The notes below the pieces were generated by a model that saw only the letters and a list, made by a program, of their open reading frames with translations, had not been told where the DNA came from and ran no database searches. Below, one piece after another: positions 1 through 64,000 of a stretch of 64,000 bases of DNA (within the stretch, counting starts at the first letter, position 1; each line of letters starts with the position of its first letter). Position numbers and translations under genes: made by a program. The stretch covers positions 124,001 to 188,000 of the IMG/VR virus record IMGVR_UViG_3300017917_001342; one strand, given 5' to 3'.

Positions 1-76
1 GGCTTAAAGCAGCGGTTTGCTAAACCGTCGAGGGTCGAAAGGCCCTCCACTGGTTCGAATCCAGTACGCTCCGCCA
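1..76 (+). tRNA. tRNA-Ser(GCT), 5' end truncated by window edge
   Basis: anticodon arm CGGTT-TGCTAA-ACCG, long variable arm, GGTTCGAATCC T arm, CCA. Confidence 0.9.
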
Positions 77-314
77 ATAAAGTTGTCATTAACCGGTTGA
101 CACTGTAACCTAAACCATATAGTAATATGGCTGTAGCAAACGGAGAACTGCAATGGATATGGACTTTGAAGACTATCTGAACTATGTTCGTCAACTGCTT
201 GAGCAAGCCGAAGAAGACGGCTTTGAGATTGACGGATAACTGACACTCGGTACTGCTTGGCGGTTAAAGCAGCTAAGTCGCCTTTGTTCCTAGAGGTAGA
301 GCCACACACTTAAT

Positions 315-398
315 GGGTCGTACCCCGCAAGGTGCGGGAGCGGACTGTAACTCCGTCGGGGAAACCCACGCTTGGTTCGATTCCAAGACGACCCACCA
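315..398 (+). tRNA. tRNA-Tyr(GTA)
   Basis: GGGTCGT/ACGACCC acceptor, CTGTAAC loop, long variable arm, ACCA. Confidence 0.9.
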
Positions 399-486
399 AA
401 TACTAGGTAAGGCCCAAGGTTGGATACACGGTTGTGTGAAGGTTTGGGAGAAGCAGCAGAGCGAGAGGATGGGGCTGCGTGCTGTA

Positions 487-777
487 TTACTTTGCTTCTA
501 ATGTATCGAGACGATGCTCTAACACTGCAATGGCTTGTGAATTAGCTGCAATTAGTTCTTTGAGGTCAGCTCTAAGCTTTTCTCGTTCTAATTCGCTGTT
601 AACATTCATTGCCGGTTGATTGTCGTCTGTTACTACTACAGTGACTTTTGCTTTGAGATTGAGTATTTCTTCTTGCATGCTAATCATTGAGGATATAACG
701 TAGATAACACCCGATGTTAGCACTGGCAGAAATGCAAATACTACTTTTTCTAAAATACTACTCATGCTATGCTCCAA
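487..777 (-). CDS. membrane-anchored coiled-coil protein
   Basis: N-terminal hydrophobic helix then heptad-rich C-terminus; TAAATA motif just upstream on - strand. Confidence 0.55.
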   Translation of the reverse strand: MEHSMSSILEKVVFAFLPVLTSGVIYVISSMISMQEEILNLKAKVTVVVTDDNQPAMNVNSELEREKLRADLKELIAANSQAIAVLEHRLDTLEAK

Positions 778-801
778 ATTGCATACATATTTAAAGATTT
801 T

Positions 802-878
802 TGTCCCTTAGCTCAGGTGGTTAGAGCGAAGAGCTGATAACTCTTAGGTCGGTGGTTCGAGTCCACCAGGGACAACCA
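802..878 (+). tRNA. tRNA-Ile(GAT)
   Basis: cloverleaf, AGAG-CTGATAA-CTCT, ACCA. Confidence 0.92.
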
Positions 879-887
879 AACTAGGAG

Positions 888-1097
888 ATGTCAATGCCAC
901 AATTTAACTGTGATAGAGAATGGTGGTCTACTTTAACCAAAGAAGAACAAGATCACTGGCTTGATTTTGCAGAAAGTTGTGGTGCGCCTAGAGAACCGTT
1001 TTTAGTTGATCGCAATCCGGATTATCCAGATTTGGTTTGCATGCCCTGTGTTACTGTTGATATAGACGATGACGAATTAATAGAATTACTCCCGTAG
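888..1097 (+). CDS. small acidic hypothetical protein
   Basis: AGGAG RBS; 3' end overlaps the 5' end of tRNA-Glu. Confidence 0.5.
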   Translation: MSMPQFNCDREWWSTLTKEEQDHWLDFAESCGAPREPFLVDRNPDYPDLVCMPCVTVDIDDDELIELLP

Positions 1098-1165
1098 GAC
1101 TACTCGGTGATGGTCGCTGGCCTTTCAAGTCGGAGAAATGGGTTCGAAACCCATACGGGGGACCA
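1089..1165 (+). tRNA. tRNA-Glu(TTC)
   Basis: CTGGC-CTTTCAA-GTCGG, T arm TGGGTTCGAAACCCA, ACCA. Confidence 0.85.
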
Positions 1166-1177
1166 AAATTACTATGT

Positions 1178-1335
1178 GCCTGCGATGGCGAAATTGGAGA
1201 GACGCACCGGCAGGTGAGGCCGGCGGGCTCTAAGGAGTAGCAGTGAGCGAATGGGAGTAGGTCCGGAACGAAACCGCTAGCAATAGAATGCGAAAGTTAC
1301 CCCACATGTAGGTTCAAATCCTACTCGCAGCACCA
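1178..1335 (+). ncRNA. CCA-ended tRNA-like RNA with 84-nt variable region
   Basis: CTGCGA/TCGCAG acceptor, D-like arm, CCGGC/GCCGG stem, GTAGG-TTCAAAT-CCTAC, ACCA. Confidence 0.65.
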
Positions 1336-1361
1336 TTATTATTGTCGTGTAACCTCTGTAC

Positions 1362-1441
1362 GCTGTCGACATACGGGGGTATAGATAGGCTAGCGCAAGC
1401 CTGAAAGTGTATGTGGGTGCAACTCCTACCACGACAGCCAA
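1362..1441 (+). ncRNA. D-armless tRNA-like RNA (copy 1)
   Basis: GCTGTCG/CGACAGC stem, CATAC/GTATG arm, GTGGG-TGCAACT-CCTAC T-like arm. Confidence 0.5.
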
Positions 1442-1631
1442 ACAAAAGGTTCGAGAATGAATGAAGAATTATTAAAACAAGCAGAAATTGCATTGGGATC
1501 GTCATTCCGTCTTATGGAACAATATTACTTCTTAAAAAAACGCGGCTGGCATTGTTATTGGAATCTAGATACTGCTATTGCGCATGCAGCAAAAAATGTT
1601 AAATCATTGATTTGGTGTTAATACCAATCAT

Positions 1632-1707
1632 CCCTAGGTAGCTCAGTTGGTAGAGCACGTGCCTGAAGAGCATGGTGTCGGCGGTTCGATCCCGTCCCTA
1701 GGGGCCA
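1632..1707 (+). tRNA. tRNA-Phe(GAA)
   Basis: cloverleaf, CTGAAGA loop, CCA. Confidence 0.92.
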
Positions 1708-1746
1708 TTAGATCAAGTCTAGCTGATCTCGAAATAAGCTAGACCC

Positions 1747-1814
1747 GCTCCTGCAAGAGGATATACAGTTGTTCGAGCGACTGTATGTGGGATCGTTCCC
1801 CACCAGGAGTATCA
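1747..1814 (+). ncRNA. D-armless tRNA-like RNA (copy 2)
   Basis: GCTCCTG/CAGGAGT stem, 9-bp ATACAGTTG/CGACTGTAT arm, GTGGG-ATCGTTC-CCCAC. Confidence 0.5.
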
Positions 1815-1820
1815 AATATC

Positions 1821-1903
1821 GCGGGCGTGGTGGAATGGTAGACACAGGAGACTTAAAATCTCCCGCTTGATGCATGTCGGTTCGAGTCCGACCGCCCGCA
1901 CCA
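1821..1903 (+). tRNA. tRNA-Leu(TAA)
   Basis: GGAGA-CTTAAAA-TCTCC, long variable arm, ACCA. Confidence 0.93.
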
Positions 1904-1948
1904 AAATATAAGGTACGATAAATACTCACATAATTGGGAGTATTGGTT

Positions 1949-2452
1949 ATGCCTAGTAGAGAATTGCCGTGGATAGCAGAAGGTAAAACTGTTTTTGGTT
2001 TACACGAAACCAATAATAATCGACAACTTAGAGAGTGGCTTGTAAGTGATCGTAAAACACTAGGCGACCCCAAAGCGTTACCGTGGTGCGGCGATTACGT
2101 TGAAACTGCTATTAAGAAAAGTTTACCAAAAGAACCATTTACTGGTCCGCTTGCAGACAACCCATATTGGGCAAGAAACTGGATGAGTTTTGGTGTAGCT
2201 ACTAAACCTGTATATGGTGCAGTTGCAGTTTTCCAAAGAGAAGGCGGCGGCGGCCATGTTGGGTTTCTAGTAGGTGAAGATGCTACAGACTATTATGTAC
2301 TAGGTGGTAACCAGTCAAATGCTGTTAACATTAGCAGAATAGATAAAAAGCGTTGTTTAGGTACAAGATGGCCGAGCAGTTACAACAATCTTGGATTGAC
2401 ATTGCCTAGACTTTCTGCTACTAATATACCGAAAACAACAAACGAATTTTAA
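1949..2452 (+). CDS. TIGR02594-family NlpC/P60-like cell-wall hydrolase
   Basis: motifs LPWIAE, PWCGDYV, GGGHVGF, VLGGNQS. Confidence 0.8.
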   Translation: MPSRELPWIAEGKTVFGLHETNNNRQLREWLVSDRKTLGDPKALPWCGDYVETAIKKSLPKEPFTGPLADNPYWARNWMSFGVATKPVYGAVAVFQREGGGGHVGFLVGEDATDYYVLGGNQSNAVNISRIDKKRCLGTRWPSSYNNLGLTLPRLSATNIPKTTNEF

Positions 2453-2458
2453 GACTAT

Positions 2459-2533
2459 TGGGAGATAGTTCAGTGGTAGAACACGGGTTTTTGGTACCCG
2501 GTGTCGGGGGTTCGAGCCCTCCTCTCCCAGCCA
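2459..2533 (+). tRNA. tRNA-Gln(TTG)
   Basis: TGGGAGA/TCTCCCA, CGGGT-TTTTGGT-ACCCG, GCCA. Confidence 0.88.
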
Positions 2534-2540
2534 ATTATGT

Positions 2541-2617
2541 CAGGGTGTAGCTTAGCCTGGTAAAGTGCCGGACCTGGACTCCGGAGACCGTTGGTTCAAC
2601 TCCAACTACCCTGACCA
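2541..2617 (+). tRNA. tRNA-Pro(TGG), C at position 33
   Basis: CAGGGTG/TACCCTG, CCGGA-CCTGGAC-TCCGG, ACCA. Confidence 0.8.
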
Positions 2618-2625
2618 AACTATAT

Positions 2626-2702
2626 CTGGGTATAGCTCAGTCTGATAGAGTGCTGCACTCGGAATGCAGAGGCCGCTGGTTTGAATCCAGTTACCCAGAC
2701 CA
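2626..2702 (+). tRNA. tRNA-Pro(CGG)
   Basis: CTGCA-CTCGGAA-TGCAG, ACCA. Confidence 0.88.
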
Positions 2703-2707
2703 AACAC

Positions 2708-2715
2708 TATAAATA
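2708..2715 (+). promoter_or_regulatory. T4-like late promoter TATAAATA
   Basis: exact TATAAATA 5 nt before ATG at 2720; TAAATA recurs ahead of ORFs at 1917, 8664, 24561, 27118, 29966, 56802 and on - strand at 793 and 15743. Confidence 0.55.
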
Positions 2716-2719
2716 CTGT

Positions 2720-3022
2720 ATGCTTATAAGAGAAATACTTTCAGAACTAACATTCATGGGCAGTCCTTGCACAAAGGATTGCAGCGGACACAAAGCTGGC
2801 TATGAATGGGGCATACGTCACAAAGGCAGAACTGCTAAAAGTTGGAGCAACAGTTTCAACAACGGCACGGATATTGCTAAACAAAAAATTGCAATGCGTC
2901 CACAAGGTGGGGGTAAGCTGCCGGGTTATGTAAGCCAAACACCTAGTGCAGTCCGTAAACGTGCTCAACGAGCAGCTAGACCTGCTGTAGCACAGCCGCC
3001 GCAAGCACCTGTTGCAGAATAA
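2720..3022 (+). CDS. hypothetical phage protein (CTKDCSGHKAGYEW motif)
   Basis: ORF directly downstream of TATAAATA. Confidence 0.65.
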   Translation: MLIREILSELTFMGSPCTKDCSGHKAGYEWGIRHKGRTAKSWSNSFNNGTDIAKQKIAMRPQGGGKLPGYVSQTPSAVRKRAQRAARPAVAQPPQAPVAE

Positions 3023-3027
3023 ATTAT

Positions 3028-3116
3028 AGGCATCCGGCGACGATGGAGTGTCGTGCTGGTCTCCAAAACCAGTGTCTGTAAAGACTTAGCGAGTTCGAAT
3101 CTCGCGATGCCTGCCA
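3028..3116 (+). tRNA. tRNA-Trp(CCA) with long variable arm
   Basis: AGGCATC/GATGCCT, CTGGT-CTCCAAA-ACCAG, GCCA. Confidence 0.8.
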
Positions 3117-3161
3117 AAAAAGAACTTGTATTAAACGAGTTAAATAGTATACTTAAAAAGT

Positions 3162-3238
3162 CGGAGTGTAGCTCAGTTTGGTAGAGCGCCTGGTTTGGGA
3201 CCAGGATGTCGTGGGTTCAAATCCTGCCACTCCGACCA
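3162..3238 (+). tRNA. tRNA-Pro(TGG)
   Basis: CGGAGTG/CACTCCG, CCTGG-TTTGGGA-CCAGG. Confidence 0.93.
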
Positions 3239-3263
3239 TTTTATTTTGTACTGTGGGGCAATA

Positions 3264-3410
3264 ATGTGTAAGTCTAGTATAGAATACGCAGAATTAGCAG
3301 GTATCAACATATCTGCGTCAAATCTTTCAGCAAAAAAAGACTTGACAAAAGACGAAGAAACTGTTTTAACTTGGCTTACAAAACGTGCAGAATATTTGAA
3401 AAAACTATAG
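3264..3410 (+). CDS. small hypothetical protein
   Basis: fills spacer between tRNAs; ATG at 3264. Confidence 0.45.
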   Translation: MCKSSIEYAELAGINISASNLSAKKDLTKDEETVLTWLTKRAEYLKKL

Positions 3411-3414
3411 TTAC

Positions 3415-3491
3415 GCCTTCGTAGCTCAGTGGACTAGAGCGGTGCGCTTCGAACGCATTGGCCGGGGGTTCGAATCCCTCCGAGGGCTCCA
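3415..3491 (+). tRNA. tRNA-Arg(TCG)
   Basis: GTGCG-CTTCGAA-CGCAT, TCCA. Confidence 0.9.
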
Positions 3492-3556
3492 TTTTAACCT
3501 GTGAACACTGTGTTCACCCTGTATCAGTAAGCAGGCGCGGTATGTGAGAGGACAAT

Positions 3557-3817
3557 ATGAAAACACCCGATGAAAAACAAAAATTCTACGAAACATGCAG
3601 TGCAATATTGAACATTGCACATGAATATAATACTCCTGTAAGACGTAGAACAAGATGGAATACAAGACGACTTGGTAACGGTAGATATCCGGGCTTTGGA
3701 CTAATTCAATGCTTTGGCAGTACTGTGCGAGTTGTTAGTAAACAAGGTACGCGAATGTTCAAAACCTACGAAGAAGTTTATGAATATTTGCATAAAACTA
3801 TTAACATTATAGAATAA
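3557..3817 (+). CDS. hypothetical protein
   Basis: GAGG RBS, 86 aa. Confidence 0.6.
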   Translation: MKTPDEKQKFYETCSAILNIAHEYNTPVRRRTRWNTRRLGNGRYPGFGLIQCFGSTVRVVSKQGTRMFKTYEEVYEYLHKTINIIE

Positions 3818-3819
3818 AT

Positions 3820-3893
3820 GGCTGCGTGATGAAATGGTATCATACCGGATTGTCTATCCGAGGTCGTGGGTTCGATTCCCATCGCGGTCGCCA
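3820..3893 (+). tRNA. tRNA-Asp(GTC)
   Basis: CGGA-TTGTCTA-TCCG, GCCA. Confidence 0.88.
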
Positions 3894-3900
3894 ATTTTTA

Positions 3901-3990
3901 GGATAGATGGCCGAGAGGCTTAAGGCGTTGCTCTCGAAAAGCAAAGGCGGGTAACACCGTCCGTGAGTTCGAATCTCACTCTATCCGCCA
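3901..3990 (+). tRNA. tRNA-Ser(CGA)
   Basis: TTGCT-CTCGAAA-AGCAA, long variable arm, GCCA. Confidence 0.92.
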
Positions 3991-4001
3991 TAGTGAATTT
4001 T

Positions 4002-4077
4002 GGGGTCTTAGCTCAGTTGGGAGAGCGGTAGCTTTGCAAGCTTCAGGTCATCGGTTCGATCCCGATAGGCTCCACCA
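4002..4077 (+). tRNA. tRNA-Ala(TGC)
   Basis: GGGGTCT acceptor with G3.U70, TTTGCAA loop. Confidence 0.93.
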
Positions 4078-4080
4078 AAA

Positions 4081-4213
4081 TTAAAGTACTGCGAAAGTGG
4101 TCCTACGGGAGATACGGGTATCTTCCAGTTAAAACAAAAACCCTCCGACGAGTGGACGTAATGCGTCAGAAAACATGCTATTTGATACGACATGCAATGT
4201 CGCAGTACTTTAA
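4081..4213 (+). ncRNA. structured spacer RNA closed by a perfect 14-bp stem
   Basis: TTAAAGTACTGCGA / TCGCAGTACTTTAA with internal hairpins. Confidence 0.5.
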
Positions 4214-4221
4214 ACTATAAC

Positions 4222-4296
4222 GCCCTAATAGCTCAGTGGTAGAGCAACCGCCTTGTAAGCGGTAGGCCGGGAGTTCAAATCTCTCTTGGGGCACCA
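4222..4296 (+). tRNA. tRNA-Thr(TGT)
   Basis: ACCGC-CTTGTAA-GCGGT. Confidence 0.92.
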
Positions 4297-4302
4297 TAAT
4301 AT

Positions 4303-4377
4303 GCGGGATTAGCGCAGTGGTAGCGCACCTCCTTTACACGGAGAGGGTCGGGAGTTCGAATCTCTCATCCCGCACCA
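4303..4377 (+). tRNA. tRNA-Val(TAC)
   Basis: CTCC-TTTACAC-GGAG. Confidence 0.92.
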
Positions 4378-4400
4378 TATTATCTGTATAACTAAGTTGT

Positions 4401-5177
4401 ATGCAGGATACCAAGATGTCGTCTAACCTTTATATAGATAAATTCAAAAAAACCGTTTTAAATCCAAATATAGTTTGGGACACTGATGAAAATACTGACA
4501 TGTGGGTGTTAGATGTGTTTGGATTTGATCGAACTGGTACTTTTATCGATGCAGGTGCAGCCGGAAGAAGCAACAGTTACAACTTAGAAACACACTTTAA
4601 CTGGTCCGGTATTTGTTTAGAACCACACGAAAAATCCTATAAAGAACTAGTCGAATCTGGTAGAAAATTAGTATTAAACAAATGTCTATACGGATACAGC
4701 GGTGAAGTTGAATTCTATGAGTGCAATGGTATTGTACCCGGTAAAACTAACAAAAATGGTGGCGATTGGGTGTCTGATCAATTAAGCTGCATACCGCAAC
4801 ATATTATGCCATGGCATGAAAACGATGTAAAATCAACTGGTAAACTGGTTAGAAAAACTGCTGTTACAATTAGCGAATTACTAGCTACCTATAACATTCA
4901 AACACCTATAGAACTGTTATTGATGGACATCGAAGGGTCTGAAGAATCTGTAATAGAAACGTTACCGTTCGATAGTTGTGTATTTTTGTCAATGGTAATA
5001 GAAAACGGTTTACGATTTGCTGAGTTGCTGTATAATAACAATTACTATATGGTAGAAAATCCCTATAGAGAAAAACCCTACTACGATTATTACTTTTTAC
5101 ACGAGTCGATGATACAACAGTATCCACATAAAATTTACTCGTTAAGTGACATAATAAACATGCGAAATACAAATTAA
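4401..5177 (+). CDS. FkbM-family SAM-dependent methyltransferase
   Basis: FIDAGA motif I, NWSGICLEP, LLMDIEGSE. Confidence 0.75.
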   Translation: MQDTKMSSNLYIDKFKKTVLNPNIVWDTDENTDMWVLDVFGFDRTGTFIDAGAAGRSNSYNLETHFNWSGICLEPHEKSYKELVESGRKLVLNKCLYGYSGEVEFYECNGIVPGKTNKNGGDWVSDQLSCIPQHIMPWHENDVKSTGKLVRKTAVTISELLATYNIQTPIELLLMDIEGSEESVIETLPFDSCVFLSMVIENGLRFAELLYNNNYYMVENPYREKPYYDYYFLHESMIQQYPHKIYSLSDIINMRNTN

Positions 5178-5178
5178 T

Positions 5179-5254
5179 GGCCTGTTAGTCGAGTGGTTAA
5201 GACGCCTGCCTGTCACGCAGGAGAACACCGGTTCAATCCCGGTACAGGTCGCCA
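5179..5254 (+). tRNA. tRNA-Asp(GTC)
   Basis: CCTGC-CTGTCAC-GCAGG. Confidence 0.93.
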
Positions 5255-5348
5255 TTGGTGTTGAGACTGTCCCAACTTAGCGGTGGTTCTCCCTGGGATG
5301 AGATTACGTTCAATAGGGGCCCAGATCGACCACAGGCAGACTAACAAT

Positions 5349-5422
5349 GCGGGTATCGTATAAAGGTATTACATCTGCTTGCCAAGCAGAAGAAATGGGA
5401 TCGTTCCCCATTACCCGCTCCA
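5349..5422 (+). tRNA. tRNA-Gly(GCC)
   Basis: TCTGC-TTGCCAA-GCAGA, TCCA. Confidence 0.88.
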
Positions 5423-5436
5423 ATAAATAGAATCAT

Positions 5437-5511
5437 GCTGCCATAGCTCAGTGGTAGAGCTACTGATTAGTAATCAGTGGGTCGGGAGTTCGAATCTCTC
5501 TGGCAGCACCA
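5437..5511 (+). tRNA. tRNA-Thr(AGT)
   Basis: ACTGA-TTAGTAA-TCAGT, canonical D and T arms, ACCA. Confidence 0.88.
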
Positions 5512-5518
5512 TAATCAC

Positions 5519-5593
5519 GGGTTTGTAGCTCAACGGTAGAGCAGGTGTCTCTAAAACATCGAGGTGTGGGTTCGAATCCCATCTTACCCGCCA
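5519..5593 (+). tRNA. amber suppressor tRNA (CTA)
   Basis: GGTGT-CTCTAAA-ACATC; acceptor has two U.U mismatches; GCCA. Confidence 0.8.
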
Positions 5594-5732
5594 ATTTTGT
5601 ATAAGTAACAATGAGATAGCATCAGAAGAGGAAAAGATGCCAAACGACGGTCATAGACTATAGCCATCAGGAACATGGTAGCTTGATCGACGCTCCCGTG
5701 CTCTTGATGGCGTTAACATTAAGGAGCACGGA

Positions 5733-6062
5733 ATGAACCAGGCCATTCACACTGGATTTGATTTTCTTAGCAATTGGATTGCAAGAATAACAGGTAAACC
5801 GCAGAGTTTTTTAATTGCATGTGCAATAGTATTGTGTTGGGCAATAACAGGTCCGCTATTTCATTTTAGCGACACTTGGCAATTGGTCATCAACACAGGT
5901 ACTACTATCACAACATTCCTTATGGTATTTTTGCTGCAAAACACAGGCAACAGAACTATCGAAGAAATGCATGATAGACTGCGTATGTTGGAATCACAAA
6001 ACGCAGAAATTATTGCTGCGTTGAGAAAAATACCGGTTGACCACGCTGCTATAGAAGTGTAA
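5733..6062 (+). CDS. low-affinity iron permease family protein
   Basis: WAITGPLFHFSDTWQLVINTGTTITTFLMVFLLQNT signature. Confidence 0.85.
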   Translation: MNQAIHTGFDFLSNWIARITGKPQSFLIACAIVLCWAITGPLFHFSDTWQLVINTGTTITTFLMVFLLQNTGNRTIEEMHDRLRMLESQNAEIIAALRKIPVDHAAIEV

Positions 6063-6092
6063 GATACACACATAACAAAAGGGTACTACGCA

Positions 6093-6272
6093 ATGAAACG
6101 CAAAAACAAACCAGCGCCTAAAGAGCGCAATCCGTTTGTTCAGCATGCTATGTTCCGCAGCGGAGCAGGCGTGCATGACAAACCTCACAAAGTTAAACGT
6201 GCATCCGAAAAGGTTGCCATGAAGAAACGGGTCAGGGACGGATTCGACCCTGACTATCAAATTGCTGCATAA
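6093..6272 (+). CDS. small highly basic protein (59 aa, not in ORF track)
   Basis: MKRKNKPAPKERNPFVQHAMFRSGAGVHDK...YQIAA. Confidence 0.55.
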   Translation: MKRKNKPAPKERNPFVQHAMFRSGAGVHDKPHKVKRASEKVAMKKRVRDGFDPDYQIAA

Positions 6273-6275
6273 CAT

Positions 6276-6353
6276 GGACCAGTAGCTGAGTTGGTTTAGC
6301 GGGAGACTTTTAATCTCTGTCATACGTGAGTTCGATCCTCACCTGGTTCACCA
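6276..6353 (+). tRNA. tRNA-Lys(TTT)
   Basis: GGAGA-CTTTTAA-TCTCT. Confidence 0.9.
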
Positions 6354-6453
6354 TTACTTTGACGATAACAGTATAGCAGATCTTGGGTGATTAAGTTCGC
6401 TTTAAAGTGGGATCAGGGATATGTTGCGAGCCCTGCTGTTATCTTCTAAGTAA

Positions 6454-6574
6454 TGATTGTTTTGATGATATACTAAGTTGGGTTCCTAGCTTCGCTAGGC
6501 TACAGTGGGTGCCGGCTATCCTGTGAAAATCCGCCGGCACGTTGGATTTTCTTAGTATATCTTCAAAACAATTG
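6454..6574 (+). ncRNA. multibranch RNA on a ~22-bp closing stem
   Basis: TGATTGTTTTGATGATATACTAAG / CTTAGTATATCTTCAAAACAATTG, internal CCTAGC-TTC-GCTAGG and GTGCCGGC stems. Confidence 0.5.
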
Positions 6575-6581
6575 TTTTTAT

Positions 6582-6664
6582 GATACACTTGTGGGCACCC
6601 AAGCGTCTTAGTGCGGTATCTGCGGATTGAAAGGGGAGACGGTTCAAATCCGTCGAAGTGTATC
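6582..6664 (+). ncRNA. tRNA-like core on an extended stem, no CCA
   Basis: GATACACTT/AAGTGTATC closing stem; GACGG-TTCAAAT-CCGTC T arm. Confidence 0.45.
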
Positions 6665-6694
6665 TTAACAACAATTTGCAACAACAGGTGCAAC

Positions 6695-6997
6695 ATGGCA
6701 GAGTTTTGTTTTATTGGTAAAAAATGCGAAGACGCAGACAAAACTATGCTGTTTGCTGCAACTGATGACCTGCAACCAATTCTAGAAACAGACACATCTA
6801 TGGCACACTTGCTTGCACGTATTGGCAAGTTTAGCAGTGTTAAAGATGCTAAACGCAATGGCTGGGATAAACCAATCCCTAAAGGTTGGGCAGAGTTTAC
6901 TGTTGGTAAAGGTGTTAACAGAGTTGACATTTACATTTGGAACCCAACTACAACACTAGCGGAATTTGTCGAACAGGACGCTGCGACTGAGCAATAG
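6695..6997 (+). CDS. hypothetical protein, possibly S4-like RNA-binding
   Basis: LLARIGKFSSVKDAKRNGW resembles the S4-domain helix pattern; AGG RBS. Confidence 0.45.
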   Translation: MAEFCFIGKKCEDADKTMLFAATDDLQPILETDTSMAHLLARIGKFSSVKDAKRNGWDKPIPKGWAEFTVGKGVNRVDIYIWNPTTTLAEFVEQDAATEQ

Positions 6998-7117
6998 GTA
7001 ATCCTAGTAGTAGGTACAACGCTCATGCAAATAGAAGCATTGTATTTGGGTGTTGATCTATTGCTTGACAAGTTTTTTAAACTGTGCTACAACACAATTC
7101 CAATTTAAGAGGACAGT

Positions 7118-7522
7118 GTGATGCTAGAATGTTTGATCATGGGCGATAGTATTGCTGTTGGCATTGCTCAGCAACGCCCCGAATGTGTAGTTGAAGCCAA
7201 AATTGGTATCAACAGCATGGATTATGTTAATGGGTTGTACTTTTTCTATGCAGTACCAGATGCAAAGACTACCGTGATTAGTCTTGGTAGTAACGACTTT
7301 GACAATAGCGAAACTTATCCTGTGCTGTTGACACTGCGTGAAGAAATCAAGGGTAACGTGTTGTGGATTTTGCCTGCACGAAATGACGAGGCACGTAATG
7401 TTATGCTAACCATTGCTCGAGAGCGTGGTGACGCAGTTGCAGATACTCGTGCTTGGCCATTGTCACCAGACGGTGTTCATCCTACCGTAAAAGGATACAA
7501 AGGACTGGCACAGTCTTGGTAA
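7118..7522 (+). CDS. SGNH/GDSL hydrolase
   Basis: GDSIAVG, SLGSND, DGVHPTVKGY blocks. Confidence 0.85.
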   Translation: MMLECLIMGDSIAVGIAQQRPECVVEAKIGINSMDYVNGLYFFYAVPDAKTTVISLGSNDFDNSETYPVLLTLREEIKGNVLWILPARNDEARNVMLTIARERGDAVADTRAWPLSPDGVHPTVKGYKGLAQSW

Positions 7523-7530
7523 AGAATAAT

Positions 7531-7612
7531 GCTCACGTATCCCCCTCCGCTACGAACGGAGAGTCAGGTAATTGGATGGAAGATGGGGGTTCGAGTCCCT
7601 CCGTGAGTACCA
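7531..7612 (+). tRNA. atypical D-armless tRNA-Arg(ACG)
   Basis: GCTCACG/CGTGAGT, CTCCG-CTACGAA-CGGAG directly after a 7-nt linker, 23-nt variable region, T arm, ACCA. Confidence 0.7.
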
Positions 7613-7812
7613 TATAAAGGAGAATGCACTATGCATGGTTATCAATATCTATTGCCAGCATGTTTGATAGCATGGGCTGTTGCTGTTGTCACACTGTTTC
7701 AATGGCCGCCCTGTGCTAAAATGTATTGGGCAACAGATCAACGATTGAATTGTGTATTGACATCCTGGCACGGTCCTGTACTAAACAATGGTACGTGGAC
7801 CTGGTAAATTTT

Positions 7813-7902
7813 GGACGGTTGTTAGAGTGGTTGATTATACGCCCCTGGAAAGGGCGTCTGGATGAAAGTCCAGCGGGGGTTCGAATCCCTCACCGTCCGC
7901 CA
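7813..7902 (+). tRNA. tRNA-Ser(GGA)
   Basis: CGCCC-CTGGAAA-GGGCG, long variable arm. Confidence 0.92.
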
Positions 7903-7924
7903 TTGATTAGTGAAAGGGCATATT

Positions 7925-8116
7925 ATGAAAATCATTGGATTTAAGAAAGGTGCTAACTCAATTAATGCTATAAAATCAGTAAGAAACCATACAGGTATGA
8001 GTCTTGCAGAAAGCAAACGTCTTATTGAAAGTGTACTCGAAGGTAAAATGGTAACACTTGATGAAGACATTGTGCTACGTGAAGAATTAACAGATCAGCT
8101 TTTTATTGTACATTGA
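7925..8116 (+). CDS. ribosomal protein L7/L12 C-terminal-domain-like protein
   Basis: GANSINAIKSVRNHTGMSLAESKRLIES aligns with [28 protein letters not shown] of bL12. Confidence 0.7.
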   Translation: MKIIGFKKGANSINAIKSVRNHTGMSLAESKRLIESVLEGKMVTLDEDIVLREELTDQLFIVH

Positions 8117-8168
8117 TTTTGTTCTTTGAAACGGTTAGCGAAAACAGATAAAACAATTCTGTTTTCAT

Positions 8169-8252
8169 CTATACACAAGGCGTAGGCCGCGCCGATGTTA
8201 TGGAAACAGGTTGGCATCAGCCGACTAGGTGGTTCGATTCCACAGTGTATAG
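8169..8252 (+). ncRNA. tRNA-like core on an extended stem, no CCA
   Basis: CTATACAC/GTGTATAG, D-like GGCG/CGCC, GATGTT/GGCATC arm, GTGG-TTCGATT-CCAC. Confidence 0.5.
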
Positions 8253-8267
8253 TTGAAAACGGAATAT

Positions 8268-8342
8268 TGGGGATTAGCCAAGTGGTAAGGCACCGGACTT
8301 TGATTCCGGCATACGGAGGTTCGACCCCTCCATCCCCAGCCA
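8268..8342 (+). tRNA. tRNA-Gln(TTG)
   Basis: CCGGA-CTTTGAT-TCCGG. Confidence 0.93.
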
Positions 8343-8348
8343 AATACT

Positions 8349-8423
8349 GCGCCGGTAGCTCAGAGGCAGAGCAGGGAGCTCTTAACTCCAAGGTCGGGAT
8401 TTCGAAATTCCCCCGGCACACCA
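8349..8423 (+). tRNA. tRNA-Lys(CTT)
   Basis: GGAG-CTCTTAA-CTCC. Confidence 0.88.
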
Positions 8424-8428
8424 ATCTA

Positions 8429-8539
8429 GGGCTGTTACGTCAAACGGACAACACTGGGGCCTGTGTAATACCAAGACAGTAATGTCCTCTGGAGTCAGAT
8501 AACCTTGGGATATCGGTTCGATCCCGATACAGTCCACCA
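8429..8539 (+). ncRNA. 111-nt CCA-ended tRNA/tmRNA-TLD-like RNA with G3.U70
   Basis: GGGCTGT/ACAGTCC-ACCA, ATCGG-TTCGATC-CCGAT, two internal hairpins. Confidence 0.65.
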
Positions 8540-8696
8540 TTGATAAGCTGTATCTCTAGGGTTAGAGAGAACAGGGCAGAGTGGGTGAAGCGGGGTTCGA
8601 GTCCCCAAACGATGAGGTTCGACTCCAAATCGTGCAGGTGCAATAGACCGCTGTTTTGATCACTAAATATTCCTGTTAACAACAGGAGTGTTTAAC

Positions 8697-8894
8697 ATGG
8701 AGTTTCTAAAAGGTTATAAAACTGTAATTTTTAACGTATTAGTATTAATTGCAGGGCTAGCACAAATAACAGATCTTGTTCAATTAGTTGCACCAGAATA
8801 TCTGCCAGCAGTAACGTTAGCAGTTGCAGTTGCAAATCTAATACTGCGTTGGGCAACTGATACTGGAATTTTTAAAACTACACCAACTGTGTGA
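8697..8894 (+). CDS. small two-TM holin-like protein
   Basis: KGYKTVIFN...ANLILRWATDT, AGGAG RBS, TAAATA upstream. Confidence 0.55.
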   Translation: MEFLKGYKTVIFNVLVLIAGLAQITDLVQLVAPEYLPAVTLAVAVANLILRWATDTGIFKTTPTV

Positions 8895-9082
8895 TTTAGA
8901 AGGTAAGAACAAAAGGGTAGCGGGCCGTGTGCCTACAGAGATGATGCTCTGCCGAGTAGGGACTACTGAAAGCTGTTTTAAGGTGTCAGCGACAAACCTT
9001 ATTTTTTTACAAAATCATCATTGACAAGTTAGATCAACTAGTATAGTTACAGTGTTGTAGAAACACACTAGGAGATACTACA

Positions 9083-9430
9083 ATGCCTTGCAGAGTTGAC
9101 GAAGACTGGGACACTACGCCGCGCCGCGTTGAACGTCACGGGATGGAACTTGCAGACTTTGAAGCTGCACTGTGCGGCGTTTTTACTGCCATTGAGCGGT
9201 GGGGTAATGATACTACCATTGAAGGTCGACTTAAACAGATGCTCGACAAAGTTGATTGGGATGAAGCTGGCGTCCGGCGCAAGACTGTTGAGACCTGGTG
9301 GAAAAAGCATAAAAAAGAAGACGAAGAACGCCGCGTTCGCGAAGCTGCTGCTCGTCGCAAAGAAGAACTCAAAGCTGCTGCAATCAGCAAGCTTTCTATG
9401 GAAGAACGTGCGGCGCTTGGTCTGCTGTAA
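9083..9430 (+). CDS. hypothetical protein with charged C-terminal helix
   Basis: TTGACA promoter and AGGAG RBS upstream. Confidence 0.7.
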   Translation: MPCRVDEDWDTTPRRVERHGMELADFEAALCGVFTAIERWGNDTTIEGRLKQMLDKVDWDEAGVRRKTVETWWKKHKKEDEERRVREAAARRKEELKAAAISKLSMEERAALGLL

Positions 9431-9457
9431 TAAAAACAATATAAGAAAGGTAGACGC

Positions 9458-9973
9458 ATGAAATACTTGGCATTTTTAGACATAGATGGCGTGTTTACGT
9501 CCAACCGTGTGCAATATGCGTCTGCCAATCCCAACGATATGTGGAATAAGTTTGATCCTATTGCAGTAGACTTTATGAACAAGCTTCACGATCGCGTAGA
9601 CGATTTGCATTTTGTTCTGATCTCTACATGGAAAGAATATCTGCGCGAAGCCGATGAGCAAACGTCACATTGGATAATTGCTGCATTTCGTAACGCAGGC
9701 TTCCGCGGCGAGTTTGCTTCGCCGTGGAAAACTAACCCAGAAAACTTCCCACGTTTTTATGAGCGTGGTATGACTCGTGCAAATGAAATCAAAGAATATC
9801 TTGAAGTCTATGCACCTAGTAACAAAGACTACATTATCTTTGATGATAATGATTACGGGTTTGAAAAGGTACTCGGTAAAAAACGTTGGGTGCATACAGA
9901 CCATGAAAACGGCATCCTTTGGAAACATCAACAACATGCAATGAGCATTGTTGGCCAGTGGGATCCAAAATAA
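9458..9973 (+). CDS. HAD-superfamily phosphatase (Swiss-army-knife RNA-repair type, HAD_SAK_2-like)
   Basis: FLDIDGV, LISTWK, YIIFDD motifs. Confidence 0.75.
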   Translation: MKYLAFLDIDGVFTSNRVQYASANPNDMWNKFDPIAVDFMNKLHDRVDDLHFVLISTWKEYLREADEQTSHWIIAAFRNAGFRGEFASPWKTNPENFPRFYERGMTRANEIKEYLEVYAPSNKDYIIFDDNDYGFEKVLGKKRWVHTDHENGILWKHQQHAMSIVGQWDPK

Positions 9974-9976
9974 TCT

Positions 9977-10050
9977 GCTCTAATGGTGTAGTGATAACGC
10001 AGGTCCTTGGTACGGACCAATCTCAGGTTTGATTCCTGGTTAGAGCACCA
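9977..10050 (+). tRNA. tRNA-Thr(GGT)
   Basis: GGTCC-TTGGTAC-GGACC, ACCA. Confidence 0.85.
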
Positions 10051-10055
10051 AAATA

Positions 10056-10270
10056 AAGTATCAGAAGGTTGGCTTAGAAGCAGCACATCCTTTAAAGAGT
10101 GGAACGAAGTACCACAGGAGCGAAAGATGCTATGTCGTACTGCATTGCAAGTGGCATAGTAAGATAGCTAAGTGGGAAAATACGGATAGCAACAGAGTCC
10201 CCAGAGAATACAATGGTATTACAACTGTAAGGCAACTGTTTTCCTTTGGCGTAACAGCACACTGATACTT
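10056..10270 (+). ncRNA. 23S rRNA H42-H44 (L11/GTPase-associated centre) mimic with ~150-nt insert
   Basis: AAGTATCAG/CTGATACTT stem enclosing AAGGTTGGCTTAGAAGCAGCACATCCTTTAAAGAGT ... GCGTAACAGCACA. Confidence 0.75.
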
Positions 10271-10566
10271 AGAATTCGAACGTCGTAAAGGGCATTGATG
10301 TGAAGCTGTAAACTCAGTTTAACAAGCGAAGAACCTATGGACGGTGGCATTGGTCTATGACTTGGCCATGAATGAGATCTTGAAAAATTAGATACTGGGA
10401 ACCTTTTAAGCTAACCGGGAGCCGCTATCATTCACGTTCGATTATAAGAATGCTCCTTGCTGTGTTCTGCACATTTCACGGCGAGGGAAGGGGGACAGTG
10501 CAGGTCCCCCGAGAGATTTGACAAACCGTACTGTTTACAGTAATCTATAAAAAAGATAGGCACAAT

Positions 10567-11016
10567 ATGAAGATCGAATATCGCAAAGGCAACCTGTTTG
10601 ATACCGACATACTGCACATTGTACACGGTTGCAATGCACAGGGTGTAATGGGATCCGGTGTTGCTAAAATTGTCAAAGAACAGTACTTCGATGCATTTAA
10701 GTTCTATGCAGAACAGTATGATGAATCAGGTCTTAAACTAGGCGATGTTCAGTTTGTACCATCTAACGGTAAAGTAATTGTCAACGCTATTACTCAAGAA
10801 AATTTCGGTCGCGATGGTAAACGCTATGTCGACTATAATGCGATTACCGCTGCAATGACTACAATCAATCGCGTATTAAAACTCGGTGGATACACAGAAG
10901 TTGCTATGCCACAAATTGGTGCCGGTTTAGGCGGCGGCGATTGGGATAATGTTATTTCAGGATTAATTGAATACGCAATGACTGATGTTAAACCTGTGGT
11001 TTATGTTTTAGAATAA
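10567..11016 (+). CDS. macro domain protein (ADP-ribose processing)
   Basis: KGNLF, HGCNAQGVMGSGVA, MPQIGAGLGGGDW. Confidence 0.9.
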   Translation: MKIEYRKGNLFDTDILHIVHGCNAQGVMGSGVAKIVKEQYFDAFKFYAEQYDESGLKLGDVQFVPSNGKVIVNAITQENFGRDGKRYVDYNAITAAMTTINRVLKLGGYTEVAMPQIGAGLGGGDWDNVISGLIEYAMTDVKPVVYVLE

Positions 11017-11072
11017 ACTATACAAACAATCATATAGATCATAAAATGTGTTAGACTTATGGAGTTTAACAC

Positions 11073-12017
11073 ATGGCTAGTTTACTAGACCCTGCAATAT
11101 TGTTTTTTATATTTGGTATTTTTGCGGGTTTGATTAAATCAAATCTAGCCATACCAGAACAGATTTCTAAATTTCTATCACTGTATTTGCTAATGGCATT
11201 AGGCCTTAAAGGTGGTTTTGCATTAGCTGCAAATGGCTTTACAGGCGAAATTGCATCGGTAATAGCAATAGGTTTACTATTAGCATTTGCTGTACCTATA
11301 TTAGGATATGCTGTGCTACGAACCAAATTAAATGGTTTTGACGCCGCAGCAGTTGCAGCAACTTACGGTTCAGTAAGTGCCGTCACATTTGTTACTGCAA
11401 CTCAATACTTGTCTATGGTTAACGTAGAATATGGCAGTTACATGGCAGCAGTAATGGCACTGATGGAATCACCTGCTATCATCATGGCTGTGGCATTAGC
11501 AGCGTATATCAGAGCAAGTAAGAGCGTTAGCATTAAACATGTATTGCACGAAAGCTTTACAGATGGTGCTCACATATTGCTGTTAGCAGCATTGGCTATT
11601 GGTTTTGTAACAGGTGCTAGTGGCGAAACAGTAATGAAACCATTTGTTGGTGACCTATTCAAAGGGCTGTTGGCATTCTTCCTGTTAGACATGGGACTAC
11701 AAGTTGCCAAGCGCATACCAGAACTTAGAGATAAAAGCATTGCATTGATAGTATATGCTGTTGCGTCTCCTATAGTTCATAGTATACTTGCATTAACACT
11801 GGCAGTGCTGTTTGGTGTATCTGTAGGCAACGCAATACTGTTAATGGTACTTGCTGCTAGTGCAAGTTACATTGCAGTACCAGCCGTATTAAAATTTGCC
11901 ATACCAGAAGCTAACCCTAGTGTTTACTTTGGATTGAGTTTAGGTATTACGTTCCCCTTTAACGTGCTAATAGGTATACCGTTGTATCATTGGCTAGCAT
12001 CATTAGTGATTGGATAA
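11073..12017 (+). CDS. sbtA: sodium-dependent bicarbonate transport family permease
   Basis: LLDPAILFF...SLYLLMALGLKGG, AATYGSVSAVTF, ASASYIAVPA. Confidence 0.85.
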   Translation: MASLLDPAILFFIFGIFAGLIKSNLAIPEQISKFLSLYLLMALGLKGGFALAANGFTGEIASVIAIGLLLAFAVPILGYAVLRTKLNGFDAAAVAATYGSVSAVTFVTATQYLSMVNVEYGSYMAAVMALMESPAIIMAVALAAYIRASKSVSIKHVLHESFTDGAHILLLAALAIGFVTGASGETVMKPFVGDLFKGLLAFFLLDMGLQVAKRIPELRDKSIALIVYAVASPIVHSILALTLAVLFGVSVGNAILLMVLAASASYIAVPAVLKFAIPEANPSVYFGLSLGITFPFNVLIGIPLYHWLASLVIG

Positions 12018-12020
12018 CAA

Positions 12021-12116
12021 ATGAAATACATTCTAAAATTCTTCGCTACATCGACATCGGGTGATAAGAGTTCACACAGACTCTATACTACTAGGTATGA
12101 GGATCTCTGCCAATGA
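12021..12116 (+). CDS. 31-aa ORF translationally coupled (ATGA overlap) to AOX
   Basis: MKYILKFF...YTTRYEDLCQ; stop overlaps the AOX start. Confidence 0.45.
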   Translation: MKYILKFFATSTSGDKSSHRLYTTRYEDLCQ

Positions 12117-12715
12117 CAGAGCCACAACCAAAAGACTTTAGCGATAGATTTGCTTATAGTTTAACTATGTTCTTTCGTTGGTTTGCTGATACATTTTTTG
12201 CAAAACGCTACGGACACCGTGCAGTGGTTTTAGAAACTGTTGCCGGTGTACCCGGTATGGTTGCAGGCATGTGGCAGCATCTGCGCAGTCTACGTAAAAT
12301 GGAACCAGACAAGCGTGGATGGATTCACACACTGTTAGCAGAAGCTGAAAATGAACGTATGCATTTGATGATCTTTATTGAAATTGCAAAACCAAATTGG
12401 TTTGAACGATTGATTGTAATGTTTGCACAGTTTGTGTTTTGGCATTTCTATTTTGTGCTGTATGTGTTTTTTCCAAAAACTGCACATCGCATGGTTGGAT
12501 ACTTTGAAAATCAAGCAGTTGTAAGTTATACACATTACCTGGAAGAAATTGATGCAGGTCGAGCAGAAAACATACCTGCTCCTAAAATTGCAATTGATTA
12601 CTATCACTTGCATCCCGACGCAAGGTTACGTGATGTTGTTATCGCAGTGCGATTAGATGAACAAGGTCATGCAGATGTTAATCACAGCATGGCAAATGAA
12701 TTAAGCAACGTTTGA
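12113..12715 (+). CDS. aox: alternative oxidase
   Basis: LETVAGVPGMV, EAENERMHL, ENQAVVSY, DEQGH di-iron motifs. Confidence 0.93.
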   Translation: MTEPQPKDFSDRFAYSLTMFFRWFADTFFAKRYGHRAVVLETVAGVPGMVAGMWQHLRSLRKMEPDKRGWIHTLLAEAENERMHLMIFIEIAKPNWFERLIVMFAQFVFWHFYFVLYVFFPKTAHRMVGYFENQAVVSYTHYLEEIDAGRAENIPAPKIAIDYYHLHPDARLRDVVIAVRLDEQGHADVNHSMANELSNV

Positions 12716-12721
12716 TACAAT

Positions 12722-12799
12722 GCTTCCGTAGCTCAATGGAATTAGAGTAGCGAGCTTCTACCTCGTTGGTTGTGGGTTCGAGTCCTACCGGGAGCACCA
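12722..12799 (+). tRNA. tRNA-Arg(TCT)
   Basis: GCGAG-CTTCTAC-CTCGT. Confidence 0.9.
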
Positions 12800-13027
12800 A
12801 TATACTAAAGGATTACCCATCGTCCTCCCGCAAGGGTTTATATATGAGGTTGACTAGAGTGGCGTTTAGTTAGTAGCAGACTTCTAAAACTAGAGAGGTC
12901 ACTGGTGTTGTTCGAAATGACAACTAGGTAGCTGGCGCCGAATAAAGCCAGCACACTAAATTTTTACTGTTGACAACCTAGACATTGTGTTGCAGTATAG
13001 TGTACAGATTTTCGAAAAGGAAAACTT

Positions 13028-13240
13028 ATGGAACTGATCTTTTTTCTCATTGGCATTGCACTGGTTGCATGGCTAAATCACTATCTTGCTACACAGCGCG
13101 GTCGTAACGCAGTGGGTTGGGCTATTGCGGGTGCAATTTTTGGCATTCTGTCAACAGTGCTATTGCTTATCCTAGGCAAGACTGAAGCACGTGAAGTTGA
13201 AATTACAAGCAAAGCAATCAACACTGCTAACAAAAACTAA
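13028..13240 (+). CDS. small membrane protein
   Basis: two hydrophobic segments, RGRNAVGW loop. Confidence 0.7.
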   Translation: MELIFFLIGIALVAWLNHYLATQRGRNAVGWAIAGAIFGILSTVLLLILGKTEAREVEITSKAINTANKN

Positions 13241-13371
13241 TAGAAAAACGGCAACGGCTTCTGGTACACCGGTTAACATTCCGAGAAGAAGTGCGGGCTA
13301 GCGTGATTGAATGTGGTAGGAGTAATTACCCTGCCTACATGAGCGCCAAGTGCATAGTTGCCACCAATTTT

Positions 13372-13477
13372 GCTGGGTATGGCATGGTGCTGCTGAAGAG
13401 GTTGATCACTCCAAGGCGAAGTAGAGAAATGAAACGCTCAAGTGCTTCATCCCGTTCGAATCGGACGCCCGGCGCCA
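13372..13477 (+). ncRNA. CCA-ended tRNA-like RNA with ~46-nt structured insert in the anticodon loop
   Basis: GCTGGGT/GCCCGGC-GCCA, TGAAG/CTTCA stem, TTCGAAT loop. Confidence 0.55.
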
Positions 13478-13492
13478 TTTAAGGAAATTACA

Positions 13493-13777
13493 ATGGAAGA
13501 ATTGCTTAATGCACATAGGTTTATGATGCGTAGATACAAGTCTATCATCTTAAACCGCAAACTAGAAGATCAAGAGTTTTTAGTAAACTTCTGTGATACT
13601 GCGCAGACTTTAACCAATCCAGACAAACTTAGCCGCTGGGTTGGTTACATACAAGGCATACTGATTGAACGCAAGATAATAGATACAGATTTTGAACGCG
13701 ATGTTAGTAGAGAAATCTACAAACCAATCTATGAACGGTTAGGTTACGATAGTTCAACAGTTGAGGTAACAAAATAA
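13493..13777 (+). CDS. hypothetical protein
   Basis: AAGGA RBS; KLSRWVGYIQG motif. Confidence 0.65.
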   Translation: MEELLNAHRFMMRRYKSIILNRKLEDQEFLVNFCDTAQTLTNPDKLSRWVGYIQGILIERKIIDTDFERDVSREIYKPIYERLGYDSSTVEVTK

Positions 13778-13783
13778 TTTAAC

Positions 13784-14059
13784 ATGCTGCAAACATATTT
13801 TGATCCTGTAACAGTTAATGGCACTGTATATCATCTTAGTACACACGGTGTTGTATTGGAAAGTGCAATAAAACAGAATGAAATACAGCTTGTGCCTGTT
13901 ATGCGTGTTTATGTAACTATCAATGGTGTTACACACAAACTGCATAATAAAGTTTGTTTTTATGACACGGAAGAAATATCATCAATGGATCTTTTTAAAG
14001 TTCAAAATGACTTTTATGCCAATGTTCAACAAGAAATAAAACACATTTTGTTAAACTAA
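13784..14059 (+). CDS. hypothetical protein
   Basis: operon spacing. Confidence 0.55.
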   Translation: MLQTYFDPVTVNGTVYHLSTHGVVLESAIKQNEIQLVPVMRVYVTINGVTHKLHNKVCFYDTEEISSMDLFKVQNDFYANVQQEIKHILLN

Positions 14060-14114
14060 CTATTGACACCAATCACAGTCCTATGCTATGTAAACTCAAG
14101 CAAAGGAGAACGTC

Positions 14115-14429
14115 ATGGGTTATGCATTTGAAAACTACTATCGCGGTGAGTTTGAGAATCACCGAGTTGAGATTTTCATTGGACGCGATTTGGACCTTGA
14201 TGTACTCAATGCTACCGGTGATGTTGTACCAGGTCGTATCAGAGACACACAGCTTTATGTTGATCTTGTGATTAACGGCGAAGTGTTGAAAGAAGATACT
14301 GTGTACGGTGATATTGTTGCTGGCGAGTTTCTGCGTGATGCAATTGGCTATGGGCCTGCAAAGGACATGCTTACAAAAATGAATCTACCTAAAAACAGCC
14401 TTATGTGGCGGCTAGGACAAAAGAGTTAA
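14115..14429 (+). CDS. hypothetical protein
   Basis: TTGACA promoter, AAGGAG RBS. Confidence 0.7.
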   Translation: MGYAFENYYRGEFENHRVEIFIGRDLDLDVLNATGDVVPGRIRDTQLYVDLVINGEVLKEDTVYGDIVAGEFLRDAIGYGPAKDMLTKMNLPKNSLMWRLGQKS

Positions 14430-14432
14430 ATT

Positions 14433-14777
14433 ATGCGATTGGTTAATCGTCCGTTGGCAGAAATACAAAATAAAACGCCCGAACTTGCACGTGATATAAT
14501 CGAATGCATTTTTTCCAATTGGTTTGTTTACCATAAAAACAGCAAGACATTTACACGAATTCCCGTTATCAGATATGCAAATAATGATGCAAATATCAGC
14601 ATGGGATATTGCGCTGCTGAAAAAGCAGTATGGATAGCAGCAAGTAGTCCTAATGTAACTGCTCGCGATTTGCTACTAGTATGGCAGCTAACATTAGTTA
14701 AACACCAGATGTCATTACGTATTGACAATGTGCTTAAAAGCTGCTATAAACAGCTAGATAATTTGACAACGCCGTAA
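14433..14777 (+). CDS. hypothetical protein
   Basis: operon spacing. Confidence 0.55.
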   Translation: MRLVNRPLAEIQNKTPELARDIIECIFSNWFVYHKNSKTFTRIPVIRYANNDANISMGYCAAEKAVWIAASSPNVTARDLLLVWQLTLVKHQMSLRIDNVLKSCYKQLDNLTTP

Positions 14778-14787
14778 GGCTTAAAAT

Positions 14788-14863
14788 CCTGACTTAGTGA
14801 TAGCGGTTAGCACGTCGGTCTGTGGAACCGATAGGGGTGGTTCGAATCCACCAGTCAGGACCA
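14788..14863 (+). tRNA. tRNA-His(GTG), A73 and no genomic G-1
   Basis: TCGGT-CTGTGGA-ACCGA; CCTGACT/AGTCAGG-ACCA. Confidence 0.88.
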
Positions 14864-14879
14864 ATAAACGGAGCATGAA

Positions 14880-15212
14880 ATGACTGCTGAAATGACAGAT
14901 GCACAAGTCGAATCAACTCTAATCAACATTGCCCTTGAAAAAGGCAATGATGATAAAGCTATAGTTGATTGGTTTTTGGCATTGCCTAATGAAACTAGGA
15001 CGCGAATTGGAAAATTTATCAGCGATGCAAATAACCGCGAAGGTTTCTATCCAGCATGGCAAGTTGAATACATGCGCATCAAACGTGATGTTCATGGTAA
15101 AAACATTTTTGTTCCTAAGAATCCAGAACTGTGGAAAGACTATTGGAACAAGCCCGGGTCAGCACCACAAGGCCATGTCGAATCTTTGCCGCGCACTGCG
15201 GTAAATAGTTGA
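14880..15212 (+). CDS. hypothetical protein
   Basis: GGAG RBS. Confidence 0.65.
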   Translation: MTAEMTDAQVESTLINIALEKGNDDKAIVDWFLALPNETRTRIGKFISDANNREGFYPAWQVEYMRIKRDVHGKNIFVPKNPELWKDYWNKPGSAPQGHVESLPRTAVNS

Positions 15213-15222
15213 TAGAATACGT

Positions 15223-15296
15223 AGGGGTGTGGTGAAATGGTATCACAGAAGTCTCCAAAACTTTTAGCGGGGGTTCGATTCCCTCCACCCCTGCCA
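15223..15296 (+). tRNA. tRNA-Trp(CCA)
   Basis: GAAGT-CTCCAAA-ACTTT, GCCA. Confidence 0.9.
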
Positions 15297-15300
15297 TAAC

Positions 15301-15732
15301 TTACTTAGATTGAAAAGCGTTACAGCAGCCTTTTGCGTCAACTTTTTCGTTTAGATCAAATGCATCTGGCATTTTTTCATTTAGTAGTTTGAATAAGTCG
15401 CAAGCTGAATCTTTGAACCATACACAGTTTTCGCAGCGTACTTGACCTAACACATAGCCAGCTTGTTCCGGAGTCACTGCGCCCGATATAGGTTGATCAT
15501 CATGTGGTTTACCGTGCAGATACAATCCGCAACTTGCATTGGCAACTACTTTGTCATTTTTGCCAAAAATGCCGCAACGTTCTTTAGTTGGTAAAAACAA
15601 TTGGCAGGTACTGCACTGTGCAAATTCGTCTTTATCACCTTTAGGTGGCAAATAGATGAATGCATTCACTGTTAGCTTGTTTGAACCGCTATCAGTAGCT
15701 TCTAACAGATTTATAATACGTCGCATATCCAT
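15301..15732 (-). CDS. Cys-rich protein with two HiPIP-like 4-Cys repeats
   Basis: CSTC..F..RCGIF..VVANASCGLY and CENC..F..ACDLF..VDAKGCCNAF. Confidence 0.6.
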   Translation of the reverse strand: MDMRRIINLLEATDSGSNKLTVNAFIYLPPKGDKDEFAQCSTCQLFLPTKERCGIFGKNDKVVANASCGLYLHGKPHDDQPISGAVTPEQAGYVLGQVRCENCVWFKDSACDLFKLLNEKMPDAFDLNEKVDAKGCCNAFQSK

Positions 15733-15876
15733 AAAGTTATTTATTACCTATAAACCATAGCGTTTGGACGCACAACCATTGGGTATAGTGTAGTCACTAA
15801 GTGGGGCACTTGTGCCGAACAGGGTTCGCGCCTGTTCTTTTTTTCAAAAAAACTGCATTTATTTTAAAAAATGCTG

Positions 15877-15943
15877 TTGACCATGCTGGCAAGAACAGCT
15901 ATGTTATGTGAGTAAGCAAAACAGCTTACACGCTCTTTGACAA
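15877..15943 (+). promoter_or_regulatory. sigma70 promoter + hairpin + rrn-type boxA leader (unit A)
   Basis: TTGACC-17-TATGTT; GTAAGC/GCTTAC; CGCTCTTTGACAA. Confidence 0.6.
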
Positions 15944-15949
15944 GATAGA

Positions 15950-16386
15950 AAACACAATAGACTTGGTAGTGTGAGGAACACGTAAACCCAAGTTGCGTAA
16001 CGTGTGCTGTTACTACCGCGCGGTTCGGGATACTGTAAAGTATTACTCGTATTGCTAATTGTAGCAGCACACACTAAACAGAAACTGGTAGCTATAGCAT
16101 ATTGTTAATGCGCTATGATATCAGAGGAAGACAGTGTGGCGGCTGTCCAGAGCACTAGCTCTGCAAGCACAAATCAGCTAACATGTGTACTGATACTGGA
16201 GAAACCTGTCGATTCAGGTCAATGGCTGTTTCTGTTTTTACTTGCAACCTGCCTATGTGGAATTGCGTGATAATCTGCTGCGTCAGGCCTGAAGGGACAA
16301 TTCCCGCGGCGCAATGGAAGAGCCACATTAGTCAAAACGTTGAGATTGTATCAAGATGCGAGTGGGTTGCAACTAAAAACAGAAAA
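15950..16386 (+). ncRNA. large structured ncRNA, unit A
   Basis: no credible ORF; long stems 16076-16085/16228-16237 and 16229-16249/16365-16385. Confidence 0.5.
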
Positions 16387-16390
16387 GGCA

Positions 16391-16459
16391 TTGACGTAGT
16401 AAATACGCGATGCTACATTAACTACGTAGACGGTAAACAGTTTACAGGTTCTTTGACAA
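16391..16459 (+). promoter_or_regulatory. sigma70 promoter + hairpin + boxA leader (unit B)
   Basis: TTGACG-17-TACATT; GTAAA/TTTAC; GGTTCTTTGACAA. Confidence 0.6.
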
Positions 16460-16469
16460 TTAGGGAATA

Positions 16470-16575
16470 CTAACAGTTGCGGTTGGGGCACAAGTGGTTG
16501 GCCTGAATCCATAAAACTCCTTGGGTGATGCCTGTCGGGAGCAAGCTGAGTTCGAATCTCAGACGCAACTGTTAG
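16470..16575 (+). ncRNA. tRNA-like core on a 12-bp stem, no CCA
   Basis: CTAACAGTTGCG/CGCAACTGTTAG; CTGAG-TTCGAAT-CTCAG. Confidence 0.55.
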
Positions 16576-16584
16576 TTAATAAAC

Positions 16585-16704
16585 AGCAACGCAAGTCTGT
16601 GTAATGCTAAGAGATCGGGGTTCAAATCCCCGGATTGCGGGGAAACCAGGCGAACTAGCTTAACTGGTAAAAGCGATTAGCGTAACAGGTATGCTTGCGT
16701 TGCT
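16585..16704 (+). ncRNA. circularly permuted tRNA-like module 1 (YrlA-type topology)
   Basis: long stem, then GAGAT, T arm, GAAA-capped acceptor-like stem, TAGCTT-AACTGGTA-AAAGC D arm, back into stem. Confidence 0.7.
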
Positions 16705-16712
16705 TTGATAAT

Positions 16713-16829
16713 ACAGGGTGTTGTTTGAATAACACTTGCCGGTGTCACGGGTTCGAGTCCCGTTCGGTCCATTGCGGGTCGATAGCTCAGTTGGTAGAGC
16801 ATGGTGAGAGTATCAAACATTCATCCTGT
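16713..16829 (+). ncRNA. circularly permuted tRNA-like module 2 (YrlA-type topology)
   Basis: GTGTC, ACGGG-TTCGAGT-CCCGT, TCGGTCC-ATTGC-GGGTCGA, TAGCTCAGTTGGTAGAGC. Confidence 0.75.
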
Positions 16830-17376
16830 TGTAAACGACATGGGCCCGAACTAAGTATCGGATAATAAAATAAAAAGGCCATAAGCGCAGCAGCGCAACG
16901 TCTTAAGTGACCATTTGTAGCAGCCTAGGCTACACCGAGGCACATGTTAACTAGCGCAGGGTGACGAACCCGTAAGACGCAAGAATATTGGTACTGCTAC
17001 TTGAAATGCAGCTAAGTCGCTCGAATACGAGAGTAGAGCCACACGCAGGAGGGTCCAACTGAAAGAGAAGGCGCTACCAAGTACACCATCAACTAAGTTG
17101 AATGTTTGTGCGACTTTAGGTAGAGATGCTACCCAGCAGAGTTTGCAAATCTAATGAGCTCGCACTGAAATTGGAATACGGTGTTAAAAGTTGCAATACT
17201 GATTCAAACGTATTAGTATACCCATCTTAATACGTTGGTGTTAATGGCTTGTGGGTAACGGTAACTTAACTTAGCAATAGGTTAGACGCGGAGGGACTAT
17301 CAGCGAAAGCTTGCATACCCATAGATGTGATGCCGGGCTGGCAGGGAGGAATGAGACTCCCACTTTGATAGATTTT

Positions 17377-17453
17377 GGGGGATTAGCTCAATTGGTTAGA
17401 GCGCCGGACTCATAATCCGTAGGTTGCTGGTTCGAGTCCTGCATTCCCTACCA
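17377..17453 (+). tRNA. tRNA-Met(CAT)
   Basis: CGGA-CTCATAA-TCCG. Confidence 0.9.
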
Positions 17454-17476
17454 TGTTTTATTAGTTGGAGAACAAT

Positions 17477-17647
17477 ATGAAAGTTGAAGCAAAAACACTT
17501 GTTGAATTGAAACAAAAAATTCGCAACAAAATGAAATGGCCAGACCGACGTACATGGACTCAACAAGAAACTGAAGAATTTAACTCTAAGTTTACAATTG
17601 AAATGGATCGCGATAGATCCGTATTTTTTGTTAAACCAAAAGAATAA
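17477..17647 (+). CDS. small hypothetical protein
   Basis: GGAG RBS. Confidence 0.55.
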   Translation: MKVEAKTLVELKQKIRNKMKWPDRRTWTQQETEEFNSKFTIEMDRDRSVFFVKPKE

Positions 17648-17650
17648 CAC

Positions 17651-18153
17651 GCCTGCTAGTCAAGAGTAGAAAAGCAATGAGACTAGTAGGTCCTTAGCGG
17701 GATAAACAAAGTAACCTGTGGCGCAGTGCTTGCGAGCATGGATGAAACGTAAGTGTTTAGACTATAACTGATATGCATCTCCTCCTTCCCCGCTAGCTAG
17801 GACGGGTTGGTTGTAGATCTGATGCTGATCGAATGGTTCGAATCCTGGGAGAGCACTGCATATCAGTTTAAATTCTGTTTTCACATGTACTATGTTCTGG
17901 GAACACTTTAACCAGGGTTAGAGTGCTGGGTTCGATTCCCGGGCGGGTTAAATGGGGGTTCGAGTCCCTCAGTAGTACAGTTGAAAGCAGAATTTGCAAT
18001 TCGGTTTCTACCTGCATTAGACAGTGTAAAGGTGCATATACTTTGGGCGAACGTAGTAAGATAGGATGAAGTACAAGTCCCGTATCTGCTAGTAGTTTTT
18101 GGACAAGGTGGGGCCAGTTCGAATCTGGCACTGATGCAGTTAGAAACAGAATT
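17651..18153 (+). ncRNA. ~500-nt structured RNA with several T-loop hairpins
   Basis: long stems at 17766/17857, 17871/17988, 17998/18141; GGTTCGA hairpins at 17926, 17954, 18113. Confidence 0.5.
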
Positions 18154-18155
18154 TT

Positions 18156-18234
18156 TGCGGGGTAGAGAAGTCTGGTCGTTCTCGCCGGGCTCATAACTCG
18201 GAGATCAGTGGTTCAAATCCACTCCCCGCAACCA
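18156..18234 (+). tRNA. tRNA-Met(CAT), initiator-like
   Basis: TGCGGGGTAGAG..., CCGGG-CTCATAA-CTCGG, AACCA. Confidence 0.85.
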
Positions 18235-18573
18235 ATATTATGAGTGTGTAACCCGCGGAGGGTTGAAGATACAAGAAGCTGTTGTATCGAGCGAGGTCAT
18301 TCTTCAGCGCAGACTCACCAATTATAACTAAATGCGGATAGCACCGCTTGCATACTGAGTAAGTATTAGCACGCCGCATATATCCCACCAGAGTGTCGGT
18401 AAACCACGGTAAGGGGAAGGTGCTTGAAGACATTGTATTACGTGTGGCAAATACTAGAGTATTACCTACTCCCACTTATCAGGGAATTACCTGCGCTGTA
18501 CATCTTAGATGATAACGGTTGCAAACACGATAAGACGTAATATAATTAAAACACTTATATAGGATATAATCCA

Positions 18574-18882
18574 ATGATTAAATCAATTATCGTTGTAGCA
18601 TTGCTTGCTGTTGCACCATTGTCTGCAAATGCAAACGAGTTAACAGCAGAACAAGAAAATTTTTGCATTAATATCGGTAAATTATCTGCTATGACTGCAA
18701 CACTTCGTGATACAGGACTCAGTGCATCTGATGTTTTTGGACTGTTATCCGATAAAGGTTTAAACGATAAACTTGCATTTATGGTAGTTAATATTGCATA
18801 TGAAAAAATGCCATATGCTTCACCTGATGCAGTTGCTGGTGTTACTCGCATTGCATGTGTGCAAGCTGTTAAAGAACAATAA
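18574..18882 (+). CDS. secreted hypothetical protein
   Basis: signal peptide ending ANA. Confidence 0.7.
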   Translation: MIKSIIVVALLAVAPLSANANELTAEQENFCINIGKLSAMTATLRDTGLSASDVFGLLSDKGLNDKLAFMVVNIAYEKMPYASPDAVAGVTRIACVQAVKEQ

Positions 18883-18889
18883 CAATTTC

Positions 18890-18966
18890 GGTGCCGTAGT
18901 TCAGATGGTTAGAACGCCTGGCTCATAACTAGGAGGTCGTTGGTTCGATTCCAACCGGCACTACCA
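18890..18966 (+). tRNA. tRNA(CAT), Met or Ile2
   Basis: CCTGG-CTCATAA-CTAGG. Confidence 0.88.
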
Positions 18967-19003
18967 AATAAATATCAAACACTAACACTGCATCGGAGAA
19001 ATT

Positions 19004-19222
19004 GTGTATACTGCAATAATAATGATGTGTTCTATGGATTTGCAGTGTTATACCATTGCAACTGACACTGGATATTTTGAAACCTATGCACAGTGTAAAC
19101 AAGCGATAAAAGAATTGATAACCGGCGAAGATTTTCAAACTACATACATGATTGAAAACGGTGAATACGTTTACTACGTGTACGGCGAACGATGTATAAA
19201 TTGGAATGACGTTGACGTTTAA
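19004..19222 (+). CDS. small Cys-containing hypothetical protein
   Basis: GGAG RBS. Confidence 0.5.
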   Translation: MYTAIIMMCSMDLQCYTIATDTGYFETYAQCKQAIKELITGEDFQTTYMIENGEYVYYVYGERCINWNDVDV

Positions 19223-19281
19223 AATATTTTTTGATATTGCATATATCAGAGATAAGTACTAACATAGTAAAGAGATAGCGT

Positions 19282-19356
19282 TCCCTAGTAGCTCAGGGGC
19301 AGAGCAGCTGACTGTTAATCAGCGGGTCGGTGGTTCGAAACCATCCTGGGGAGCCA
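19282..19356 (+). tRNA. tRNA-Asn(GTT)
   Basis: GCTGA-CTGTTAA-TCAGC. Confidence 0.93.
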
Positions 19357-19729
19357 AAATTTTCAAAAGGCAGTATAGTTTGCACGGATGAGTGTACCAA
19401 TGCAAATCAAACGCTTTGCGTTTTGAATGTTGTAAGTCGCCACATCGAGGTCGGGAAAATAGATGCTTTATATAGGGCCTTGCGGGGCGCTTATGTAGAC
19501 AACCTCTATTTGTAACCTTGGGAACCCGGATACTGAAAAGTGGATGCATACACGTTCCTTTTGATTTTGAATGGTCCGGAATCGCCTCTTAACAATGCGC
19601 ACCATTTATAGCAGGGATTTACCTGTGAACCCCGAGGACGCTCGGGACTACGGACATCCCGGGGTAATAAGCCCCATTTTATTATAAAATTTACACATAT
19701 ATCAAGTATAATTACTTGTAAAATATAGT

Positions 19730-20971
19730 GTGATAATGGATCAATTTTTTCAAAAAACTGTAGGTAGCAATTTTGCATGCGGCTATAAATGGGCATGGAG
19801 TACCATACGGTTACAGACTAGAACAACAAATAGTTGTCATAGAACCGATCAAGACATTATCACACCAGAAACATTTGATTCATTTCATAACACACCAATT
19901 AAATTGCAAACTCGCAAAGCCATGTTAAATGGACAATGGCCGGGTCACGGTTGCGAGTACTGTAAACACATAGAAGATTCTGGTGGCATCAGTGATCGCA
20001 TGTATGCTAATGAACATATACACAACGCTTACATACCTCATGAACTAATAACTAATCCAAAATCGTTAAAAACTACACCCACTATGGTTGAGGTGTATTT
20101 TAGTAATCTTTGCAATATGAGTTGCATTTACTGTAATGAATCATTTAGCACAGTTTGGGAACAAGAAAAACTCAAACACAACGAGCCGATTGCATCTAAT
20201 TTACTGTCGATTAGTTCTGTCGATTACAAAAAAATGACAGACGCATTTTTTACTTGGTTAGATAAAAATATCTATTCGATATTTGAGCTAAACATTTTGG
20301 GCGGCGAACCATTCTTTCAACCAGAACTTGATAGAATGTTAGCATTTATAGAAACGCACCCAAATCCAGATCTAACACTTAAAATATTTTCTAACTTAAA
20401 AGTTCCTACACAAAAGTTTTCTACTATTCTACGTAAATTAGATAGTTTTATCGAATGTAATATAGTCAAACAAGTTGAAATAATAACCAGTATAGACTGT
20501 TGGGGGCCGGAACAAGAATACATACGTACAGGAATTTCTCTTCGTCAATGGGAAGAGAATTTTTCGTACATGGTAAAAAATCATCAAAATATTAACATAC
20601 GAACCCACGGTACCATCACCTGTCTTACCATTAAGACTATATATGGCTTAATTGAAAAAATTAACTTTTACAATAGTTTCAGATCTAACTCTGAGATAAT
20701 TTATTCGTCCGATTTGCTAGTAGAACCAGAGTTCTTACAGTCGGGTATATTCCCATCGGGTTTTTTCGACGATGATTTTGCTGCTATTTTACAAATAGTA
20801 CAAGAAGATTATACAAAAGAGAAAATAACCAATCATTGGTTATCTGTAAACAATCATCAGTATAAACCAGAACTTATTTCAAAACTAAAAGCATTTTTAA
20901 CAACACTTGATATCAGACGCAACACCAACTGGAAATCTACATTTAAATGGCTAGATGAGTTTCAAGTGTAA
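19730..20971 (+). CDS. radical SAM protein (twitch/SPASM-type N-terminus), paralog 1
   Basis: NLCNMSCIYC, GGEPFF, N-terminal C..KW / SCH / CEYC. Confidence 0.88.
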   Translation: MIMDQFFQKTVGSNFACGYKWAWSTIRLQTRTTNSCHRTDQDIITPETFDSFHNTPIKLQTRKAMLNGQWPGHGCEYCKHIEDSGGISDRMYANEHIHNAYIPHELITNPKSLKTTPTMVEVYFSNLCNMSCIYCNESFSTVWEQEKLKHNEPIASNLLSISSVDYKKMTDAFFTWLDKNIYSIFELNILGGEPFFQPELDRMLAFIETHPNPDLTLKIFSNLKVPTQKFSTILRKLDSFIECNIVKQVEIITSIDCWGPEQEYIRTGISLRQWEENFSYMVKNHQNINIRTHGTITCLTIKTIYGLIEKINFYNSFRSNSEIIYSSDLLVEPEFLQSGIFPSGFFDDDFAAILQIVQEDYTKEKITNHWLSVNNHQYKPELISKLKAFLTTLDIRRNTNWKSTFKWLDEFQV

Positions 20972-20973
20972 AC

Positions 20974-22209
20974 ATGGAAAATATGTTTGAAAAATTAACA
21001 GGTTATCGTGCCGGATGTGCAGCTAAATGGAATTGGAGCACAGTTTTTTTAAACCAAGGCACAACTGCTAGCTGCCACAGAACCGATACTGATACTGTAG
21101 ATCATATATCTATACACAATTTTCATAATACCCCGCTAAAGTTGAAAACACGTCAACTGATGCAGCAAGGACAATGGCCAGGGCATGGGTGTGAGTATTG
21201 TAAACATATAGAAAACTCCGGTGGTATCAGCGACAGAATGAATTCAAATTCTCTGTTTAATGGCAAAAAGATTCCGCACGAATTGCTTGTTAATACAGAT
21301 GCAATACACACAACGCCCACGGTACTAGAAATAAATTTTACCAATTTATGTAACATGAGTTGTATATATTGCAGCGAAGGATGGAGTTCTGTATGGGAAC
21401 AGGAAAATATCAAATTCAATGATCGCATTGAACAAGCCCCTAGACTATTAAAAGGCGCAGAGTACGAAAGAATCCTGTTTGAATTCTTTCAATGGTTAGA
21501 CACAAACGTCGAACATTTGTCAGACCTACACATATTAGGTGGGGAACCATTTATTATGCCAGAATTTGACAAAACCGTCGAGTTTCTAAAAACACGCAAG
21601 TTGCCAGATTTGAATTTGGTAGTAATTACCAATTTGAAAATAACCAGAGACAAGCTAACTCAACACCTGTCGGTATTGAATTCGCTATTAGACAACAATG
21701 CCATTGGATCTGTAAGAATAGTTGCTAGTTTAGATTGTTGGGGACCGGAACAAGAGTATATACGTACTGGATTGTCCTTGCAGCAATGGGAAGACAACTT
21801 TGCATTTATAGTAAAAAACTATCGTAACATAGACATCAATGTACACAGTACAATCACAGGTCTTTCTATAAAGACCACCGACAGTTTAATAGACAAAATC
21901 AACTATTACAGGACATTGCTAGATAACAATAAAAACATTATTCATTCTAAGAATTTTGTTACAGGCTTTAGTTACTTGAGTCCAAAAATTTACCCTTATG
22001 GTTTTTTTGATAGCGATTTTGAAAAAATATTGACCAAAATAACTGATAGTTATGAGCTAGAAGAAATGAAAGGCTATAAATTATCAATTGATAACGAGCC
22101 ATATAACCCAGCTCTAATAGAAGATTTAAAACGATATCTAGATAAATTGGATTTTAGAAGAAACACAAATTGGCGTAACTATTTTTCATGGTTAGACGAG
22201 TTTAATTAA
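20974..22209 (+). CDS. radical SAM protein, paralog 2
   Basis: NLCNMSCIYC, GGEPF. Confidence 0.88.
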   Translation: MENMFEKLTGYRAGCAAKWNWSTVFLNQGTTASCHRTDTDTVDHISIHNFHNTPLKLKTRQLMQQGQWPGHGCEYCKHIENSGGISDRMNSNSLFNGKKIPHELLVNTDAIHTTPTVLEINFTNLCNMSCIYCSEGWSSVWEQENIKFNDRIEQAPRLLKGAEYERILFEFFQWLDTNVEHLSDLHILGGEPFIMPEFDKTVEFLKTRKLPDLNLVVITNLKITRDKLTQHLSVLNSLLDNNAIGSVRIVASLDCWGPEQEYIRTGLSLQQWEDNFAFIVKNYRNIDINVHSTITGLSIKTTDSLIDKINYYRTLLDNNKNIIHSKNFVTGFSYLSPKIYPYGFFDSDFEKILTKITDSYELEEMKGYKLSIDNEPYNPALIEDLKRYLDKLDFRRNTNWRNYFSWLDEFN

Positions 22210-22210
22210 A

Positions 22211-23461
22211 ATGGAAGATCAGTTTTCAAAACTCACCAATGGAAAATTTGGATGTGGTTACAAATGGGCATGGAGCACAATTTTTTTACAGCAAGGGTCT
22301 AGCTCTAGTTGTCATCGTACTATGCAGGACTTTTTTGATGAACAAACTGTGCAACAGTTTCATAACTCTCCATTGAAGCTGCAAAGTCGTAAAGCCATGT
22401 TAGATGGTCAATGGCCGGGGCATGGTTGTGAATACTGCAAAAATATAGAGGCTGCTGGCGGTATTAGTGATAGACAACAAATAAACAAAAAATTTCAAGG
22501 TCTTATTGTACCTAAAGAACTGTTAACTGATTCTACTGCAATCAATGTATCGCCTACTATGATTGAATTGCATTTTAGTAATTTGTGTAATATGAGTTGC
22601 ATATATTGTAACCAACGATTCAGTTCGGTATGGGAACAAGAAAATTTAAAGCACGGCAACATATTTGCAGATACCGAATTTCTATTAAATCACAGTGCAA
22701 CCGGTCGTATGATAGATTCATTTTTTGATTGGCTGCACTACAATATAGGCAATTTAGTTAAAATTAACATACTTGGTGGTGAACCATTTTATCAATCTGA
22801 GTTTTATAGATTTATAGATTTCTTAGCCGAGCATCCAAATCCAAATTTAGACATTACTGTGTTTTCTAATTTAAAAGTTAATGAAAATAAATTTTCATCG
22901 GCATTGAAACGATTAGAAACTTTTGTAAAATCCAACATTGTCAAAAGTGTAGAAATAGTTGCTAGTTTAGATTGTTGGGGACCTGAACAAGAATACGTTA
23001 GAACTGGGCTGTCTTTACAACAATGGGAAGATAATTTTGCACTGTTGGTAAACAATTTTCAAGATATTGAAGTACAAATTCATGGCACAATATCAAGTTT
23101 GACTATTAAAACTATCCCAGATCTACTCAACAAGATTAATTTTTACAATAGTATGCGTAGTAAACACCCAATAAGTTACTCTAATAACATACTAGTGCAT
23201 CCAAATTGCTTACAACCTGGTATATTTCCTTTGGGGTTTTTTGATGATGATTTCAACAAAATACTGCCTCTTATACAAAATCAAGCAGAACACGATGAAA
23301 TGCAAGGCTATTTCAAAACCATTAACAATACAGACTACAATCCTCAATTGATAATTGAATTGAAACAATACCTAGACACGTTGGATATCAGACGACACAC
23401 AAATTGGAAAACAGTGTTTCCATGGTTAGATCAGTTCGATGTTGACAAACATCACAGTTAG
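22211..23461 (+). CDS. radical SAM protein, paralog 3
   Basis: NLCNMSCIYC, GGEPFY. Confidence 0.88.
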   Translation: MEDQFSKLTNGKFGCGYKWAWSTIFLQQGSSSSCHRTMQDFFDEQTVQQFHNSPLKLQSRKAMLDGQWPGHGCEYCKNIEAAGGISDRQQINKKFQGLIVPKELLTDSTAINVSPTMIELHFSNLCNMSCIYCNQRFSSVWEQENLKHGNIFADTEFLLNHSATGRMIDSFFDWLHYNIGNLVKINILGGEPFYQSEFYRFIDFLAEHPNPNLDITVFSNLKVNENKFSSALKRLETFVKSNIVKSVEIVASLDCWGPEQEYVRTGLSLQQWEDNFALLVNNFQDIEVQIHGTISSLTIKTIPDLLNKINFYNSMRSKHPISYSNNILVHPNCLQPGIFPLGFFDDDFNKILPLIQNQAEHDEMQGYFKTINNTDYNPQLIIELKQYLDTLDIRRHTNWKTVFPWLDQFDVDKHHS

Positions 23462-23491
23462 TGATAGTATCACTGTAGAAAGGGCTGTGTT

Positions 23492-23971
23492 ATGAATGAC
23501 GATTATTACAAGTTGCGAGCAGAAGCTGTAACACGAGAACATATTCAACGTGTAGCAGAGCTACTTGGCAAATGTGCAACAGAATTAATTGCTCGTGGAG
23601 TAAACCACGACAAATCTAAACTAGAAGATCCGGAATTGCCAATTCTAGCAACTGTACAAGAAATTGTTGATAAAAATGGCTATTCTGAATATGGATCACC
23701 AGAATACTACGAAGTAATGCGTATTCTAAAACCTATGCATGAACATCATTATGCAAACAATAGGCATCATCCCGAATATTACCCAGATGGTGTAAACGGA
23801 ATGACACTGTTCGACCTTATTGAAATGTTTATAGATTGGAAAGCTGCTAGTGATCGCGCAAATGATCCACTAATGCACATTAGTCATTCTACAAAACGCT
23901 ACGGTATCGACACACAACTAGCTACGATACTGCGTAACACTGCTGATTATTTAGATTTTAAACACAACTGA
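23492..23971 (+). CDS. DUF5662-like HD-type protein
   Basis: HDKSK, HHYANNRHHPEYY, DLIEMFIDW. Confidence 0.7.
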   Translation: MNDDYYKLRAEAVTREHIQRVAELLGKCATELIARGVNHDKSKLEDPELPILATVQEIVDKNGYSEYGSPEYYEVMRILKPMHEHHYANNRHHPEYYPDGVNGMTLFDLIEMFIDWKAASDRANDPLMHISHSTKRYGIDTQLATILRNTADYLDFKHN

Positions 23972-24056
23972 AACAACTTGATTTTTTCCTAAGTGTGTGT
24001 TAAATATATAAAGTGCGGTATAGATCCGTACTACACACACAGAGAAAGTTATTAAA

Positions 24057-24380
24057 ATGAATACACCAGATTATCAAAAAATGGCCAATGATGTTGCAGA
24101 AACTGTAAAAGCTGCATTGGTTCCTGAAATTAAATTCAGCAAAAACGGCTATGAAATCCGTAGCGACATTCTCAAAGAAGCCAAGGACTTGGTTGCTCAA
24201 GACTTCCACATGAAATGGCAAGGTTGGGAACTTACTGCGAAACGTGACGAAAAAACTGGTCAAATTGTTACAGCAGTTGGCATGCCTGAGTTTCCAGGAC
24301 TTGATAAGGTTCTAGAAACTGCTGAAAAAATGTACGAGTTTGTTAACTACGGCAAGCGCCGCGAAGATAACAAAAAGTAA
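24057..24380 (+). CDS. hypothetical phage protein
   Basis: SKNGYEIRSDIL motif; terminator hairpin follows. Confidence 0.7.
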   Translation: MNTPDYQKMANDVAETVKAALVPEIKFSKNGYEIRSDILKEAKDLVAQDFHMKWQGWELTAKRDEKTGQIVTAVGMPEFPGLDKVLETAEKMYEFVNYGKRREDNKK

Positions 24381-24426
24381 TATCAACTGTAGTGGGCGTA
24401 ACTGCCCACTACACTTTAACAAATTT

Positions 24427-24446
24427 GGTTCCTTAGCTCAGCTGGA
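24427..24446 (+). pseudogene. 5' fragment of a disrupted tRNA-Arg
   Basis: GGTTCCTTAGCTCAGCTGGA; its acceptor strand pairs with AGGGACC of the fragment at 24915-24957. Confidence 0.7.
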
Positions 24447-24463
24447 ACAGGAAAACATATGCT

Positions 24464-24540
24464 GGTTCCGTAGCTCAGTTGGATAGAGCAGGGAACTTCT
24501 AATTCCAAGGTCGAGGGTTCGAATCCTTCCGGGACCGCCA
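24464..24540 (+). tRNA. tRNA-Arg(TCT)
   Basis: GGAA-CTTCTAA-TTCC, GCCA. Confidence 0.92.
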
Positions 24541-24586
24541 TATGTTTTCCATTGGTTAGAGATAAATACTCTAACCAGGAGCAATA

Positions 24587-24919
24587 ATGACATCATTCAC
24601 TTGTAGAACATGCGGCATAGAAGGTGAAGAAAACTTCTATAAAACTGCAAAGTATCAATGCAAGAAGTGCTGGAATCAGCGCACTTACAAAACAGGCATT
24701 GACAAGATCAATAAACTTAAATCTGAACTAGGCGGATGCTGTGCGCGATGCGGTTACGATAAGTATCTAGGCGCACTTGAGTTCCACCATTTGGATCCCA
24801 CAGTAAAAGAATTTGCACTAGGACACAAGAGGGGGCTGTCTGAAGAAGCACTTCGAAAAGAGATTAACAAGTGCATCCTACTGTGTGCGAACTGTCATAG
24901 AGAAGAACATCAAGTCTAA
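24587..24919 (+). mobile_element. HNH endonuclease inserted in a tRNA-Arg gene
   Basis: CARCGY..ALEFHH..LLCANCHREEH; stop codon lies in the TCTAA anticodon loop of the orphan 3' tRNA half. Confidence 0.8.
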
Positions 24920-24957
24920 GCAGTGGGTCGCAGGTTCGAGTCCTGCAGGGACCGCCA
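24915..24957 (+). pseudogene. 3' half of the disrupted tRNA-Arg(TCT)
   Basis: TCTAA-GCAGT-GGGTC-GCAGGTTCGAGTCCTGC-AGGGACC-GCCA. Confidence 0.75.
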
Positions 24958-25001
24958 TTTTAATTGACACAGTACAAGTTCTGTGCTATAAATAAGTTAA
25001 T

Positions 25002-25076
25002 GCGGGTGTAACTCAGAGGTAGAGTGTCAGCCTTCCAAGCTGTTCGTCGTGGGTTCGATTCCCATCGCCCGCTCCA
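25002..25076 (+). tRNA. tRNA-Gly(TCC)
   Basis: CAGC-CTTCCAA-GCTG. Confidence 0.92.
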
Positions 25077-25082
25077 AATTAC

Positions 25083-25157
25083 AGACTGTTAGTTCATTAG
25101 TAGAACGCTTGCGTGACATGCAAGAGGTAGTGGGAGCGTAACCCACACAGTCTACCA
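25083..25157 (+). tRNA. tRNA-Val(GAC), non-canonical T loop
   Basis: CTTGC-GTGACAT-GCAAG; T loop AGCGTAA. Confidence 0.75.
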
Positions 25158-25167
25158 GATAGAAAAC

Positions 25168-25839
25168 ATGTTCACATATCAACACATACGTAACGAAGTT
25201 AAACGACGCTGTAAAGCACAGCCGGCAACAATGATAGTGCCATGGGTATTAGATTATATCAATGCACACTTAGCAACACTGCCACCTAACAGTGTTATAG
25301 CAGAACTAGGTACATTTGTTGGTGGTACAGCAGTTTTATTTGCACAATCGCATCCATCGTTTGTGATACACACATATGATATAAACAAGTTTGACAATTT
25401 TGCCAACAGTTCAATGCTACAGTCATTAGATAAACGATACGACCTGCCATTGCTTAACAAAGATGATATTGTTGAAATTCAACGGTTGCATTTAGAAGAC
25501 TACCCTAATATAGTAATGCATGTTGAAGATTCGGCTAAGATCACAGTTGATAATTTATCAGCAGTACTAATAGACGATAATCGAGACGAGCACTCACTAT
25601 TTGAGTTGTTACACACTATTTGGCCGTTGTTGAATGATAACGGTATGATTTTTGCAGATGACGCAGATAATCCACATATACACAATGCGTTTTATAAATT
25701 TGCTAAAATCAAAGATTTAGAGTTGACAATATACAGTAAATGCATTAAATTAGTAAAAACAGCAGCAATGTCGGACAAAAGACAGTTTGATTTTAAAGAC
25801 ACCCTGTTGCACAGAATAACAATAGGAGACCACGTATGA
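25168..25839 (+). CDS. class I SAM-dependent methyltransferase
   Basis: IAELGTFVGGT, YDI, VLIDD. Confidence 0.65.
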   Translation: MFTYQHIRNEVKRRCKAQPATMIVPWVLDYINAHLATLPPNSVIAELGTFVGGTAVLFAQSHPSFVIHTYDINKFDNFANSSMLQSLDKRYDLPLLNKDDIVEIQRLHLEDYPNIVMHVEDSAKITVDNLSAVLIDDNRDEHSLFELLHTIWPLLNDNGMIFADDADNPHIHNAFYKFAKIKDLELTIYSKCIKLVKTAAMSDKRQFDFKDTLLHRITIGDHV

Positions 25840-25949
25840 GAAAAGCAGTTCACAAAGCAAACGTTAAGCGTCAGGCGCTTATGCTCAAGCGTGGTTGGGT
25901 AGGTCGAAAGAATCGCAAGCAAAAGCGCATGGCTGTTGCTGCAAGTTAA
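25836..25949 (+). CDS. 37-aa basic peptide
   Basis: AGGAG RBS; MRKAVHKANVKRQALMLKRGWVGRKNRKQKRMAVAAS. Confidence 0.45.
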   Translation: MRKAVHKANVKRQALMLKRGWVGRKNRKQKRMAVAAS

Positions 25950-25956
25950 ATTATTT

Positions 25957-26032
25957 GGGGTGTTAGCTCAGCTGGGAGAGCGGTAGCTTTGCAAGCTTCA
26001 GGTCAGGAGTTCGATCCTCCTACACTCCACCA
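25957..26032 (+). tRNA. tRNA-Ala(TGC)
   Basis: cloverleaf, TTTGCAA loop. Confidence 0.93.
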
Positions 26033-26050
26033 AAATATAAGGATGATATC

Positions 26051-26233
26051 ATGTTTGGTTTTTTGAATTCGACTCTTAAAGCAGCAGCAGCCGTAGTTGA
26101 TATTCCTGTTTCTATTGCAGCCGATGTGGTTACACTTGGCGGAGCATTGACAGATAAAGATACACTGTATACTACAGATGCAGCAAGTCGACTGGTTCAA
26201 AATGTCAAGAACATGACCGATCCAAAGGAATAA
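26051..26233 (+). CDS. small hypothetical protein
   Basis: AAGGA RBS. Confidence 0.65.
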   Translation: MFGFLNSTLKAAAAVVDIPVSIAADVVTLGGALTDKDTLYTTDAASRLVQNVKNMTDPKE

Positions 26234-26234
26234 T

Positions 26235-26309
26235 GCGGAATTAGCTCAGTGGTAGAGCGTCTCGTTTACACCGAGAATGTCGGGAGTTCGAAACTCTCAT
26301 TCCGCACCA
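26235..26309 (+). tRNA. tRNA-Val(TAC)
   Basis: TCTCG-TTTACAC-CGAGA. Confidence 0.92.
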
Positions 26310-26317
26310 TAAACTAG

Positions 26318-26763
26318 TTATAGAACAACTGTTGCGCGGCGCCAATCGGCGAAAGGTTGGGCAGTTGTCATAGCAAAATAGATTTGAGCGATAGAATGTT
26401 ATGCGCGGTGCACTCTGAATGCAACAGGCGATAACAACATGGCAATAATCAAATACCGTTCGTAACGATAGAATGTTATGCGCGATGCCCTTAGAAGGTA
26501 GCAGGCGATAACAACATGGTGAGAACAACAATAGAACATGCGATTTTACTGAATAGACTGCATGTCATTGTAAATTAGAAAGCAGAATACAACATAGTTG
26601 TTGCTATAGAATGTATTCTTTTTATATTAAAATAGACTGCTAAACACTATAGAGCCTGTGTATCACTAACAAAACATTATCTAGTAAGCACAGGCCATAG
26701 ACAAGAAAACTGTTGCTAAACCTATAGAGTAGCTTTTCTTTTAGATAGAAAGGATGCCATAGG
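26318..26763 (+). repeat. array of six hairpins sharing an AGAR/(Y or A)C internal loop
   Basis: NNAT-AGAR-[stem-loop]-HC-ATNN at 26318, 26389, 26466, 26529, 26647, 26722. Confidence 0.65.
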
Positions 26764-26836
26764 AGGCAAAAATAAATTGCAAAATTATCGAATATTCTGC
26801 GTATGAATATCATAATTAGGCATAAATTAACTTAGT

Positions 26837-26912
26837 GCTGTCATAGCTCAGCTGGTAGAGCATCTGATTTGTAATCAGAGGGTCGGGAGTTCAAGTCTCT
26901 CTGGCAGCACCA
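26837..26912 (+). tRNA. tRNA-Thr(TGT)
   Basis: TCTGA-TTTGTAA-TCAGA. Confidence 0.93.
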
Positions 26913-26923
26913 TTCAATACAAT

Positions 26924-26998
26924 GTCGCGTTAGCAAAACGTTAATGCGCTGCCCCGCAAAGGTAGAGGACTGTGGTTAAATTCCCAGACGCGACTCCA
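26924..26998 (+). tRNA. tRNA-Cys(GCA), divergent
   Basis: GTCGCGT/ACGCGAC-TCCA, CTGCC-CCGCAAA-GGTAG; D loop lacks GG. Confidence 0.7.
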
Positions 26999-27005
26999 AT
27001 TCAAT

Positions 27006-27089
27006 GCGACTGTGGTGGAATGGTAGACACGCTAGCTTGAGGTGCTAGTGGCGCAAGCCGTGGAAGTTCGAATCTTCTCAGTCGCACCA
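27006..27089 (+). tRNA. tRNA-Leu(GAG)
   Basis: CTAGC-TTGAGGT-GCTAG. Confidence 0.93.
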
Positions 27090-27129
27090 AATATTTCTCA
27101 ATAGTAGTTTTTTCACAGTAAATATCTTT

Positions 27130-28251
27130 ATGGAAAACACTGATAAAGATTTTTATTGTGCAGCACCGTTTGTGAATAGATCGTACGATCCAAACGGTAA
27201 AGTTAAACCTTGTTGCGAATGGCACAACTTAGATACAACTGTCGACGATGAACAACAGTTGATTTCTCTACGATCTCAATTTTTACAAAACAAACCAAAT
27301 CCCTGTTGTAAAGTCTGTCATAAAACAGAAGCTGCTGGGGTACAATCTACTAGAAATGATTTTAACAACAGGTACGGTAGACCAACTGTACCTGTGCTGC
27401 GTCATTTGGATCTAAGTCTAGGCAATCTATGTAATTTCAAATGTAGAATGTGCAGCAGTTTTTTTAGCACAAAATGGGCCAGTGACGAACAAGCATTGGG
27501 ATTGATTCCACACAAGTTGTACAGACGTACCTGGGATGAATTGAAACATTTAGACATATCAAATGTAGATATGATCAAGTTCAAAGGTGGCGAGCCTTTT
27601 CTAGAACAAGAAACAATGATCAATACCCTAACTGCAATCTTATCTCAAAAAGGCTCGTTAGAAAATATTACAGTTGTTGTAAACACAAATGGATCTATAG
27701 AAATAGAACCAAGATTGATAGAGTTGTTGTCTCTTTGCAAAACTGTTAACTTAACAGTTAGTATAGATGGATACGGTAAAGTAAACGAATATCAACGCAC
27801 AGGCGCAGTATGGAATGTAATAGAAAAAAATCTATTAGATTTTCAAAAAAATCTCAACAATAACTTTGACTTATCTATATGGTCTGTGTGGACTATACTC
27901 AACATTACTAACTTAAAAACACTGTTAGGCTGGGTTACAACCAACTTGCCTAGATACAAAATCTATGGTACTACGCTGCATTTTCCAGAAGAGTTTGCTA
28001 TACGCAATATACCAGACCAACTAAAAACGCAATTTTTTAATGACATTAGCAATTGGTGTGAACTCGATCACAACGACGGTGTGCTAGAAAACAAATTACA
28101 GATTTTAAATGAGTTACAACAACAGCCTATAAAAACGATCAACGAAGTTAAATCTTACATAGATAGCCTTGACAAAGTTAGAAATGAGTCGTTTTCTTTA
28201 ATAGATCCTGTGATGTATGCGGCATTTTTTGAATCAACTGTTGACATATGA
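27130..28251 (+). CDS. radical SAM protein with twitch/SPASM domain
   Basis: CAAPF..PCC, NLCNFKCRMC, GGEPF. Confidence 0.88.
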   Translation: MENTDKDFYCAAPFVNRSYDPNGKVKPCCEWHNLDTTVDDEQQLISLRSQFLQNKPNPCCKVCHKTEAAGVQSTRNDFNNRYGRPTVPVLRHLDLSLGNLCNFKCRMCSSFFSTKWASDEQALGLIPHKLYRRTWDELKHLDISNVDMIKFKGGEPFLEQETMINTLTAILSQKGSLENITVVVNTNGSIEIEPRLIELLSLCKTVNLTVSIDGYGKVNEYQRTGAVWNVIEKNLLDFQKNLNNNFDLSIWSVWTILNITNLKTLLGWVTTNLPRYKIYGTTLHFPEEFAIRNIPDQLKTQFFNDISNWCELDHNDGVLENKLQILNELQQQPIKTINEVKSYIDSLDKVRNESFSLIDPVMYAAFFESTVDI

Positions 28252-28306
28252 TATAAGACCTATTATCTTCTACGCTAATCATTGACAACCCTTGTGAGGT
28301 GACATT

Positions 28307-28693
28307 ATGGCTAGCAAAACTGATATGCTTATTGCTAAAGCACTTAGCACCGATAGCGAAGATGAAGCTATTGCATGCCTTAAAATGGCACGTAAACAAG
28401 GTGCATCTCATACCGCAGTTTCTACTAACAAGTCAACTCAAGACTGGGAAGCACTTGCACGCAAGTATCATAAAATTGCCTATGAAAATCAAGAAGACCT
28501 TAAACGTACCAAAGCTGCATTGAAATCACTGATGGTTTCAAAAACCATACATGCTGCGTACAGCAGTCTACAAGAAAACGATGCTGCTAAACTGCGTAAA
28601 CAGTTGTCGGCAGCAAAGAATGAAACTTACAAATGGAAAATGGTAAGTTTTGGTATACTGTGTTTTTGTACTTTTTTAATGTTTTTGATTTAA
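28307..28693 (+). CDS. coiled-coil protein with C-terminal TM helix
   Basis: GAGG RBS; EAIACLKMARK N-terminus. Confidence 0.65.
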   Translation: MASKTDMLIAKALSTDSEDEAIACLKMARKQGASHTAVSTNKSTQDWEALARKYHKIAYENQEDLKRTKAALKSLMVSKTIHAAYSSLQENDAAKLRKQLSAAKNETYKWKMVSFGILCFCTFLMFLI

Positions 28694-28798
28694 TTTACTG
28701 TTGACAACGTTCAAGTAACACACTATATTAACAACATGAAGCAGCACAAATTGAGTTGAAAAACAAAAAAGTGCTGCTTCAAAAAAAATAAAAAACAG

Positions 28799-28868
28799 TT
28801 GACACGCTGTACGTAAGGTGTTAAAGTAACTGAGTAAACAACAAAACGGTTTACATGCTCTTTAAAAA
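28799..28868 (+). promoter_or_regulatory. sigma70 promoter + hairpin + boxA leader (unit C)
   Basis: TTGACA-17-TAAAGT; GTAAAC/GTTTAC; TGCTCTTTAAAAA. Confidence 0.65.
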
Positions 28869-28914
28869 TTTACATGTGGTCCTAGCGCAAGCGATAATGG
28901 ACAAGAAGCGAAAG

Positions 28915-29036
28915 TTTCTGTTTACACATATTGTAACTGCTTTAGGTAATAGCATTTCGGTAATGCGCACTTGCTTAATCGAGTGAGATACGGTTCGAGT
29001 CCGCACCAAGCAAATTACAATAGCTGTAAACAGAAA
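28915..29036 (+). ncRNA. tRNA-like cloverleaf at the tip of a long helix
   Basis: TTTCTGTTTACA/TGTAAACAGAAA; GCATT-TCGGT-AATGC; CACTTG/CGAGTG; CGG-TTCGAGT-CCG. Confidence 0.6.
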
Positions 29037-29039
29037 TTG

Positions 29040-29920
29040 CACGATATTAACGTTGTGAAACGTGGATGTTGTGTTTACGCATTGGGGGTTTAGCCTCAAC
29101 AGGATAAGTGCAGTGATGCACCCAAAGCTAGAAAGCCTACATACTAGCGCCAGCAGTGGTCCATCTAAACAAGCCTGAACTAGACTTGACTCGGGTTAAA
29201 CCGAAAGCAAGTCCCGTCCGTAGAAAGGCGGTAGGCAGTAAGTTAGGAATAGTGTCCGAAAGGATAGTTGCAGAGCCAGTCGGTGAGCGATAAGAGGGTT
29301 GGCGCCCAAACACTGTTCAGCCAAACTAACGAATGCTGAAAGTTAACAGGTAGGTACAGAGTCTGAGCCCGCAAGCAAAGGCATGGTACCATTTCGAGAG
29401 TGGAAGGGTTAGGCCCCGGATACTTGAAGAAACACTGATTAGTCCGCAAGACGAAAGGTATGAGGTGTGCTGTATTGGGTATGTCAAAAGCATATTCAGC
29501 AGCCGAGGTAGCACATCTCGGATAGGTTGCAAAATCAGCTAATGGTAAGCTAATTCCCTTCTAAGGAATCGATTGCAGGTTCAACTCCTGTTTTTGAAAA
29601 ATGCAAAGTCTACCTCGGTATGTAGTGTAAGGTGTCAAATACTTGAGGCGCAAGCCAATCAAGTTCAACAAAGCTCGCAAGGCAGCGTTGATTTGTGCTA
29701 GAAGTTTCGTAGCCCGCAAGGCTTAATGGTCCGCAAGATCAACGGAAAACAAGGTGCAGAATAGCTACATACGACGAGTCTACTGCCTGACTCTAAAAAC
29801 GGCGACACTGTTAATGGACTAGGTTACCGCAAGGGACTTAGTGGATGTCGGAAGAAAGCGGCTCGCAAGGCTGGCAATAATGTCCGAAGCGTTAACATCG
29901 AACGTGTAATCTCAGCGTTT
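29040..29920 (+). ncRNA. GOLLD-like large ncRNA (5' boundary uncertain)
   Basis: ~0.9 kb without credible ORF, at least 9 GCAA/GAAA-capped hairpins, GGTAGGTAC..GAGTCTGAG, GAGGTAGCACATCTC and terminal GTAATCTCAG blocks recalled from GOLLD; tRNA-cluster context. Confidence 0.6.
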
Positions 29921-29924
29921 GTTT

Positions 29925-29950
29925 TAAAAAGGTCCTTCGGGACCTTTTCT
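29925..29950 (+). terminator. intrinsic terminator
   Basis: AAAAGGTCC-TTCG-GGACCTTTT. Confidence 0.85.
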
Positions 29951-29999
29951 CATGACTGATGCATTGATAAATATTCTGCATTTTAAATGGTATATTACA

Positions 30000-30665
30000 A
30001 TGAGATACAACGAGATCATAGCAGAAGCAGAAGTACCACAAGTCGACATCGAACATCTGGGAAACTGGACGGTATCTCTGAGTAAAGAACCTATTATACT
30101 CAAGTCAGTAACTGGCGACAAACCACAATTTGTAGCCAGAATCACTAACAAACGAAAAACAGGCGTAGTATTCACAGGCGCGGGACCTACACAAGGTGCT
30201 GCTCGCGATGCAGCAATGGCAAATGCTGCAAAAATGGATAGACCCGAAACTGTGAAAAAATATTCACATATCGAATGCCTAATGAACGTAGATTTCATTA
30301 ATACGTACATAGATGACCTATCTAATACGTATTTTAAATTTGTTCGAGACGATAACGACCAAACTGAATTAGTACTTGCTAGCAAGCATTTTGCAAAAGT
30401 ATATGCTAAAGAATTGATTCAACAGGGTTTTATGAAAGCATATCCCCATGCAAATCGTACTGCATGTAGATTCCTAATTAACCAACAAATCATGGAAAAA
30501 TACGGTCTTGTACCAAATATGCGTTACATTCTCAGAGAAGGAGACACTGACGACTATGGTAACCAAATGTTCGAATTGGTACCAACATTTAGGTCACAAG
30601 GACCGTGGGACAGTTTATTGCTAAACACCCCCGGTATGACTATAGCTGCAATTCCAGAGAAATAA
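30000..30665 (+). CDS. hypothetical protein
   Basis: GATAAATA upstream; MRYNEII-type start. Confidence 0.7.
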   Translation: MRYNEIIAEAEVPQVDIEHLGNWTVSLSKEPIILKSVTGDKPQFVARITNKRKTGVVFTGAGPTQGAARDAAMANAAKMDRPETVKKYSHIECLMNVDFINTYIDDLSNTYFKFVRDDNDQTELVLASKHFAKVYAKELIQQGFMKAYPHANRTACRFLINQQIMEKYGLVPNMRYILREGDTDDYGNQMFELVPTFRSQGPWDSLLLNTPGMTIAAIPEK

Positions 30666-30796
30666 TCAAAATACTTAATCTTACACGATTGACAGACTGT
30701 GGTTCTTAGGACACACTATGTACATGATGTTGCTAATCGGACACAGACCGGTAGCAAATCATTACATAGCACACCAGAACAAAATGGAGAACCAAA

Positions 30797-32032
30797 ATGT
30801 CAAGTGCAACGACAACTCTTGTCGCTAATCCCACACGGACAAATGTAGCGGCAACTCAACCTGTTGCAGCAAACTCTACTCAGAGTTATGCTGCTGTTCG
30901 CAATAAGCGATTTTCTAACAAAAAAGGTCTTAGCGTTACTATTGCTAAACGTTGGAACGATCTTGTTGCAGCGATGACCCCAACTGAACAAGCATCAGTA
31001 CAACAGCAATTAAACAATGCAATTGCTGAATTTCAACGGCGCATGCCGCATGTTAAATCCTGGGACGATTTAGATCTAGTTGAATCTAAAACTGTAACAA
31101 TGACTGCAATCTATATCGATGTAACTATTCAGCGTCTATTAGATGTTAATTGGGTATTGAAGATACTGAACAAATTCAAAGAAACCATGGTAATGCCAAT
31201 ATCACTATACAAGGATGATAATGGGGTTTACCATGCTCGAGACGGGCAACACACACTTATCATGCTATGGTTAGTTGCTACTAAGATACTAGGACTAAAC
31301 CCTGACACTGTTCAAGTACCAGTTAACATCTACAAAGATAAAACTCGTGCAGAAGTTCGTGAAAACTTTATCACTAGCAACAGCGACGGTAAACTACCTC
31401 TTGATGCATTTGACATCTACGAGCAAAAAGTAACAGGTGTACGGGTAGATAACAGCAAGAACCCAGAGTGGATCGAAGCAGAACGTAAACAACAACATAT
31501 TGAAAACAACGGATTGTTTGTTACTTCTAAAAAGTTCGGCGATGAAAATCAACCAGGCGCAATTAGTCGTTTGCACGAAATTAACAAAATGACTGTAGAC
31601 GCTGTAAAGAATTGCTGTGAATATCTCAAACTAGTAGGTTGTGACAAGCGACCTGTTAAAGAAAAAGAAATGGTAATGATGGGTCAATTCTTTGATCGTT
31701 GTTATCATGCAGAACAAAAATACAAGTACAATAGAGAAGACGGTGATCCAAAAGTTGTTGTTAATACAGCATTTATTGCTGATCTTGCAACAACCACAAC
31801 AAAGCTTTGGGATGCAGATTTTGCACCAGAAAGCAAATTTTGGAAGAAGGGTGCTGTTGCATATGTGAACTGGCATAAGACTACTGGTATTAATACCAAG
31901 CCAAAGTTTCTAAGCGAACCTGTTCATGGCTTACCTTTTATGCTTGCTTGTTTGAATAAACATTTTGCACATGCGATACCGCAGAATCGCAGCACATCAG
32001 AATTTACTCCAGCAGAAAAGGATCTATTCTAA
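30797..32032 (+). CDS. ParB/sulfiredoxin-like domain protein
   Basis: YIDVTIQR, RDGQHTL motifs. Confidence 0.55.
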   Translation: MSSATTTLVANPTRTNVAATQPVAANSTQSYAAVRNKRFSNKKGLSVTIAKRWNDLVAAMTPTEQASVQQQLNNAIAEFQRRMPHVKSWDDLDLVESKTVTMTAIYIDVTIQRLLDVNWVLKILNKFKETMVMPISLYKDDNGVYHARDGQHTLIMLWLVATKILGLNPDTVQVPVNIYKDKTRAEVRENFITSNSDGKLPLDAFDIYEQKVTGVRVDNSKNPEWIEAERKQQHIENNGLFVTSKKFGDENQPGAISRLHEINKMTVDAVKNCCEYLKLVGCDKRPVKEKEMVMMGQFFDRCYHAEQKYKYNREDGDPKVVVNTAFIADLATTTTKLWDADFAPESKFWKKGAVAYVNWHKTTGINTKPKFLSEPVHGLPFMLACLNKHFAHAIPQNRSTSEFTPAEKDLF

Positions 32033-32517
32033 TGTTGTATGCAGAATATGATGTTGTAAAATCCGCTGCTGTGTTGCGTGCAGAAGTTGGTAAAATCTGT
32101 ATTGTACCAGGTTGTAATGGGCACTTAACTCAGATGCAAGGACCGGGTAGCGGAGTGCTATGTAGAACTCATCAGCTCAAGCAACGTGAATACGGCGGCA
32201 TGGGTAGGATTGACAGACCTTGGACATTCCATCGCAAAAAGCACTGTCAACAATGTGGGTTTAATCCGTTTGAAGATAGTAAAAACCAATACTTTCATCT
32301 CAGTGTTTCAGACCCAGATCTGTGGAATAGATTGTGTAGAAACAAGCTGATAGGTGATCACATTATTAGAAAAGCAGATGGCGGTGAGGACACAGAAGAA
32401 AACATACAAACACTGTGTCTTAACTGTAACAGCGACAAAACTATCTTTAACGAAGACTGGCGCAGACCTGATAAGAAAGTGTTGTTAGACGAAGACAACA
32501 ACGTTATCGAAGACTAA
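32032..32517 (+). CDS. Zn-binding HNH endonuclease
   Basis: DHIIRKADGGEDTEENIQTLCLNCNSDK. Confidence 0.8.
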   Translation: MLYAEYDVVKSAAVLRAEVGKICIVPGCNGHLTQMQGPGSGVLCRTHQLKQREYGGMGRIDRPWTFHRKKHCQQCGFNPFEDSKNQYFHLSVSDPDLWNRLCRNKLIGDHIIRKADGGEDTEENIQTLCLNCNSDKTIFNEDWRRPDKKVLLDEDNNVIED

Positions 32518-32594
32518 CTGAAAGGCGCTAAGCGCCTTTCATATTGACAATAAGTTTTAAATTTGTTAACATAGACTGATTAAAGGATAACATC

Positions 32595-32804
32595 ATGGCT
32601 AAAAAATCTATTACTAAAATCAGCGATAAATTGGCTAAAGTAAACGAAAACTTCACTGTTAACATGTACGACAACGGATTTATGATCGAAGTCGGTGGTC
32701 GCGATCACGACGAAGAATGGGCAACAGTAAAGCTAATGGTAAGCACAGTAGACGAGCTAGTTGCACTAGTTCGTGAAACTGTTGATATGGATCGAGATAA
32801 TTAA
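32595..32804 (+). CDS. hypothetical protein
   Basis: TTGACA promoter, AAGGA RBS. Confidence 0.7.
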   Translation: MAKKSITKISDKLAKVNENFTVNMYDNGFMIEVGGRDHDEEWATVKLMVSTVDELVALVRETVDMDRDN

Positions 32805-32811
32805 TACACAA

Positions 32812-32899
32812 GGACGGGTGCGAGAGTGGTTTAATCGAGCGGTCTTGAAAACCGTCGTACCGCAAGGTACCGTGGGTTCGAATCCCACCCCGTCCGCCA
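32812..32899 (+). tRNA. tRNA-Ser(TGA)
   Basis: GCGGT-CTTGAAA-ACCGT. Confidence 0.94.
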
Positions 32900-33143
32900 T
32901 AATCCCCGTACAATAGTATTGAGGGTCTTATCAAAAACTGTGTTTGTGTAACAACGAGCGTGTTGACCACTAGTGTACATTAACACACGATAAGCGTATG
33001 CTGAAGTACGATAGCGTTCAGTAGGCTACATGATGTGAAGGTGGCAGTTGTGCAGCACAGCTAAAGGAGGATGATACCCCATGCTGCAATATTTGTTGAT
33101 TTTTTGTTTTTTAGACAGTAATATATGTATAAATAAATTTGAT

Positions 33144-33218
33144 GCGGGTGTAGCTCAGGGGTAGAGCGGCGGCTTGCCAAGCCTCAGGTCGTGGGTTCGA
33201 ATCCCATCGCCCGCTCCA
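33144..33218 (+). tRNA. tRNA-Gly(GCC)
   Basis: TTGCCAA loop, TCCA. Confidence 0.9.
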
Positions 33219-33237
33219 TGAATCCAAAAGGTCTTAA

Positions 33238-33789
33238 ATGGAAATTAAACTTCCCACAATTGATCAACTTAGATCAATGGGAACACCTGCATACTTTGGT
33301 TTAGGATTTATCCAACTCAAAGTGGATCAGACCTATCGCTTTCATTTTTATCACAACAGTTTAGAACCTATTGTACCAGACGATGAAATACATGATCATC
33401 GTTACAATTTCAAAAGTCATGTACTGCAAGGTACTTTTACACAATATCTATTTGAACTTGTACCAAATCCCAATGGTGCATTTGAAATACAAAACGTAAA
33501 CTGTCAAGGTCCAACTGATCAAGTTTTTGAAAAAACCTACGGTAATCTAAAATTGCTTAATCAAAGTACTTATACTGCTGGTTCAAGTTACTGGATAAAC
33601 GGCGATGTGTTACATACTGTGTTTGCAAAAAATAATGCAATAACTCTGTTAGAACGCGAAGATATTAAAAAAGACTACGCAAGAGTTGCAAGACCTGTTG
33701 GTGTAGAAACAGTATGCCCGTTTTCACAACCCCTAGAAGAATCGCGTTGTTGGGAATTAATTGAAGACATGTTACCTAAACAGTCTTGA
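33238..33789 (+). CDS. cupin-like hypothetical protein
   Basis: IHDHRYNFKSHVLQG ... DVLHTV. Confidence 0.55.
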   Translation: MEIKLPTIDQLRSMGTPAYFGLGFIQLKVDQTYRFHFYHNSLEPIVPDDEIHDHRYNFKSHVLQGTFTQYLFELVPNPNGAFEIQNVNCQGPTDQVFEKTYGNLKLLNQSTYTAGSSYWINGDVLHTVFAKNNAITLLEREDIKKDYARVARPVGVETVCPFSQPLEESRCWELIEDMLPKQS

Positions 33790-33827
33790 CAATTTTGAAA
33801 TAAGTAGTAATATAACTGTTAACAAAC

Positions 33828-33911
33828 GCCCCAGTGGTGGAATGGTAGACGCGGTTGACTCAAAATCAATTGCCGAAAGGCGTGGGGGTTCAAGTCCCTC
33901 CTGGGGCACCA
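33828..33911 (+). tRNA. tRNA-Leu(CAA)
   Basis: GTTGA-CTCAAAA-TCAAT. Confidence 0.93.
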
Positions 33912-33932
33912 TACACTGAATCGAGAACCTAA

Positions 33933-34145
33933 TTGGAAGCTGTAGTAGGGCTATTTTTTATAGTAGCAATCATAGTAGGTCTTATCGTCGGCGGTATACA
34001 GACATTCCAACGACATTGGGTTGTAGCACTGCTGCTTTTGATATTTTTCACACCGTTGTGGATTTGTTGGGCAATAGTAGAACTATTTCTACCAAAACCA
34101 GTCAAGAAACCATTGCACATAACTGTAACCCATCACTACAAATAA
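33933..34145 (+). CDS. small membrane protein
   Basis: two TM helices. Confidence 0.55.
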   Translation: MEAVVGLFFIVAIIVGLIVGGIQTFQRHWVVALLLLIFFTPLWICWAIVELFLPKPVKKPLHITVTHHYK

Positions 34146-34160
34146 TTACCTAGGTGATAC

Positions 34161-34646
34161 ATGAAACTTGTTCGTCAAAGCCGTGCTGTACGCAAAAATC
34201 AAGTCGTAGCTTCTTTCCTTGAACGTCAAGCTGAATATGCAGAAGCAAAAACTGCGTATGACAGTGCTTATGCAAAACTCAAAGCTGAAGCTACTAGAGT
34301 GCTAAAACTCTATGTACCGCTAAAAAATGCAGTCAGTGATCGCAACTGGTCTAACAAAACCATTGATAAAATCAAAATTAAAAAAAGTGGTCGAGTTATT
34401 GAACTAGAACTATATCTAAGCAGTAGGTATGGTGACGAGCATCTATCATATTGGGAATTTCCGTCCTGGATGATCGGTGCTACCGACGAGCGCATTGTTG
34501 AAGGTCTTAACCAGATCATTGAAGAAGACGGCCGAAGATTTGCTCGCAAAGAACAGGAACGTCAAGCACAGATTCGCGCAGCAGAACTTGCCAAACTTGA
34601 AGAACTAAAACAAAAATACAGTGAGAGTGAAAATGTCGTATCGTAA
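34161..34646 (+). CDS. hypothetical protein
   Basis: AGGTG RBS. Confidence 0.7.
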   Translation: MKLVRQSRAVRKNQVVASFLERQAEYAEAKTAYDSAYAKLKAEATRVLKLYVPLKNAVSDRNWSNKTIDKIKIKKSGRVIELELYLSSRYGDEHLSYWEFPSWMIGATDERIVEGLNQIIEEDGRRFARKEQERQAQIRAAELAKLEELKQKYSESENVVS

Positions 34647-34821
34647 GATAGAAGTAGACGGTAAAGAATACCAATATGTAGTTGGCAAAAGCAATGTCAA
34701 AGTCAAAGGCGTAGGCGTCTGGGGCAAGCATGAGATTGGCTATGTTATTGATGATCGCGAAGTTCGTGTGCAGCCTTCGCATGTTGTTGATGCAATTCGT
34801 AAAACAGTAAATAGTCATTGA
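34633..34821 (+). CDS. small hypothetical protein
   Basis: overlapping operon. Confidence 0.55.
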   Translation: MSYRKIEVDGKEYQYVVGKSNVKVKGVGVWGKHEIGYVIDDREVRVQPSHVVDAIRKTVNSH

Positions 34822-34860
34822 CAACTGTGTAATAGGCTGTAATATATAGATAAGAAATAT

Positions 34861-34945
34861 GCGGGTATGGCGGAATTGGCAGACGCACTGGATTTAGGTT
34901 CCAGCGCCGCAAGGCGTGAAGGTTCGACCCCTTTTACCCGCACCA
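34861..34945 (+). tRNA. tRNA-Leu(TAG)
   Basis: CTGGA-TTTAGGT-TCCAG. Confidence 0.94.
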
Positions 34946-35186
34946 AGTTTAAAGGAAACAGTTTGAAGTGGCGTTGTTTAATTACCGATCCGCCAACTGG
35001 TGATGAATATGCTGTTTTGCTGTTTCCTTTAAAGACAGATTGTGGTGTGCTTTACACTGTGAGTAATCCTCATTATGCTCGTGGAAAGTATGCATTAGAT
35101 CAGGGATACACACATTGGTGTGAATTTGAATTAGCGCCAGACCACGATAAATGGGAAGAATGGCAAAATAATTTAATTTCGGAGCA

Positions 35187-35393
35187 TTGACTATGGCAAA
35201 ACCCCAATTCGGTAAAGGTAGCGTAGTACAACTTGCAAGTGGTGGTCCTACAATGACTGTTATGGAACATTACACCGATTATAGCAAACCCGGTCTCTAT
35301 GGTACCGACACTGTGAGATGTGGTTGGTTTGATAACGAAAATAATTACCGTGAAGGTAAATTTACAACCGAATCTGTACTTTGGATAAAATGA
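35187..35393 (+). CDS. YodC/DUF2158-family protein
   Basis: GSVVQLASGGPTMTV ... CGWF. Confidence 0.8.
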   Translation: MTMAKPQFGKGSVVQLASGGPTMTVMEHYTDYSKPGLYGTDTVRCGWFDNENNYREGKFTTESVLWIK

Positions 35394-35411
35394 ATTTATA
35401 ATGACTATAAT

Positions 35412-35496
35412 GCCCGCTTGGTGAAACAGGTAGACACAAGAGACTTAAAATCTCTCGCTTTATTGCGTGCCGGTTCGACCCCGGCAGCGGGCACCA
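35412..35496 (+). tRNA. tRNA-Leu(TAA)
   Basis: AGAGA-CTTAAAA-TCTCT. Confidence 0.93.
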
Positions 35497-35517
35497 ATTA
35501 ATAAAAATGAAAATGAA

Positions 35518-35754
35518 ATGACACCTCAAGAAATTGCAGACTACAAACAACAATGGCTTAGCAAAGGCGGTTATGTTGTAGATACACACAGTGATCTAGA
35601 TGTTGCAGGTAAAGATTGGTGTAGACGCAATATCGGTAGGCACGAGTGGACATTTAAACCGCACACTGCTGTATATCAACACACATTTTGTTTTGAATCC
35701 AAAACACATGCTGAGCAGTTTGCAACGCATTTTAACGCAAAGGTTTCAACATGA
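35518..35754 (+). CDS. hypothetical protein
   Basis: GKDWCRRN..HTFCFE. Confidence 0.65.
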   Translation: MTPQEIADYKQQWLSKGGYVVDTHSDLDVAGKDWCRRNIGRHEWTFKPHTAVYQHTFCFESKTHAEQFATHFNAKVST

Positions 35755-36005
35755 AATTAGATCTTGATAAACTCACAGTGACATTCAACTACGCACCATA
35801 TCATCACGTGTTAGTTGAGCCAGGACCAAAAGACTATGATTGGGTGTTTACACAGCAATTTAAAAGTTGGTTAAGCACTAATATGATCAAAGTGTTTACT
35901 GATTTTGATTGTGGTGACAGCGGTGATCATAGTCCAATTACCACACTGCGATTTCAAACGCCACAAGATGCACAAGAGTTTTATAACACTTGGAACAGAG
36001 AATGA
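35751..36005 (+). CDS. hypothetical protein
   Basis: ATGA overlap. Confidence 0.6.
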   Translation: MKLDLDKLTVTFNYAPYHHVLVEPGPKDYDWVFTQQFKSWLSTNMIKVFTDFDCGDSGDHSPITTLRFQTPQDAQEFYNTWNRE

Positions 36006-36032
36006 AAAAGACGGGCAATGCCCGTCTTTTTA
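36005..36032. terminator. bidirectional terminator
   Basis: AAAAAGACGGGC-AAT-GCCCGTCTTTTT between convergent ORFs. Confidence 0.8.
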
Positions 36033-36049
36033 TTTGACCTGTGTTACAG

Positions 36050-36301
36050 TTAGTTGATAACTGCGGTTTCGCGTTCTGCCATAGCTTCTGCAATTTCAGC
36101 TTGCGCAATTTCCTGCATCAGCAAGGACATTTCCGCTTGAATTTCTGCTTGGAATCGGTCTTTGTGCTTGTGAACAATGTACTTGATAGGTTCAAAGTCG
36201 CCCAGCATACCCATGATGCCAATTGCTTGAATAGCAACATCTGGCTCTGTAACCAGTTCGTCAAGCAACAGCTTTTGCGTTTCAGTAAGATCAAAAAACA
36301 T
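36050..36301 (-). CDS. hypothetical protein
   Basis: AGGAG RBS on - strand. Confidence 0.65.
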   Translation of the reverse strand: MFFDLTETQKLLLDELVTEPDVAIQAIGIMGMLGDFEPIKYIVHKHKDRFQAEIQAEMSLLMQEIAQAEIAEAMAERETAVIN

Positions 36302-36458
36302 CTTAGTCTCCTGCGTTGTGCTACATGTTCATATACATAGCAGGCTCTGTTATAGTGTCAACCATAAAATAAGAAATTTTGTTCTTGCAAGTTGTTTATA
36401 ACGAGTATATGTTGATCATATCGAAATTGACTATCTATACCTGAGAAAGGGTTGAACT

Positions 36459-37028
36459 ATGATTGATGTTGCATTTGCCGCTTTTGGTGGTGCTTGGCTT
36501 GCAATTTTTATGCTGGCCTTTGTTGTTGTTGGTGTGATTGCTAACGAACTTGACAGCTTCTTTATGGGTGCTGCTACACTGTTGGTTGGCTTTGTGGGTC
36601 TGCAATGGATGTTTGGCTTGCCAATTTGGCAAACAGTTGCAGCCAATCCGTTCGTGCTGATCCTCTACGTTGCAGTGTATGTTGCAATTGGTGCACTTAT
36701 TACTGGTCTTTGGAGTTGGCCTAACTATATCCGAGAGAATGCCGACAATATCAAATATGCGTTTGAAGAGCATGTGCGAGCACAGAAGCGCGGCGGCCAC
36801 GAAGTTACGTTTGATCAGTTTCTTGTGTCGATTAGCTATCCATACAAAGCTAGCAAAAACAAAGACCGTCTTGCTGCCTGGGTACTGATGTGGCCGTTCG
36901 GTTTGCTGTGGGATCTGATTCATCGCCCTGCACGTTGGATTTGGAACGTTGCTTACTTTGGGCTTGGTGATGTGTTCGAAACTATCAGCAAGAACACTGC
37001 TCGCAAGGTTTACGAACGCAGCAAATGA
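36459..37028 (+). CDS. membrane protein
   Basis: several TM helices. Confidence 0.75.
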   Translation: MIDVAFAAFGGAWLAIFMLAFVVVGVIANELDSFFMGAATLLVGFVGLQWMFGLPIWQTVAANPFVLILYVAVYVAIGALITGLWSWPNYIRENADNIKYAFEEHVRAQKRGGHEVTFDQFLVSISYPYKASKNKDRLAAWVLMWPFGLLWDLIHRPARWIWNVAYFGLGDVFETISKNTARKVYERSK

Positions 37029-37213
37029 GCTATACCTGTAGACTTAATGAAGATCTTACAGTTACGTATGCAGGCAGCGATGTCTGCATACGTTATAATG
37101 ACCATTACTGGAGTCATACACCAGAGCAGACAGTGACTATACCCATTGACAAACTCAATATGTTGATTGCTGCACTTAACGACATTAAAACAATACGAAG
37201 CAAAGAGTGGTAA
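37025..37213 (+). CDS. small hypothetical protein
   Basis: ATGA overlap. Confidence 0.5.
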   Translation: MSYTCRLNEDLTVTYAGSDVCIRYNDHYWSHTPEQTVTIPIDKLNMLIAALNDIKTIRSKEW

Positions 37214-37214
37214 T

Positions 37215-37568
37215 ATGAGCGAATTAAAACAAATGATTGTAATGCGCAAAGATTTGAATATGCGCAAAGGTAAACTTGTTGCCCAAGGTGCTCACGCAGC
37301 TATGAAAGCCACGCTGAAAAACTTTGGTCATCCAAATGTAGCCAAATGGCTAGAAGGCAAGTTTACTAAAATCGCTGTCAGTGTAGACAGTGAAGAAGAA
37401 CTGTTTGCTGTGATGAACAAAGCCAAAGACGCAGGTCTTATTGTAGAGTTGATCACTGATGCAGGTCTTACTGAATTCAATGGTGTACCTACCAATACCT
37501 GCATTGCCGTAGGCCCAGCTACTCACGAAGATCTGCTACCAATCACCGGCCATCTAAAATTATTATAA
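37215..37568 (+). CDS. pth2: peptidyl-tRNA hydrolase, Pth2 family
   Basis: KQMIVMRKDLNMRKGKLVAQGAHA, DAGLTE, TCIAVGP. Confidence 0.92.
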   Translation: MSELKQMIVMRKDLNMRKGKLVAQGAHAAMKATLKNFGHPNVAKWLEGKFTKIAVSVDSEEELFAVMNKAKDAGLIVELITDAGLTEFNGVPTNTCIAVGPATHEDLLPITGHLKLL

Positions 37569-37579
37569 AGGTTTAATCA

Positions 37580-38545
37580 ATGGAAATTTTAACGACACTG
37601 GTTTTAGGAACACCTGCTTGGATGTGGTTGGTGTTTTTATCAACTGTAATTGTACTACTGGTATTTGATCTAGGTGTTCTGCACAAGGATTCACATGAGA
37701 TTGGAGTTGCAGAAAGTCTTAAACTGTCTGCGGTATACATTGCTATCGGACTAGCATTTGCTGGCTTTGTTTGGTATCAGATCGGTGAAGCACAGGCATT
37801 TGAATATCTCACAGCGTTTGTTGTAGAAAAGACTCTGGCACTTGACAACATCTTTGTTATTGCGCTGATTTTTGGATTCTTTGCTATACCGCGTGAATAT
37901 CAGCATCGTGTGTTGTTTTGGGGTATTCTAGGTGTTATTGTTCTACGCGGTATTATGATTGGGCTTGGTGCTACACTAGTAGCAGAGTTTGGTTGGATAC
38001 TTTATATATTTGCCGCATTCTTAATTGTCACCGGTATTAAGATGCTGTTTGTTAAAGAAAAGGAAAACAATCTAGAAAACAACATTGCTCTAAAGTTTAT
38101 GCGTAAACGTTTTAACGTTACTGATAAACTACACGGTCAGAAGTTTCTAGTAAAGATTGCAGACAAATGGTTTGTGACACCACTGTTTTTGGCATTGGTA
38201 TTAGTTGAATTTGCAGATGTCATTTTTGCTGTAGACAGTGTACCAGCGGTTTTTGCAATTACTACTGATCCATTTATTGTGTATACCAGCAACATCTTTG
38301 CAATTCTTGGACTGCGAGCATTGTACTTTGCACTGGATGCAGTACTGCATCGTTTCCACTATCTAAAATCTGCACTGTCTATACTGTTGGTGTTTATTGG
38401 TAGCAAGATCTTTATAGCAGACTTCCTTGGATTAGAAAAGTTTCCAGCTGAATGGTCTCTAGGTATCACTTTTGCTATACTCGGTGCAGGTGTGATCTAT
38501 TCGTTGATTAAGACACGAACCAAGACGGAGATTACAAATGGGTAA
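37580..38545 (+). CDS. terC: TerC/Alx-family membrane protein
   Basis: EKTLALDNIFV, QHRVLFWGILG, DVIFAVDSVPA. Confidence 0.92.
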   Translation: MEILTTLVLGTPAWMWLVFLSTVIVLLVFDLGVLHKDSHEIGVAESLKLSAVYIAIGLAFAGFVWYQIGEAQAFEYLTAFVVEKTLALDNIFVIALIFGFFAIPREYQHRVLFWGILGVIVLRGIMIGLGATLVAEFGWILYIFAAFLIVTGIKMLFVKEKENNLENNIALKFMRKRFNVTDKLHGQKFLVKIADKWFVTPLFLALVLVEFADVIFAVDSVPAVFAITTDPFIVYTSNIFAILGLRALYFALDAVLHRFHYLKSALSILLVFIGSKIFIADFLGLEKFPAEWSLGITFAILGAGVIYSLIKTRTKTEITNG

Positions 38546-38729
38546 AAAAGTCAAAGATCCATTTAAAGTTTGGACTAAAACACTATGTCATCATAACTTC
38601 ACAGCAGTAGATCCCAGACAGCCTTGCGATAGGGCTGTCTGTGTCTGCAACCAGTCATATAATCATAGACTCGAAGTTAGTAGACAACGACGTAGAGAAC
38701 ACAAAGTAAAAACTTCGGAAAATGCATAA
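38538..38729 (+). CDS. small Cys-rich basic protein
   Basis: overlap with terC. Confidence 0.45.
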   Translation: MGKKVKDPFKVWTKTLCHHNFTAVDPRQPCDRAVCVCNQSYNHRLEVSRQRRREHKVKTSENA

Positions 38730-38737
38730 TTAATTAT

Positions 38738-38965
38738 ATGTACAAAGTAATAGTCATAGGCAATGACGGATACACTATAAAATTAGCAGACTGGGATAAT
38801 AAGCCAGATTGCGAAGATGTGGTCTGTTTTAGTGGCGACGATACAGATCTTGTACCTCATGTTTATGAAAATCCCAATTCCGAATCTGCTATAGAAAAAC
38901 GCAATTGGGCAATTAAAAATGAATGTCAACAACGAATGTTTAAAGCCTACTACGACAAAAAATAA
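38738..38965 (+). CDS. hypothetical protein
   Basis: operon spacing. Confidence 0.5.
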   Translation: MYKVIVIGNDGYTIKLADWDNKPDCEDVVCFSGDDTDLVPHVYENPNSESAIEKRNWAIKNECQQRMFKAYYDKK

Positions 38966-39225
38966 CTGTTGCATTTTTAACTGCACTGTGCTATAGTGAG
39001 TTATTGATTATGCGAAAAAAGGTTCGTAGTAGCGGCTAGTAATCCAGGAACCTTGCGGCAAATAAGGTGAGAACGCCCGCCTCACACACCAGCAATGGTA
39101 AAGTAGCGAAAGCGAAGAGATGTAGGAATCTTGTCTATATGGCAAGTTGAAAACAGGGACCCTACTATTTGCCAATACCCATTAAGATCGTCTGTAGGCT
39201 AGCCAAATTTTTAAAAAGGTGTGTT

Positions 39226-39663
39226 ATGCAGCTAGAGCTATTGTTGGTATTACAAATATTATTTGCACATTGGGTCAGCGACTTTGTGTTGCAAAGCCAT
39301 TGGATGGCAACAAATAAAAGCCGTGATTGGCTGGCACTAACTGCCCATGCTGTGACTTACACTGTGAGTATGTTGTTGATAATGTTTGTTTTTATCACTG
39401 CAACTATGTATTTTAATACAGAACCGGGAACACTAGGTTCAATATTGTTTGTGTTTTTTCCAGTCACAGTTGCATATTTTGTTGCAGTATGGGCAGTTAT
39501 CAACGGTGTGTTACATTTTATAACTGACGCTGTGACAAGTAGAATTACATCTAAGCTGTGGCAAAAAGGCGACATGCATAACTTTTTTGTAGTAGTTGGA
39601 TTTGATCAACTCTTGCATTATGTGTGTTTATTTGCTACGTTGACCGCATTGTGGAATTATTAA
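39226..39663 (+). CDS. DUF3307-family membrane protein
   Basis: AHWVSDFVLQS, LTAHAVTY, HFITD, DQLLH. Confidence 0.8.
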   Translation: MQLELLLVLQILFAHWVSDFVLQSHWMATNKSRDWLALTAHAVTYTVSMLLIMFVFITATMYFNTEPGTLGSILFVFFPVTVAYFVAVWAVINGVLHFITDAVTSRITSKLWQKGDMHNFFVVVGFDQLLHYVCLFATLTALWNY

Positions 39664-39675
39664 GAGGATATAGGA

Positions 39676-40230
39676 ATGAGTAGATATAAAGATGAACAAA
39701 GGTTTTCGGCGGGCGACACTGTTATTGCAATCAACGGCAAGCGTCCTTTTAGAGTAACATCTACATGGGGTAATCGTGTGTCTGGTCGTTATTTGCACAG
39801 TGACAACCCTGCAAACTTTTACACAGACCAAGTAAAGCTTTACGAAGAAAACGATACAGATGAAGGAAAGAAAATGAGTCAATCCATTTACAAAGTTACA
39901 CTAGATAACGGCGAAGTTACTTTTGGTACCAAAGCTGGTGCAACTGCACAAGGCATGGTACTGATTGAAGAAAAAGGTACAGGCAAGATTCTGATTGTCA
40001 ATGACGGTCAACTTGAAGAACAACTGCCGTACACTTTTGCAGTACGTACACAAGGCAACACTCAACACTACATTGGCAAGCCGGGTATTGTTGAAAAGGG
40101 CGACATTGTGATCGTCATGGATCAAGGTGTTGACAAGTTTGTTGTTGGTATGGTTTCGGCCGTTGATACCAAGAACAAGAGCGCAACTAAGACTTTCAAG
40201 GGCCGCAAGGTACTAACAGAAGATCTTTAA
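39676..40230 (+). CDS. hypothetical protein
   Basis: GAGG RBS; terminator follows. Confidence 0.75.
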   Translation: MSRYKDEQRFSAGDTVIAINGKRPFRVTSTWGNRVSGRYLHSDNPANFYTDQVKLYEENDTDEGKKMSQSIYKVTLDNGEVTFGTKAGATAQGMVLIEEKGTGKILIVNDGQLEEQLPYTFAVRTQGNTQHYIGKPGIVEKGDIVIVMDQGVDKFVVGMVSAVDTKNKSATKTFKGRKVLTEDL

Positions 40231-40275
40231 GATAAGGCGGGCAACCGCCTTATCTACAACATAAAGGAACACACT

Positions 40276-40527
40276 ATGTCTAAACCACAGATGGAAATTA
40301 TCTTTGCACCCGGATGCTTTGATGAGTTTGAAGGTACGCAAGAAGAACTAGAAGCCTTTATAGCTGAGATCACTGAAACATTGTTGTCCGGTAATATTCA
40401 AGAAGACTGTGTAGTCAGTGATGAATTCGTTGCTACACGACATGTAGTTGAAGACGACGAAGATGAGTTTGATATTGCTGCATCAATTGAGCAGATGACG
40501 CAAGCACGAAAGCGTATGCTGAACTAA
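40276..40527 (+). CDS. acidic hypothetical protein
   Basis: IIFAPGCFDEFEGTQEELE. Confidence 0.7.
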   Translation: MSKPQMEIIFAPGCFDEFEGTQEELEAFIAEITETLLSGNIQEDCVVSDEFVATRHVVEDDEDEFDIAASIEQMTQARKRMLN

Positions 40528-40688
40528 ATAACTGCATGAGACTGCATGAGATCAAATCAAAGCCTCAGACTATTGCGTCTGCAACTGGCAAAAACGGTAT
40601 GATAAACCGTAAAAAATCTGCTGCGGCAGTGGACCCACGTGGCTATTTCAAAAATACCAAAAGTGCTTTTAAAAACGTTAAAGAGTAA

Positions 40689-40763
40689 GCCTTGTTAGTT
40701 CAAGTGGTATAACAGCGGATTCGTAACCCGCGGTCAACAGTTCGATTCTGTTACAAGGCACCA
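40689..40763 (+). tRNA. tRNA-Thr(CGT)
   Basis: GCGG-ATTCGTAAC-CCGC, ACCA. Confidence 0.85.
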
Positions 40764-41048
40764 TTACAGCAATGGATCATCTAACCACCGCATAATTGCA
40801 AATTTAAGCATAGACACAGCACGGTCTGGTGTAAGATTAAACCATTCACCTTTCAATCGCAAATACCCAAGTTCTGTGTGTAGTTTGCGTTCTAGTATAC
40901 GTACACGATGTTCTGGTACTGGTTCAGTATGATGAATTTTTAGTGGTGTAGGGTTGCCAGTTTGCAAAGTTTTCAAACGCTTTGCAACGTCTTTGCTAAA
41001 TCCAATTTTCTGGCGATCAGTGTCAGTGCCTATAATATACAAGTACAT
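40764..41048 (-). CDS. GIY-YIG (T5orf172/MUG113-like) nuclease
   Basis: YLYIIG..KIGFS..RLKTLQTGNP..E..LH..GEWF; abuts tRNA-Thr. Confidence 0.8.
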   Translation of the reverse strand: MYLYIIGTDTDRQKIGFSKDVAKRLKTLQTGNPTPLKIHHTEPVPEHRVRILERKLHTELGYLRLKGEWFNLTPDRAVSMLKFAIMRWLDDPLL

Positions 41049-41150
41049 GAAGATACTTATACAGTGTCGAGACCAAGTTAATGGTTGACACTGTGAAAAT
41101 CTTTGTGCTATACGTCTGTTTGTCATAACGTATTCAATAAAGGACATCAC

Positions 41151-42131
41151 ATGCAAGATGTAACTATCCTCAACGGTAGCTATCGCAACCAACCTCTCAC
41201 TGATGTTCGTTGCACACTGGTCCGTCCTATCAAAATTGGTAGCCGCGGTTGGTATGGCAACTTTCAAATCACTGGCATGGGTAACATTCGTGTTCAACTG
41301 CCCGACGAAAACAGCCTGATCTATCACGGCACTATCAAGTCAAAGAATTCAGATGCAGTTGCAGCAGAAGAAGCTACAGATGAGCAGATTGCAAATCGCA
41401 TTGAGGATCGTTTTAAGATCCTTGAAGAAATCACCGCAGGTGTTGCAAGCGACAATGTTCGCAGTCTGATTGTCAGCGGTGCGCCTGGTATGGGTAAAAG
41501 CGTTGGCATTCAAAACGTTCTCGATAACAACGACGACCTTGAATACAACAAGGTCAGTGGTTCTATCGCCAGTGCGTTCCAACTGTATCAACTGCTGTTT
41601 GACAATGCAGAGCATCACAATGTGTTGATCCTCGATGACTGCGACAGCCTGTTGTTTGACGGCGACTGTGTTAACCTGCTCAAAGCTGCACTTGAAAGCG
41701 GTGATCGTCCTCGCATTGTGAACTATAACAGCGAAAGTGTTGTCAAGCTGGGTATGCCCAAAAGCTTTGAGTTCAATGGGCGTGTGATTTTCATCACTAA
41801 CCTGGACTTCCAACAGATCATTGACAAAGACCGCGGTGCTGCAAAACACATTGCTGCACTGGTTGACCGTAGCCTGTATCTTGACTTGAGCATGCATACA
41901 CGCCGCGAAATTTGGTGCAGGATCGAAACCATGGTGCGTAAGCACAAGATGTTGAAGACCTTTGGTCTCGACGATGATATGATTGAACTGCTGCTGGAAT
42001 ATGTCAAAGAGCGTCGCGATGATTTCCGTCGCCTTAGCCTGCGCACAGTGGTTCAACTTGCACAGTTTGCTAAGACTAGCCCGGATGGTTGGCGCCGTAT
42101 GAGCGAAGCGTTCCAAATGAGGCCGCGGTAA
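41151..42131 (+). CDS. AAA+ ATPase
   Basis: SGAPGMGKS Walker A, LILDDCD Walker B, RVIFITN. Confidence 0.85.
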   Translation: MQDVTILNGSYRNQPLTDVRCTLVRPIKIGSRGWYGNFQITGMGNIRVQLPDENSLIYHGTIKSKNSDAVAAEEATDEQIANRIEDRFKILEEITAGVASDNVRSLIVSGAPGMGKSVGIQNVLDNNDDLEYNKVSGSIASAFQLYQLLFDNAEHHNVLILDDCDSLLFDGDCVNLLKAALESGDRPRIVNYNSESVVKLGMPKSFEFNGRVIFITNLDFQQIIDKDRGAAKHIAALVDRSLYLDLSMHTRREIWCRIETMVRKHKMLKTFGLDDDMIELLLEYVKERRDDFRRLSLRTVVQLAQFAKTSPDGWRRMSEAFQMRPR

Positions 42132-42406
42132 TGCCCGCTAGACAGGACCCGCGATTCCTAACTGCACAAGAGCATCGTAGAACCTTTGAGGAAACTGCTA
42201 AACAGTTTCCTCACTGTGTCACGGTCAAGGCTCTCAAAATTGCAAACGGTAAACGTCTTCGTGTAAGAGAATGGTTCCATGATCATAACCTCAGAGTATA
42301 TCAACTCTACGGTGACCGCGCTGATGTGTTGTGGAATACTAAATGGAACCAATTCTATTTCAAGAACAAAGAACACGCTTTACAATTTGCACTAACATGG
42401 TCATAG
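42131..42406 (+). CDS. hypothetical protein
   Basis: TAATG coupling. Confidence 0.55.
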   Translation: MPARQDPRFLTAQEHRRTFEETAKQFPHCVTVKALKIANGKRLRVREWFHDHNLRVYQLYGDRADVLWNTKWNQFYFKNKEHALQFALTWS

Positions 42407-42415
42407 GAGGACTGT

Positions 42416-43069
42416 ATGTCAGACACTGTTAAGCGCCATTGGCGCATTGCTATTCACGGTTGGGGTGGAGAGATTGTATTCGATCCCAGCACTGAAGAAG
42501 AATATGAATATTGGAACAGTGATCAACCATATATTGATATGGATATTGATCCAGCTGAAGAAGAAAGCGCACTTGCGTATTATGTTTGGGAAAATAGCTG
42601 TGAGCCAGGTATGTTTCCCAATGTCCCAGATCAGTTTCAAAACGACAACAACTGGTTTGATAGAGACACACTGCTTCATATCAACGGAGCAGATTTTGAA
42701 TCTGCATATATAACCATTGAAGAAGTCAACGGCGATGATTGGGATGCTGATCCAATTGCAGAACTTGTTGAAAACATGGGGCTTGGCGACTATGCTGAAC
42801 AAAACAGTGTGGCATTTGAACAAGTAGACTTTGAACCAGACGAAGAGTATCTTTTCCATGGTTTTAGCGAAGAAAAAGGTACGTTTTTCAATGGCATAGT
42901 TTCCACAGATGGCGAGTTTAACCCGTACAAGCTGAGTTTTGTTATTACCAACACCCCTGTTGGTTACAGTATTGTATCCGAAGTAAAATATGACGGAGAA
43001 TTTGTGGAGAATTCTCTAGGGTCTGATACCGATGGTAAAGGCATGACCATCGAGATTATCAGCAACTAA
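42416..43069 (+). CDS. acidic hypothetical protein
   Basis: GGAGG RBS. Confidence 0.7.
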   Translation: MSDTVKRHWRIAIHGWGGEIVFDPSTEEEYEYWNSDQPYIDMDIDPAEEESALAYYVWENSCEPGMFPNVPDQFQNDNNWFDRDTLLHINGADFESAYITIEEVNGDDWDADPIAELVENMGLGDYAEQNSVAFEQVDFEPDEEYLFHGFSEEKGTFFNGIVSTDGEFNPYKLSFVITNTPVGYSIVSEVKYDGEFVENSLGSDTDGKGMTIEIISN

Positions 43070-43211
43070 CTGTCATAAATCTGTTACAAAAACGCATAGC
43101 TGGTATCAATAAAATATAGAGAACATGCATATCAGCTATGCATTTGCAGCAATTGTTTTTTGCACCGCAGCATGATATATAGTATGTACACAGAGACAGA
43201 AGGATATCATT

Positions 43212-43424
43212 ATGATTAGAAAAATCATTGCAATTGTGGCTGCAAATCTTGCAGAACGTAGTACTATCAGAGAACTTAATAGACTAAGTGATCGCGAACT
43301 CAATGACATTGGCATCAGCCGTTGGGACATTCCAAACCTTGCTAAGCAAGAAGCCAATGCAAAGTTTAGCGAATTTTTTTCGTATAAAACACCTGTTAGA
43401 GCAAACGGTGTTACACATGCATAA
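43212..43424 (+). CDS. DUF1127-domain small protein
   Basis: RELNRLSDRELNDIGISRWDI. Confidence 0.85.
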   Translation: MIRKIIAIVAANLAERSTIRELNRLSDRELNDIGISRWDIPNLAKQEANAKFSEFFSYKTPVRANGVTHA

Positions 43425-43590
43425 TTTTGTGCTAGCGTTTTTTAACGCATTTACAAATATGTTTGGTCGTAGCGACTACCGATCCGAACAACAAAAGTTA
43501 GAACGCTTTTTAGGTCAAGCTGAAAATCGTTATCATCTAGAACAACTGGAACGTGAATATTTCAGTAAAGCAGGAAACACATGGCGCTGA
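43417..43590 (+). CDS. small protein (DUF3563-like)
   Basis: ERFLGQAENRYHLEQLEREY; terminator follows. Confidence 0.55.
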   Translation: MHNFVLAFFNAFTNMFGRSDYRSEQQKLERFLGQAENRYHLEQLEREYFSKAGNTWR

Positions 43591-43855
43591 ACAGCGCCAT
43601 GTTTTTTATTAGGGAATTGTATCATGTGGCCATATAATGACGACGAATGGGATTTTATAAGCAAGCCAAGAAACAAAGGCAAGCAACCCAAGTAATCTAA
43701 CACTGTAACATACTGTAACAGAACGTGTAGATTAAATGTTTACTTTATTATGAGTTGAGTTGACTTTTAGTCATAAATTAAACATACTAACGCATACAAA
43801 AAGGGTGCTAAGTCGACTCACACCCTTATGTGTAAATTTTACAAAGGAAAAATCA

Positions 43856-44413
43856 ATGAAAAAGACTATGATTGCTGTTGCTGCATTTGCAGCGTTTGCC
43901 GCTACTGCTGCTGTTGCTGAAACTACAGTTGCACTAACTTACGGTCAAGATTTCACTGCTGCTGGTTTCGGTGAAAAGACTTCTGACACTGTGGGTATCG
44001 CTGTTGCACATGATCTTGGTGCTTACACACTCGGCGCTTCTTACAGCGGTGATGCAGATGCACAAAACCTCGAAGCAACTGTTGGCCGTCACTTTGCAGT
44101 TAACGATCAACTCAGCATCGGTGCTGCACTTGGTGTTGGCCAGCGTTTTGACACCAACGACTTTGCATACTACACTGTTTCTGCAGATGCAGATGTTAAG
44201 GTCACTGACAAGCTGAGCTGGACTGCTGTTGAGTACCGTTATCGTAACGCATTTGACACTGCTAACGATTACGAATCGCATCGTCTTGGCACAGGTGTTA
44301 GCTATGCACTTACAGACGCTGTTGCTGTAAACGCAAGTGTTTACCGTAACTTTGACGGTGATCTTGATGCAACCGGCAATGCTGCATCAGTTGGTCTTGC
44401 TTACAAGTTCTAA
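43856..44413 (+). CDS. outer-membrane beta-barrel (porin/OmpA-TM-like) protein
   Basis: signal peptide, alternating beta strands, C-terminal VGLAYKF; terminator follows. Confidence 0.8.
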   Translation: MKKTMIAVAAFAAFAATAAVAETTVALTYGQDFTAAGFGEKTSDTVGIAVAHDLGAYTLGASYSGDADAQNLEATVGRHFAVNDQLSIGAALGVGQRFDTNDFAYYTVSADADVKVTDKLSWTAVEYRYRNAFDTANDYESHRLGTGVSYALTDAVAVNASVYRNFDGDLDATGNAASVGLAYKF

Positions 44414-44528
44414 TAGCAGACACAGCTAAAACTAAAGAGCCCTGGGGTAACACCCAGGGTTTCTTTTTGACCATTGACAAGTTGTCTATCACTGTATATT
44501 ATGTGATAATGAACAATGGTAAGAGAAA

Positions 44529-44738
44529 ATGAAAACTCTAATTGAAGTTGTAGATAGACTAGCACCCATTGGCATTGCAACTTGGTTGATTATGGATATG
44601 GTTTCTTATCCAGAACATGCGTTGATTGCAGTAGCTGGTATTGGTGGTTGGCTGTGTTATGTGCATGAGCGTAGACGCAGTTTTTTACTTGCAATTCAAT
44701 TAGCACATCTATTGAAAGAAATAAGAAAAAATGCTTGA
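44529..44738 (+). CDS. small membrane protein
   Basis: two hydrophobic segments. Confidence 0.55.
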   Translation: MKTLIEVVDRLAPIGIATWLIMDMVSYPEHALIAVAGIGGWLCYVHERRRSFLLAIQLAHLLKEIRKNA

Positions 44739-45294
44739 TGTAATTACAAACTCCGTTAAGGACATTTGGTTTATCAGTGACACACATTTTGGTCACTCAA
44801 ACTTCCTTAACTTCAAAGACTCAAACGGTAATCAAATCCGTAAGTTTGCTAACGTGAACGAAATGGATGATTTTATGATCACCAATTGGAACGAAAATAT
44901 CAAACCTGGTGACAAGGTTTATCACCTTGGTGATGTTGCTATGGGCAATCCTGCCGCAGCAAATACACTAGGTAAACTGCACGGTCATAAGCGACTGATT
45001 CTTGGTAACCACGACATTGTTAATCAAGATCTTACTAAACATTTCCGTAAGATCAGCATGTGGCGTGTGTTCCGCGAATATGACTTTATCTGTAGTCATG
45101 TACCGCTGCGTGAAGATTCAATGATGACTACGTTTAACCTGCACGGTCATATTCACCAAAATCCCAGCCCGAGCAATCGGCATATGAATCTCTGCGTAGA
45201 GCATACTGGTTACAAGCCCGTGCATCTAGAAGACATTCTCACTGAACTGGAACGTCGTCGTCCTGAAATTGGCGAGATTGCCCGTGCATATTAA
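44731..45294 (+). CDS. calcineurin-like metallophosphoesterase
   Basis: SDTHFGH, HLGD, GNHD, HGHIH. Confidence 0.9.
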   Translation: MLDVITNSVKDIWFISDTHFGHSNFLNFKDSNGNQIRKFANVNEMDDFMITNWNENIKPGDKVYHLGDVAMGNPAAANTLGKLHGHKRLILGNHDIVNQDLTKHFRKISMWRVFREYDFICSHVPLREDSMMTTFNLHGHIHQNPSPSNRHMNLCVEHTGYKPVHLEDILTELERRRPEIGEIARAY

Positions 45295-45520
45295 TCTGTT
45301 TACCGCCAATGGCTATTTGGTAGTACAACTGTTAGAAGGTAATCTAGTTGTAAGTGAAAGCAGTATTTCAGTAAGGGATCTACTTGCTGCTGTACCTAAC
45401 AATGCAATGCCTACAGATGATCTCTATATTCATGGTGCACCAAGACACAATCAGCAGATACTGACTAGAGAACAAAACGAAGCACTGCTTTTAGCAGAAC
45501 TTAAAAACAAAACCACTTGA
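45269..45520 (+). CDS. hypothetical protein
   Basis: overlapping operon. Confidence 0.45.
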   Translation: MARLPVHINLFTANGYLVVQLLEGNLVVSESSISVRDLLAAVPNNAMPTDDLYIHGAPRHNQQILTREQNEALLLAELKNKTT

Positions 45521-45574
45521 CACTGCTTTTATCTATGCTATTGTCTGCATAGAACAGCACAATAGGAAACTGAG

Positions 45575-46015
45575 ATGAGCAAAGTAATTGTATTTGATGT
45601 TGATGGCACGCTGGCCGACATGGAGCACCGCCGTCATTGGGTTGCAGAAAAACCCAAGAACTGGCCTGCATTTAATGCTGGTATGATTCGTGACACTACG
45701 CATGAAGACATTGTATGGCTCGCTCAACTGTTTGCTGCACAGGGTCACACTATCATCATCTGTTCTGGGCGTGGCGACGAAACTCGCAATGTAACTGAGC
45801 AATGGCTGCGTGATAACAGCGTACCGTTCACTCAGGTCTACATGCGTAGCTTCAAAGACTATCGCCAAGACAGCATTGTCAAAGTTGAACTGCTGGCACA
45901 GATTCGCGAACAACATGGCGAGCCTTGGCTGTGGTTTGATGATCGTCAACAGGTTGTTGATGCTATTCGTGCAGAAGGCGTTCGTGTTCTGCAAGTTGCA
46001 CCGGGGAATTTCTAA
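45575..46015 (+). CDS. PNKP-type 3'-phosphatase (HAD) domain protein
   Basis: FDVDGTLA, CSGR, FDDRQQVV as in the T4 Pnk C-terminal domain. Confidence 0.85.
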   Translation: MSKVIVFDVDGTLADMEHRRHWVAEKPKNWPAFNAGMIRDTTHEDIVWLAQLFAAQGHTIIICSGRGDETRNVTEQWLRDNSVPFTQVYMRSFKDYRQDSIVKVELLAQIREQHGEPWLWFDDRQQVVDAIRAEGVRVLQVAPGNF

Positions 46016-46016
46016 A

Positions 46017-46391
46017 ATGACTTACAAACTGTTTCTCGATGATTACCGTCATCCTCCGTTTCTTGATATCAAAGGGTTTAGCTATCCACATCAGGGCGAA
46101 TGGATAATTGCTCGTAGCATGGATCAGGCAATCCAAATTGTTAAAAATCGTGGGTTGCCCGACTTCATTGCTTTTGATCATGATCTCGAAGATCAACACT
46201 ATGATGGCGAACTTGGCCAGGAACGCACTGGTTATGAATTTGCCAAATGGTTTGCTGATTATGTGCTTGACAATAACCTCGAACTGCCTGCACACTTTGA
46301 TTACGTAGTTCACAGCATGAATCCTGCTGGTGCCGAAAACATTCGCGCATACATGCGTAACTTCATGCGATTTTATCAAAGTGGTAGGTAA
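46017..46391 (+). CDS. cyclic-phosphate-processing receiver-domain protein
   Basis: LFLDDYRHP, W..ARS, FDHDL, VHSMNPAGA. Confidence 0.75.
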   Translation: MTYKLFLDDYRHPPFLDIKGFSYPHQGEWIIARSMDQAIQIVKNRGLPDFIAFDHDLEDQHYDGELGQERTGYEFAKWFADYVLDNNLELPAHFDYVVHSMNPAGAENIRAYMRNFMRFYQSGR

Positions 46392-46588
46392 TGAAGTTTT
46401 CAGAAAAGCAGCGTGATTGGTTTCATGTTATGAAACTGTGGGTCCGTGTTAATACATTCTTTCCGCCTAGTGCGATGGTTTTTACTCTCATGGACCCACA
46501 TGTACAACAATGCTTTCGAGATGCGTTAAAAGAATACGATGCTGCGTTAGCTGCATATAATCTAAAATATCCTAAGAAATGGTATTGA
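46391..46588 (+). CDS. small hypothetical protein
   Basis: TAATG coupling. Confidence 0.5.
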   Translation: MKFSEKQRDWFHVMKLWVRVNTFFPPSAMVFTLMDPHVQQCFRDALKEYDAALAAYNLKYPKKWY

Positions 46589-46647
46589 CTGTATCTACAT
46601 TGATGCTATTGTCTATGTATAGGATTTAGCACACTGGAGCGTTTGCT

Positions 46648-47046
46648 ATGAAACTCGGCGAAAAACTGGCTAAAACTGTTGACGAACTTGAGGCTGCAAA
46701 GATCAAAAAGCTTGAAGAACAAGCTGCGGCTGACCTTGCAAAGGTTCGCAAAGAACGTCAAGAGCTTCACAATTTTGTCGATGATTTCCGTCAGTATCTG
46801 ATTGATACTATCACGGCTGACAAAGTACCTGCACAGAAGGTTAAAAACTACGAACGGCAGCAGTGGATTCGCGATGCCGTTAAAGGCACTGCTAAGCATC
46901 AGGACATTTGGAATGGCCTGCGCAATTGGGCTCGTGAACAAGCGTTGACAATCATTGCTCGCGAAGATCACGACGGCATGGGTATGGAAAGCTGGATCAC
47001 GCTCACTGCTGATGCAGTTCGTCCAGGTACTAGGGGTCTGTATTGA
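46648..47046 (+). CDS. hypothetical protein
   Basis: GGAG RBS, promoter upstream. Confidence 0.7.
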   Translation: MKLGEKLAKTVDELEAAKIKKLEEQAAADLAKVRKERQELHNFVDDFRQYLIDTITADKVPAQKVKNYERQQWIRDAVKGTAKHQDIWNGLRNWAREQALTIIAREDHDGMGMESWITLTADAVRPGTRGLY

Positions 47047-47291
47047 GTGATGTAATTAAATCTGCAAGACTAAGTGTTTCAAATCTTGGCGGCAGCGAGT
47101 TAAAAGCCGTTGCTGCCAATGAAGGTCTTCAAGAACTTTTTAAACAAAAACAAGCGTTGATGGCAGAAATGAATGTTGCTAAAAGAGCAGCAGCAGATGC
47201 CGCCGCAGTCCCATATTTAGAAGCAATTGCAGAAGTAGATCAAATGTATGCAATGCTGCTAGCAATGCTAGGGGACAACAAAGATGGCTAA
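47043..47291 (+). CDS. hypothetical helical protein
   Basis: GTGA overlap. Confidence 0.55.
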   Translation: MSDVIKSARLSVSNLGGSELKAVAANEGLQELFKQKQALMAEMNVAKRAAADAAAVPYLEAIAEVDQMYAMLLAMLGDNKDG

Positions 47292-47523
47292 GACCATTAT
47301 ACATGTCAATCAACATGTAATTAGAAGTAATCACAAAACTGGCGAACGCAATCCCACGCTAACTGTAAAGCGTGGCAAGACCAATACCTATGCTAGTGAA
47401 GTTGTAATCAACGGTCCTAGCAGAGTTGTATACAGTCCAGATAAGCCGCTTAGCTGTGGCGCAAAAGTATGGATTGAAACTGAAAGCGAAGTATCATTTA
47501 TAGGCGATCATAAGGAACTCTAA
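47284..47523 (+). CDS. conserved phage hypothetical protein
   Basis: IHVNQHVIR..PDKPLSCGAKVWIET. Confidence 0.7.
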   Translation: MAKTIIHVNQHVIRSNHKTGERNPTLTVKRGKTNTYASEVVINGPSRVVYSPDKPLSCGAKVWIETESEVSFIGDHKEL

Positions 47524-47526
47524 TCA

Positions 47527-48747
47527 ATGGCAATCAACAGCATTAAAATTCCAGCTAAGCACTATGTTGGCATGGTTAAACGACAGACTGAAAAAATCCC
47601 TCTTGGTTTTATTACACCTTGGGGAGAAGATGCTGCTGCAAAGAAACGTATGGACACTGTCGATAGTTGGTCCAAACAGAGTTACTATGGTAATAAAGCG
47701 TTGCCAGCAATGGTAATTGACAACGTGCCAATGGCTGGATTTAAGATGACTACTGACATTCGCAGTAGCAGCTATGGCGGCGTTGACAAATGGCGCATTG
47801 AAGATCCACGTGGTTTTGAGTTGGAAATCACCAGTCACAACCTTGCACAACTGCTCAGTGTTGGTATGATCGATCGTGGCGAAATTATGGATACCTGTGT
47901 TTGGGCTCGCAATGGTCAACAGAATGTACTGCTCAGTACTAACACTGATGAATATAAGGAGGCTGTAGAAAACACTGCTGTTGCTAATATGAAGGCAGAA
48001 TGGAAAGACGTCAAAGTCGGAAATAAGATTCTGTTGCAAAATAACATCACTGGTGTTTGGCTTGGACGTATGCATCAGCTGGGCTGGAATAGCAGTCATT
48101 ATGACGAAGCGGCCTGGACTAAGAACGAAGTTGTATCAGCTGATAAAAGTCAACACATCATCTATGTAGAAACCGCAGATAGCGAAGAACTACATGTTAT
48201 TGCAAGTCCAAAACTCGCAGCTATTGTAGAATCTACTACAATGACTGATGCAGATGCAGAACTGTTTGCAAATCGCAAACTCGTAAATCCAAAATGCAAA
48301 ACTGTTACTAATGGATACAGCACAATTCTTGCACTCACAGTTGGTAGTGTTAAAGCTGGAAAAACTATGACGTTTGAACTAACGCCAACTGATATCGGTA
48401 CCGAAGCAGAATTGCAGGCACATGTAAAAAATCGTCGCAGCAGCACAGCTATTTTTATTGATGCAGGTGACAAGGGCATTGTTAAACTGTTTGATCAAAG
48501 CTATTACGGCCGCACTAACACTACTCCAATTGGTGCAGTTGTGTATCTAAAGGATCGATTTGCAGCACATGAACTAGTGCCGCATACAACACAAGAACTA
48601 AATGACAACTATTACAACCGTCGCTATTATACTAAACAGCTAAGCTACAATTTTCAGTGGACTGATAATTGCGTTGGTAAACTCTGCACACTGACTATCA
48701 AATTGCAGACTAAAACTGGCAACATTATCCGTTGCACACTGCAATAA
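47527..48747 (+). CDS. hypothetical protein
   Basis: 406-aa ORF; IEDPRGFELEI. Confidence 0.75.
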   Translation: MAINSIKIPAKHYVGMVKRQTEKIPLGFITPWGEDAAAKKRMDTVDSWSKQSYYGNKALPAMVIDNVPMAGFKMTTDIRSSSYGGVDKWRIEDPRGFELEITSHNLAQLLSVGMIDRGEIMDTCVWARNGQQNVLLSTNTDEYKEAVENTAVANMKAEWKDVKVGNKILLQNNITGVWLGRMHQLGWNSSHYDEAAWTKNEVVSADKSQHIIYVETADSEELHVIASPKLAAIVESTTMTDADAELFANRKLVNPKCKTVTNGYSTILALTVGSVKAGKTMTFELTPTDIGTEAELQAHVKNRRSSTAIFIDAGDKGIVKLFDQSYYGRTNTTPIGAVVYLKDRFAAHELVPHTTQELNDNYYNRRYYTKQLSYNFQWTDNCVGKLCTLTIKLQTKTGNIIRCTLQ

Positions 48748-48811
48748 CAGTTGACACACTCAAACTATCCTGCTATAACTCACACATCGAAAACAACACA
48801 CAGAGGCTAAA

Positions 48812-49885
48812 ATGACTCATTACCTTAAGAACGGCAACGCCTACAAAGTAGCTGACGAAAACAGCATGGAAATGTATAGCAAGTTGCCAGTAGGTAACTA
48901 TATTATCGGACAGGATATGTTTGGTAATTTCTATCTTGAACAAGTTGATTCGTTCACTGCACCGTCGCGTATCTACGGTGATACCACTAAGATGGTTGAT
49001 CGTATTCTGCGCACTTACCAAAGCCGTCCGGCTAGCACTGGTGTTATGCTTACTGGCGAAAAGGGTTCCGGTAAGACTCTGCTCAGCAAGATGCTTAGCA
49101 TTGTTGGAGCCGAACAGGGCATTCCCACAATTATCATCAACAGCGCCTGGAAAGGTGATGCATTCAACAAGCTGATGCAAGACATTGATCAGCCGTGCAT
49201 TGTTGTTTTCGATGAATTTGAGAAAGTCTACGACAGCAATGAGCAGGAAGCTATCCTTACGCTGCTCGACGGTGTGTTTCCCAGCAAGAAACTGTTTGTG
49301 CTGACTTGCAACGACAAATGGCGTGTTGACCAACATATGCGTAACCGTCCGGGACGTATTTTTTACATGCTGGACTACACTGGTCTTGATCAGGGATTTG
49401 TTCGCGAGTACTGCGAAGAAAACCTCGACGACAAAACTCAAATCGACGCTGTGTGCAATGCTGCTAGCCTGTTTACCAGCTTCAACTTTGACATGCTCAA
49501 GGCAGTTGTTGAGGAAATGAACCGCTACAACGAAACTCCGCAGCAAGTGCTTAAGTACCTCAATGCTAAGCCAGAGTTCATCAATGCTGACAGCTTTACT
49601 GTTGAAGCTGTTGTTGACGGCGAGCCGATCAAGCGTGCTGACATTTCGCCGGAAACTTGGCGCGGTAACCCACTGCGTGACGAGCTTAACATCAGCGTTA
49701 AGCGTGTGCTCGAAAATGTCGATGAAGACGAAGACGAGTACGAATGGGTTGACATTGAGATGAACAATGGCAACCTTAAGAAAGTCGACGGCAACAACGG
49801 TCGCTTTGTGTTTACCAACGAGGATGGCACTATCATCCTTACTCGTGTGCAAGCACCGAAAGTTGATTACTGGGGTGTGCTCTAA
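48812..49885 (+). CDS. AAA ATPase
   Basis: GEKGSGKT, VFDEFEK, RPGR. Confidence 0.88.
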   Translation: MTHYLKNGNAYKVADENSMEMYSKLPVGNYIIGQDMFGNFYLEQVDSFTAPSRIYGDTTKMVDRILRTYQSRPASTGVMLTGEKGSGKTLLSKMLSIVGAEQGIPTIIINSAWKGDAFNKLMQDIDQPCIVVFDEFEKVYDSNEQEAILTLLDGVFPSKKLFVLTCNDKWRVDQHMRNRPGRIFYMLDYTGLDQGFVREYCEENLDDKTQIDAVCNAASLFTSFNFDMLKAVVEEMNRYNETPQQVLKYLNAKPEFINADSFTVEAVVDGEPIKRADISPETWRGNPLRDELNISVKRVLENVDEDEDEYEWVDIEMNNGNLKKVDGNNGRFVFTNEDGTIILTRVQAPKVDYWGVL

Positions 49886-49902
49886 GTTATCACTAACACC
49901 AA

Positions 49903-49928
49903 TCAGGGCGCTTCGGCGCCCTGATTCT
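49903..49928 (+). terminator. intrinsic terminator
   Basis: AATCAGGGCGC-TTCG-GCGCCCTGATT. Confidence 0.8.
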
Positions 49929-49948
49929 ATTTCGTATAGGAGTTCGAT

Positions 49949-50620
49949 TTGATACAACCATTTATACACAAGGACGACGTACTGATTGTAGAAAGACTAT
50001 GCAGTGTTAGATCTAATTTTTGGATTGCTGGCGGTGCACCTTTAAATTGGTATCAAAATATACCAGCAGACAGCGACATAGATTTATATTTCAAAAGCCA
50101 AAAAGATTACAACACATTAAACGATGCGTTATCCGCTGCATATGAGTCCGACGAGCATGTAGCAACAGACGGATACTTTACACTGTTTAGCAGTGCAACA
50201 AAGAAAAAAGCAAGACTGTTTAAAAACGATATTGTAGTCCAACACCGACACAATACAGAAAACGCAGTTACCTACACACTAGGTGTTGCTACTAAAACCG
50301 GTGACATAGACGAAGACTTTCCTATTTGGAAAGTTCAGTTGATCAAACGTAAATTCTACGATACCGTACAAGAAGTCATTGATGATTTTGATATTACTGT
50401 GTGTCAAATTGCACTAGACGTGCTTGTTAGACCCGTCACTGGTAAACTGTTTGCAGAAGATGTTGCTGCTAAACGTTTGAGATTTAATCGTCTATCACCT
50501 GGCAGCGCAAAAAGATTGATAAAATATTGGACCTATGGCTATACTCCCAGCGATGAGGTATTACAATCAGTTATTGATCATCCAGACCTAGATCTGCGTG
50601 TATCGGGAGATGACTACTAA
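49949..50620 (+). CDS. nucleotidyltransferase (polyA polymerase/CCA head-like)
   Basis: WIAGGAP..DSDIDLYF..DDFDITVCQIA. Confidence 0.7.
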   Translation: MIQPFIHKDDVLIVERLCSVRSNFWIAGGAPLNWYQNIPADSDIDLYFKSQKDYNTLNDALSAAYESDEHVATDGYFTLFSSATKKKARLFKNDIVVQHRHNTENAVTYTLGVATKTGDIDEDFPIWKVQLIKRKFYDTVQEVIDDFDITVCQIALDVLVRPVTGKLFAEDVAAKRLRFNRLSPGSAKRLIKYWTYGYTPSDEVLQSVIDHPDLDLRVSGDDY

Positions 50621-51024
50621 TGAGTACGCAAAGACATCAAGCTGCTTGGAGCAAACTCAGTCCAGTTCCAACTATGCATTATCATCCGCCTAGTGCTAGT
50701 CACATTGTCTATTGGAATGGTGTTGGTATGGTACGCAGCACTGCATTAATACTGTTAGGCACATGGTGGAACGTAATGTGGCCAACACCTAAGATGCGAG
50801 ACAAATCCTATGAAGAGTTTATCAAAGCATATAGACTGGGCGCATTTGGTGATGTAGACTGGGACAATATCATCCCACGTGATCCCAAACAATATTATGC
50901 GTTAATTACCAAATGGATAAACAAACACCAAGACCAACCTCCGCATCAACTAAAAGAACAATATACATTCCAAGAAGCATTGGCTTGGTTTAAAACAGAT
51001 AACGAAACTGTAATTGACGACTAA
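50620..51024 (+). CDS. hypothetical protein
   Basis: TAATG coupling. Confidence 0.6.
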   Translation: MSTQRHQAAWSKLSPVPTMHYHPPSASHIVYWNGVGMVRSTALILLGTWWNVMWPTPKMRDKSYEEFIKAYRLGAFGDVDWDNIIPRDPKQYYALITKWINKHQDQPPHQLKEQYTFQEALAWFKTDNETVIDD

Positions 51025-51069
51025 CATGGTCGTAAGGTATAGTTATAGATTAACTCAATAGGAGAATAT

Positions 51070-52167
51070 ATGTCGTACCTTTTCACTAGTGAAAGTGTCA
51101 GCGAAGGGCATCCGGACAAAGTAGCAGATGCTATTAGTGATGCTGTTTTAGACATGGTAATGAGTCATAAAGATTCAGCAATGCGTTGTGCATGTGAAAC
51201 CCTGGTTACTACTAATCGTGTTGTGATTGCAGGCGAATACAAAGGCGTACTAGGTTCTAGCGCAGTTGATGACACTGTACGCAGTGTTATTAGACAAATA
51301 GGTTATGAACAACCAGGGTTTGATTGGCGTACCGTAGAAATTACAAACCTCATGCACGGCCAAAGTGCTGATATTGCACTTGGCACTGATAATTTTGGTG
51401 CAGGTGATCAAGGTCTTATGTTTGGCTATGCTTGCAACGAAAACAGCAACTACATGCCAAGTGCAATCTACTACAGTCACCGTATCGTAGAAGAACTAAC
51501 TAGACTGCGCAAGCTAGGCGGCGAAGAAAGCTGGCTTGGCCCAGACGCAAAAAGTCAAGTTACATTTGAATACGACGACAACAATAAACCTGTGCGTATT
51601 GCCAAAGTTGTTTGTAGTACACAGCATAGCGAGTCAGTTGACATTGTTCGTGTACGCGAAGTAGTAGAAACTATCATACGCGGTGTATTGCCTGCTAATC
51701 TAGTTGATACTAATACAGAATTCTACATTAACCCAACTGGACGTTTTGTTATCGGCGGACCAGATGGTGACACAGGCTTAACCGGTCGTAAGATCATTGT
51801 TGATACCTATGGTGGTTATGCACCGCACGGTGGTGGTGCGTTTAGTGGTAAAGATCCTACCAAAGTTGATCGCAGTGCTGCATATATGATGCGTTATCTT
51901 GCAAAGAACATTGTGGCAAGTGGTCGTGCTGATTGGGCAACTGTACAGGTCAGCTATGCTATTGGTGTTAAAGATCCAATGAGTTTCTACGTAGAAAGCA
52001 ACGGCGATAGCAGAGCTCTTACTGCATGGATTAAAGACAATGTTGATCTAACTCCCGCAGGAATTATTAAACATTTCGACTTGTTCAGACCTATCTATAG
52101 TGCTACAACTAACTACGGACACTTCGGCAAGAATGGCTTGCCATGGGAAAAGGTAGATCTATTCTAA
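51070..52167 (+). CDS. metK: S-adenosylmethionine synthetase
   Basis: FTSESVSEGHPDK, GAGDQGLMFG, GGGAFSGKDPTKVDRS. Confidence 0.97.
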   Translation: MSYLFTSESVSEGHPDKVADAISDAVLDMVMSHKDSAMRCACETLVTTNRVVIAGEYKGVLGSSAVDDTVRSVIRQIGYEQPGFDWRTVEITNLMHGQSADIALGTDNFGAGDQGLMFGYACNENSNYMPSAIYYSHRIVEELTRLRKLGGEESWLGPDAKSQVTFEYDDNNKPVRIAKVVCSTQHSESVDIVRVREVVETIIRGVLPANLVDTNTEFYINPTGRFVIGGPDGDTGLTGRKIIVDTYGGYAPHGGGAFSGKDPTKVDRSAAYMMRYLAKNIVASGRADWATVQVSYAIGVKDPMSFYVESNGDSRALTAWIKDNVDLTPAGIIKHFDLFRPIYSATTNYGHFGKNGLPWEKVDLF

Positions 52168-53192
52168 TGACAAACTCTTCAATCAAGCGCATTGGTTTTG
52201 CTTGCAAATGGCTCGACAGCGACATTGCTGCACGAAATGATGATCTTAACACAAGTACTACCACTGTGGCTTGGTTGAACAGGCAAACTCGAGACGTCGC
52301 AGAACAGCGTCTTTGGGATCTTATGATTCACAACATTCGATCTGCTAGACTGCTAGTGGAAGCAGTTGCTAAACTAGCGCCGCAATTGCGTATGGTACGA
52401 CTGGGCAGCGATATTTTGCCAGTATATACTGAATCAACTTGGAGTTATTTTTGGTCTAAGCCAGATGTCATTGCCTACGCTGAACGTGAGTTTGCTCGTG
52501 TAGGTGAAGCAGCTCGTGTCAATGATGTTCGATTGAGCATGCACCCTGGCCAGTTCACTGTGCTTGCTAGCGACAATCCTGATATTGTCAATCGCAGTAT
52601 TGCAGAATTTGAATATCATGTTGACATGGCTCGTTGGATGGGCTATGGTCAACGTTTCCAAGATTTTAAAATCAATGTGCATATCAGTGGCAAACAAGGT
52701 CCGGCGGGTATTCGTGCAGTACTGCCGCGCCTTTCAATTGAAGCACGTAACTGTATTACCATTGAGAACGACGAGAACGGTTGGGGGCTCGATGCTAGTC
52801 TTGAACTAGAACGAGACGTCCCGCTTGTGCTTGATATCCACCATCATTGGGTTCGCTCAGGTGAATATATTCAAGCCAACGACGATCGTGTTAAGCGTGT
52901 GATTGATAGTTGGCGCGGTGTACGTCCTGCAATGCATTACAGTGTTAGCAGAGAAGACTATGTGGTTAACCACGATGTTAACAATCTTCCTGATATGGAA
53001 TCTTTGTTGTCAACTGGTTACAAGAAACAGAAACTGCGGGCGCATAGCGACTACTATTGGAATGTTGCTGCCAACAATTGGGCGCTGAGTTTCAACGAAA
53101 ATTTTGATATTATGTGCGAAAGCAAGGCAAAGAATCTTGCTAGCAAAAAACTATTTGAATACGCAAATCAGACCGGCATACTGCTAGTCTAA
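52167..53192 (+). CDS. uvsE: UV-damage endonuclease
   Basis: RIGFACK, RLSMHPGQF, IENDE, LDIHHH, HSDY. Confidence 0.92.
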   Translation: MTNSSIKRIGFACKWLDSDIAARNDDLNTSTTTVAWLNRQTRDVAEQRLWDLMIHNIRSARLLVEAVAKLAPQLRMVRLGSDILPVYTESTWSYFWSKPDVIAYAEREFARVGEAARVNDVRLSMHPGQFTVLASDNPDIVNRSIAEFEYHVDMARWMGYGQRFQDFKINVHISGKQGPAGIRAVLPRLSIEARNCITIENDENGWGLDASLELERDVPLVLDIHHHWVRSGEYIQANDDRVKRVIDSWRGVRPAMHYSVSREDYVVNHDVNNLPDMESLLSTGYKKQKLRAHSDYYWNVAANNWALSFNENFDIMCESKAKNLASKKLFEYANQTGILLV

Positions 53193-53194
53193 CT

Positions 53195-53750
53195 TTGTAG
53201 AACACTGCTGATAACCTGACCCGGGTGGTTGAATTGGGTGGCTCACCTTCAGGATAGGAGGGACGCCAGTGTGCAGCAGCACGGCTGATTTTCACTACCC
53301 ACTGATGGTGGATGAGTGAAGTCCACCAAAGTGGTTCCGTATTACAAATCAAACTTCCTGAACTTCAGCGCAAAAAGCAAGCAAACGGTAAAAGCTTCGA
53401 AAGAAGCACTTGAGATATTAGGCGGTAATCTCACGTCTATGATTATCAGTGGTGGTGTGTCCGAGGGTCACTGGTATAGACGAGCAGGCATTAAGCGTAA
53501 TTAGGGAGGCAATCGTAACAGCCCCTATCCTGTAACAAGGTGGTGAACAGATGGACAGGTGAAATGACTCAGCGAATAGCATTTTATTTTTTACACGGTG
53601 GCAAAGTTGTCGCCGTGTGGCTAGAGATCTAGCGAATAACAATAGAATATTAATTCATTATCAATAAGATAAAAGCGATTGAGTTTATGAGTGCAGCTTG
53701 CGAAACGACATAAACGAAAGGCGCATTGAGTCTTTAGACTCAATATCAAA
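53195..53750 (+). ncRNA. ~550-nt hairpin-rich non-coding region
   Basis: GC-richer than flanks, many hairpins, no convincing ORF. Confidence 0.4.
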
Positions 53751-53825
53751 CTGATTTACACTTTAATGAATAATTCTGATTTAACTTTTTTGGTTTAGCA
53801 GCTACAATAGAAAAAAGGAAAGCAT

Positions 53826-54539
53826 ATGAAATACGGCAATGTTGTTAAGTTTAATCTAGATGTATCGGGTACTATTTTGTCTGTAAAAGACATGTACGAA
53901 CCTAACACAGTAAAAGACATAAAAGAAAAAATCGCCAATCGAGAAGTTGGTAAACAAGTTGATCGTTGGGCTAGTTATACATTTAAAAATTATAATCATG
54001 GTAAAGGTGCAGATACTTCATTTAACGGTATCCCTCTTGAGATTAAAAGTAGGTGGGATCAAGCCAAACTTAATAGCACTGTATCTATAGGTAACATTAC
54101 AGAAAATGCAATTAAAACGAATAGATATAGTAACTTAGTTGATATTAAAAACAAGCTACAATATATGGTAATGGTTCATTACAAACTAGTATTAGTTAAT
54201 AACGTCATTGATCATGATCATATAGAAATAACAGGACATGATTTCTATAATCTAACCAGTAACGAAATACAAGCTGAACTAGAACACTTGCTTAACTGTG
54301 CTATTGATGCCTATAACAATAAAAATATAAAGCCGGTAACTAATGAGTGTTTAACACCTGTTAGCGATGATAATACAACACATTGGTATAAGTTTGGGGA
54401 TACGTCTAAGCTGTATATTGAAACTGAAATTAATTCAGGTAGACTTGCTGTTAAAATGTCATATTCATATCTACTTAGCTTAGGCAGACAAGTGCAAAAT
54501 ATTCGAGTTTTAAACAAAAACCCTTGTTTTGAATATTAA
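53826..54539 (+). CDS. PD-(D/E)xK nuclease-like protein
   Basis: GADTSFNGIPLEIKSR; AT-rich. Confidence 0.45.
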   Translation: MKYGNVVKFNLDVSGTILSVKDMYEPNTVKDIKEKIANREVGKQVDRWASYTFKNYNHGKGADTSFNGIPLEIKSRWDQAKLNSTVSIGNITENAIKTNRYSNLVDIKNKLQYMVMVHYKLVLVNNVIDHDHIEITGHDFYNLTSNEIQAELEHLLNCAIDAYNNKNIKPVTNECLTPVSDDNTTHWYKFGDTSKLYIETEINSGRLAVKMSYSYLLSLGRQVQNIRVLNKNPCFEY

Positions 54540-54550
54540 AAGATAAAACT

Positions 54551-54790
54551 ATGTTCTGGGATCAAGAACCAAGCGATTTTGTTGTAGACTCTGTGCATAC
54601 CAGTCATGTGATGCACTACACTAATGAAACTTGGTATGATAAATTCTGCATCAATTGTGGAGAAACCAATCAAGTACCGAAAGGATTGAGCAAGCTTGTA
54701 TTGCTCTGTCCTAACGAACCAGAACAGCATCGTATCGCCCGACTGCTGGGAGCAAGTGATGAATTTATTAAATCTACGGAGCAAACATGA
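54551..54790 (+). CDS. small CxxC protein
   Basis: CINCG. Confidence 0.5.
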   Translation: MFWDQEPSDFVVDSVHTSHVMHYTNETWYDKFCINCGETNQVPKGLSKLVLLCPNEPEQHRIARLLGASDEFIKSTEQT

Positions 54791-55395
54791 TAGATTACAA
54801 CCAGATTGCCGCAGCTATAGATTTTTATGCTAACAAGGGGTTTCAGCGTATCGAAACCCCTTGGCTAGTGTCTAAAGATATTGCAGATCTAACAAAACCG
54901 TTAGATGCTAGCACTTACATTGTTCAAAAAGACAGTGAACGTAAACAAAAAGCGTTTGTTGCCAGCGGTGAACAGAGTTTTCTCTATTTGATCAACAAAG
55001 GGCATTTGCCTTCGAGTGGTCGGTATCAAACTGTGACACCTTGCTTAAGAGATGATGCGTGGGATACAACTCACATGAAAAACTTTATCAAACTTGAATT
55101 GATAGAGTATATCACCTACAGCGATTATTCAAACATCAAACTAAACACTATTACTGCTGTGCATCGCATGGTTGATCAAGCACTGAGTTTCTTTTCAACC
55201 AAAGTAGATGCATCACTGCTGTCAGTGATAAACACTTCTACAAAAGATTCTGTATCATTTGATATCAACCTTGACGGCGTTGAAATTGGCAGTTATGGTT
55301 ACAGAAACAGTATGTTCTGTGAATGGATCTACGGCACAGGCATAGCAGAACCCAGATTTTCAAGATTAGTTAACAGTGTAAAAAGGAAACGATAA
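54787..55395 (+). CDS. class II aaRS catalytic-core-like protein (no anticodon-binding domain)
   Basis: GFQRIETPWLV (motif 1), ASGEQSF, PCLR (motif 2), YGTGIAEPR (motif 3). Confidence 0.7.
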   Translation: MIDYNQIAAAIDFYANKGFQRIETPWLVSKDIADLTKPLDASTYIVQKDSERKQKAFVASGEQSFLYLINKGHLPSSGRYQTVTPCLRDDAWDTTHMKNFIKLELIEYITYSDYSNIKLNTITAVHRMVDQALSFFSTKVDASLLSVINTSTKDSVSFDINLDGVEIGSYGYRNSMFCEWIYGTGIAEPRFSRLVNSVKRKR

Positions 55396-55655
55396 TGGCT
55401 GGATATCATCTACGAGAGATTCCACGCGGTGAATACGGCGAAGTATCTAAAATCAAAGAAGAATATGAAGAATTCTTAGAAAGTCTCGAACAGAACAATC
55501 CCATAATGGCCCTGGTAGAACTCAGTGATCTCATTGGCGCAATCGAAGGCTACGCTAAGAAACACTATAACATATCACTAGATGAAATTATGGCATTGAA
55601 AAATGCTACAGAACGTGCATTTAAATCAGGATGCCGTACACCCAAACGCTATTGA
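55395..55655 (+). CDS. MazG-like NTP pyrophosphohydrolase
   Basis: KIKEEYEEF..ELSDLIG. Confidence 0.7.
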   Translation: MAGYHLREIPRGEYGEVSKIKEEYEEFLESLEQNNPIMALVELSDLIGAIEGYAKKHYNISLDEIMALKNATERAFKSGCRTPKRY

Positions 55656-55714
55656 CACTGTGCAACGACTGTGTTATATACCAAGCATCGTAACCGAATA
55701 TAGAGGATATTCGA

Positions 55715-56287
55715 ATGTCTAAGATTAAGTTTGTTCTTGCAATTGTGTTTACACTGTTTGCTACCAACATCGCAGTAGCAGGTTCGTGTGATCAACTAGA
55801 AGTGCCAGGCATGACTGACAGTCAACTGATTGATCTCAAGAAAAAGTGTGTTGACATGTCTGGGACTGGATCTGCTACTGTATCTGCTAACAACATGGCA
55901 GAATATGCAGAACTTGGCAAAAAGTATGGCATTGCACTTAGCGAAGTTGCAAAGAGCATTGGCACTACTGTAAACGAACTTGCACAAACCCCGGTTGGTA
56001 AGTTTATGCTGGTTATGGTTGCGTATCAGGTTCTTGGCAACGATCTGCTTGGTATTGTGGGTAGCTTCCTGTGGTTTGGTATTATGATCCCGCTGTGGGT
56101 TTACATGTTCCACCGCATGGTATTAAGCACTCGCAAAACATATGAAAACTTTGATGCCAACGGCAAACTGACCAAGCGTGAGATTCAGCCAGTTAACTGG
56201 AGTGATGCGCCGGGTGTCATTGCTATTGTGATGATGTTTGTAATGCTGTTCATCTGCGTTAGCGGCTTCTTTATGGCGTTTGGTTAA
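55715..56287 (+). CDS. exported/membrane hypothetical protein
   Basis: signal peptide + TM helices. Confidence 0.75.
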   Translation: MSKIKFVLAIVFTLFATNIAVAGSCDQLEVPGMTDSQLIDLKKKCVDMSGTGSATVSANNMAEYAELGKKYGIALSEVAKSIGTTVNELAQTPVGKFMLVMVAYQVLGNDLLGIVGSFLWFGIMIPLWVYMFHRMVLSTRKTYENFDANGKLTKREIQPVNWSDAPGVIAIVMMFVMLFICVSGFFMAFG

Positions 56288-56297
56288 TAGGTGTAAA

Positions 56298-56792
56298 GTG
56301 AAAGAAGAACTGCAAACTCAACTAGAAACACGGTATCCGCTGATTTTTTCACAACGTTGTGAAATCTCATGTGGTGACGGCTGGTTTAATCTAGTTAATA
56401 CTCTGTGTCATACTATCCAAGGTCACATTGACAGTCGTGCTAGACAACGCGATTGGGCGATCAAACAGAATGAACGTCGTGAGCAGCGTATCGCTGCTGG
56501 TGAAACTGCGGTACAAGCAGAATACGACATACCAGAAGTTGTTGAGCAAGCAATTGCTCAACAGATCAAAGAAAAGTTCGGTACACTGCGTTTTTATATC
56601 ACAGGCGGTGACGATTACATCCATGGTGCAATTAATCTAGCTGATCATCTTAGCGAAACTATTTGCGAAGAATGTGGCAACGTTGGTCAACGACGTAATG
56701 GCAGTTGGATTAGAACACTGTGTGATGACCATCATGTGGCAAAGAGTCTTGGTGCGCATAGTGGCTTTTTGAATAAGATTGACAACCAATAA
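56298..56792 (+). CDS. conserved hypothetical protein
   Basis: CGDGW, QIKEKFGTLRFY, CEECG. Confidence 0.7.
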   Translation: MKEELQTQLETRYPLIFSQRCEISCGDGWFNLVNTLCHTIQGHIDSRARQRDWAIKQNERREQRIAAGETAVQAEYDIPEVVEQAIAQQIKEKFGTLRFYITGGDDYIHGAINLADHLSETICEECGNVGQRRNGSWIRTLCDDHHVAKSLGAHSGFLNKIDNQ

Positions 56793-56856
56793 ACTAGACA
56801 ATATAAATAACTGCGCAACGGGATAGACCCAACGCATAACAATAGTAGGATTTACT

Positions 56857-57954
56857 ATGGACAAAAAATATGATATGGCTGTATTCATCGGCCGCCTTGA
56901 GCCCTTTACTGAAGCACACCGTCGAAATGTGCAAACTGCGCTCAACAATGCAAAAAAAGTCACTGTGATTATTGGCTCTGCAAATGCGCCACGCAGTCAT
57001 CGTTTGCCTTTTACTTTTGAAGAACGTGCAGCAATGGTCAAAGCTGCGTTTCCGGCAGATGCAGATCGTATCTACTGCGAACCTGTTGAAGATACTATCT
57101 ACAACGACGAACAGTGGGTTAAAAACGTACAAGCTGCTGTGAAGCATGCGTTTACTGCTGCATTTGGTGCTTGGCATCCACTGGCAAAAGTTGCACTGGT
57201 TGGGCACGGCAAAGACAGCACTAGCTTTTACCTAAAACTGTTTCCACAGTGGGAAAGCATCAACGTACCTAATCACAAAAATATCAATGCAACTGATGTT
57301 CGTAAAAAGTTTTTCAGCGTTGATTCGATGTATGAACCAATTATGAATGTGCTGTCGCTAGACGAACTTCCGCAGTCGACTATTGATTTTCTACACAAAT
57401 TTTCTATGTCGCCTGACTACAGCAACATTGTAGATGAATACGAATTTGTTAAAAAGTATCGCAGTGCATGGGATGCTGCACCGTTTCCTCCGACATTTGT
57501 CACTGTTGACAGTGTGATTGTGCAGAGTGGTCACATCTTGCTTGTAGAACGTGGTGCTCGTCCTGGTAAAGGACTTTGGGCATTGCCGGGTGGGTTCCTT
57601 CGTGCATACGACGAACTTGACAGCAAATCTGGTAAGATGAAGCCAGCAGACAAGACTATGCTCGACGGTGCTATCCGCGAACTGCGTGAAGAAACTAAGA
57701 TCAAAGTGCCAGAACCAGTTCTGCGTGGCAATGTAAAAGCATCACAGGTGTTTGCTGATCCGAACCGCAGCAGCCGCGGGCGTACTATTACACATGCGTT
57801 TCTTATTCATCTTCCGCCAAACGAAGAACTGCCTAAAGTCAAAGGCAGCGACGATGCAAAGAAAGCCAAATGGGTACCGCTTGCAGACGTTAAACGCAAT
57901 ATGATGTTTGAAGATCACTATGACATCATTTTGTCTATGACTGCACTGATCTAA
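56857..57954 (+). CDS. nadM: bifunctional NMN adenylyltransferase / Nudix ADP-ribose hydrolase
   Basis: FIGRLEPFTEAH, IGSAN, LPGGF, AIRELREET Nudix box. Confidence 0.92.
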   Translation: MDKKYDMAVFIGRLEPFTEAHRRNVQTALNNAKKVTVIIGSANAPRSHRLPFTFEERAAMVKAAFPADADRIYCEPVEDTIYNDEQWVKNVQAAVKHAFTAAFGAWHPLAKVALVGHGKDSTSFYLKLFPQWESINVPNHKNINATDVRKKFFSVDSMYEPIMNVLSLDELPQSTIDFLHKFSMSPDYSNIVDEYEFVKKYRSAWDAAPFPPTFVTVDSVIVQSGHILLVERGARPGKGLWALPGGFLRAYDELDSKSGKMKPADKTMLDGAIRELREETKIKVPEPVLRGNVKASQVFADPNRSSRGRTITHAFLIHLPPNEELPKVKGSDDAKKAKWVPLADVKRNMMFEDHYDIILSMTALI

Positions 57955-57965
57955 GGACAAAGAAA

Positions 57966-58196
57966 ATGGCACATTACACTCAGGGTGACAAAAGTCGAGC
58001 AATATGCGAAGACTGTAATCGCATTGTTACTACTACATTTGAAATTCGTGATGTGCCATTTTTTGACGGATCTGGCCTAGCAGAAAATGTTCTTGTTGCT
58101 GTATGCGATGATTGTAACAGTGTAGTAGCAATACCTGCACAATCTGCATTGGAAATACGAGCAGCTTGGGATAAAACAAGATTGGAATCAAAATGA
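57966..58196 (+). CDS. small Zn-ribbon protein
   Basis: CEDC ... CDDC. Confidence 0.65.
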   Translation: MAHYTQGDKSRAICEDCNRIVTTTFEIRDVPFFDGSGLAENVLVAVCDDCNSVVAIPAQSALEIRAAWDKTRLESK

Positions 58197-58594
58197 AAAT
58201 TGGTGTTACAGGTACTCGCAGCGGAATGAATGAAACACAATTTGCCGAAGTGCAAAACTATCTAAGTCAGTTTGATCCTGCTACTACAGAACTACATCAC
58301 GGTGACTGTGTTGGCGTAGATGCCGAAGTAGCTGTTCTTGCAAAATCGTTGGGTATGCGTGTTGTATGTCATCCACCTGAGAAGGATGATCTTCGTGCAT
58401 TCGTTGAAAGTGACGAATCTAAAACGCCGCTAAGCTACTTTGCTCGTAACCGTAACATTGTAGATGAAACTGATCAATTGCTAGTTGTGCCATATCAAGA
58501 TAAACATCAGCCCAATGGTGGTACTTGGTACACACATGACTATGCAAAGAAAAAACATAAAAACACCATTGTGTTTTTTCCTAAAAGAGACTAA
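58193..58594 (+). CDS. SLOG-family nucleotide-binding protein
   Basis: IGVTGTR, LHHGDCVGVD, RNRNIVD, GGTW. Confidence 0.7.
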   Translation: MKIGVTGTRSGMNETQFAEVQNYLSQFDPATTELHHGDCVGVDAEVAVLAKSLGMRVVCHPPEKDDLRAFVESDESKTPLSYFARNRNIVDETDQLLVVPYQDKHQPNGGTWYTHDYAKKKHKNTIVFFPKRD

Positions 58595-58650
58595 ATTATA
58601 GTATAAGTCCTCGAAATAGATTGAGGCAGCAACGTCAAGGGATACTTGAA

Positions 58651-58995
58651 ATGACCGTTAAACCTATTAAGCCGAGCGAACTGCCGGCTGTGCGACTAAA
58701 ACAAATTCCAGACACTGTGATTGACTGCTGGAATAACATTATCGCAAAAAACTGGAACCCCACAAACAAGCGCAGTTGTGTACTGCAAAAGGATATTGTC
58801 GCGCTTATCCTCGAACAGCATCCAGATATTGAACGTCATACTGTATTTGACGAGCATTGGCTGGATATCGAAGATCTCTATCGCGAACAGGGTTGGCTTG
58901 TAAAATATGACAAGCCACACTACACTGAAAGCTACGAAGCTAATTTTGAATTCCGTGAAAATCCTGTGCCTGATCTAAGTGACAGGCAACGCTAA
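58651..58995 (+). CDS. hypothetical protein
   Basis: WLDIEDLYREQGWLVKYDKP. Confidence 0.65.
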   Translation: MTVKPIKPSELPAVRLKQIPDTVIDCWNNIIAKNWNPTNKRSCVLQKDIVALILEQHPDIERHTVFDEHWLDIEDLYREQGWLVKYDKPHYTESYEANFEFRENPVPDLSDRQR

Positions 58996-59056
58996 CAGTT
59001 ACTAACCAAGTCCAACTGATAGACAGTTGGCATCTAACTCAAGGGAGACTTGAAAA

Positions 59057-60436
59057 ATGACTAACCTAATCCTAAACACAGACAGCTACAAAGCCAGCCA
59101 TTGGGGACAATACCCTAAAGGCACTGAAAACGTTTTCAGCTACATCGAAAGCCGCGGTGGCATCTTTGATCGCACAGTGGTATTTGGACCGCAGATGTTT
59201 GTCAAAAACACGCTGATGAAAGGTGTCACAGTAGACAACGTTAAAGAAGCCAAAGAAATGTGGACTGCACATGGCGAGCCTTTTAACGAAGACGGCTGGA
59301 TGGACATTGCAACACGACTCGGTGGTAAACTACCTCTGCTAATCAAAGCTGTACCCGAAGGCACTGTGCTACCAACTCACAACGCTATGGTTACAGTTGA
59401 AGCTACTGATCCCAAGCACTACTGGTTGACCAGCTACGTTGAAACACCACTGCTTCGTGCAGTTTGGTACCCAACTACAGTTGCTACTCTCAGCTGGCAT
59501 ATCAAGCAGTTGATCAAAGCTGCAATTGAAAAGACTAGTGATGTTCCTGAACAGATTGCATTCAAACTGCATGACTTTGGTGCTCGCGGTGTCAGCAGCG
59601 AAGAAACTGCTATGATCGGTGGCGCTGCACACCTTGTCAACTTCATGGGTACTGACACTATGAGCGGCATTGTTGCTGCTAAGCGTTTCTATCATGAACC
59701 CATGGCAGGTTTCAGTATTCCTGCTGCTGAACACAGCACTATGACTAGCTGGGAACGCGATCACGAAGTAGATGCGTATGCAAACATGATTGATCTCTAT
59801 GCTAAGCCTGGTGCACTGTTTGCAGTTGTTAGCGACAGCTATGACTTTTGGAATGCTGTTAGCAACATCTGGGGCGAGCAACTGCGAGAACGTGTGATCA
59901 ACAGTGGTGCAACACTGGTAGTGCGTCCTGATAGCGGTGATCCTACTACTGTGCCTGTTAAAGCTATTCAGTTGCTTGCTGAAAAGTTTGGTTACACTGT
60001 AAACAGCAAAGGTTACAAAGTTCTGCCTAGCTGTGTGCGAGTGATCCAAGGTGACGGTATCACACTGGACAGCATCAAAGTTATCATCAAGAATCTCACT
60101 GATGCTGGCTTTGCTATTGACAACCTTGCATTTGGTATGGGCGGCGGACTTGGTCAGATGGTCAACCGTGACACACTGAAGTTTGCACAGAAAGCCAGTG
60201 CTGCTAAAGTCAACGGTGTATGGCGCGATGTCTACAAAGACCCCGTAACTGACCACGGTAAGCGTAGCAAGCGCGGTCGTCTTGCACTGGTACGTGACCG
60301 TGGACACTGGGAAACTGTACGCGAAGAAGATCGCATGGGTGTTGATTACCTGGAACCAATCTTCTGCAACGGCGAACTGCTGCGTGACCAAACCTTTGCA
60401 GATATTCGCGCTCGTAGCGAAATTGCACAAGACTAA
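59057..60436 (+). CDS. nadV: nicotinamide phosphoribosyltransferase
   Basis: TDSYKASH, LHDFGARG, PAAEHST, VSDSYD, RPDSGDP, QGDGI. Confidence 0.95.
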   Translation: MTNLILNTDSYKASHWGQYPKGTENVFSYIESRGGIFDRTVVFGPQMFVKNTLMKGVTVDNVKEAKEMWTAHGEPFNEDGWMDIATRLGGKLPLLIKAVPEGTVLPTHNAMVTVEATDPKHYWLTSYVETPLLRAVWYPTTVATLSWHIKQLIKAAIEKTSDVPEQIAFKLHDFGARGVSSEETAMIGGAAHLVNFMGTDTMSGIVAAKRFYHEPMAGFSIPAAEHSTMTSWERDHEVDAYANMIDLYAKPGALFAVVSDSYDFWNAVSNIWGEQLRERVINSGATLVVRPDSGDPTTVPVKAIQLLAEKFGYTVNSKGYKVLPSCVRVIQGDGITLDSIKVIIKNLTDAGFAIDNLAFGMGGGLGQMVNRDTLKFAQKASAAKVNGVWRDVYKDPVTDHGKRSKRGRLALVRDRGHWETVREEDRMGVDYLEPIFCNGELLRDQTFADIRARSEIAQD

Positions 60437-60556
60437 AACTTTAGTAGAGAGTGTAATAACTCTCTACTATCTTTTTCTAAAGTAACTATTGACACCATTC
60501 AAAATAACTGCTATAAATCAACTCTTAGATTAACAACTCATACGAGGTCGAATACC

Positions 60557-62221
60557 ATGAGTGCTAGCGCATCACTATCGCGTAAACAACAACTTGAAGA
60601 AATTCTTGCCGTTCGCGGCAAGGCTGCACCAACTGCTAAGCAAAAAGAAGAAGTTGCTGCAAAAGATTCTCGATTTGCAAAGATTGAAACTAATCCTTTC
60701 TTTCAAGCAATTTTCGACGAATCACTAAGCCCTGAACAAAAGCAAGCTGCTGTTACCAAGCTGCTTACATTCACAGGTACACGAGAAGAAAATCGTGAAC
60801 GTGTTAAGGCGTTTGACCTGTTCAAAGAATATCTGCAAAGTGAACGCGAAGTTATGGCTACGCAGATCATCAAGATGAGCGATACCAAAAACTTTGCCAC
60901 GCTGAAAACTACGTTTGAAGATATCAACTCGTCGCTGATTCAGTTTGAAAACGACATGAAGCCGTTGACAGACATTATCGACGCACTGCATGAACTGCGG
61001 GCTGATAACCAAACACTTGATGCGTTCCGTGAAATCAAAGATGAAGAAGCTCGTGCTGCTGCTATTGCAAAGCGTGATGCCGAAATCACTGACCAGATTA
61101 ATGCTGTGCAGGCACGTATCAATGAACTCAAAACTCAAAACAAAGTTGAAGAACAAAAGAAAGGTTTCTTTGGCTTTGGTGGGTTGAAGCCCGATGCGAT
61201 CCAAAACATCGCACGTAACAATGTAGCTATTGAAAACGCTGCTGCTGAACTGCAAAAAATGGCAGACGAGGCCAAAGCCAATGCTGCAAAAAATACCAAC
61301 ACTGAAAGCAAAGTTACTAATCTTGCAGCTAAAGAAAAGCTGAAAGAAATGCTTAACCTTGCCACTGATGAACATCAGCAACGTTCGCAGAACTTGATCA
61401 ATAGTGCTGTTAACTTTGTTCAAACTTCTAAGAGCAAGATTGAAACTATTCGTGAACACCTGTCTAACATGGGTGGGCAGATTCAAAATCTCGATGATGC
61501 TAACAGCCAAATGAGTTTCATCTATGCTATCCTTGGTGAAGGTGTCAAGGGTGCAGAAAATGAAAACAAAAAGCTGCGCGAATCTGTACTGCAAGCACCT
61601 GAAACTGAAAACATGGTTGAGAAACTGACACGCGAATCCAAACAGCGTGATCTCAATGAGCATATTCAAATGCTTGAAGTCAGTGCTGCTGATACCACTG
61701 CAACGGTTGCGGACTTGACCAGTGCTAGCATTCGTATTAAGAATATGAATGACGCTAACCAAAGTCAGATCCAAATGGCTCGTGACATGCATGCTCGCGG
61801 TGTTGCTGGTGTTGCAGACCGACTGAGTACTGTTATCCAAGCTGTTGGTGCTGCTGCAATTGCCGAGTCTAATGCTATGACTGCTGAAACACTGCACACT
61901 ATGTCTACTAACACTGACATTATTGCGCAGAAAGAGTCGATGCGTATCGCAATGGGTCTGCAGGATCGCAACAACGACATGGTTCGTGCTATCGAAAGCC
62001 TTGCACAGTATGGCGAAGTCAACAAGGTTGCTACCGAGTTTACACGTCAAGGTATCGAAACGCTGCGTGAAAATCTTAACTTGATGGAACAGACTGCCCG
62101 AGAGGTTGCAGAAACTGTGCTTGAAAGCAAGAGCGTAGTTGCTGATGTTGTCATGGGTAAGAATGCCGATGACAACAAAGCAGTTGAAACCAAAAAAGCC
62201 AAAAGCCCGTTTAACCTCTAA
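60557..62221 (+). CDS. large coiled-coil protein
   Basis: 554-aa helical, Ala/Glu/Lys-rich ORF; promoter and GAGG RBS upstream. Confidence 0.8.
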   Translation: MSASASLSRKQQLEEILAVRGKAAPTAKQKEEVAAKDSRFAKIETNPFFQAIFDESLSPEQKQAAVTKLLTFTGTREENRERVKAFDLFKEYLQSEREVMATQIIKMSDTKNFATLKTTFEDINSSLIQFENDMKPLTDIIDALHELRADNQTLDAFREIKDEEARAAAIAKRDAEITDQINAVQARINELKTQNKVEEQKKGFFGFGGLKPDAIQNIARNNVAIENAAAELQKMADEAKANAAKNTNTESKVTNLAAKEKLKEMLNLATDEHQQRSQNLINSAVNFVQTSKSKIETIREHLSNMGGQIQNLDDANSQMSFIYAILGEGVKGAENENKKLRESVLQAPETENMVEKLTRESKQRDLNEHIQMLEVSAADTTATVADLTSASIRIKNMNDANQSQIQMARDMHARGVAGVADRLSTVIQAVGAAAIAESNAMTAETLHTMSTNTDIIAQKESMRIAMGLQDRNNDMVRAIESLAQYGEVNKVATEFTRQGIETLRENLNLMEQTAREVAETVLESKSVVADVVMGKNADDNKAVETKKAKSPFNL

Positions 62222-62237
62222 TTAAGGGACTATAACA

Positions 62238-64000
62238 ATGCAATTTCTGATTTCGGGTCGCGAAGTTCTTGAACGTAACAAAGACTTTAAACTAGTAGGA
62301 CGCGACAACGATCTCAAGCGTTTGTCCTCGGTACTGATGCGGACCAAAGCCGCATCAGTAATCCTAGTTGGTCCTGGCGGTGTAGGTGTTACTGCACTGT
62401 GCATGGGGCTACAAGCTGCTAAAGAAGATCCTAACGTTGCCTTTGACATTGTTAGCAAGCGTATCTTCTGGCTTAAAACAGATGAACTGTTTGGCCAAGG
62501 CAATATGGAAGCTATCAACAAAGGCTTTACCAGTGTTCTAAATATTCTCAAACGTACACCTGATAGTATCCTTGTAATTGAAGACACTCGTGATTTTATC
62601 GAAGCTGCTCGCAACAACGGTTGCAGCCACTTTATCAACGGTCTTAACTCTGTAGTAAAGAATGGTGAAAGTCAGGTTATTCTTGAAGCAAAAGATCAAG
62701 ACTTGGATATGATCTTTGCTGCACACAGCGACATGCGTCAATGCTACACTATGATTGACATCAGCGAACCGTTTGGTAATGATCTCAAAGAGATTGTAAA
62801 AACAAATGCTGCATCACTTGAACAGCATCACGGTATTCGTATTGAGCCGGATGCTATTGATACTGCAATTGATCTTACAAACAAGTATCGTACTCGTGAT
62901 GCTAGCCTTAGTCGTGCTCAACCAGAACGCAGCTATAACCTGCTAGACCGTGCTCTTGCAACATATCGTCTTGAAGCACATAAGCGTCATCCAAAGATTG
63001 ATCTGCTGCTCAGCAAAGGTGTGCCAGCTGATTCTGCTGAAATTCTTCAACTAGAAACTGAGTTTGCAAAAACTCAAGCTAGGATTAAAGAACTCTACAA
63101 TCTACAGCGTGAAGGCGAGATTGCAGTGATCAACCTAGAAGAGCAAATTGCTAAGCAAAAGCAACTAGATGACGAAGCTGCTGCTCGTGGTGAAACAGTA
63201 GAAGAAGAGCAGCCACAGCGTCGTATTCAAATGTTCAGCAGTGTTGCTAAAGCTGCGGGCTTTGAAAGCGCAAAAGTTCGTGCGCTGCGTGAAGAAGTTC
63301 GTCGCTTCCAAGCAGTGATCAACGAAAATCGTGCAGAGTTTGATGTGCTTACAGAAGCTATCAACGAACAACTGTGTCTTACCAAAGACATTGTGCTTGC
63401 AGAGTTTAGTCGTTTGAGCGGTATCCCTGCTAACAAGCTAAACGAAGATGAACGCGAAAAACTGCGTAATCTTGAAGCTACACTAAATGGTCGTGTGTTT
63501 GGTCAAAGCACAGTTATTGCTAAGATTGCCAATGCTATCAAAGTTGCACGTATTGGTCGTCGCAATGGTAACAAGCCGCAGGCTAGCTTCTTGATCATGG
63601 GCCCAAGTGGTACTGGTAAGACTGAAGTCTGTAAAGCACTGGCACATGCACTGAAAGATGATGAAGCTGCACTTACTCGCTTTGACATGAGTGAATACAT
63701 GGAAAAGCACAGTGTTGCTAAACTGATTGGTGCACCTGCAGGTTACGAAGGCAGCGAGCGCGGTGGTATTCTTACCAACGCAATGCGTCAGAATCCAAAC
63801 CGTATCATTCTGTTTGATGAAATTGAAAAAGCTGACCCCGCAGTGTTTGACCTGTTCCTACAGATTCTCAGTGATGGTCGACTGACTGATAACCATGGGC
63901 GTACTGTTAACTTCAGTGAGTCTATGATTATCATGACTACTAACATAGGGCAAACATTCTTCCTCAATGACAGCCTTAGCGATGAAGAAAGCGAACGTCT
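62238..64000 (+). CDS. clpB: ClpA/ClpB-family AAA+ chaperone, runs off window (absent from ORF track)
   Basis: LVGRD, degenerate GPGGVGVT, second domain GPSGTGKT, RFDMSEYMEKHSVAKLIGAPAGY, LFDEIEKA, DGRLTD. Confidence 0.88.
   Translation, partial: MQFLISGREVLERNKDFKLVGRDNDLKRLSSVLMRTKAASVILVGPGGVGVTALCMGLQAAKEDPNVAFDIVSKRIFWLKTDELFGQGNMEAINKGFTSVLNILKRTPDSILVIEDTRDFIEAARNNGCSHFINGLNSVVKNGESQVILEAKDQDLDMIFAAHSDMRQCYTMIDISEPFGNDLKEIVKTNAASLEQHHGIRIEPDAIDTAIDLTNKYRTRDASLSRAQPERSYNLLDRALATYRLEAHKRHPKIDLLLSKGVPADSAEILQLETEFAKTQARIKELYNLQREGEIAVINLEEQIAKQKQLDDEAAARGETVEEEQPQRRIQMFSSVAKAAGFESAKVRALREEVRRFQAVINENRAEFDVLTEAINEQLCLTKDIVLAEFSRLSGIPANKLNEDEREKLRNLEATLNGRVFGQSTVIAKIANAIKVARIGRRNGNKPQASFLIMGPSGTGKTEVCKALAHALKDDEAALTRFDMSEYMEKHSVAKLIGAPAGYEGSERGGILTNAMRQNPNRIILFDEIEKADPAVFDLFLQILSDGRLTDNHGRTVNFSESMIIMTTNIGQTFFLNDSLSDEESER

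What the first reader, a model, noticed from the sequence alone, without database searches (positions are those of the whole stretch)
26318..26763. Six-copy hairpin array with a conserved asymmetric AGAR / HC internal loop
Copies: TTAT-AGAA-CAACTG..CAGTTG-TC-ATAG; CGAT-AGAA-TGTTAT..ATAACA-AC-ATGG (twice); CAAT-AGAA-CATGC..GCATG-TC-ATTG; CTAT-AGAG-CCTGTG..CACAGG-CC-ATAG; CTAT-AGAG-TA.CTTTTC..GAAAGG.TG-CC-ATAG. Both flanking stems vary in sequence but keep pairing, so the loop is the conserved element. This is the architecture of a multivalent protein sponge (like Csr/Rsm sRNAs but with a different motif) or of an RNA antitoxin array. It is not a CRISPR array.
Basis: seen in the sequence. Interest (0 to 1): 0.75.

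Follow-up and report, generated by a model that had tools for sequence, protein, structure and literature searches.

The report
Megaphage hairpin-array RNA between tRNA genes
A 518-kb freshwater phage and its relatives carry, between two tRNA genes, a roughly 530-base non-coding RNA gene built from seven or eight different hairpins that all share one small conserved internal loop; no RNA family in Rfam matches it and its function is untested.

Summary
Window 26310-26836 (+ strand), between tRNA-Val(UAC) and tRNA-Thr(UGU), holds eight modules, not six. One is circularly permuted and one has CGA in place of AGA.

The shared core is 5'-AU-[A/c/u]GA-R...Y-C-AU-3'. This is a 3-nt/1-nt internal loop between a short sequence-conserved helix (usually CUAU/AUAG) and a helix of free sequence.

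The array sits at the same position in four further phage lineages, giving 32 hairpin modules in all. The loop C and the flanking AU/AU pairs are invariant. The helices covary (92.6% paired against 76.3% in shuffles, 0 of 500). G.U outnumbers A.C 27 to 3, so the structure belongs to + strand RNA, the tRNA strand.

Each genome or large fragment searched whole has one array. Eight other huge phages have no module. There is no Rfam match, no conserved ORF, no toxin gene, and no signal of a CRISPR array, a promoter or an origin.

The most likely reading is a stable RNA cut out of the tRNA precursor. Its repeated junction modules would dock many copies of one partner, probably a protein. The partner, and transcription itself, could not be tested. 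Rivals are an RNA-only architecture and an array of processing sites.

The parts
26310..26836 (+). Whole inter-tRNA non-coding RNA gene (hairpin array, 527 nt)
   Evidence: Lies between tRNA-Val and tRNA-Thr. Folds better than shuffles on + (z -3.5) than on - (z -2.3). Syntenic in four other lineages. No conserved ORF. No Rfam match.
26318..26373 (+). Module H1: UUAU-AGA-A..U-C-AUAG
   Evidence: The interior is replaced in relatives (32-52% identity) while the base is kept. A related strain has an apical part about 21 nt shorter with the base intact.
26389..26442 (+). Module H2: an H3-like duplicate, CGAU-AGA-A..A-C-AUGG
   Evidence: 87% identical to H3. Other lineages carry an unrelated hairpin with the same base at this position.
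26458..26526 (+). Module H3 with an extra outer helix GUUC/GAAC (core 26466-26519). This is the most conserved unit.
   Evidence: 87% identity to L105 and L107. The RNAalifold structure has 6 pairs with compensatory changes. The outer helix changes to GCUC/GAGC in L118. The loop is AGA or CGA.
26529..26570 (+). Module H4: CAAU-AGA-A..U-C-AUUG
   Evidence: 41.9 bits. 83% identical in L105 and L107. The strain variant 26541 C>T keeps a G.U pair on + but would give A.C on -.
26584..26619 (+). Module H4b, circularly permuted. The variable helix opens outward, the loop is AC / AGAA, and the AUAGU/GCUAU helix is capped by a 4-nt loop.
   Evidence: RNAalifold on three lineages gives 13 pairs, 2 of them with changes on both sides. 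In L106 and L118 a normal hairpin module stands at this position.
26647..26700 (+). Module H5: CUAU-AGA-G..C-C-AUAG
   Evidence: RNAalifold on five lineages gives 14 pairs, 4 of them with compensatory changes.
26722..26762 (+). Module H6: CUAU-AGA-G..C-C-AUAG, with 7-nt apical loop UUUAGAU
   Evidence: (40.2 bits). The same loop type sits in hairpin 2 of L105 and L107 and in hairpin 5 of L118.
26785..26815 (+).
   Evidence: 29.3 bits. The orthologues have AGA (L105) and UGA (L107). 84-90% identity.
26235..26309 (+). tRNA-Val(UAC), the 5' boundary of the array in all five lineages
26837..26912 (+). tRNA-Thr(UGU), the 3' boundary of the array in all five lineages
25836..25949 (+). Conserved 37-aa, very basic ORF, overlapping the stop of the methyltransferase gene 25168-25839. 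It is a conserved neighbour only; a link to the array is unproven.
   Evidence: Called in every array-bearing lineage. 100% identical between the window and L091 although the methyltransferase is 58% identical. No Pfam family. Only 3 clusters among 1.8 billion representatives.

Best explanation
The stretch 26310-26836 is a gene for a structured non-coding RNA of about 530 nt. It is transcribed with the surrounding tRNA genes on the + strand. Ordinary tRNA end-processing at tRNA-Val (3' end) and tRNA-Thr (RNase P at the 5' end) would release it.

The RNA is a string of seven or eight hairpins. Each holds the same two-helix junction: a short conserved helix (CUAU/AUAG), a 3-nt/1-nt loop (NGA opposite C, most simply a cross-strand G-C pair with an unpaired base on each side, the 3' one always A), and a second helix of free sequence.

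I take each junction to be a docking site, so the RNA binds many copies of one partner at once as a sponge or scaffold. A protein of the phage or the host is the most likely partner.

Shown: the RNA-level structure, its conservation, its strand and its uniqueness within the genome.
Inferred: transcription, release by tRNA processing, and the binding function.

My confidence that this is a conserved structured RNA gene is about 0.9. My confidence in the multivalent docking mechanism is about 0.4.
For: Five lineages carry the array at the same place between tRNA-Val(UAC) and tRNA-Thr(UGU): the window, L104/L105, L091/L107, L087/L095/L106 and L118. This holds although the neighbouring methyltransferase is only 57-59% identical in three of them.

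Across 32 hairpin modules the loop C and the flanking AU/AU pairs are invariant, and the loop is AGA 28, CGA 3, UGA 1.

The helices covary. 92.6% of cells pair against 76.3% in shuffles (0/500). Six of 8 pairs change on both sides. Slid controls reach at most 61%. RNAalifold finds the same junction independently in H3, H5 and the permuted H4b.

G.U 27 against A.C 3 in the variable helix places the structure on the + strand. A strain variant keeps G.U on +.

H1, H2 and H6 have been replaced between lineages (32-52% identity) but keep the junction, whereas H3, H4, H4b and H7 are 78-90% identical. One module is circularly permuted yet keeps the junction. Both points make the junction the selected unit, independent of what it is attached to.

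There is one array per record searched whole: the model hits only the array in the window's genome and in the 158-kb fragment that holds L095. It finds none in eight other huge phages.

No terminator lies inside the array, and every tRNA and every long ORF around it lies on +.
Against: No RNA run could be listed, so transcription and RNA ends are untested.

No partner was identified. The phage has no RNase III, L7Ae, Ro/TROVE or Hfq homologue. The one complex job (the 37-aa peptide with a module) was not folded and says nothing.

H3 is far more elaborate and more conserved than a simple docking site needs to be. Several apical loops share a 7-nt YUNNGAW form. Both hint at RNA-RNA tertiary contacts.

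Only five lineages of one phage clade are known, so the covariation statistics rest partly on paralogous copies.
Confidence: 0.4

Rival explanations
1. RNA-only architecture. The array is one large folded RNA, in the manner of GOLLD or ROOL, which also sit in phage tRNA clusters. The repeated junction would be a structural building block (a defined bend, or a donor of a flipped-out adenine) and would pack against loops of other hairpins rather than bind a protein.
For: A GOLLD RNA lies 2.6 kb downstream in the same tRNA cluster, and also in L105 and L107. H3 has extra helices and internal loops and is 87% conserved. The recurring 7-nt loops include CUUCGAA and CUUAGAA, which contain a UUCGA/UUAGA stretch like a T-loop, a motif that captures unpaired purines (the T-loop property is from my own knowledge). 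The module works in either connectivity, as modular RNA structural motifs do.
Against: Three of eight hairpin interiors and their apical loops are freely replaced between lineages. That is hard to square with a single fixed tertiary fold. The number of modules varies from 5 to 8. No long-range covariation was seen, though the data are too few to detect it.
Confidence: 0.2
2. Processing array. Each junction is a recognition or cleavage site for a ribonuclease. The precursor would be cut into separate small hairpin RNAs, or the hairpins would act as punctuation that directs or titrates the enzymes maturing the flanking tRNAs.
For: The array is embedded in a polycistronic tRNA cluster. The unit length of 43-85 nt, mostly 59-85, is close to a tRNA (positions). 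The linkers are A/U-rich and unpaired. AGA-AU fits the known RNase E preference R-N-cut-W-U (from my own knowledge). AUAGA(A/U)U also occurs in the leaders of 6 of 46 tRNAs, where about 1 is expected.
Against: AGAG-type modules lack the A-U after the loop. The genome has no RNase III, and several modules have only about 12 bp, too short for RNase III. Leader-trailer pairing is not a general feature of this phage's tRNAs (mean z about 0). There are no data on RNA ends.
Confidence: 0.2
3. A DNA-level element: a replication origin, recombination sites that fold as single-stranded DNA hairpins, or a row of phage promoters of the T7/SP6 type (CTATAGA resembles the -5 to +3 part of those promoters).
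For: CTATAG is a palindrome. ACTATAGAG and ACTATAGAA resemble the start region of SP6 and T7 promoters (from my own knowledge).
Against: The G.T/A.C asymmetry of 27 to 3 fits one-strand RNA, not duplex DNA or a cruciform. The upstream sequence has no fixed register. The motif is not enriched in the genome: CTATAGAR occurs 25 and 22 times with 24 expected. No single-subunit RNA polymerase frame was found (the control did not ring). The cumulative GC skew turns near 100-120 kb, 225 kb and 420 kb, not at 150.3 kb. A promoter would not explain the covarying 3' half.
Confidence: 0.05
4. A type III antitoxin-like RNA array, or decayed tRNA genes with no function of their own.
For: It is a tandem arrangement of structured units in a phage. 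The unit length is near tRNA size. The 3' half of H1 shares 9 nt with the start of tRNA-Thr.
Against: The units are not near-identical repeats. No toxin gene follows, and no ToxN frame is present. No tRNA-model match lies inside 26310-26836 even at E<=10. H3, H4 and H7 are more conserved than the neighbouring protein gene, so the array is not decaying.
Confidence: 0.03

Closest known systems
GOLLD, ROOL and skipping-rope RNAs (Rfam RF02032, RF02924 and relatives), and the two stable non-tRNA RNAs of the phage T4 tRNA cluster
   Same: They are structured non-coding RNAs of unknown function embedded among phage tRNA genes. GOLLD and skipping-rope occur in this same window. The size, a few hundred nt, is comparable.
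   Different: No sequence or structure-model match. The present RNA is built from repeated copies of one small junction with interchangeable hairpin interiors, which those RNAs are not.
Multivalent sponge sRNAs: CsrB/RsmX-Z (for CsrA/RsmA) and CrcZ (for Hfq/Crc)
   Same: One RNA carries many copies of a short recognition element spread over successive hairpins. The number of copies varies between relatives.
   Different: The element here is an internal-loop junction (AU-NGA-R / Y-C-AU), not GGA in apical loops or A-rich single strands. No partner is known. The RNA is flanked by tRNAs, not by its own promoter and terminator.
Ferritin-type iron-responsive element (UGC/C internal loop)
   Same: The local topology is the same: a 3-nt/1-nt internal loop in which the middle G pairs with the opposite C and leaves unpaired bases that a protein reads (from my own knowledge).
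   Different: The IRE needs a fixed 5-bp upper helix and a CAGUGN apical loop. Here the upper helix and apical loop are free. The bases differ (AGA against UGC). The IRE is a eukaryotic mRNA element, not a phage RNA.
Type III toxin-antitoxin RNAs (ToxI and relatives)
   Same: Tandem structured RNA units encoded by mobile elements or phages.
   Different: ToxI units are near-identical 34-36-nt direct repeats followed by a toxin gene. Here the units differ in sequence and length (31-62 nt) and no toxin gene follows.
tRNA-linked hairpin RNAs of murine gammaherpesvirus 68
   Same: Viral hairpin RNAs lie directly downstream of a tRNA-like unit and are released by tRNA-processing enzymes (from my own knowledge; the paper PMC3482243 was listed but not read).
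   Different: That is a eukaryotic virus with microRNA biogenesis. There is no shared motif.

Membership tests
Csr/Rsm-type sponge sRNA | Multiple GGA motifs exposed in hairpin loops or single strands | tested here: not met
   The conserved element is AU-NGA-R/Y-C-AU in an internal loop. The apical loops are heterogeneous.
Csr/Rsm-type sponge sRNA | Binds and titrates CsrA/RsmA dimers | not testable with these tools
   No binding assay is available. The host is unknown.
Type III antitoxin RNA (ToxI-like) | Near-identical direct repeats of about 34-36 nt | tested here: not met
   Only H2 and H3 resemble each other (87%). The other units share just the base motif, and lengths run from 31 to 62 nt.
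Type III antitoxin RNA (ToxI-like) | Endoribonuclease toxin gene immediately downstream | tested here: not met
   Downstream lie tRNA-Thr, a tRNA-Cys-like gene, tRNA-Leu and a radical-SAM gene. No ToxN frame is in the genome (the control genomes did not ring).
CRISPR array | Identical direct repeats separated by unique spacers of similar length | tested here: not met
   The conserved parts are the two complementary halves of hairpin bases, and the sequence between them is self-complementary.
Any Rfam 15 family (including GOLLD, ROOL, tRNA) | Covariance-model match | tested here: not met
   Nothing in 26310-26836 beyond two noise-level matches that reach into its 3' end (E 3.8 and 7.1, far below their gathering scores). 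Nothing at E<=1 in the arrays of four relatives.
Kink-turn | 3-nt bulge followed by tandem sheared G.A/A.G pairs (GA on both strands) | tested here: not met
   The strand opposite the 3-nt loop reads Y-C, never GA, in 32 of 32 modules. No L7Ae homologue is present.
Iron-responsive element | C-bulge or UGC/C loop exactly 5 bp below a CAGUGN loop | tested here: not met
   The upper helix length and the apical loops vary freely.
T7/SP6-type promoter | About 23-bp conserved element with a fixed register upstream of the TATA-G start, and a single-subunit RNA polymerase gene | tested here: not met
   The upstream bases have no fixed register. The motif is not enriched. No PF00940 frame was found (the control did not ring, so this last point is weak).
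New family proposed here (tRNA-flanked junction-array RNA) | At least 5 tandem modules with AU-NGA-R/Y-C-AU between tRNA-Val(UAC) and tRNA-Thr(UGU) | tested here: met
   Met in the window and in L105, L107, L106 and L118.

The most novel reading that the evidence does not exclude
The array is a new kind of phage counter-measure or takeover RNA. In this reading it is a tRNA-operon-encoded decoy whose eight junctions, spaced at tRNA-like intervals and carrying anticodon-loop-like 7-nt loops on some hairpins, trap a host factor that would otherwise act on the phage's roughly 50 tRNAs. That factor could be an RNA-binding enzyme such as a tRNA-targeting defence nuclease or a processing or modification enzyme. 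Alternatively the array could assemble with the conserved 37-aa basic peptide into a previously unseen ribonucleoprotein.
Probability: 0.12. Interest if true: 0.85.

Novelty: new variant of a known kind. Interest (0 to 1): 0.62.

Why it matters
Huge phages carry large tRNA clusters that also hide big non-coding RNAs (GOLLD, ROOL) whose functions remain unknown.

This locus adds an RNA with an unusually readable design. One small junction is repeated seven or eight times. It is kept while the hairpins around it are swapped, and it is even kept in a circularly permuted copy. That points to a single recognisable binding unit.

The unit is easy to test. Point mutations in one G, one A and one C should abolish function, so the RNA is a tractable handle on what non-coding RNAs in phage tRNA clusters do.

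If the partner is a host factor, the array would be a natural RNA sponge in a phage with a new recognition motif.

Tried and rejected
- **Rfam.** Gathering and E-value searches on the window and on four relatives gave no family for the array.
- **Close DNA relatives.** The phage collection matched only the tRNAs. IMG/VR gave no match to an 18-mer of H2/H3, and only two chance coding hits to a conserved 17-mer. The known relative L095 was not returned by that scan although it holds the pattern, so negative collection scans are weak.
- **H3-specific pattern.** No hit in genome contigs or in the visible part of viral contigs.
- **Downstream radical-SAM gene as an anchor.** Its homologues are widespread, their neighbourhoods lack the array, and the gene is absent from two related strains that keep the array.
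- **RNA evidence.** No RNA run was listed.
- **Antisense targets.** There is no complementarity of 15 nt or more elsewhere in the genome.
- **Promoters and terminators.** Counts are at chance level and nothing lies inside the array.
- **Leader-trailer pairing.** It is not a general feature of this phage's tRNAs.
- **Phage-encoded candidate partners.** No RNase III, L7Ae, Ro/TROVE or Hfq was found.
- **The 37-aa peptide.** No Pfam family. It was too short for one search. Only 3 clusters appeared in the representative library.
- **Complex prediction.** The job with the peptide and module H6 was not folded and gives no evidence either way.
- **Literature.** Two searches found no description of such an array.
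- **Motifs considered from memory and rejected on sequence.** These were the kink-turn, the 11-nt tetraloop receptor, sarcin-ricin/loop E, hairpin-ribozyme loop A, the SECIS core, integron attC and REP elements.

Full report
**Setting.** The window is bases 124001-188000 of a 518,643-bp virus record with direct terminal repeats, rated complete. Its DNA is found in pond and other freshwater metagenomes. The window holds 46 tRNA genes, all on the + strand, a GOLLD RNA (29462-29918, 234 bits) and a skipping-rope RNA (39057-39173). The finding lies in the 527-nt gap between tRNA-Val(UAC) 26235-26309 and tRNA-Thr(UGU) 26837-26912.

**The observation.** All six hairpins are present as described. The loop is therefore three bases (AGA) opposite one (C). 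Folding programs draw it as a G-C pair with a one-base bulge on each side.

Two further modules were missed. H7 (26785-26815) reads UUAU-CGA-...-C-AUAA. The other, at 26584-26619, has inverted connectivity: the conserved AUAG/CUAU helix is closed by a small loop and the variable helix opens outward, with the same AC/AGAA loop as H3.

A loose descriptor finds 60 sites in the whole genome, as many as in shuffled sequence (47-62). Six of them fall within 440 nt here. No cluster occurs in 972 kb of other phage loci. A covariance model of the module (R1) finds nothing else in the genome at E<1.

**Relatives.** The downstream radical-SAM gene was a poor anchor. The upstream methyltransferase (25168-25839) led to four further lineages:
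- L104/L105 (88% protein identity)
- L091/L107 (58%)
- L087/L095/L106 (57%, on a 158-kb fragment)
- L118 (59%)

. In every one, five to eight modules, counting a permuted one in L105 and L107, lie between tRNA-Val(UAC) and tRNA-Thr(UGU). In L091 a second methyltransferase gene sits between the tRNA-Val and the array.

DNA runs from four other waters also hold the array. One strain has a shorter H1 interior with the base intact. In three of the four runs (X2, X3, X4) the first loop base of H3 is changed from A to C.

**What is conserved.** In 32 hairpin modules the loop is AGA 28, CGA 3, UGA 1. The opposite C and the two flanking pairs (A-U, U-A) never change.

The next two pairs of the outer helix covary (C-G 9, U-A 7; U-A 10, U-G 4, A-U 2), and so do all four tested pairs of the inner helix. 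Overall 92.6% of cells pair against 76.3% in shuffles (0 of 500), and sliding the partner drops this to 17-61%. RNAalifold, given only orthologous hairpins, recovers the same junction in H3, H5 and the permuted H4b with compensatory changes.

Between the window and L105 or L107, the hairpins H3, H4, H4b and H7 are 78-90% identical, whereas H1, H2 and H6 are 32-52% identical. In other words those three were replaced apart from the junction. In the window, H2 is a copy of H3.

**RNA or DNA, and which strand.** In the variable helix G.U pairs number 27 and A.C oppositions 3. On the other strand, or in a DNA cruciform, these would be reversed or equal. The variant 26541 C>T keeps G.U on +. The + strand also folds better against its shuffles (z -3.5 against -2.3).

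No open frame is conserved. The indels among strains are not multiples of three. The structure therefore belongs to an RNA of the tRNA strand.

No terminator-like site lies within the array, and promoter-like matches (one on +, two on -) are at the chance level for the region. Co-transcription with the tRNAs and release by tRNA end-processing is the simplest route, but this is inferred.

**What it is not.**
- No Rfam family matches.
- It is not a CRISPR array.
- It is not a ToxI-like antitoxin. The units are dissimilar, and no toxin gene or ToxN frame is present.
- It is not a kink-turn, because the short strand reads Y-C, never GA.
- It is not a row of T7/SP6-like promoters. The upstream register is not fixed, the motif is not enriched (25 and 22 against 24 expected), no single-subunit polymerase frame was seen, and a promoter would not explain the covarying 3' half.
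- It is not at a GC-skew turning point.
- It has no antisense target of 15 nt or more in the genome.
- Eight other huge phages of 200-608 kb have no module, and the 158-kb relative has modules only in its array.

**Mechanism.** The junction is kept while the attached hairpins are exchanged, duplicated or even permuted, and the number of copies drifts between 5 and 8. The junction is therefore the selected unit, and the number of units matters more than their identity.

That is the pattern of a multivalent docking RNA. I take each junction to present a cross-strand G-C pair with an unpaired A beside a sequence-specific 4-bp helix, read by one partner in many copies. A protein is the most likely partner, but none was found. 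The phage lacks RNase III, L7Ae, Ro and Hfq homologues.

A very basic 37-aa ORF next to the methyltransferase is strikingly conserved: 100% between the window and L091, where the methyltransferase is 58%. It is clade-restricted. It is a candidate only by proximity, and two further lineages seem to lack it.

Two rivals stay open. The first is an RNA-only fold. H3 is elaborate, and several hairpins carry 7-nt YUNNGAW loops, some of them T-loop-like. The second is an array of nuclease sites. The units are tRNA-sized, the linkers are A/U-rich, and AUAGA(A/U)U also occurs in six tRNA leaders.

**Verdict.** This is a new, conserved, clade-restricted structured RNA family with a repeated junction module. 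Function and partner are unknown, and transcription is untested. The sponge reading is plausible and the antitoxin reading is not supported.

Noticed in passing
window 29462-29918: A GOLLD RNA (234 bits) with a tRNA-Arg(UCU) embedded at 29527-29600. GOLLD is also present, cut by the contig end, in L107 and L105, so it belongs to the same conserved tRNA cluster as the array.
   Followed up: partly
window 39057-39173: A skipping-rope RNA (RF02924, 46.9 bits) with two long insertions relative to the model.
   Followed up: partly
window 5519-5593: A tRNA with anticodon CUA, labelled Pyl by ARAGORN. It is an amber-suppressor-type tRNA and might mean that TAG is read as a residue in part of this phage's genes. 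I did not test for in-frame TAG codons.
   Followed up: no
window 26924-26995: A tRNA found only by the Rfam model (46.6 bits), not by ARAGORN. Its anticodon loop reads CCGCAAA (anticodon GCA, Cys; discriminator U), with C at position 33 where tRNAs have U. L118 and one strain (run X2) have UU at these two positions.
   Followed up: partly
window, leaders of the tRNAs at 1089, 3820, 5437, 15223, 17377 and 34861; also L106:5808 and L118:1760: AUAGA(A/U)U, the 5' half of the module, occurs within 15 nt upstream of 6 of 46 tRNAs, where about 1 is expected. It also stands directly before tRNA-Thr in L106, and in the variant form AUUAGAAU in L118. It is not enriched genome-wide. The meaning is unknown.
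   Followed up: partly
window 24450-24554: tRNA-Arg(UCU) 24464-24540 is flanked by a leader-trailer helix of about 12 bp that includes the C75 and A76 of the encoded CCA end (z -3.9). It is the only tRNA in the window with such a helix.
   Followed up: partly
window 25836-25949: A 37-aa ORF with 13 Lys/Arg that overlaps the methyltransferase stop by 4 nt. It is 100% identical in L091 and L105 and 68-73% identical in L087 and L118. It has no Pfam family and only 3 clusters in the 1.8-billion-protein library.
   Followed up: partly
window 27130-28251, also 20974-23461: Three radical-SAM paralogues lie in the tRNA cluster. The one right after the array is missing or strongly diverged in two related strains (runs X4 and X7) that keep the array. 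Two strains (X2, X3) carry a 415-nt insertion between 26999 and 27006.
   Followed up: no
window 26322-26789 and arrays of L105, L106, L118: Successive junctions are mostly 59-85 nt apart, close to the length of a tRNA gene plus spacer. The permuted module gives one shorter step of about 40 nt (positions).
   Followed up: no

What the first reader, a model, noticed from the sequence alone, without database searches (positions are those of the whole stretch)
28870..29920. GOLLD-like RNA carrying an internal tRNA-Arg(TCT)-like domain and a 5' tRNA-like domain
Inside the large RNA, 29528-29598 folds as AGCT-AATGGTA-AGCT, ATTCC-CTTCTAA-GGAAT and GCAGG-TTCAACT-CCTGT, with a weak A/U acceptor and no CCA. 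A second tRNA-like core caps a helix at 28915-29036. From memory, GOLLD RNAs are phage/tRNA-associated, form multimeric cages and sometimes include tRNAs. Here the embedded copies look non-releasable and would be displayed multivalently. Arg(TCT) also appears as two intact tRNAs and one split tRNA, hinting at pressure on this anticodon.
Basis: partly seen in the sequence, partly recalled or inferred. Interest (0 to 1): 0.7.

Follow-up and report, generated by a model that had tools for sequence, protein, structure and literature searches.

The report
Phage GOLLD RNA with caged tRNA mimic
This is a real GOLLD RNA gene, a giant cage-forming phage RNA, in a 519-kb freshwater phage; it carries a tRNA-shaped insert at the place where such inserts are already known, and an upstream tRNA-like hairpin that belongs to a separate, widespread and apparently undescribed family in phage tRNA clusters.

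Summary
Rfam's GOLLD model matches window 29462-29918 end to end (234 bits, cut-off 150). A covariation-supported 5' domain lies at 29081-29461. A tRNA(UCU) at 29528-29599 sits in the GOLLD linker. Embedded linker tRNAs are already published, and cryo-EM places the linker inside the 12-14-mer cage, so the core finding is a new member of a known kind.

New details:
- Seven natural variants keep all four stems through compensatory changes. None has a Watson-Crick 2:71 pair or a CCA, and the Arg-type copies have U20 where the free tRNA-Arg genes have A.
- All other tRNAs in the window have GC-rich acceptor stems, and 42 of 43 (probably all) encode CCA.
- The anticodon switches among close relatives: UCU, UCC, and UAG on a class-I body.
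- Metatranscriptome contigs span the tRNA and both flanks.

I read the insert as a permanently tethered tRNA mimic, not a released tRNA. The partner it serves is inferred, not shown.

The "5' tRNA-like domain" (28916-29035) is real as a fold but fails tRNA models. It lies in a leader that is swapped or absent in relatives. It is one of three copies in this genome, and 26 more lie on 23 other phage contigs, all sharing a conserved framing helix. "Pressure on Arg(UCU)" is not supported.

The parts
28799..28827 (+). Sigma-70-like promoter (TTGACA, 17 nt, TAAAGT, with TG before the -10). It is the probable start of the GOLLD primary transcript, with the start site inferred near 28835.
   Evidence: 10 of 12 matches. 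The block is conserved in WIN, L038, L036, L034 and L037, while the leader downstream varies.
28835..29038 (+). Lineage-specific, modular 5' leader. It is absent in relative L014, whose promoter sits directly before the small hairpin.
   Evidence: No RNA contig covers it in four RNA libraries, though DNA run X1 does. The tool warns that a hole proves nothing.
28916..29035 (+). Outer helix: 28917-28926 with 29025-29034. 2x2 internal loop. Helix 2: 28929-28936 with 29015-29022. D-arm-like hairpin: 28952-28966. Anticodon-arm-like hairpin: 28968-28985, with a 6-nt loop. T-arm-like hairpin: 28991-29003, with loop TTCGAGT.
   Evidence: Paralogs lie at window 8157-8264 and 17873-17992. 26 further copies lie on 23 viral contigs. 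Helix 2 covaries: 162 of 168 cells paired, 0 of 2000 shuffles as good.
29039..29074 (+). Small 5'-terminal hairpin. It is conserved in all relatives, including L014, and is probably the first element of the conserved GOLLD RNA.
   Evidence: -16 kcal/mol, z -3.7. Compensatory pairs (columns 5-40).
29081..29461 (+). GOLLD 5' domain, closed by a long-range helix (about 29081-29096 with 29406-21), plus the junction to the next hairpin.
   Evidence: RNAalifold on 6 relatives gives 109 pairs, 32 of them with compensatory double changes. Identity is 78-94% to L014, L029, L034, L036 and L038.
29462..29523 (+). Hairpin that precedes the linker (Rfam GOLLD model positions 1-62).
   Evidence: Compensatory variants appear in RNA contigs at 29482-84 with 29491-92.
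29528..29599 (+). tRNA-shaped domain with anticodon UCU, in the GOLLD linker. Cloverleaf and tertiary nucleotides are canonical. It has an A/U-rich acceptor with a G.A at 2:71, U20, and no CCA.
   Evidence: RNA contigs span it with both flanks: X15 29400-29645, X18 29399-29871, X20 29400-29834, X17 29503-29623.
29600..29918 (+). Conserved GOLLD 3' domain (Rfam model positions about 133-416). It begins with the conserved GCAAAGTCT motif 5 nt after the tRNA.
29927..29951 (+). Intrinsic terminator: a 9-bp stem with a UUCG loop, then UUUUCUC.
   Evidence: -12.5 kcal/mol, z -3.8. The stem is kept by compensatory change in L029 (GGTCC/GGACC becomes GGCCC/GGGCC). The simple scan did not list it.

Best explanation
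Window 28799-29951 is the GOLLD RNA gene of a complete 518,643-bp freshwater phage. It lies inside the phage's island of 55 tRNA genes.

A conserved sigma-70-like promoter drives a primary transcript of about 1.1 kb that ends at an intrinsic terminator. In order, the transcript holds:
- a variable leader that carries one framed tRNA-like hairpin element;
- a small hairpin;
- the structured 5' domain;
- the pre-linker hairpin;
- a tRNA-shaped domain in the linker;
- the conserved 3' domain.

By homology with the solved GOLLD structures, the RNA should assemble into a closed 12-14-mer cage with the linker pointing into the lumen. That would hold a dozen or so tRNA-shaped domains tethered inside.

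The embedded tRNA is under selection for the L-shape and for a canonical anticodon loop, but not for a chargeable acceptor end. I therefore read it as a permanently tethered tRNA mimic. It would act as a handle or bait for something that recognises tRNA shape and anticodon, not as a decoding tRNA that is cut out.

The 5' hairpin element is a separate module of a family that normally sits directly in front of tRNA genes. Here it sits in front of the GOLLD core. It is most likely a co-transcribed processing or accessory unit, not part of the conserved cage.

Shown: family membership, anatomy, covariation, the RNA-level continuity of the tRNA with its flanks, and the family of framed elements. 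Inferred: cage assembly, lumenal position, non-release, the binding-partner role, and the fate of the leader.
For: Identity and context:
- GOLLD model hit of 234 bits over the full model.
- The genome is a complete virus record with terminal repeats and holds 55 tRNAs plus a tmRNA.
- The 5' domain has 32 of 109 pairs with compensatory changes.
- The promoter block is conserved in five relatives. The terminator is conserved with covariation.

The embedded tRNA is selected as a structure. Across 7 natural variants:
- all four D-stem pairs show double compensatory changes;
- four of five anticodon-stem pairs do;
- T-stem pair 2 does (CG, TA, AT);
- acceptor pair 6 does (AT, TA, CG).
The anticodon loops stay canonical (pyrimidine 32, U33, purine 37) while the anticodon changes between UCU, UCC and UAG.

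The embedded tRNA is not built like this phage's working tRNAs:
- 42 of 43 others encode CCA and have 3-7 G-C acceptor pairs. The embedded one has 1 G-C pair, a mismatch and no CCA.
- Pair 2:71 is non-Watson-Crick in 7 of 7 variants.
- The three free tRNA-Arg genes have A after G18G19, but the embedded one has U. A20 is the main bacterial ArgRS identity element (established knowledge).
- The L036 homolog has a Leu anticodon (UAG) on a short-variable-loop body.

The tRNA stays in the RNA:
- Contigs from four RNA libraries cross both tRNA junctions.
- In library X15 the GOLLD core has word depths of 290-650, against 3.8 for an exact-match neighbouring gene segment and 0 for other flanks.
- DNA run X1 covers the whole 6 kb evenly.

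The literature says the linker lies in the cage interior and that tRNAs are sometimes present in it.
Against: - The tRNA scores as a good tRNA (53 bits) with a 7-position acceptor, which is the main RNase P determinant.
- The phage encodes two nucleotidyltransferases of the CCA-adding/poly(A) polymerase family. A released CCA-less tRNA could therefore be completed.
- Contigs show that the unprocessed form exists. They do not show that processing is absent.
- Contig depth is a poor measure of abundance, and several contigs come from close relatives rather than this exact phage.
- Cage formation and lumenal placement are carried over from other GOLLD members and were not tested here.
- No binding partner is identified.
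Confidence: 0.55

Rival explanations
1. Stored pre-tRNA. The linker tRNA is a real tRNA-Arg(UCU) kept inactive inside GOLLD. At some stage of infection RNase P and a 3' endonuclease release it, a CCA-adding enzyme completes it, and it is used to read AGA codons.
For: - Good tRNA model score and all tertiary nucleotides present.
- Canonical anticodon loops in all homologs.
- The phage has two CCA-adding-family enzymes and a T4 Rnl1-like ligase.
- AGA makes up 29% of Arg codons in long ORFs.
- The 'inhibited storage' idea is published for Mycolicibacterium GOLLD.
Against: - Two canonical, CCA-encoding tRNA-Arg(UCU) genes already exist in the window.
- U20 stands where the free tRNA-Arg genes have A.
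- Pair 2:71 is never Watson-Crick in 7 variants.
- It is the only tRNA of 44 in the window that clearly lacks an encoded CCA.
- The L036 homolog has a UAG anticodon on a class-I body.
- RNA contigs cross both junctions at depths like the flanks.
- In Mycobacterium no separate tRNA from the GOLLD pseudo-tRNA could be detected.
Confidence: 0.25
2. Neutral passenger. A tRNA gene was captured by chance in the sequence-variable linker and is decaying there without function.
For: - The linker is the one GOLLD region that tolerates any sequence.
- Only 2 of about 30 real GOLLD loci found in viral contigs by the pattern carry a linker tRNA.
- The acceptor end looks degraded.
Against: - Compensatory double changes occur in all four stems across lineages that are 78-94% identical.
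- The T arm and the tertiary nucleotides are conserved.
- The anticodon loop remains canonical through three anticodon identities.
Decay would break pairs rather than compensate them.
Confidence: 0.05
3. The 5' framed tRNA-like element is an integral outer domain of the mature GOLLD RNA in this lineage. That would give each protomer a second tRNA elbow on the cage, rather than a unit that is processed off or independent.
For: - It lies between the conserved promoter and the core, and no nearer promoter is found, so it must be co-transcribed.
- The outer framing helix is kept in WIN, L036, L038 and L034.
Against: - The inner module is swapped in L038 and L034, diverged in L029 and absent in L014, while the core is 78-94% identical.
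- A DNA variant in run X1 replaces or skips 28931-29020.
- No RNA contig covers 28838-29096 in four libraries where the core is deep.
- Other copies of the family stand alone in front of tRNA genes, often 2-5 nt upstream.
Confidence: 0.25

Closest known systems
GOLLD RNA (Rfam RF02032), including members with a tRNA or pseudo-tRNA in the linker (Weinberg 2009, as cited in PMC6582537; Mycolicibacterium tRNA-Phe in J13/15, PMC12990946; Kretsch 2024, bioRxiv 10.1101/2024.12.08.627333)
   Same: - Full-length model match.
- Conserved 3' domain and variable structured 5' domain.
- A linker that holds a tRNA at the known position.
- Phage origin and tRNA-island context.
- An HNH endonuclease gene nearby (32032-32517), as in the Mycobacterium arrays.
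   Different: - The host genome is a 519-kb phage.
- The primary transcript is about 1.1 kb because of a 200-nt modular leader.
- The embedded tRNA family here switches anticodon (UCU, UCC, UAG) and has a fixed non-Watson-Crick 2:71.
I could not check whether these last two points hold for the published cases.
Solved GOLLD cages: env-38 14-mer (PDB 9MEE) and S. agalactiae 12-mer (9L0R), as described
   Same: The same family by covariance model, so the same domain plan is expected: a 5' cap domain, a 3' ring domain and a lumenal linker.
   Different: Neither solved RNA is reported to carry a linker tRNA or this leader. No structure of this member was computed or compared here.
Bacterial Y RNAs with tRNA-like domains (YrlA RF02553; D. 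radiodurans Yrn1; PMC4201824)
   Same: The 5' framed element has a long helix formed by its two ends that closes a module with D-like and T-like arms. As described for Yrn1, it has an anticodon-like arm with a 6-nt loop.
   Different: - No YrlA model hit on the element.
- The GNCGAA Rsr-binding motif is absent from the conserved frame.
- No TROVE/Rsr gene in the phage.
- The frame sequence is unrelated.
tRNA-like processing modules such as mascRNA at the MALAT1 3' end, and the small stable RNAs in the phage T4 tRNA cluster (from memory, not checked here)
   Same: A tRNA-shaped element is co-transcribed with a long or stable RNA. In other GOLLD loci a real tRNA-Met ends about where the GOLLD 5' domain should begin, and env-38 lies downstream of a tRNA-Met.
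   Different: No processing data exist for this element. It sits 5' of the long RNA, not 3'.

Membership tests
GOLLD RNA (RF02032) | Covariance-model score at or above the curated gathering score, over the whole model | tested here: met
   234.1 bits against a cut-off of 150, model positions 1-416 of 416, not truncated.
GOLLD RNA (RF02032) | A large structured 5' domain directly upstream, less conserved than the 3' domain | tested here: met
   29081-29461: 109 consensus pairs, 32 with compensatory changes in 6 relatives. No sequence similarity to the 5' halves of the other GOLLD loci.
GOLLD RNA (RF02032) | A variable linker between the pre-linker hairpin and the 3' domain, in some members holding a tRNA | tested here: met
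   The tRNA at 29528-29599 lies between model positions 62 and 133. The literature describes this position.
GOLLD RNA (RF02032) | Phage or prophage origin, near tRNA genes | tested here: met
   Complete 518,643-bp virus record. 46 tRNAs in the window, all on the same strand.
GOLLD RNA (RF02032) | Accumulates as an RNA | tested here: met
   In four RNA libraries, contigs of 95-100% identity cover 29097-29871 and not the flanking genes. A DNA library covers everything evenly. Depths are contig word depths, so this is qualitative.
GOLLD RNA (RF02032) | Self-assembly into a closed 12-14-mer cage with the linker inside | not testable with these tools
   Known for env-38 and S. agalactiae GOLLD. Inferred here from family membership only.
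tRNA (RF00005), applied to 29528-29599 | Cloverleaf that scores above the gathering score, with the tertiary nucleotides | tested here: met
   53.1 bits against 29. ARAGORN calls Arg(tct). U8, A14, G18G19, A21, U33, G53, TTC and A58 are present (read from the sequence).
tRNA (RF00005), applied to 29528-29599 | Fully paired 7-bp acceptor stem and a 3' CCA, as encoded by this genome's tRNA genes | tested here: not met
   G.A at 2:71, 1 G-C pair, followed by AAT. 42 of 43 other tRNAs are followed by CCA and all have at least 3 G-C pairs. Pair 2:71 is non-Watson-Crick in 7 of 7 variants.
tRNA (RF00005), applied to 29528-29599 | Arginine identity (A20 with C35; knowledge of bacterial ArgRS) | tested here: not met
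   C35 is present, but position 20 is U. The three free tRNA-Arg genes of the window have A there.
tRNA (RF00005), applied to 29528-29599 | Excision, CCA addition and aminoacylation | not testable with these tools
   RNA contigs show the unexcised form. They cannot exclude a processed fraction.
tRNA (RF00005), applied to 28916-29035 | Match to a tRNA model | tested here: not met
   No hit at E <= 10 in a 1.4-kb scan. Not called by ARAGORN, with or without introns. The L036 homolog is also not hit at E <= 1.
tRNA (RF00005), applied to 28916-29035 | D-loop and T-loop elbow motifs at tRNA spacing | tested here: met
   The combined pattern matches only two real tRNAs and this site in 64 kb, against 0 expected. 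The T-loop motif alone has 35 matches against 0.08 expected.
Y RNA (YrlA RF02553 / Yrn1 type), applied to 28916-29035 | YrlA model match, the GNCGAA Rsr-binding motif, and an Rsr (TROVE) gene nearby | tested here: not met
   No YrlA hit on the element. There is only a near-match, AGCGAAAG, just 5' of the frame, and it is not conserved in L036 or L038. No TROVE domain in the genome.

The most novel reading that the evidence does not exclude
Two linked readings remain open.

(a) The caged, anticodon-switching tRNA mimic is a decoy or trap for a host factor that reads tRNA shape plus anticodon, for example an anticodon nuclease of a defence system. Each phage lineage would then retune the anticodon arm to its host.

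(b) The framed hairpin elements are an undescribed, widespread class of small tRNA 'top-half' mimics in phage tRNA arrays. They have a conserved clamp helix, a covarying acceptor-like helix and an abutting T arm. One of them has been recruited to the GOLLD transcript.
Probability: 0.2. Interest if true: 0.8.

Novelty: new variant of a known kind. Interest (0 to 1): 0.45.

Why it matters
GOLLD cages now have atomic structures but no known function, and the linker tRNA is one of the few functional clues.

This lineage gives a natural comparative series: seven variants and three anticodons. In all of them the tRNA body and anticodon loop are kept, while the chargeable end is consistently disabled. 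Environmental RNA shows the tRNA still attached. That turns "stored tRNA or tethered mimic?" into a directly testable question and favours the mimic.

The framed hairpin family, if it is truly undescribed, adds a recurrent structured RNA to phage tRNA islands. It also suggests that GOLLD genes use the same upstream modules as tRNA genes.

Tried and rejected
- **BLAST against phage records.** BLASTN of the locus against 50,697 GenBank phage records found no match.
- **Synteny through flanking proteins.** Searches with the two flanking proteins in viral contigs found no relatives. Their Pfam and PHROG scans were empty.
- **Genome-contig scan.** The GOLLD core pattern returned 20 loci, all of which look like chance matches with no GOLLD flanks. 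I could not sample prophage GOLLDs, such as the Mycobacterium ones, to ask whether the disabled acceptor end is general.
- **Literature.** Weinberg 2009 and Morgado 2020 are not held. What they say is taken from papers that cite them.
- **MAFFT alignment of the embedded tRNAs (A3).** It was structurally poor, so I segmented the arms by hand in a script instead.
- **First three-way alignment (A1).** It used wrong L014 coordinates. It was redone as A2.
- **Y-RNA reading of the 5' element.** Rejected on model, motif and absence of Rsr.
- **A promoter between 29036 and 29081.** None found.
- **A shared promoter in front of the other two framed copies.** None found.
- **Anticodon-loop kissing with the 29131 region.** Considered by eye and dropped, because that segment is a covarying stem.
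- **'Arg(UCU) under pressure'.** Rejected because duplication is the rule in this tRNA set.
Full report
**What is there**

The window is positions 124001-188000 of a complete 518,643-bp virus record with direct terminal repeats. The genome has 40.7% G+C and holds 55 tRNA genes plus a tmRNA. Forty-six of the tRNAs lie in the window, all on the + strand. Public runs that hold the locus are freshwater, pond and aquatic metagenomes.

The stretch 28694-29951 has no credible ORF. It lies between two + strand ORFs of unknown function. A radical-SAM gene lies upstream and an HNH endonuclease gene downstream.

**GOLLD identity**

Rfam's GOLLD model matches 29462-29918 from its first to its last position at 234.1 bits, against a cut-off of 150. 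That model covers:
- the hairpin before the linker (29462-29523);
- the linker;
- the conserved 3' domain.

Upstream, 29081-29461 is a large structured domain closed by a long-range helix. In an alignment of six relatives, RNAalifold finds 109 pairs, 32 of which keep pairing through changes on both sides.

A small hairpin at 29039-29074 is conserved in all relatives. A terminator hairpin at 29927-29948 is kept by a compensatory change in relative L029.

The conserved RNA, 29039-29918, is about 880 nt. That is close to the 833-nt GOLLD whose structure was solved.

**The embedded tRNA**

Rfam's tRNA model gives 53.1 bits, and ARAGORN calls Arg(tct). The tRNA ends 5 nt before the conserved GCAAAGTCT motif of the 3' domain, so it occupies the GOLLD linker.

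This placement is already described in the literature:
[quoted passage not shown] In Mycobacterium it is a pseudo-tRNA whose separate expression could not be detected.
[quoted passage not shown] - A Mycolicibacterium GOLLD has a tRNA-Phe in J13/15 that points inward, for which an "inhibited storage" idea has been proposed.

The core of the finding is therefore a new member of a known kind.

**What the comparison adds**

A pattern scan of viral contigs and one of metagenome contigs gave a small lineage around this RNA: L029/L037, L014/L035, L034, L036, L038 and L039. These are 78-94% identical over the core. All are confirmed GOLLDs with a linker tRNA.

Two further variants could be read from RNA contigs, which makes seven distinct versions of the embedded tRNA. 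Across them:
- every D-stem pair shows compensatory double changes;
- four of five anticodon-stem pairs do;
- T-stem pair 2 does;
- acceptor pair 6 does.

The anticodon loop stays canonical while the anticodon itself differs:
- UCU in WIN, L038/L034 and L029;
- UCC in L014;
- UAG in L036, on a body with a short variable loop, unlike bacterial tRNA-Leu.

The acceptor end, by contrast, is consistently non-canonical:
- Pair 2:71 is never Watson-Crick (G.A five times, U.U once, A.A once).
- Pair 1:72 fails in two versions.
- The paired part is A/U-rich.
- No version is followed by CCA.

In the same window, 42 of the 43 other Rfam tRNA hits are followed by CCA; the 43rd is a one-base offset. All have 3-7 G-C acceptor pairs, with a mean of 4.7. 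The three free tRNA-Arg genes have A after G18G19, while the embedded one has U. A20 is the main identity element for bacterial ArgRS; this rests on established knowledge and was not tested here.

Selection therefore keeps the tRNA body and the anticodon loop. It does not keep the features needed for charging.

**RNA evidence**

Six RNA libraries hold part of the locus. I laid contigs of five of them on it.
- They cover 29097-29871 and nothing on 28697-29096 or 29872-30050.
- In library X15 the core has word depths of about 290-650. An exact-match segment of the neighbouring gene (30947-31302) has 3.8, and the other flanks have 0. DNA run X1 covers the whole 6 kb evenly.
- Single contigs cross the tRNA and both junctions: X15 29400-29645, X18 29399-29871, X20 29400-29834, X17 29503-29623.

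This shows that the GOLLD core accumulates as RNA and that a form with the tRNA still attached is common.

There are limits. These are assembler contigs, several come from close relatives, depth is only qualitative, and the tool states that a hole proves nothing. A processed fraction cannot be excluded.

**Mechanism**

I take the best reading to be a cage of a dozen or so protomers, each with a tethered tRNA mimic in the lumen. The mimic would serve as a handle or bait for a factor that recognises tRNA shape and anticodon.

The main rival is a stored pre-tRNA that is released and completed. Points in its favour:
- The phage has two CCA-adding-family nucleotidyltransferases and a T4 Rnl1-like RNA ligase.
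- AGA is 29% of Arg codons.

Points against it:
- the disabled acceptor;
- U20;
- two canonical tRNA-Arg(UCU) genes already present in the window;
- the UAG homolog on a class-I body;
- the RNA contigs that cross both junctions.

A neutral passenger is unlikely, given the compensatory changes.

It has no direct support.

**The "5' tRNA-like domain"**

The fold is real. It has a 10-bp outer helix, a 2x2 internal loop, an 8-bp second helix and a four-way junction. The junction carries a D-arm-like hairpin, an anticodon-arm-like hairpin with a 6-nt loop, and a T-arm-like hairpin (z = -4.25). The combined D and T motif is found only here and in two real tRNAs in the window. It fails every tRNA model.

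It is not a conserved GOLLD domain:
- Homology with L029 and L014 starts only at about 29051-29073.
- In the leader alignment, the promoter block and the outer helix are shared. The inner module is tRNA-like only in WIN and L036, where the loop is a canonical 7-nt CTTAGAA.
- The inner module is a different one in L038 and L034, and diverged in L029.
- L014 has its promoter right in front of the small hairpin.
- A DNA variant in run X1 also skips or replaces 28931-29020.

The element is one of three copies in this genome, at window 8157-8264, 17873-17992 and 28916-29035. A scan with only the outer-helix sequence found 26 more on 23 viral contigs of 7-380 kb, nearly all in tRNA arrays. These include the contigs of L029 and L014.

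Features of the family that the search pattern did not impose:
- The internal loop is CA opposite G(T/C) in 19 of 21 distinct copies.
- The second helix is paired in 162 of 168 cells, with 2-4 pair types per position. Shuffles give a mean of 110 (sd 4), 0 of 2000 reach 162, and slid controls give 34-94.
- A T-arm-like hairpin directly abuts the 3' strand of the second helix, as the T arm abuts the acceptor stem in tRNA.
- Where a T-loop motif is present, it is on the strand of the neighbouring tRNA genes in 17 of 17 cases.
- In six cases the element ends 2-5 nt before a tRNA gene.

Rfam has no match for any of the three copies in this genome.

The element looks like a tRNA "top-half" mimic held in a conserved clamp helix, normally placed in front of tRNA genes and here in front of GOLLD. 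Because no nearer promoter exists, it should be co-transcribed with GOLLD. Whether it stays on the mature RNA is open. The absence of RNA contigs over it hints that it does not.

In other GOLLD loci a real tRNA-Met ends about where the 5' domain should begin. The solved env-38 GOLLD also lies downstream of a tRNA-Met. A tRNA or tRNA-like unit just 5' of GOLLD may therefore be a recurring arrangement, possibly one that defines the 5' end by tRNA processing. This is inference.

I cannot exclude that the family has been described under another name, for example among the 10,006 candidate viral RNAs of PMC10690425.

Two intact tRNA-Arg(TCT) genes are confirmed. The "split" one is a 38-nt 3' fragment at 24920-24957, after a ~110-codon ORF (24588-24920) whose Cys/His spacing looks HNH-like by eye; I did not run it against Pfam. 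It has the look of a scar left by a mobile endonuclease gene.

Duplicated anticodons are the rule in this genome: Met six times and eleven others twice. The embedded homologs carry other anticodons. There is thus no sign of special pressure on UCU.

**Verdict**

This is a genuine GOLLD RNA with a linker tRNA, which is a known arrangement. The new, moderately interesting details are:
- the consistently disabled acceptor end;
- the anticodon switching;
- RNA-level continuity of the tRNA with its flanks;
- a modular leader that carries a member of a widespread framed tRNA-like hairpin family.

Noticed in passing
window 8157-8264, 17873-17992, 28916-29035; loci L043-L065: A family of framed hairpin elements in phage tRNA arrays. 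Each has a conserved outer helix (TTCTGTTTNCA with TGNAAACAGAA), a conserved 2x2 internal loop, a covarying second helix and a variable core that usually has a T-arm. They are often 2-5 nt upstream of a tRNA gene. No Rfam match.
   Followed up: partly
window 52, 1311, 6641, 7588, 8231, 8594, 8616, 16619, 16750, 17835, 17929, 17957, 24933, 28992 (start positions): Fourteen T-loop motifs (GGTTCRANTCC) lie outside every called tRNA, all on the + strand. Total matches in the window are 35, against 0.08 expected. Several sit in long-helix-closed structures (6566-6676, 17766-17868, 7531-7609). The last of these scores 29.8 bits as a weak tRNA.
   Followed up: partly
window 16722-16822 and 16586-16706: Two sub-threshold matches to the Y-RNA-like YrlA model (44.8 bits, E 2.5e-8; and 27.6 bits; cut-off 69). 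No TROVE/Rsr gene was found in the phage genome.
   Followed up: partly
window 5519-5593: A tRNA with anticodon CTA, which ARAGORN labels Pyl. It is a possible amber suppressor and hints at TAG reassignment in part of the phage's genes. Its acceptor has two mismatches.
   Followed up: no
window 24588-24957: A ~110-codon ORF whose Cys/His spacing looks HNH-like (not run against Pfam) is inserted just after tRNA-Arg(TCT). It is followed by a duplicated 3' tRNA fragment (T arm, acceptor 3' strand, CCA).
   Followed up: partly
window 39057-39173: A skipping-rope RNA (RF02924; 46.9 bits, cut-off 36.7). This is another phage-associated structured RNA of unknown function. A weaker copy lies in relative L037 at 12084-12166.
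   Followed up: no
window 28737-28781: A strong 11-bp hairpin (z -5.2) just after the upstream ORF. It is followed by a run of A rather than T and preceded by a near-consensus promoter (28701-28729). Its role is unknown.
   Followed up: no
genome G000:C1 68611-69192, 307125-307493, 398809-399171, 311343-311751: Outside the window the phage encodes a T4 Rnl1-like RNA ligase, two CCA-adding/poly(A)-polymerase-family enzymes and a permuted tmRNA. It has no RtcB.
   Followed up: partly
loci L002, L018, L020, L021, L022, L032: In other viral GOLLD loci a tRNA-Met(cat) gene ends 530-603 nt upstream of the 3'-domain anchor. That is about where the GOLLD 5' domain should begin.
   Followed up: no
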